Source: an uncultured Gammaproteobacteria bacterium
Lineage (GTDB): Bacteria; Patescibacteriota; Patescibacteriia; 2-01-FULL-39-33
Assembly: GCA_964361645.1 (NCBI GenBank)
Contig: CAYIBK010000003.1
Coordinates: 19,021-53,336, forward strand
Reading direction: 5' to 3'
Length of the DNA: 34,316 nucleotides
This document shows, piece by piece, positions 1-34,316 of this stretch. Position numbers and translations under genes: made by a program. Every line of letters begins with the position of its first letter. Position 1 is the first letter of the stretch. A model generated the notes under the pieces. The model searched no databases. It had not been told where the DNA came from and was given only the letters and a program-made list of their open reading frames with translations.

Positions 1-8213: not shown

Positions 8214-8996
8214 ATGTTTTATATCTTAATCTTTATATTAGGGACGATTATCGGCAGTTTTCTAAATGTAGTTATAATTAGAATTCATAATGGTGGTAAC
8301 ATTGCCAAATCTCGCTCCAGTTGTCCCCATTGCCATCATGTTCTTAGGCCAATCGATCTGATTCCTCTTTTAAGCTTTATTGCTCAAGGGGGGAAATGTC
8401 GCTATTGCCATAAAAAAATATCTTGGCAATATCCACTGGTTGAGCTCTCAACTGGCCTGCTTTTTGTTTTAATAACTTATAATATTATTGGCACGCTTGG
8501 TTTTGATAATCTTTTTTATAACTCATCAATTTTTTTAATCTGGCTAAGAAATTTAATTTTTATCAGTTTTTTGATTGTTATTTTTGTTTATGATTTTAGG
8601 TGGTATCTTATTTTGGATAGAATAACTTTTTCGGCCATGGCCGTAGCCCTTCTTTTTAATCTAATAGTGGGCTTTTCCATAATTAATTTGTTGATAGGCG
8701 CTGTTATCGGCTTTGGTTTTTTTGCTTTGCAATTTTTTATATCCAAAGGCAGGTGGATTGGTGGTGGTGATTTAAGAATGGGAGCCCTAATGGGTTTAAT
8801 GTTAGGCGCCAAGCTAGTGGTGGTGGCTTTATTTCTATCTTATGTGATTGGAGCTATAGTTTCTATATTCTTTGTGGTTGGGGGCAAGAAAGGTTTTAAA
8901 TCACAAATTCCTTTTGGCACATTTTTAACTATTGGAACTGTTATAGCTCTACTATGGGGTAATGAAATAATAAATTGGTATATGAATCTTATATAA
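8214..8996 (+). CDS. pilD: Prepilin peptidase
   Basis: GSFLNVVI, RSSCPHC...GKCRYC, catalytic YD and GGGD, and IPFGTFL. Multiple TM helices. Confidence 0.96.
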   Translation: MFYILIFILGTIIGSFLNVVIIRIHNGGNIAKSRSSCPHCHHVLRPIDLIPLLSFIAQGGKCRYCHKKISWQYPLVELSTGLLFVLITYNIIGTLGFDNLFYNSSIFLIWLRNLIFISFLIVIFVYDFRWYLILDRITFSAMAVALLFNLIVGFSIINLLIGAVIGFGFFALQFFISKGRWIGGGDLRMGALMGLMLGAKLVVVALFLSYVIGAIVSIFFVVGGKKGFKSQIPFGTFLTIGTVIALLWGNEIINWYMNLI

Positions 8997-9151
8997 CACA
9001 TAACTCACAACTCGTAACGTTTAATCTGGAGATAATTTTCATTATTAAATACCGTCCACAATTATAAAATAGCGATGATGATATCAAAATGACCAAAACA
9101 GATATGATAAAATATAAAAATAAAAGTGTTACGCGTTATGCGTTATGCGTT
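8995..9151. repeat. Inverted heptad repeat (CATAACN / GTTATGC), right arm inside a prepilin leader
   Basis: 8995-9018 matches the reverse complement of 9128-9151 at 20/24. Confidence 0.75.
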
Positions 9152-9661
9152 TTACCAAGGGGGTTTACCTTAGCCGAAATGATAATTGTCATTGCTATCA
9201 TCGGCATTTTTTCTAGTTTAACGGTTATTAATTTTCGTGGTAATGAAAAAGTAAGAGATATGGATAATCAATCACGGTTGCTTTTAGATGGCATAAAACG
9301 CATGCAAACATCATCTCTTTCCGGGAAAGTGGTTTCAGGCCAAGTGCCCATTGCTTATGTTTTTGAAATAAATAAGTGCTCCTCTAATAATTGCACTTAT
9401 ATTTTAAAGGCTAAAACTGCCCCTGATGTTTATATTATTACTGATACTGTTTCACTTGATAAATCAATTGTTGATATAACCAGTAATAAGATAGTGATAG
9501 AAATTACTCCCCCCAGAAGTGATATTAAGTTTTATTTAGATGGTCTTCCCACAGCAGAACCAGATATTATAATAAGTCTCAAACATAAAGATGATCAATC
9601 GGTTATTAAAAACATCAGAATTAATCGTATTTCCGGCAGGATGGATATTCTAAGTCAATAA
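9089..9661 (+). CDS. Minor pilin (FimT/GspH-like); start may be a later ATG
   Basis: RG|FTLAEMIIVIAIIGIF and C-terminal IRINRISGRM. Confidence 0.85.
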   Translation: MTKTDMIKYKNKSVTRYALCVLPRGFTLAEMIIVIAIIGIFSSLTVINFRGNEKVRDMDNQSRLLLDGIKRMQTSSLSGKVVSGQVPIAYVFEINKCSSNNCTYILKAKTAPDVYIITDTVSLDKSIVDITSNKIVIEITPPRSDIKFYLDGLPTAEPDIIISLKHKDDQSVIKNIRINRISGRMDILSQ

Positions 9662-9705
9662 AATTTACAAAACTCAATCCGTTAACTGGTTAGGGTTATA
9701 AAATT

Positions 9706-10365
9706 ATGAAATTAAAAATTTTTAAAAATAAAAAAGGTCAAAGTTTAGTAGAGTTGGTGGTCGCCATTGGTGTAATAACTATTGGGTTATTTAGTGTTTG
9801 GAATCTTTTCCTGTCTAATTTTAACGGCGAGCAAGAGGCTGGAGCCAGAATTTTATCTGTTAATTTAGCCAGAGAGGGCATAGAAATAGTTAAAAACATC
9901 AGGGATTCCAATTGGCTAGCCATCGAAAATAATGACAGCTGTTTTTATAATGGTTTGACCTACGATCCGTGCAATTGGGATAGTGATTTAAGCGATGATG
10001 GCAGCGGGGTAATAGAAAATCTATTTTCTGATGATGTTTATATTGATTATTCGGCTGATATTATAAGTGATAATCAAACTAGGATTTATCAAGATCTTTC
10101 CTCTGGCTTATACAGTCATGATAGTTCTGATCAAGCGACAACTTATCGTCGTCTGATAAATATCAAAAATATCTGCTGTGATGATGCTGACGCTGATTTA
10201 AAATGCGACGATTTGTCAATTGATTTTTATGTAAAAGATATTGGTATATCTTGTGCAGCCTCGGAATTAAAAGTGGGTCTTGATGTCAAATCAACTGTTT
10301 CCTGGTTGATCAGGGACCAAGCTAGACAACTATCGGTTGAAGAAAGACTTTTTAATTGGAAATAG
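9706..10365 (+). CDS. Minor pilin (PilV-like)
   Basis: KG|QSLVELVVAIGVI, LAREGIEIVKNIRDSNW and terminal LFNWK. Confidence 0.85.
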   Translation: MKLKIFKNKKGQSLVELVVAIGVITIGLFSVWNLFLSNFNGEQEAGARILSVNLAREGIEIVKNIRDSNWLAIENNDSCFYNGLTYDPCNWDSDLSDDGSGVIENLFSDDVYIDYSADIISDNQTRIYQDLSSGLYSHDSSDQATTYRRLINIKNICCDDADADLKCDDLSIDFYVKDIGISCAASELKVGLDVKSTVSWLIRDQARQLSVEERLFNWK

Positions 10366-10392
10366 ATTAAAAGGCAAAATTTAAAATGAAAA

Positions 10393-10773
10393 ATGCAAAA
10401 CAATAATTCAAAATTTAAAGTTGATTTAAAAAAGAGAGTTTATTTATATTCTTTAGATATTATAAAATTCATAGATAATCTAAATAATAAAGATTTGACC
10501 ATACAAATAATTAGTAAACAATTATTAAGAAGCGCAACAAGTATTGGTGCTAATATAATTGAAGCTCAAGCCGGCAGCAGTAAAAAGGATTTTACTAATT
10601 TTTTTAACTATGCTCTAAAATCTGCCAATGAGAGTAAATTTTGGATAGGGTTGTTAAGAGATTCAAATAAATCCGACAAGAATATAGCCAATAAATTGTT
10701 ACAAGAAACAAACGAACTAGCCAATATCTTGGCATCTAGTATATTAACTCTCAAGGGAAAAAATAAATTTTGA
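10393..10773 (+). CDS. Four helix bundle protein (23S rRNA IVP / TIGR02436-like)
   Basis: QLLRSATSIGANIIEAQAGSSKKDFTNFF...KSANESKFW. Confidence 0.93.
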   Translation: MQNNNSKFKVDLKKRVYLYSLDIIKFIDNLNNKDLTIQIISKQLLRSATSIGANIIEAQAGSSKKDFTNFFNYALKSANESKFWIGLLRDSNKSDKNIANKLLQETNELANILASSILTLKGKNKF

Positions 10774-10825
10774 ATTTTATGTTGTTATTTTTAATTTTTC
10801 GTTTTTAATTTTTAGTTTAAAGTAA

Positions 10826-11371
10826 ATGATCAATATTTATAAAAAATTGTTAGCTCGTAATGGTTTTACCTTAGCAGAAGTGATGGTAGCTATGGGCATT
10901 TTTTCTATTGCCTCTGTTATTATTTCTTCTGTTTATCTTAATACTAATACTCTGCATCAACATACGGCTAATTTTCAAAAATTACAAAATGATGGCAGAT
11001 ATATAATAGAAAAAATCGCCAGAGAAATAAGAGCCAGAGAAATAGAATATCCAGTAATGTCGGAACAAGATCACATTGAATTTTTAAAAGATGAATTGGG
11101 TAATCAAGTTTCCATAGCTTTATTGGGTACAGATTTAGAATATATAGTTAATGGCACATCAGCCAATCTTAATGCTGATGATGTAGAAATTACCGATGTT
11201 AAGTTTTATATTATTCCTATTTCAGAAGATAAATGGAATACCGAACCGACCACTAACAAACAACCCAGAGTAGCAATTTTTTTGAAACTAAAAAATAAAA
11301 ATATCAATCCTAAATTTCAAAAAGAAATATCAATCCAAACTACTATTTCCAGTAAAGTTTATAAAAGATAA
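10826..11371 (+). CDS. Minor pilin (PilW-like)
   Basis: NG|FTLAEVMVAMGIFSI, IEKIAREIR and QTTISSK. Confidence 0.85.
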   Translation: MINIYKKLLARNGFTLAEVMVAMGIFSIASVIISSVYLNTNTLHQHTANFQKLQNDGRYIIEKIAREIRAREIEYPVMSEQDHIEFLKDELGNQVSIALLGTDLEYIVNGTSANLNADDVEITDVKFYIIPISEDKWNTEPTTNKQPRVAIFLKLKNKNINPKFQKEISIQTTISSKVYKR

Positions 11372-11373
11372 TT

Positions 11374-12279
11374 ATGTTTAAAAATAATAAAAACGAAAAA
11401 GGCATAATACTTATTTTGGCATTAATAATGATGTCTATACTTCTTTCCATTGCTTTGAGTTTTGGAGTTTTTATTATTTCGGATTTACGCCAGGCTCAAG
11501 AAATAGACAGTTCCATAAATTCTTATTACTTTGCTGATTCCGGCATAGAGAGAACACTTTATTTATTTAGGCACGGTGGAAAAGAAAAAATTGGTGCTTT
11601 CAGTGGTTCAGAGGGTGCCTTGTCAGCCAATGACAGAAGCGGTGATATTAACGGTGAGATGGGTGATGATTGGACAATTGACGAATCAACTGATTACGAA
11701 CCCACTTTTTTTAGACAGCGACTCTATAACGGCCAAAGTGCCAGATTGTATTTTATTGGTCGCGGTGATAGCACCAATATTTCTAAAAGTATAAAAATAA
11801 CCTGGCTTAAGGGCGTTAATTCACCCAAATTACAAGTTATTTTTACTCAACTCAACCCTCTGATTGATGGAAGTGGTTCTTTAGTTTATTACACTGATAT
11901 CAGTAAAGTAGAAATAAGCGATACCCTAGCCAAGGGGCCTGTTTGTTTTGATTTTAAAGATGAAGATACTCAAGGTGCTTCTCTAGCTGTACCAAGCGAC
12001 TATTTGGTAGAACTAAAAGTTTTGGGCACTGGTGATGACTATGTTGATAATTTATCGGTAACCGCATATGATCAGATAAAAGGCATCAATGGCTGCAATA
12101 GTGAAGCTTACAATAATGGCTATAACGCGCAAGGTATTTCTAACATAACCATAAAATCAGTTGGCACTTATCACGGCACCCGACAAGCCATTTATGCCAA
12201 TATTCCGCCTCGTGATCCATCGTCTGGACTCTTTGGCTTTGTCTTATTTTCCGAGGAGGACATTACCAAAGGATACTAA
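11374..12279 (+). CDS. Minor pilin (PilX-like)
   Basis: KG|IILILALIMM with no Glu5, typical of PilX/GspK. Also YYFADSGIERTL and IKSVGTYHGTRQAI. Confidence 0.8.
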   Translation: MFKNNKNEKGIILILALIMMSILLSIALSFGVFIISDLRQAQEIDSSINSYYFADSGIERTLYLFRHGGKEKIGAFSGSEGALSANDRSGDINGEMGDDWTIDESTDYEPTFFRQRLYNGQSARLYFIGRGDSTNISKSIKITWLKGVNSPKLQVIFTQLNPLIDGSGSLVYYTDISKVEISDTLAKGPVCFDFKDEDTQGASLAVPSDYLVELKVLGTGDDYVDNLSVTAYDQIKGINGCNSEAYNNGYNAQGISNITIKSVGTYHGTRQAIYANIPPRDPSSGLFGFVLFSEEDITKGY

Positions 12280-12337
12280 TATTAAATTTTTAATTTCTAA
12301 TTTTTAATTTTCAAATAATGTATGATGTTTATATTTT

Positions 12338-12694
12338 ATGATTTATGATTTAGAGAATAGAACAAAAAAATTTAGTAAAAAAATGTTTGATATTGTTTTG
12401 CGGGTTAATAGAAATGACATCAATAGAAATGTAATATTACAATTAATTAGATCAGCAACTAGTGTTGGAGCTAATTACTGTGAGGCTAATAACGCTAGCT
12501 CAAAAAAAGATTTTTTAAATAAAATATTTATTTGCAGAAAAGAAATTCAAGAATCTAAATATTGGATTGAAATGTTAGTAAAAGTGAATCCAGATATTAA
12601 AGATAACTTAAGATTGTTATGGAAGGAAGCTCATGAATTATCTCTAATCTTTAATAAAATATCAGTTAGTGTTAAAAATAGTAAAAATAATTGA
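12338..12694 (+). CDS. Four helix bundle protein (23S rRNA IVP / TIGR02436-like)
   Basis: YDLENRT, QLIRSATSVGANYCEANNASSKKDF...KEIQESKYW. Confidence 0.93.
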   Translation: MIYDLENRTKKFSKKMFDIVLRVNRNDINRNVILQLIRSATSVGANYCEANNASSKKDFLNKIFICRKEIQESKYWIEMLVKVNPDIKDNLRLLWKEAHELSLIFNKISVSVKNSKNN

Positions 12695-12729
12695 AAATTT
12701 TAAAATTAAAATATTGTTTGAAAATTTAA

Positions 12730-14751
<2,022 letters not shown>

Positions 14752-14767
14752 TGTTTTTATTTTCTAA

Positions 14768-14922
14768 TCGTCATTGCGAGGAGTCCCCGTGAAGATGGGG
14801 AAGCAATCCCATGGTTATAGCAGTCGTCATTGCGAGAAGATCCCTCGTAAACTCGGGACAGGCTCCGCAATCCCACGGTTATAATAATCGTCATTGCGAG
14901 GAACGAAGCAATCCCATGGTTA
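14768..14922 (+). repeat. REP-like cluster 2: three tandem half-elements with variable cores
   Basis: TCGTCATTGCGAG-[variable]-GCAATCCCAYGGTTA, with GTCATTGCGA starting at 14770, 14826 and 14890. Confidence 0.9.
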
Positions 14923-15023
14923 CGGCAAACTAGATTGATTTCCCCGTTTTCGCTAGGATCGCTTGAATTTCTTTGCAATAACAATATTGCCAAAAAAAAT
15001 CAAAAGTGCTAAAATTTTTTAAT

Positions 15024-15314
15024 ATGAAATTATCTAAAACAGAAGTAGAGCATATCGCCAAATTAGCCAGATTAAATCTAACAGATGCTGACGCCCAATT
15101 GTATAGCCAGCAGTTGTCGGATATTTTAGACTATGTAGAGAAATTGCAAGCCGTTGATACAACCGGCGTGGCAGAAACCTCTCAAGTGACAGGTCTAACT
15201 AATATTATGAGAAGTGATAAGATTAAGGAATCGGGCATAAGCGATGAATTGGTTAATTGCGCCCCAGAAAAAGGCAATGATTATATAAAAGTGCCGAAAA
15301 TTTTGAATCAATGA
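15024..15314 (+). CDS. gatC: Asp/Glu-tRNA amidotransferase subunit C
   Basis: EVEHIAKLARL...ILDYVEKL..VDT...YIKVPKI. Confidence 0.95.
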   Translation: MKLSKTEVEHIAKLARLNLTDADAQLYSQQLSDILDYVEKLQAVDTTGVAETSQVTGLTNIMRSDKIKESGISDELVNCAPEKGNDYIKVPKILNQ

Positions 15315-15328
15315 TTTAATTTAAATAT

Positions 15329-15616
15329 ATGGGTATATTTGAACAAAGAAGAGAAGTTTTAAATCAGCAACAAGCTGAACGTAATGCCAATGCCGATAGG
15401 ATAAAATGGGAGAGAGATTCTGAGACTAGAATAGAAGAGGCTAAAGAAGCCGGGTTTATAATTGGAGCTAAAGTTAGAAGATATCTTAAACCAGATAGTG
15501 AAATTGGCGAAATTATTGGCTATACAAATTATGACAGAGCTCAAGTGATACAGGTTAGATTTGAAGAAGGAGAATTTTCATATGCCGCTACAGAGCTTGA
15601 ATTGATAGATGATTAA
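15329..15616 (+). CDS. Hypothetical protein between gatC and gatA
   Basis: 95-aa ORF filling the gap. Helical N-terminal half and a possible SH3-like beta C-terminal half. Confidence 0.7.
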   Translation: MGIFEQRREVLNQQQAERNANADRIKWERDSETRIEEAKEAGFIIGAKVRRYLKPDSEIGEIIGYTNYDRAQVIQVRFEEGEFSYAATELELIDD

Positions 15617-15645
15617 AGATTTAAAATTGGCAATTAATAAAAACT

Positions 15646-17118
15646 ATGGATTTGAATAAATTAACTGTTTTGGAAACTTTTGAAGGTTTAAGAGATAAAA
15701 AGTTTTCTAGCGCAGAAATAACTAAAAATTATTTAAAGCAAATTGAAGTTTTAGATGATAAAATCAAAGCTTTTATTACTATTAATGAAGATGAGGCATT
15801 ATCTCAAGCTAAAGCAGTTGATAAAAAAATAAAAAATAAAGAATCGCTGGCACCACTGGCCGGTATTCCAGTAGCCATTAAAGATCTTTTCTGCACTAAG
15901 GGGCTTAAATCAACCGGTGCTTCTAAGATTTTAGCTAATTATATTCCTCCCTATGACGCCGCCGTAGTAGAAAAAATTAGAGCATCGGATGGGGTGATAA
16001 TAGGAAAAACTAATTTAGATGAATTTGCCATGGGTGGTTCTGGTGAAAAATCAGGTTTTTTCCCCACTCATAATCCCTGGGATTTAGAAAAAGTTCCTGG
16101 TGGCAGTTCTAGTGGTTCGGCGGCTGCCACGGCCTCAGATATGTGTGTTTATTCACTGGGCACGGATACTGGTGGTTCAATTCGTCAGCCAGCCTCATTT
16201 TGCAATGTGACAGGTCTTAAAGTTTCTTATGGACGAGTTTCCAGATATGGAGTGATGGCTATGACTTCATCACTAGACACTATTGGCCCGATTACTAAAA
16301 ACATTGAGGATGCGGCTTTTGTTTTAGGTCAAATAGCCGGGCGCGACGAGCGTGATTCTACCACACCAGATGAAAAGGTGGATGATTATGTAAAAGAAAT
16401 TAAAAAAGATATTAAAGGACTCAAAATTGGTTTGCCTAAAGAATATTTTATCGAGGGTATGGACGAGGAGGTGAGAAAGATTGTTTTATTAGCCGCTAAA
16501 AAATTTGAAGAGCTGGGAGCTGAGATTATAGATATTAGTTTGCCTCATACTGATTTAGCCGTGGCCGCTTACTATATTATTTGTCCGTCTGAAGTGAGTT
16601 CTAATATGGCCAGATATGACGGCATTAGATACGGGTTATCTAAAAGGGACAACAAAGATTTGTTGGATATTTATTTAAACACTAAATCAGCTGGCTTTGG
16701 CGCCGAAGTTAAAAGAAGGATAATGATTGGCACTTATGCTCTTTCTGCCGGCTACTATGATGCTTATTATAAAAAAGCTATGCAAGTGAGGACTTTAGTT
16801 AGGCAGGATTTTGACAAGACATTTTCTAATATTGATGTTATACTTACTCCAGTCTCTCCAACGCCAGCCTGGAAGATAGGTGAAAATATAGGTAATCCGC
16901 TCAAAGATTATTTGGCCGATGTCTTCACTATCCCGGCATCACTGGCCGGTATTTGTGGTTTGTCTGTTCCGGCTGGATTTTCAAACGGCTTACCCGTGGG
17001 CATACAGCTATTGGGCAAAAGGTTTGACGAGAAAACTATTTTGCGAGCTGGTTATCAGTATCAAGAGGCAACCGATTGGCACAAGCAAAAACCGGTAATT
17101 AAAAAAGTAAAAAATTAA
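15646..17118 (+). CDS. gatA: Asp/Glu-tRNA amidotransferase subunit A
   Basis: Amidase signature GGSSSGSAA, GTDTGGSIRQPA and EVKRRIMIGTYALSAGYYDAYY. Confidence 0.98.
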   Translation: MDLNKLTVLETFEGLRDKKFSSAEITKNYLKQIEVLDDKIKAFITINEDEALSQAKAVDKKIKNKESLAPLAGIPVAIKDLFCTKGLKSTGASKILANYIPPYDAAVVEKIRASDGVIIGKTNLDEFAMGGSGEKSGFFPTHNPWDLEKVPGGSSSGSAAATASDMCVYSLGTDTGGSIRQPASFCNVTGLKVSYGRVSRYGVMAMTSSLDTIGPITKNIEDAAFVLGQIAGRDERDSTTPDEKVDDYVKEIKKDIKGLKIGLPKEYFIEGMDEEVRKIVLLAAKKFEELGAEIIDISLPHTDLAVAAYYIICPSEVSSNMARYDGIRYGLSKRDNKDLLDIYLNTKSAGFGAEVKRRIMIGTYALSAGYYDAYYKKAMQVRTLVRQDFDKTFSNIDVILTPVSPTPAWKIGENIGNPLKDYLADVFTIPASLAGICGLSVPAGFSNGLPVGIQLLGKRFDEKTILRAGYQYQEATDWHKQKPVIKKVKN

Positions 17119-17166
17119 AAAACAATCAAATAATAAAAATAATAATTAATAAATAAGAGAAAAAAT

Positions 17167-17766
17167 ATGAGTGAAGGTGCAAAAAATCAACAATTTCTTT
17201 TGGGTCTTTTCGGGGGTATTGCCTCGGTTAGCGTTATCGGGCTGATAATTTTGGGTGTCGCTTTTTTGAATGTCAAAAACGGTGATAATCAACCAGCTAA
17301 TGATCAGACGGATAATGTTCAGAACCAGAACAATACAGCTCCGCCGATAGTCCAAGATAAAGCTAATGTTCCCGGCGTTTCAACTTATTCGGAAAAAAAA
17401 GATGCTGAAATATGTAAAGAAAATGGCAAACCAGTGGTTTATTTATTTTCTACTACTTGGTGCCCCCATTGTCAGTGGATAAAAGATACTTTTGACGAGG
17501 TGGTTAGTAAATATGTAGCCGAAGGTAAAATTGTGGCTTATCATTGGGATGTAGATATTAATGATAATACTCTAACCTCGGAAAAGGAAACTGTCGTGCC
17601 AGCTAAAGATTTAGCTATTTATAAGGAATTCAACCCGGGTGGATCAATTCCAACTTTCGTCTTTGGATGCAAATATTCTAGAATAGGCAATGGTTTTGAA
17701 CAACAACAGGATTTGAAATCAGAAATATCAGAATTTGAAGCTTTGATTAAAGATATGATTAAATAG
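17167..17766 (+). CDS. Membrane-anchored thioredoxin/DsbA-like protein
   Basis: N-terminal TM helix, WCPHC, and cis-Pro loop SIPTFVFG. Confidence 0.85.
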   Translation: MSEGAKNQQFLLGLFGGIASVSVIGLIILGVAFLNVKNGDNQPANDQTDNVQNQNNTAPPIVQDKANVPGVSTYSEKKDAEICKENGKPVVYLFSTTWCPHCQWIKDTFDEVVSKYVAEGKIVAYHWDVDINDNTLTSEKETVVPAKDLAIYKEFNPGGSIPTFVFGCKYSRIGNGFEQQQDLKSEISEFEALIKDMIK

Positions 17767-17777
17767 TTTTAAGTTAG

Positions 17778-17810
17778 AAAAAGCGGCTATTTTAGCCGTT
17801 TTTTTGTTTT
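17778..17810 (+). terminator. Intrinsic terminator
   Basis: AAAAA-GCGGCTA-TTT-TAGCCGT followed by a T run. Confidence 0.85.
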
Positions 17811-17913
17811 ATAACATAATTGTTAAGGACAGTCTTTTTATGGACAAAATTGATTATTTTAGGTAAAATTTGTTTAGTCTACAGAGTGGAAATCAAAACA
17901 GGAGGCATTAGAC

Positions 17914-18081
17914 ATGGTAATTAAATTCGAACCTTATTGGCATTGTAAGAGTTGTTTTGCTAGGGGGCAGGCCAAGATGGGCATTCCATCTAAATGCCCT
18001 AAATGCGATAGTGAAGATATTTATAAGCCAACTATTAAGAAAGGCGGGCCATTTGATGTTGATTCTTTAAAAAAGTATTAA
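17914..18081 (+). CDS. 55-aa zinc-ribbon/rubredoxin-like protein (not in ORF track)
   Basis: MVIKFEPYWHCKSCFARGQAKMGIPSKCPKCDSEDIYKPTIKKGGPFDVDSLKKY. AGGAGG at 17900-17905. Hairpin AAGGCGA-TTAAT-TCGCCTT after the stop. Confidence 0.8.
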   Translation: MVIKFEPYWHCKSCFARGQAKMGIPSKCPKCDSEDIYKPTIKKGGPFDVDSLKKY

Positions 18082-18112
18082 GACAACAAGGCGATTAATT
18101 CGCCTTTAATTT

Positions 18113-18202
18113 GGAGAGGTGGCCGAGTGGTTGAAGGCGCACGCTTGGAAAGCGTGTGTACTGTAAAAGGTACCGCAGGTTCGAATCCTGTTCTCTCCGC
18201 CA
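18113..18202 (+). tRNA. tRNA-Ser(GGA)
   Basis: Acceptor GGAGAGG/TCTCTCC, anticodon arm CACGC-TTGGAAA-GCGTG, long variable arm, GGTTCGAATCC, G73 and encoded CCA. Confidence 0.98.
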
Positions 18203-18231
18203 AGTTTTACATTTTGTTATAATTTTATCGT

Positions 18232-18627
18232 ATGAAAATAGTTATAGCTGGTAGCGCCATACTTCAAAAAGAGATAAAACAATGGATCACTTATTGGGAA
18301 AGTGTTGGTGATAATTCTATTTTGGATTATCCCAAAGAAATACCGCCAATTGACTTTGAAAATTTATATCCCGATATACATAAGAATTTTTTTAAGAATA
18401 TAATAGAGGCTGATTTGCTGTTTATTGCCAATGAAAAAAAGAATGGTATTGATGGCTATATTGGAGCTGAAACTTTTGCCGAACTGGCGTTTGGTTTAAC
18501 TCAGAAATTAGTTTACAATAAAGATATAAAACTAATACTTGCTCACATGCCAGCCAAAGAAGTTGCTTGCTATGATGAAATAGTTTTATGGTTAAAACTC
18601 AGCTGGATTGATGATATTTTAAATTAA
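18232..18627 (+). CDS. Hypothetical protein, possibly nucleoside 2-deoxyribosyltransferase-like fold
   Basis: KIVIAGS...IIEADLLFIAN...GYIGAETFAELAFG pattern. Confidence 0.6.
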   Translation: MKIVIAGSAILQKEIKQWITYWESVGDNSILDYPKEIPPIDFENLYPDIHKNFFKNIIEADLLFIANEKKNGIDGYIGAETFAELAFGLTQKLVYNKDIKLILAHMPAKEVACYDEIVLWLKLSWIDDILN

Positions 18628-18664
18628 TATATTAAAATAATTAAATAAATTTCTGGCTAAAAAA

Positions 18665-19954
18665 TTGATTAAATATAATTACGTTTGGATAGCAATTTTG
18701 ATTTTATCTTTTTTGCCAGCCTTTTTTTGGCTGATGGCTCCCTCTTTTTTGCCTCGTTTTGATAATTTTACCAATACCATGACTAGTTTGGGCAAATTAG
18801 CCGGCTTAATCGGCTTGGCTTTATTTTCTTTCAGTTTGATTTTAAGCTCCAGGTTTCATTTCCTAGATAAATATTTTAAAGGTTTAAATAATGTTTATGC
18901 CAAACATAGTTTAATCGGCCAAGCAGCTTTTATTTTGTTGCTGTTTCATCCTTTGCTTTTGATCTTTAAGTATGGCGGCGGTTCTCTTGATGGCGCGATT
19001 AGGTTTTTATCGCTCGATGCTAATTGGCCCAAGAATTTAGGATTATTGTCTTTATCACTGATGATTTTACTGGTAGTATTAACTCTTTACCTGCGTCCCA
19101 AATATAATATCTGGAAAATCACCCATAAATTTTTGGGTTTATCTTTTTATTTTGGTTCAATTCATGCCTTACTAATTCCTAGTGATATATCCAGATATGC
19201 TCCGCTTAAATTTTATATGCTTGGCTTGTCATCATTAGCTTTATTAGTTTTTGTCTATAGAACATTGTTAGGAAAATTTTTAGTTAAAAAATATAAATAT
19301 ATAGTGACTAATGTATCATCATTAAATGATAATGTGCTAGAGATAACCATGAAACCCAAGTCCAAAAGATTATCTTTTAATCCCGGACAATTTATTTTTA
19401 TCAGTTTTTTTGATGATAAAATAAGTAGAGAAAGCCATCCCTTCTCTATCTCTTCCGGGCCAGGTGATGATGATTTGAAAATTACCATTAAAAATTCCGG
19501 AGATTACACTAGTGAGTTAATAAATCTTTCAACAGGATCGCTGGCAAAAATAGAAGGTCCATTTGGCTTTTTTTCCCATTTAAATTCCATTTATAATAAT
19601 CAAATTTGGATTGCTGGTGGCATTGGCATAACTCCATTTTTGAGTATGGCCAAATCATTAATATTAAATTCTAATTATTCAATCGATTTATTTTATTGTC
19701 TTAATAACGATAATGAATCAATTTATCTTGATTGGCTTCAAAACCTAGGTTCTAATTTAAGAGTTCATCCATTTTATTATACTCAGAAAGGTTATATTAA
19801 TATTGAGGTAATTAAAAATACAGCCGGATCTTTAGCCGAGAAAGATATTTTTATTTGTGCTCCGCCAACAATGATAATATCACTAAAAAAGCAATTTATC
19901 ACCCAAGGCGTAGATAAAAAATTACTTCATTCAGAAGAATTTAATTTTACATAA
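18665..19954 (+). CDS. Ferric reductase-like transmembrane FAD/NAD oxidoreductase
   Basis: TM domain with heme-ligand His residues, PGQFIF, HPFSISS, EGPFG, WIAGGIGITPF, ICAP and EEF. Confidence 0.9.
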   Translation: MIKYNYVWIAILILSFLPAFFWLMAPSFLPRFDNFTNTMTSLGKLAGLIGLALFSFSLILSSRFHFLDKYFKGLNNVYAKHSLIGQAAFILLLFHPLLLIFKYGGGSLDGAIRFLSLDANWPKNLGLLSLSLMILLVVLTLYLRPKYNIWKITHKFLGLSFYFGSIHALLIPSDISRYAPLKFYMLGLSSLALLVFVYRTLLGKFLVKKYKYIVTNVSSLNDNVLEITMKPKSKRLSFNPGQFIFISFFDDKISRESHPFSISSGPGDDDLKITIKNSGDYTSELINLSTGSLAKIEGPFGFFSHLNSIYNNQIWIAGGIGITPFLSMAKSLILNSNYSIDLFYCLNNDNESIYLDWLQNLGSNLRVHPFYYTQKGYINIEVIKNTAGSLAEKDIFICAPPTMIISLKKQFITQGVDKKLLHSEEFNFT

Positions 19955-20110
19955 ATGAAAAGTATTACCCTAATCATTTTAATATTTTTTATTATAGTAG
20001 TTTCTAGTTTATTTATATTTGATTTAATCAATTCTAATTTCGTCTAGGATTTACTAGGTAAATATTATATCGGTGATTTAATTTTAAAATAATAAATAAT
20101 AATTAAAAAT

Positions 20111-20641
20111 ATGAAAGTATTTGTTTGCCGCATATGCGGGGAGGTTTATATAGGAGAGGAGGCCCCGTCATCCTGCCCATTTTGTGGAGTAGAAAAAAAG
20201 TTTTTAGTTTTAAGCCATTTGTGGCGCGATGAGAATAATGTTGAGTTAACAGAAATTAGCCGCAAAAATTTAGAAGAATCGTTAAAGTTAGAAATATCCA
20301 ACACCAAATTTTACAATTGCATTGAAGACACCTCAAGCAATAAAGAAATTTCTAAAATGTTTAAGGGTCTTAGAAAGGTGGAAAACGAGCATGCTTCTGT
20401 GTTTAGGAAATTATTAAAAATAAATCAGGATCCTGAGTTGGAAGAGGATTGTGTGGATGATGTAATGGTTTCTTTAGAAGATTCAAGTAAACGCGAAGAC
20501 CGAGCTGTTAAGTTGTATGAGAAAGCTGCTGGTGAAGCAACCGAACCAAGAGTAAGAGAAGTTTTTTTAGCTATTGCTAAGGTGGAAAAAGATCATTTGG
20601 CTTTAGATAATATAATGATGGCTAAATATAAAAATAAATAA
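20111..20641 (+). CDS. Rubredoxin + ferritin-like domain protein (reverse rubrerythrin-like)
   Basis: CRICG...CPFCG followed by two ExxH di-iron motifs (ENEH, EKDH). Confidence 0.88.
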   Translation: MKVFVCRICGEVYIGEEAPSSCPFCGVEKKFLVLSHLWRDENNVELTEISRKNLEESLKLEISNTKFYNCIEDTSSNKEISKMFKGLRKVENEHASVFRKLLKINQDPELEEDCVDDVMVSLEDSSKREDRAVKLYEKAAGEATEPRVREVFLAIAKVEKDHLALDNIMMAKYKNK

Positions 20642-20648
20642 ATTTATC

Positions 20649-21251
20649 ATGGATACACTAGCCCCACTAATAATTGAGATATTAAAAGAATATGGCTATG
20701 TAATTGTTTTTTTGGGTACTATCGTAGCTGGAGAGGTGGTAATTTTAGCAGCGGTTTTTTTAGCTTCTCTTAAAATCTTAAATATTTATTTGGTTATCTT
20801 ATTTTGTTTGGCGGGAACGGTAATTTCTGATAATTTATGGTATCTAATTGGCACGAAATTAAATAATAGGTTTAGTTATTTTAAGAAGTATCTTTATCTC
20901 ACTAGATATAAAAAAAAGATCGCCTCTTTTAAAGAAAAATTTAATAGTCATTACCGACAATTTTTAGTTATGAGTAAGTTTATTTATGGATTTAGGATAC
21001 TAATACTTTTGACTTCCGGTTATCAAAGAATACCTTATAAAAAATTTGTGATTTTTAATTTAATCGGCACCTTGTGTTGGATGGTGGTTATAGTTTTTTT
21101 GGGATACATTATGGGTATATCTTGGAATTATTTAGGCCAATACAGCCATAATGCCAGATATTATGTTTTATTTGGCTTATTAATATTGTTTGTGATAAGA
21201 TACATTTTCAATAGACTGATAAATTATAATTATCATGGCCAACGAAATTGA
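20649..21251 (+). CDS. DedA family membrane protein
   Basis: YGY..VFLG...GE, DNLWYLIG, SKFIYGFR and FVIFNLIG. Confidence 0.9.
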   Translation: MDTLAPLIIEILKEYGYVIVFLGTIVAGEVVILAAVFLASLKILNIYLVILFCLAGTVISDNLWYLIGTKLNNRFSYFKKYLYLTRYKKKIASFKEKFNSHYRQFLVMSKFIYGFRILILLTSGYQRIPYKKFVIFNLIGTLCWMVVIVFLGYIMGISWNYLGQYSHNARYYVLFGLLILFVIRYIFNRLINYNYHGQRN

Positions 21252-23145
21252 AGAAATAAAAGAGAGGATAAATATCGCCGATTTAATGTCGGAATATATT
21301 AAATTAGTGCCAGCGGGAGCCAATTTTAGGGCTCTTTGTCCTTTTCATAATGAAAAAACACCCTCCTTGATGATCAGCTCGGAGAAAAAAATTTTTAAAT
21401 GTTTCGGCTGTGGCGCTGGTGGTGATATTTTTGAGTTTTTGATGAAAATGGAAGGCTTGGAATTTCCTGAAGCCAAAAAAGTTTTGGCTAAAAAGGCCGG
21501 TGTAGTTTTGAAAGATTACGATCATCAGGATAGTGGCCAGAAATCAAGATTATTGAAAGCCATGGAGTTAGCTACAAAATATTATCATTATATTTTATTA
21601 AATAGCGAAAGTGCTAAGCCGGCTCTGGAATATTTAACCAAGAGAGGATTAACCGAAGATACGATTATTGATTGGCAAATAGGTTATAGCCCCGATGGTT
21701 GGAGCAATGTTTATGATTTTTTAAAAAAAAGAGGTTTTAATGATCAGGAAATATTTCTAGCTGGACTATCGCTTAGAAAAAAAACCGGCTTTGGTTTTTA
21801 TGATCGGTTTAGAAATAGGATAATGTTTCCCATTGATGATGTCAGCGGTAACACTGTGGCTTTTACAGCCAGAGTTAGCCCAGAAAATGAAGCTACAGAG
21901 GTTATGGGTAAATATATTAATAGTCCCCAAACAGATATTTACGATAAAAGCCGGATTGTTTTTGCGCTCAATAAGGCTAAGCCACACATAAAATCACAAG
22001 ATAGCGCTGTAATAGTTGAAGGCCAAATGGATGCGATAACCGCTCACCAACACGGCTTTAAAAATGTGGTGGCTTCATCTGGTACAGCTCTAACTATGGA
22101 TCAATTTAAATTGATCAAGCGGCAGACTAATAATTTTTTATTCGCCCTGGACTCGGATGTGGCTGGACAAAATGCTACCGCCAAAGGAGACGCTCTGGCT
22201 AAGGCTCTTGATCTTTATATTGTGGAATCGATGGATGAGCGAGGCAGAAAACATTCTTATATAGATTCCAATTTAAGTTATAACATTAGTATTAAAATAG
22301 TAGAAATAAAAGGCGCTAAGGATCCGGATGAAATGATTAAAAATAATCCCCAGGGCTGGCAAGAAGCTGTTTCAGGCGCTCGGCCCATCATAGAATATTA
22401 TTTTGATAAAGCAGTTGAAGGCTTGGATCCGTCTGATATTAACCAGCAACTTAGAGCCGTGAGACAACTTTTGCCCCAGATAAATAAAATTAATAATAAA
22501 GTTGAGATCGGGAGTTGGCTCAAGAAGCTATCGCAAAAAATATCAGTTTCCGAAGATATCTTAAGAGAGGAGATGGCTAATTTGCCCAAAAATAATTTGG
22601 CTATTAAAAATACATCTGAGGCTGATGCTCAAAGGGATAAAAAGGAAATTTTACCCAAGGATTTACAGCTTTTTAGAAAGATTTTAGCCATTATTTTAAG
22701 GTATCCCATGCTACTTTCAAAAGTAATCAGTGATTTGCCAGTCGAATATTTGTATACCCCAACAGCCCTTGACCTTTACAAAAGATTAGTGTTATTTTAT
22801 ACTAAAGGCATTGACCCAGAGATTCTCTCATCTGTGGATAACTCCGATGTTGATTTACATGGTTTAATTGGGGAATACTTAAAGGAGGATAATTTAAATA
22901 GTAAAGAGTTAATTGGCTTGCTTGACGAGTCGTTTTTGCTTTCCACTAAAGATTTCTTAGAATTAACCGATAGGGAAGCTAAAGCAGAAATAGATGTTAC
23001 CTTAAGGATACTAAATAATGATTATTTAAATAAAAAAATAAGTTTATTAAATAGGGAGCTGCAAGAGGCAGAAAAAAAATCTGATTCTGATAAGATTAAT
23101 AGTTTATCTTTGGAATTATCACAATTATTAAAAAGAAAAGAATAA
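21235..23145 (+). CDS. dnaG: DNA primase
   Basis: CPFH...CFGC, DRFRNRIMFPI, KYINSP, VEGQMD, DSD and KDPDE. Confidence 0.98.
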   Translation: MANEIEEIKERINIADLMSEYIKLVPAGANFRALCPFHNEKTPSLMISSEKKIFKCFGCGAGGDIFEFLMKMEGLEFPEAKKVLAKKAGVVLKDYDHQDSGQKSRLLKAMELATKYYHYILLNSESAKPALEYLTKRGLTEDTIIDWQIGYSPDGWSNVYDFLKKRGFNDQEIFLAGLSLRKKTGFGFYDRFRNRIMFPIDDVSGNTVAFTARVSPENEATEVMGKYINSPQTDIYDKSRIVFALNKAKPHIKSQDSAVIVEGQMDAITAHQHGFKNVVASSGTALTMDQFKLIKRQTNNFLFALDSDVAGQNATAKGDALAKALDLYIVESMDERGRKHSYIDSNLSYNISIKIVEIKGAKDPDEMIKNNPQGWQEAVSGARPIIEYYFDKAVEGLDPSDINQQLRAVRQLLPQINKINNKVEIGSWLKKLSQKISVSEDILREEMANLPKNNLAIKNTSEADAQRDKKEILPKDLQLFRKILAIILRYPMLLSKVISDLPVEYLYTPTALDLYKRLVLFYTKGIDPEILSSVDNSDVDLHGLIGEYLKEDNLNSKELIGLLDESFLLSTKDFLELTDREAKAEIDVTLRILNNDYLNKKISLLNRELQEAEKKSDSDKINSLSLELSQLLKRKE

Positions 23146-23288
23146 TAAATTAAATCAAGGAACTTTTATCTTAATTAAGTAAGATTTAGGTTTACTGTAA
23201 ATTATTTTTTAGTTTTAATATTGTTGAATTAAATCATAATTTTAAAATTTCACTTAAATCTCATAGAGTCAAATTCATTAAAATTTTC

Positions 23289-24620
23289 ATGATGAAAAAA
23301 ACAGCCAAGAAGGCTTATAAATCAGCCCTGTCTGCGCGAGCAGGTAAGAAAAAAGTTTCCCCCAAAAGAGCTGAAAAGAAAACTACCAGGAAAAAAATTA
23401 GCTTTACCAGTAAGAAAAAAACTCAGTCGAGAAAATCGGCTATTTCAAAAAAGAAAGCTAAACATCTCAAAGTTCCAAAAGTAGAAGTTAAACCAAACGA
23501 AGAAGCGATTTTAAACCTCATTAAAAAAGGTAAATCGCGTAGTTTTGTTACAGAACAGGAAATCATGATTTTATTTCCGGAATTAGAAGAATATGTTGAT
23601 AGGTACGAAGAATTACTTGAGGATTTATCGGCTACCAGTGTTAGTATTGTGGAAAGTGGCGGATTTTTTGGCGGCACGATGTTGAAAAGTCCTTTTGCCA
23701 AGGCAGTTGAGAAACCGGTAAAAACTCGCAAAGTTCAAAGTCGAACTATGGAGAAATTAAAAGAACTCTCTCAAGTAGATATTAATTTAGGAGATATTTC
23801 CACTGATTCCATTCAGATGTATTTAAGGGAAATTGGCCGCGTGCCACTCTTAAAATCGGATGAAGAAATTATGTTGGCCAAAGAAATTGAAAGAGGCAAT
23901 ATGGAAGCCAAGCATCAATTAATTAAAGCCAATTTAAGACTAGTGGTTTCTATCGCTAAAAGATTCACCGGCAAGAGTTTGTCGCTTTTGGATTTGATTC
24001 AGGAAGGCAATATAGGATTGTTTCGCGCCGTTGATAAATTTGATTATCATAAGGGCTATAAATTTTCTACCTACGCTACTTGGTGGATTAGGCAGGCCAT
24101 CACTAGATCTTTGGCTGATCAATCCCGTACTATCCGTATCCCCGTTCATATGGTGGAAAATATCAATAAATTCCAGCAAGTGGAAAGAAGATTGGTTCAG
24201 GATTTAGGCCGAGAACCAATGCCAGAAGAAATTGCAGCTGAAATGGGTGAAGATATAGTAAAAATAAATCATATCATTAAAATTTCTCAAGAAACTATAT
24301 CGCTGGGCACACCCGTGGGTGATGATAGCGATGATAGTGTTTTGGAAGATTTTATTGAAGATCAAAAAACCATTACCCCAGACAGAGTGGCGGCATTGCA
24401 GATTTTACGTGATTATGTCCAAGAGGTTATTTCCGAATTAACTCCTAGAGAACAGAAAGTTTTGGAGATGAGATTTGGCCTCAAGGATGGAGTTTCTCAT
24501 ACCCTAGAAGAGGTGGGCCAAGAGTTTGATGTTACTCGTGAACGTATCAGACAGATTGAAGCCAAATCATTAGAAAAGATAGAAAAAATTAAAGGAGTTG
24601 AGAAACTTAGGGATTTTTAA
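23289..24620 (+). CDS. rpoD: RNA polymerase primary sigma factor
   Basis: [41 protein letters not shown] and [10 protein letters not shown]. Lys-rich N-terminus. Follows dnaG. Confidence 0.98.
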
Positions 24621-24632
24621 TATAATTTGAAT

Positions 24633-24953
24633 ATGGATAATTCAAATATTACAATAAGTGATTTAGCCAACAATATTGATGATTTAGCAGTTTCTGTTAA
24701 GTCTGGTTTTGAACAGATAGATAAACGATTTGAACAAGTAGATAAACGATTTGAAGATGTTTACGGTAGACTTGATAGTATTGATTCCAAATTATCATTT
24801 ATCCAAAAAGAAATAGAAGATATTAAAGTAAAATTAAGTGCTTTAGAAAATAGAACCATTGAAGATGGTAATATTTTAGGTGGTGATATATTGGATTTAA
24901 AAAACAGAGTTTCATTATTGGAAAAGAAAATAGAGCGATTATCGCATACTTAA
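24633..24953 (+). CDS. Coiled-coil protein with heptad repeats (FEQIDKR-FEQVDKR-FE)
   Basis: 21-bp tandem repeat at 24708-24755. ATG 24633 preferred over TTG 24627. Confidence 0.75.
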   Translation: MDNSNITISDLANNIDDLAVSVKSGFEQIDKRFEQVDKRFEDVYGRLDSIDSKLSFIQKEIEDIKVKLSALENRTIEDGNILGGDILDLKNRVSLLEKKIERLSHT

Positions 24954-24958
24954 TATTA

Positions 24959-24987
24959 TTGACATTAGCGCTATTTTTTGATAATAT
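24959..24987 (+). promoter_or_regulatory. Sigma70 promoter of tRNA-Asn
   Basis: TTGACA (24959-24964), 17 nt, TAATAT with an upstream TG. Confidence 0.65.
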
Positions 24988-25064
24988 ATTTTAAGTGAGT
25001 CAATATTGGCTCGCTTTTAAAATCAGATATTCCGTGATAGCTCAATGGTAGAGCAACCGGCTGT

Positions 25065-25641
25065 GAACATGTGGTGTCTAAATCATGGTATAATTCATAT
25101 ATGAAAGACACCAGAAAATATGCCGATCGTCGCAAATATTTAATTGATGCCGTTTCTAAGCGAAGAAAAGAGTTAAGAAAAAAATCAATTGAATATAAGG
25201 GCGGTAAATGTATTATCTGTGGCTACAATAAGTGCAATCAAGTTTTAGAATTCCATCATTTTAACCCAAAAGTAAAAGACTTTAGTATTTCCCAAAAGGG
25301 TTATACTAGATCATGGGAAAAAGTTAAAAAAGAATTGGATAAATGTATCTTGGTTTGCGCTAATTGTCACAGAGAAATTCATGCTGGCACAACGCAGCTT
25401 CCGAAAGAAATTTCGGAATGAAAATCGGGTGAATTCAGGGAAACCTTTAAAATGGTGATCCTGAGCGAAGTCTCACAGAAATGTGAGAAACGTGCAGAGA
25501 CTATCCTTTATGGAGTAGTCCTATTTAATTAATAGGCCGAAGCGCCCGATACCTAACATCATTGTCATTCCAACGTAAGTAGGAATTCAGTGGTTATGGT
25601 AATGATATAGTCCACGCCTTAGTGAAAACTAGGAATAAGTG
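25065..25641 (+). ncRNA. Group I intron (577 nt) at tRNA position 35/36
   Basis: Exon ends in U and intron ends in G. IGS GCAGC 25394-25398, P2 25399-25418, P3 25424-31/25543-50, P4 25434-39/25460-65, R GCAGAGACTA 25494-25503, S GATATAGTCC 25604-25613, P9 with GAAA loop 25618-25633. Confidence 0.93.
25101..25421 (+). CDS. Intron-encoded HNH endonuclease (putative homing endonuclease)
   Basis: CIICG...LEFHH...CILVCANCHREIH. ATG 25101 preferred over GTG 25071. Confidence 0.88.
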   Translation: MKDTRKYADRRKYLIDAVSKRRKELRKKSIEYKGGKCIICGYNKCNQVLEFHHFNPKVKDFSISQKGYTRSWEKVKKELDKCILVCANCHREIHAGTTQLPKEISE

Positions 25642-26039
25642 TAACCGGTAGGTTGCTGGTTCGAATCCAGCTCACGGAGCAGAGTAGAACAAGCAGGGTC
25701 AAAAACCCTGTTTTGTTTTGTATTTACAGTGGTTTTAGTGAGTTCGAAAGTGTTATTTAACCTAGGTATCCATTCTTGCAAAAATTCAAAGGCTAAAGTG
25801 TAGTTTGGCCTTATTTTTCCGTTATTTAAGTTAAGGTTCGAAAATATATAACTCAAAAGCAATCTTCTATCTTCCTCGGTGGCTTTTGGGCTTTGATATA
25901 TCTCCTGAGCCTTACAGGCCAATTCATGAATTGCAAATCCTGCCTCATAGTACTTAGTTTTGTCTTCGCTTAATTTTTTTAGTCCATTTATGGCCAGTTC
26001 TTTTTCGTCCACAGGATTGAATAAAAATTCACTGCCCAT
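25629..26039 (-). pseudogene. Probable C-terminal remnant of a large serine recombinase reading into the tRNA antisense
   Basis: AQEIY...EDRRLLLSYIFSNLNL resembles the C-terminal tail of tRNA-targeting recombinases (from recall, not searched). The end, LLRELDSNQQP, is tRNA antisense. No catalytic domain, and an in-frame stop lies 9 codons upstream of the ATG. Confidence 0.6.
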
Positions 26040-26173
26040 ATCTCCCCAGTTTATTATGGGGTTTTATTTTTACTTTAAATTTGGTTATCATTTAAAATAG
26101 CTAAAATTACTAAAAAATCATGTTCTAGACAAATATTAGTAGTAAATCATAAAAGGTAATATAGTCTATATGG

Positions 26174-26226
26174 TTGACAAAAATTGACAAAAAAAAATTG
26201 ACAAAATATCCATAATATACTAAAAT
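26174..26226 (+). promoter_or_regulatory. Promoter with three tandem TTGACA hexamers
   Basis: TTGACA at 26174, 26184 and 26198. The third is spaced 17 nt from TAAAAT (26221-26226). Confidence 0.7.
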
Positions 26227-26234
26227 ATTAAAGT

Positions 26235-26411
26235 ATGAAAAATAAATATAACACAATTAGAAAAAATCAATCCCCTAAAGCCGTTCTGGGTTTAGCTTTT
26301 GCTACCCTTAGCCTGGTTATTCGTGGTCAAAAAATGACTGCCAAGCCTTCCAGAACAGGATATTTTTCTATTTTTAATCCCTTAAATTTAATTATCAATC
26401 CCTTATATTGA
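26235..26411 (+). CDS. Possible 58-aa leader ORF
   Basis: ATG 8 nt after the -10 box. MKNKYNTIRKNQSPKAVLGLAFATLSLVIRGQKMTAKPSRTGYFSIFNPLNLIINPLY. Confidence 0.35.
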   Translation: MKNKYNTIRKNQSPKAVLGLAFATLSLVIRGQKMTAKPSRTGYFSIFNPLNLIINPLY

Positions 26412-26440
26412 ATAATCTGAATATCTAAGTCTAAAAGTAA

Positions 26441-26472
26441 AAAACATCCTGCTCTGGAGAGTAGGATGTTTT
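26441..26472. terminator. Terminator-like hairpin upstream of the ABC gene
   Basis: AAAACATCCTGCTC-TGGA-GAGTAGGATGTTTT. Confidence 0.7.
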
Positions 26473-26520
26473 AAGTTCTTTACAAAAAATAAATTCTAAA
26501 AAGAATAAGGAGAGATAGCT

Positions 26521-28347
26521 ATGGATTGGGATGATCAATCAAAAGACACTTCACTGAATTTTTTTATTAATGGTATAAAAGCGCTTTGGGAATTAATCGG
26601 CCTGGGTAAAGCCAAAAAGAACTTTATCCTGGTAATTATTTGGATTATTATCCTATCAATAATAAATCTATTATTCCCCTATTTACTAAAATTGGTCTTT
26701 GATGAGCTACCAGTGATGATAAAAACTCAGACCATAAATAATTATTTTATTATTTTGATGATCCTGATGTTTATTACTAAAATCGTGGCTAATTACATTA
26801 ATCGTTTTATCAAAGAAGTTAAGTTGTGTAGCGTCATTATTGATCTGGAAAATTTTTGGCCCATTATGGCTCAAGAAAAACTTTTAGCACTTTCACTTGG
26901 CTATCACGAACGGGAAAACACCGGCCAGAAAATAGCCAAGATAGAAAAGGGTTGCAATAAAATGATTGAAATTATGATGAATCTCTTTTGGCATTTCTTG
27001 CCTCAAGTCTCTTATCTAATAATCAATATCATTCTTGTCTTGATTATAGATTTAAAATTGGGATTGCTGTTTTTTCTGCCCTTCATTCCAGCTATCTGGT
27101 TAAATCTCAAATGCTACAATAAATTTTTTGATGATTGGGTAAAATGGGACAAGCACAAAGAAGTTTCCAGTGGTTTAATCTGCCAATCATTAATGAATGT
27201 GGATACTGTTCAGGGATTTGTTCAGGAAGAAAAAGAGAAAAATGTCTTTAGCAGTATACGGTATGCTATGCGAGATTTAGATAAGCAAATATCTCTTAAA
27301 ATGCAGAGTTATTTCTTTTGGATGGAAATGATACTGCATTGCTGTTTTATCTTGACTATTATTGCTGGTATTTATTTTATCTACCAAGGCCAGAGTTCCA
27401 TTGGTACGGTAATTTATATTATTGCCACCGGCAATACCAGCTTTAACAGTATTTGGGAATTAACCCATGCCTACACTCAAATAATGAAAAATTTGGTGCC
27501 TGTTTTACGCATGAGGGATTTAATGAATGAAAAAATTGAAATCAAAAATTCTGCTTCAGCTGTTATACCAGATAATTTCAAGGGTCAATTTGAATTTCAA
27601 AATGTTTGTTTTGGTTATTCCAAAAAACGAGAAAAAGTTTTTGAAGATTTTAATTTAACAATTTGGCCCAATCAAATGGTGGCTTTAGTTGGCCCCAGTG
27701 GTGAAGGTAAAACCACGGTCGCCCGTTTAATTTGTCGAACTTATGAAGTCAACTCCGGCAAAATTTTACTTGATGGTTATGATATTAAAGATTTAGATTT
27801 ATTCTGGTATCGCCGGCTTTTTGCCATTGTCCATCAGGATGTCCAGCTCTTTGACACTACTATTGCCAATAATATCCGCTATGGCTGTAAAGAAGCCTCA
27901 GATGAAGATGTTTTAAGAGCGATTAAAGCGTCTCATTTAGAAATCACCTTAGATAATCATGATCGTTTTCCCGACGGCATTTAAACTGAAGTTGGCGAGA
28001 GAGGTATTCGCCTTTCTGGTGGTGAAAAACAAAGAGTTGGTATTGCCAGAGCTTATATCGCCTTACTTTATGGAGCTAAAGTTCTAATCCTTGATGAAGC
28101 CACTTCTTCTTTAGATAGCGAAGCTGAAAAAGCTATTCAAAATATGTTGGATGAGTTAAGACAAAATGCCTCAATTGCTATTATTGCTATTGCTCATCGA
28201 CTTTCTACTATAAAAAAAGCTGATGTAATTTGCGTTATAAGCGATGGCCAGATTATAGAACGTGGCAATCATATTAGACTTATGCAAAGAAATGGCCTCT
28301 ACTCCCGTTTGGCCGAGCTTCAGAATCTAGGAGACTTAAGAGAATAA
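26521..28347 (+). pseudogene. MsbA-like ABC exporter (TMD+NBD) interrupted by one in-frame TAA at 27982-27984
   Basis: Walker A GPSGEGKT precedes the stop. The same frame continues TEVGERGIRLSGGEKQR...LILDEATSSLD...IAHRLST to 28347. Confidence 0.92.
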
Positions 28348-28352
28348 AACAC

Positions 28353-28385
28353 ACCCCCCAACGATAAATTGTTGGGGGTTTTTAT
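28353..28385. terminator. Intrinsic terminator after the ABC gene
   Basis: CCCCCAAC-GATAAATT-GTTGGGGG followed by TTTTT. Confidence 0.85.

Positions 28386-34316: not shown

What the first reader, a model, noticed from the sequence alone, without database searches (positions are those of the whole stretch)
25031..25679. tRNA-Asn split within the anticodon (35/36) by a group I intron carrying an HNH gene in loop L1
Seen: both exons and a full ribozyme core. The exon end GCUGU pairs with GCAGC (25394-25398, U.G at the splice site) about 330 nt downstream, so most of the HNH ORF sits in the P1 loop and its last codons double as IGS and P2. Extra hairpins between P7 and P3 (25504-25536) suggest subgroup IA. 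Known: classic bacterial tRNA group I introns are in Leu, fMet, Ile and Arg at other positions and seldom carry ORFs. Standard tRNA finders can miss such genes. I recall 35/36 Asn/Asp introns being reported in Patescibacteria, so the site itself may not be new; the endonuclease-bearing form is the rarer part. The U1-A72 pair fits GatCAB recognition of tRNA-Asn.
Basis: partly seen in the sequence, partly recalled or inferred. Interest (0 to 1): 0.85.

Follow-up and report, generated by a model that had tools for sequence, protein, structure and literature searches.

The report
Mobile self-splicing intron splitting tRNA-Asn gene

Summary
Exons 25031-25064 and 25642-25679 join into tRNA-Asn(GUU). 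Between anticodon positions 35 and 36 lies a 577-nt group I intron, 25065-25641 (Rfam 86.2 bits, cut-off 50). A 106-codon HNH gene (25101-25421) fills the P1 loop, and its last codons overlap the internal guide and P2.

Relatives fix the junction: intron-less tRNA-Asn genes read CTGT|TAA, and ORF-less introns join the first intron bases directly to the guide sequence. On 73 intron cores the helices covary (84.5% paired against 64.7% shuffled; score 0.474 against 0.153; 0 of 500 shuffles reach it).

It is not rare. In 201 related genomes, 30 carry this intron, 14 of them with the HNH gene inside. A scan of one genome per species found 336 HNH relatives. By my checks, 79 of the best 80 lie in or beside a tRNA-Asn gene split at the same site, including in phyla outside Patescibacteria. 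Phage relatives sit beside phage tRNA-Asn genes.

A 2025 preprint on a novel tRNA group I intron site in Patescibacteria exists. I saw only its title. Verdict: a real, probably mobile intron, and a new member of a known kind.

The parts
24959..24987 (+). Promoter-like site for the tRNA gene: TTGACA, 17-nt spacer, TAATAT with TG before it; 43 nt before the tRNA 5' end
   Evidence: Consensus scan, 10 of 12 matches, the best of 12 sites found in the region. Function is inferred.
25031..25064 (+). 5' exon of tRNA-Asn(GUU): acceptor 5' strand, D arm, anticodon stem 5' strand and loop bases C32 U33 G34 U35
   Evidence: The script join is read by ARAGORN as tRNA-Asn(gtt). It is 92-97% identical to the 5' halves of intron-less tRNA-Asn genes in relatives.
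25065..25641 (+). Group I intron, 577 nt, starting with G and ending with the terminal G (25641)
   Evidence: Rfam RF00028 at 86.2 bits. The same boundaries occur in the 19 intron-bearing loci (18 relatives plus the window's own copy) and in 62 of 80 further loci.
25061..25065 (+). P1 5' strand: C32 U33 G34 U35 plus intron base G+1; the 5' splice site follows U35 (U.G pair)
   Evidence: Pairs with 25393-25397. The +1 pair covaries across 80 introns.
25085..25093 (+). TGGTATAAT, an extended -10-like element 7 nt before the HNH start codon; possible internal promoter for a near-leaderless HNH mRNA
   Evidence: A TAnnnT lies 4-12 nt before the ATG in 39 of 54 distinct introns, 12 of them with TG before it. 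No chance control was run in this AT-rich sequence, so this is weak and inferred.
25101..25421 (+). HNH endonuclease gene, 106 codons plus stop, lying in the P1 loop; the last ~9 codons overlap the P1 3' strand and P2
   Evidence: ORF list. PHROG 2255 'HNH endonuclease', E 2.8e-31. The CxxC..HH..N..CxxCH..H residues are at least 95% conserved in 53 distinct relatives.
25393..25398 (+). P1 3' strand (internal guide sequence) CGCAGC; G25394 pairs with U35
   Evidence: GCAGC is invariant in 73 cores.
25399..25418 (+). P2 hairpin with GAAA loop
   Evidence: All 8 pairs change on both sides across 72 distinct cores; the inner 6 pairs are nearly always paired. Also present in the minimum-energy fold.
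25424..25493 (+). P3 5' strand (25424-25431), P4 (25435-39 with 25460-64), P5 (25443-45 with 25454-56), P6 (25465-67 with 25491-93), P6a (25471-76 with 25483-88)
   Evidence: P4 99% paired, P6 97%, P6a 93%, each with changes on both sides. Minimum-energy fold.
25499..25503 (+). P7 5' strand GACUA, pairing with 25608-25612 (pseudoknot with P3)
   Evidence: 99.7% paired. Four of 5 pairs never vary, so they say nothing for or against the pairing.
25504..25536 (+). P7.1 (25504-06 with 25512-14) and P7.2 (25520-25 with 25531-36), the insert between P7 and P3'
   Evidence: P7.2 86% paired, all 6 pairs with changes on both sides; P7.1 65-70% paired. The insert is missing in a second core type among relatives.
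25543..25633 (+). P3 3' strand (25543-50), P8 (25551-57 with 25593-600), P7 3' strand (25608-12), P9 (25617-23 with 25628-33)
   Evidence: P3 83% paired, P8 68% (poorly aligned), P9 77%. Minimum-energy fold.
25642..25679 (+). 3' exon of tRNA-Asn: U36 A37 A38, anticodon stem 3' strand, variable loop, T arm, acceptor 3' strand, discriminator G; no encoded CCA
25691..25713 (+). Terminator-like hairpin followed by a T run, 12 nt after the tRNA
   Evidence: Consensus scan: 9 pairs; 5 sites found against 0.7 expected from shuffles.

Best explanation

The gene appears to be transcribed as a single unit from its own promoter. In the precursor, loop bases C32-U35 and the first intron base pair with the guide sequence CGCAG about 330 nt downstream. 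This forms P1, with the U35.G wobble at the splice site. The core (P3-P9, with P2 and a P7.1/P7.2 insert of the IA kind) then binds guanosine, cuts after U35 and joins U35 to U36, restoring the loop CUGUUAA. Splicing has to work. No other tRNA-Asn gene is in the assembly, and the organism seems to make Asn on this tRNA through GatCAB.

The HNH protein is made from the P1 loop, possibly from an internal -10 element. It most likely nicks or cuts intron-less tRNA-Asn genes near the anticodon, so that repair copies the intron in. The target is nearly the same in all bacteria. That would explain why the same element occurs at the same site in several phyla, and why its relatives sit beside tRNA-Asn genes in phages.

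Shown here: the anatomy, the junction, covariation of the helices, the patchy distribution, and intact HNH genes. Inferred: splicing, the endonuclease's target and homing.
For: Group I intron. Rfam scores it at 86.2 bits against a cut-off of 50. The core folds at z = -5.49. On 72 distinct cores, 84.5% of cells are paired against 64.7% shuffled, and the covariation score is 0.474 against 0.153. No shuffle of 500 reaches either value, and slid controls score at most 0.134.

Junction. Removing 25065-25641 gives tRNA-Asn(gtt). Fourteen intron-less relatives read CTGT|TAA at that point. The first intron base is A, C or T in other copies, which leaves no room to slide the junction.

P1 and ORF in L1. 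ORF-less introns of 217-309 nt at the same site lack exactly the ORF stretch. The +1 pair covaries.

Essential. No other tRNA-Asn was found by ARAGORN (41 tRNAs) or by blastn of the exons. GatB is present and no AsnRS-level hit was found.

Mobile. The same-genus genomes G001 and G002 have the gene without the intron. In 201 relatives, 30 copies are intron-bearing and 26 intron-less (14 by loci, 12 by abutting rows); the rest were not classified.

HNH intact and conserved. Of 69 long introns, 56 have an ATG-started ORF of 100-136 aa, and the catalytic and zinc residues are at least 95% conserved.

HNH tied to tRNA-Asn. By my checks, 79 of the 80 best relatives lie in or beside a tRNA-Asn gene split at this site: 62 by a strict test and 17 by eye. 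Three of three phage relatives inspected lie next to a tRNA-Asn gene.
Against: No RNA data could be found, so splicing and the ligated junction are not observed. No P10 pairing between the 3' exon and the guide sequence is evident by eye. P1 is short, at 5 secure pairs, and the guide bases beyond GCAG do not follow changes at exon positions 30-31. Pfam's HNH models score below their cut-offs (16.2 against 21.4; 19 against 23). Whether the enzyme still cuts, what it cuts and where were not tested. The assembly is 93.7% complete, so a second tRNA-Asn gene in the missing part cannot be excluded. The census comes from hits to a query that contained the HNH gene, so the share of ORF-bearing copies is biased upward.
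Confidence: 0.88

Rival explanations
1. The intron still splices but the HNH protein no longer drives homing. It is either a decaying passenger or has been kept as a splicing helper (maturase), and the intron now passes on vertically in this lineage.
For: All tRNA-Asn targets within one genome are already occupied, so homing gives no benefit inside the cell. Some relatives carry broken copies: L004 and L006 show two overlapping frames in tblastn, and 13 of 69 long introns lack an ATG-started ORF of 100 aa or more. The ORF end lies inside P1 and P2, so protein and ribozyme are physically coupled.
Against: The window's ORF is intact and keeps every conserved catalytic and zinc residue. The intron is missing from two same-genus genomes. 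The HNH family is scattered over several phyla and over phages, which fits ongoing transfer better than vertical descent.
Confidence: 0.2
2. The interrupted gene is dead. The insertion inactivated this copy, and the working tRNA-Asn lies in the unassembled part of the genome.
For: The assembly is 93.7% complete in 49 contigs. Other expected tRNAs, such as Phe and Ile(GAT), are also missing from the ARAGORN list.
Against: Both exons are intact. They keep all four stems and are 92-97% identical to the halves of intron-less genes in relatives. The intron core keeps its helices through compensatory changes. The gene has its own promoter-like and terminator-like sites. The same split gene is kept in at least 30 related genomes, and acceptor stems covary between the two exons.
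Confidence: 0.03
3. The splice junction lies one base away, so the product is a tRNA with another anticodon (GUG for His, or GGU for Thr, as ARAGORN proposes when introns are allowed).
For: Shifting the cut by one base still gives a cloverleaf.
Against: The shifted junctions put G or another base before the 5' splice site, and U before the 3' splice site, against the group I rule. Intron-less relatives read CTGT|TAA. The genome already has tRNA-His(gtg) and three tRNA-Thr genes.
Confidence: 0.01

Closest known systems
Group I introns at a 'novel insertion site' in tRNA genes of Patescibacteria (Nakagawa, Amikura, Omae, Suzuki; bioRxiv 10.1101/2025.07.03.662931)
   Same: Going by its title, the same kind of element in the same group of bacteria.
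   Different: Unknown. I saw only the title, as a reference-list entry in PMC12641178; the preprint is not held. I cannot tell whether its new site is Asn 35/36 or the Phe 33/34 site that I also found in relatives. Nor can I tell whether it covers HNH-bearing copies, other phyla or phages.
Classic bacterial tRNA group I introns: tRNA-Leu(UAA) of cyanobacteria, tRNA-fMet, tRNA-Ile(CAU) of Azoarcus, tRNA-Arg(CCU)
   Same: [quoted passage not shown] Passages of PMC8450103 name fMet and Ile2 as cases that tRNAscan-SE does not detect.
   Different: A different tRNA and a different position (35/36). The core here has P2 and P7.1/P7.2, whereas the Azoarcus and Synechococcus pre-tRNA introns are called IC3 in a reference title of PMC3984707. 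The exact positions of the classic introns are recalled, not checked.
Synechocystis tRNA-fMet intron with its endonuclease (Bonocora and Shub 2001)
   Same: [quoted passage not shown]
   Different: fMet rather than Asn. As I recall, that enzyme is not of the HNH family. Here the enzyme is HNH and its target is untested.
[quoted passage not shown]
   Same: An HNH gene inside a group I intron. The P7.1/P7.2 helices are among the features used to class introns (PMC3984707 passage). The window's HNH has phage relatives in 465 records.
   Different: The phage introns sit in protein-coding genes. The Bastille relative of this HNH is not I-BasI: it is a free-standing gene in the tRNA cluster. Subgroup labels of the phage introns are recalled.
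Collaborative (trans) homing: a free-standing endonuclease plus an ORF-less intron at the enzyme's target site (cyanophage psbA with F-CphI; T4 mobE with I-TevIII)
   Same: In 9 relatives an intact or broken HNH gene lies just outside a tRNA-Asn gene that holds an ORF-less intron at 35/36 (L006, L008, L017, L018, L067, L073, L086, L109, L117). This is the arrangement described in passages of PMC3984707.
   Different: In the window itself the HNH gene is already inside the intron, the composite state. That the free-standing enzymes cut the intron insertion site is inferred, not shown.
T4 SegB, a free-standing homing endonuclease in the phage tRNA gene cluster
   Same: A homing endonuclease gene among phage tRNA genes (abstract of PMC2330249 in the listing), like the phage relatives of this HNH.
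   Different: SegB is of the GIY-YIG family and is not tied to tRNA-Asn.

Membership tests
Group I intron (Rfam RF00028) | Match to the covariance model above the curated score | tested here: met
   86.2 bits against 50 over the whole model, positions 1-253; 87.1 bits in the genome search.
Group I intron (Rfam RF00028) | P1 formed by the 5' exon end and an internal guide sequence, with U.G at the 5' splice site | tested here: met
   Bases C32-U35 plus G+1 pair with CGCAG at 25393-25397, with U35.G25394. The +1 pair appears in three Watson-Crick forms across 80 introns. ORF-less relatives close this hairpin with a short loop.
Group I intron (Rfam RF00028) | Terminal G before the 3' splice site | tested here: met
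   The intron ends ..AAGUG at 25641. All 62 loci passing the strict test end in G. The test did not require this, and the last five intron bases are printed.
Group I intron (Rfam RF00028) | Conserved core helices P3-P9, with P7 crossing P3 | tested here: met
   Covariation on 72 distinct cores; P7 is invariant. The minimum-energy fold gives P2-P6, P7.2, P8 and P9 independently.
Group I intron (Rfam RF00028) | Guanosine-dependent self-splicing | not testable with these tools
   No RNA run was listed for this sequence. An in vitro assay is needed.
Subgroup IA of group I introns | P7.1 and P7.2 hairpins between P7 and the 3' strand of P3, and a P2 helix | tested here: met
   P2 is at 25399-25418. 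P7.2 is 86% paired with compensatory changes; P7.1 is weaker at 65-70%. That these helices mark IA is partly from a passage of PMC3984707 and partly recalled.
Subgroup IA of group I introns | Formal assignment by a subgroup-specific model or database | not testable with these tools
   Rfam has a single group I model. A second core type without the insert occupies the same site in relatives (L007, L016, L017, L018, L020).
tRNA-Asn(GUU) | Cloverleaf with anticodon GUU once the intron is removed | tested here: met
   ARAGORN calls the script join tRNA-Asn(gtt). The exons match intron-less tRNA-Asn genes of relatives.
tRNA-Asn(GUU) | Charging and use as tRNA-Asn (here through Asp-tRNA-Asn and GatCAB) | tested here: inconclusive
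   U1-A72 and discriminator G are present. GatB is over its cut-off and no AsnRS-level hit was found. Charging itself cannot be tested here.
HNH homing endonuclease | HNH catalytic motif with its zinc-binding cysteines | tested here: met
   PHROG 2255 'HNH endonuclease', E 2.8e-31. The best solved relative is the HNH part of a group II intron maturase, E 2.8e-5. C37, C40, H52, H53, N88, C89, H90 and H94 (my numbering, read off the motif CxxC..HH..CANCH..H) are at least 95% conserved.
HNH homing endonuclease | Pfam HNH model above its curated cut-off | tested here: not met
   PF01844 scores 16.2 against 21.4; PF21368 scores 19 against 23. The PHROG profiles and the conserved residues carry the assignment.
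HNH homing endonuclease | Patchy presence among close relatives, at one conserved site | tested here: met
   Absent from same-genus G001 and G002. Present in 30 of the 56 classified relatives, always at CTGT|TAA.
HNH homing endonuclease | Site-specific cleavage of the intron-less allele, followed by gene conversion | not testable with these tools
   A bench assay is needed.

The most novel reading that the evidence does not exclude
The window shows one state of a three-state homing system for tRNA-Asn that spans several phyla and is linked to phages. One HNH family appears to be specific for the anticodon arm of tRNA-Asn genes. It occurs free-standing beside tRNA-Asn genes in phage tRNA clusters. 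It occurs free-standing beside bacterial tRNA-Asn genes that an ORF-less intron at 35/36 would protect. And it occurs embedded in the P1 loop of that intron, as here. Together these would be natural snapshots of how a mobile group I intron is assembled by collaborative homing, with phages as likely carriers between phyla. The reading also needs none of this to be described already in the 2025 preprint, which I could not read.
Probability: 0.35. Interest if true: 0.65.

Novelty: new member of a known kind. Interest (0 to 1): 0.45.

Why it matters
It matters for annotation. ARAGORN and the Rfam tRNA model both miss this gene, so genomes that carry the intron look as if they lack tRNA-Asn. That can distort estimates of tRNA sets and of decoding capacity. 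The scan found hundreds of such species, including chromosome-scale assemblies labelled Acidobacteriota and 'delta proteobacterium'.

It matters for biology. A cell that appears to depend on a ribozyme to make its only tRNA-Asn is a clear case of a selfish element becoming indispensable. Here that tRNA also seems to be the scaffold on which asparagine is made.

It matters for evolution. Free-standing, intron-adjacent and intron-embedded forms of one endonuclease family occur around one target. [quoted passage not shown] The enzyme could also be a compact nuclease with a defined target that is conserved across bacteria.

Tried and rejected
RNA evidence. The look-up of sequencing runs listed no RNA holder: 20 rows, all DNA contigs, most labelled groundwater metagenome. 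I laid contigs of four DNA runs on 24500-26200. Joints that skip 577 nt (25064 to 25642) and about 352-356 nt (25064/25067 to 25420/25421) appear. Their sides are under 30 letters and lie on the tRNA only, so they most likely come from other organisms' tRNA-Asn genes. I draw nothing from them about this strain.

P10. I looked by eye for pairing between the 3' exon start (UAA) and the bases 5' of the guide sequence and found none.

Extending P1 into the anticodon stem. Guide bases +5 and +6 (mostly CU or CC) do not follow changes at exon positions 30-31. I therefore count only 5 secure pairs.

My first way of locating the guide sequence, a P3 motif, failed for 35 loci. I replaced it with a test for GCAG followed by a hairpin. 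That test still mis-picked 5 loci (L035, L039, L052, L071, L077) and found none in L014. I dropped those six, together with the duplicates L032 and L100, before the alignment, leaving 73 of 81.

HNH tree. It has 61 rows and 111 columns and is poorly resolved. Free-standing copies are scattered (5 changes), but starred branches do not rule out a single origin. I use it only to say that nothing is shown about order or direction.

Internal promoter. The pattern was counted without a chance control in AT-rich sequence, so I keep it as a weak idea.

Phage loci. No group I intron is present in the three phage loci inspected, so the phage copies are free-standing. The short stretch after the Bastille HNH stop codon, which reads like the anticodon-loop-to-3'-end part of a tRNA-Asn gene, was judged by eye only. 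The second 'tRNA-Asn' annotated in that record is found by neither ARAGORN nor Rfam.

Off-by-one slips. One search used exon end 25065; one search corrected it. One search translated the ORF one base out of frame; one search corrected it. Results (join) and 28 are not used.

Literature. Searches found no accessible paper on a group I intron in bacterial tRNA-Asn. PMC11270868, on rRNA insertions in CPR bacteria, mentions neither tRNA nor HNH. The preprint that probably matters most could not be read.

Full report
WHAT IS THERE

The window is part of a 1.03-Mb assembly of 49 contigs, 35% G+C and 93.7% complete. Named records with the closest relatives of the element come mostly from Patescibacteria. 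The best is a MAG titled Candidatus Buchananbacteria, at 81% HNH identity. The host is therefore most likely a member of that group.

At 25031-25679 the sequence reads as follows. First comes a 34-nt 5' half of a tRNA ending ..GGCTGT. Then comes 577 nt that starts with G and ends ..AAGTG. Last comes a 38-nt 3' half starting TAACCGG and ending with the acceptor strand and a discriminator G.

ARAGORN with default settings and the Rfam tRNA model see nothing here. Rfam's group I model matches 25331-25634 at 86.2 bits against a cut-off of 50. This is the only group I match in the genome.

THE TRNA AND THE JUNCTION

Removing 25065-25641 in a script gives a cloverleaf that ARAGORN calls tRNA-Asn(gtt). 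Shifting the cut by one base gives His or Thr anticodons, but with the wrong bases at the intron ends.

Relatives settle the matter. A BLAST of the locus against 201 related genomes hit 84 of them. Fourteen fetched loci hold an uninterrupted tRNA-Asn gene reading CTGT|TAA at exactly this point. Among them are two genomes of the same genus, G001 and G002. Twelve more genomes show abutting half-matches in the rows. Thirty genomes, the window's included, hold an insert of 217-626 nt at the same point. Acceptor stems change on both sides between the two exons across loci, so the halves belong together.

No second tRNA-Asn was found in the assembly, by ARAGORN (41 tRNAs) or by blastn with the exons. 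GatB is present at 524 bits. The best AsnRS-model hits reach 121 and 114 bits against a cut-off of 342.6. The cell therefore seems to make Asn-tRNA by the indirect route on this very tRNA. Its role in GatCAB recognition is recalled, not tested.

THE RIBOZYME

P1 is formed by loop bases C32-U35 and intron base +1 pairing with CGCAG at 25393-25397, with U35.G25394 at the splice site. Three lines of evidence support this.

- ORF-less introns in relatives run from the first 5-20 intron bases straight into ..CGCAGC.., so the ORF is an insertion in the P1 loop.
- GCAGC is invariant in 73 cores.
- The pair between intron base +1 and the base 5' of GCAG is G-C in 50, A-U in 16, G.U in 6, C-G in 2 and unpaired in 6 of 80 introns. 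Those 80 include two duplicate records and five mis-picked guides.

Beyond these five pairs, the guide does not track changes at exon positions 30-31.

I aligned 73 cores and wrote the helices from the window's sequence. On that alignment, 84.5% of cells pair against 64.7% after shuffling. The covariation score is 0.474 against 0.153. No shuffle of 500 reaches either value, and slid partners score at most 0.134. P2, P3, P4, P6, P6a, P7.2 and P9 all show changes on both sides. P7 is invariant, so it says nothing either way. P7.1 and P8 are weaker, partly because the alignment is poor there.

An energy fold of the core alone recovers P2-P6a, P7.2, P8 and P9, at z = -5.49.

I agree as far as these helices go, but no subgroup classifier was available. 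A second core type without this insert sits at the same site in some relatives (L007, L016, L017, L018, L020).

THE ORF

The conserved start is ATG 25101 and the stop is 25419-25421. The product has 106 residues. It matches phage HNH endonuclease families: PHROG 2255 at E 2.8e-31. The best solved relative is the HNH part of a group II intron maturase. Pfam's HNH models fall just below their cut-offs.

Of 69 long introns examined, 56 have an ATG-started ORF of 100-136 residues, giving 53 distinct proteins. The two CxxC pairs, the HH pair, the N and the last two H residues are at least 95% conserved.

Many Patescibacteria copies have a TGnTATAAT-like element 6-9 nt before the ATG. In the window it lies at 25085-25093. 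This could be an internal promoter for a nearly leaderless message. I ran no chance control, so it stays an idea.

The tRNA gene itself has a promoter-like site at 24959-24987 and a terminator-like hairpin at 25691-25713.

HOW COMMON IT IS

The element is not rare. Of the 30 intron-bearing tRNA-Asn genes in the 201-genome sample:

- 14 have the HNH gene in L1, one of them with a frame break;
- 5 have an ORF-less intron with an HNH gene just outside the tRNA (L006, L008, L017, L018, L117);
- 11 have an ORF-less intron and no HNH gene in the fetched flank.

These shares are biased, because the query contained the ORF.

A pattern scan of one genome per species (185,579 species) confirmed 336 relatives of the HNH and kept the best 80. 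A strict test found a tRNA-Asn split at CTGT|TAA around or beside the HNH gene in 62 of the 80. In four of those 62 the intron is ORF-less and the HNH gene lies outside it. By eye, 17 of the other 18 show the same split gene but fail the test through a stem mismatch or a contig end. One, L108, is a degenerate copy next to an intact intron-less gene.

The record titles include many Patescibacteria lineages. They also include Omnitrophota, Nitrospira and Nitrospiraceae, Acidobacteriota, Bacteroidota, a 'delta proteobacterium', Syntrophaceae, Elusimicrobia, Limisphaerales and Planctomycetia. Two of these records are chromosomes of 2.9 and 5.5 Mb, far too large for Patescibacteria, so the spread beyond that group is not just a binning error. 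Several bins titled 'uncultured Gammaproteobacteria' look mislabelled, because their tRNA genes match Patescibacteria copies.

PHAGES

The HNH has relatives in 465 phage records. I inspected three.

- In Bacillus phage Bastille the gene lies just after a tRNA-Asn gene in the tRNA cluster. By eye, a short stretch that reads like the 3' part of a tRNA-Asn gene, from the anticodon loop onward, follows it.
- In Bacteroides phage DAC15 an unannotated tRNA with a CTGTTAA loop sits directly before the gene.
- In Aeromonas phage 4_4572 a tRNA-Asn gene lies between two HNH genes.

None of the three loci holds a group I intron.

MECHANISM

The best-supported account is a self-splicing and probably still mobile intron. 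The ribozyme restores the only tRNA-Asn found. The HNH enzyme cuts or nicks intron-less tRNA-Asn genes near the anticodon, and repair copies the intron in.

The link between this HNH family and tRNA-Asn genes in three settings (phage clusters, beside ORF-less introns, and inside L1) fits the collaborative-homing route to composite mobile introns described in PMC3984707 (passages). The protein tree is too poorly resolved to give an order of events.

Splicing, the enzyme's target and homing are inferred. No RNA data were available.

NOVELTY

The accessible literature names Leu, fMet, Ile and Arg tRNA introns. It says tRNAscan-SE does not detect group I introns (PMC8450103 passages; PMC3984707 passages). 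Six searches found no accessible paper on a bacterial tRNA-Asn group I intron.

[quoted passage not shown] The site is therefore probably already reported. I file the window's element as a new member of a known kind.

What may go beyond the preprint is the HNH family's tie to tRNA-Asn, its spread to other phyla and phages, and the free-standing arrangements. I could not check this.

VERDICT

Interest is 0.45.

Noticed in passing
L023:1438-1753 (G180), also L137, L138, L141, L147, L149, L150, L156: A second tRNA intron site occurs in this lineage. tRNA-Phe(GAA) genes are split between U33 and G34 by group I introns of about 219-254 nt. ARAGORN accepts the script joins as tRNA-Phe(gaa) in 8 loci. 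Several of these genomes have an intron-less tRNA-Asn. The window's own genome has no detected tRNA-Phe and no second group I intron.
   Followed up: partly
Relatives of G000: Group I introns are very common in this class. Of 150 genomes, 71 have an RF00028 match at E <= 0.001, 49 of them over the cut-off, and some genomes have up to 6 matches. Loci L143, L146, L148, L152, L158, L160 and L163 gave no tRNA join and were not placed; they may be rRNA introns.
   Followed up: no
L112:1161-1990 (Bacillus phage Bastille), L113:1334-1782 (Bacteroides phage DAC15), L114:847-1701 (Aeromonas phage 4_4572): Phage relatives of the HNH lie in tRNA clusters next to tRNA-Asn genes. The DAC15 record lacks an annotation for a tRNA with a CTGTTAA loop just before the HNH gene. 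In Bastille, a stretch right after the HNH stop codon reads like the 3' part of a tRNA-Asn gene (by eye).
   Followed up: partly
L017, L018, L117, L067, L073, L086 (HNH upstream, same strand); L109 (downstream, same strand); L006, L008 (downstream, opposite strand): Free-standing HNH genes of the same family lie beside tRNA-Asn genes that hold an ORF-less intron at 35/36. In L067, L086 and L017 the HNH reading frame runs a few bases into the tRNA 5' end.
   Followed up: partly
L108 (a Saccharibacteria-titled record): A broken-looking 5' tRNA-like piece and an HNH gene are followed by an intact intron-less tRNA-Asn gene and a further partial repeat of its 3' part. This may be the remains of an intron loss or of a failed homing event.
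   Followed up: no
L014 (G012), intron of 408 nt; L015 (G019): ORF-less tRNA-Asn introns are enlarged by G+C-rich inserts (runs such as GGAGGGGG and CCCCTCC) in the P5 and P7.1 regions. No guide sequence was found in L014 by my hairpin test.
   Followed up: no
window 25629-26039 (-): A 136-codon ORF on the opposite strand overlaps the 3' end of the intron and the whole 3' exon. It has no Pfam family (best E 0.073). It is probably not a gene, or it starts further in.
   Followed up: no
G000 genome: ARAGORN finds 41 tRNAs but none for Asn, Phe or Ile(GAT), and for Pro only an AGG anticodon. Contig C2 holds a run of tRNA genes at 25525-26078 (Cys, Pro-AGG, Leu-TAA, Arg-TCT) that duplicates isoacceptors found elsewhere in the genome. 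This could be a mobile or phage-derived tRNA cluster.
   Followed up: no
L034, L007, L033: HNH proteins from introns with the two different core types group together with good support (97/90). This hints that the ORF has moved between core types, or that the cores change quickly.
   Followed up: no
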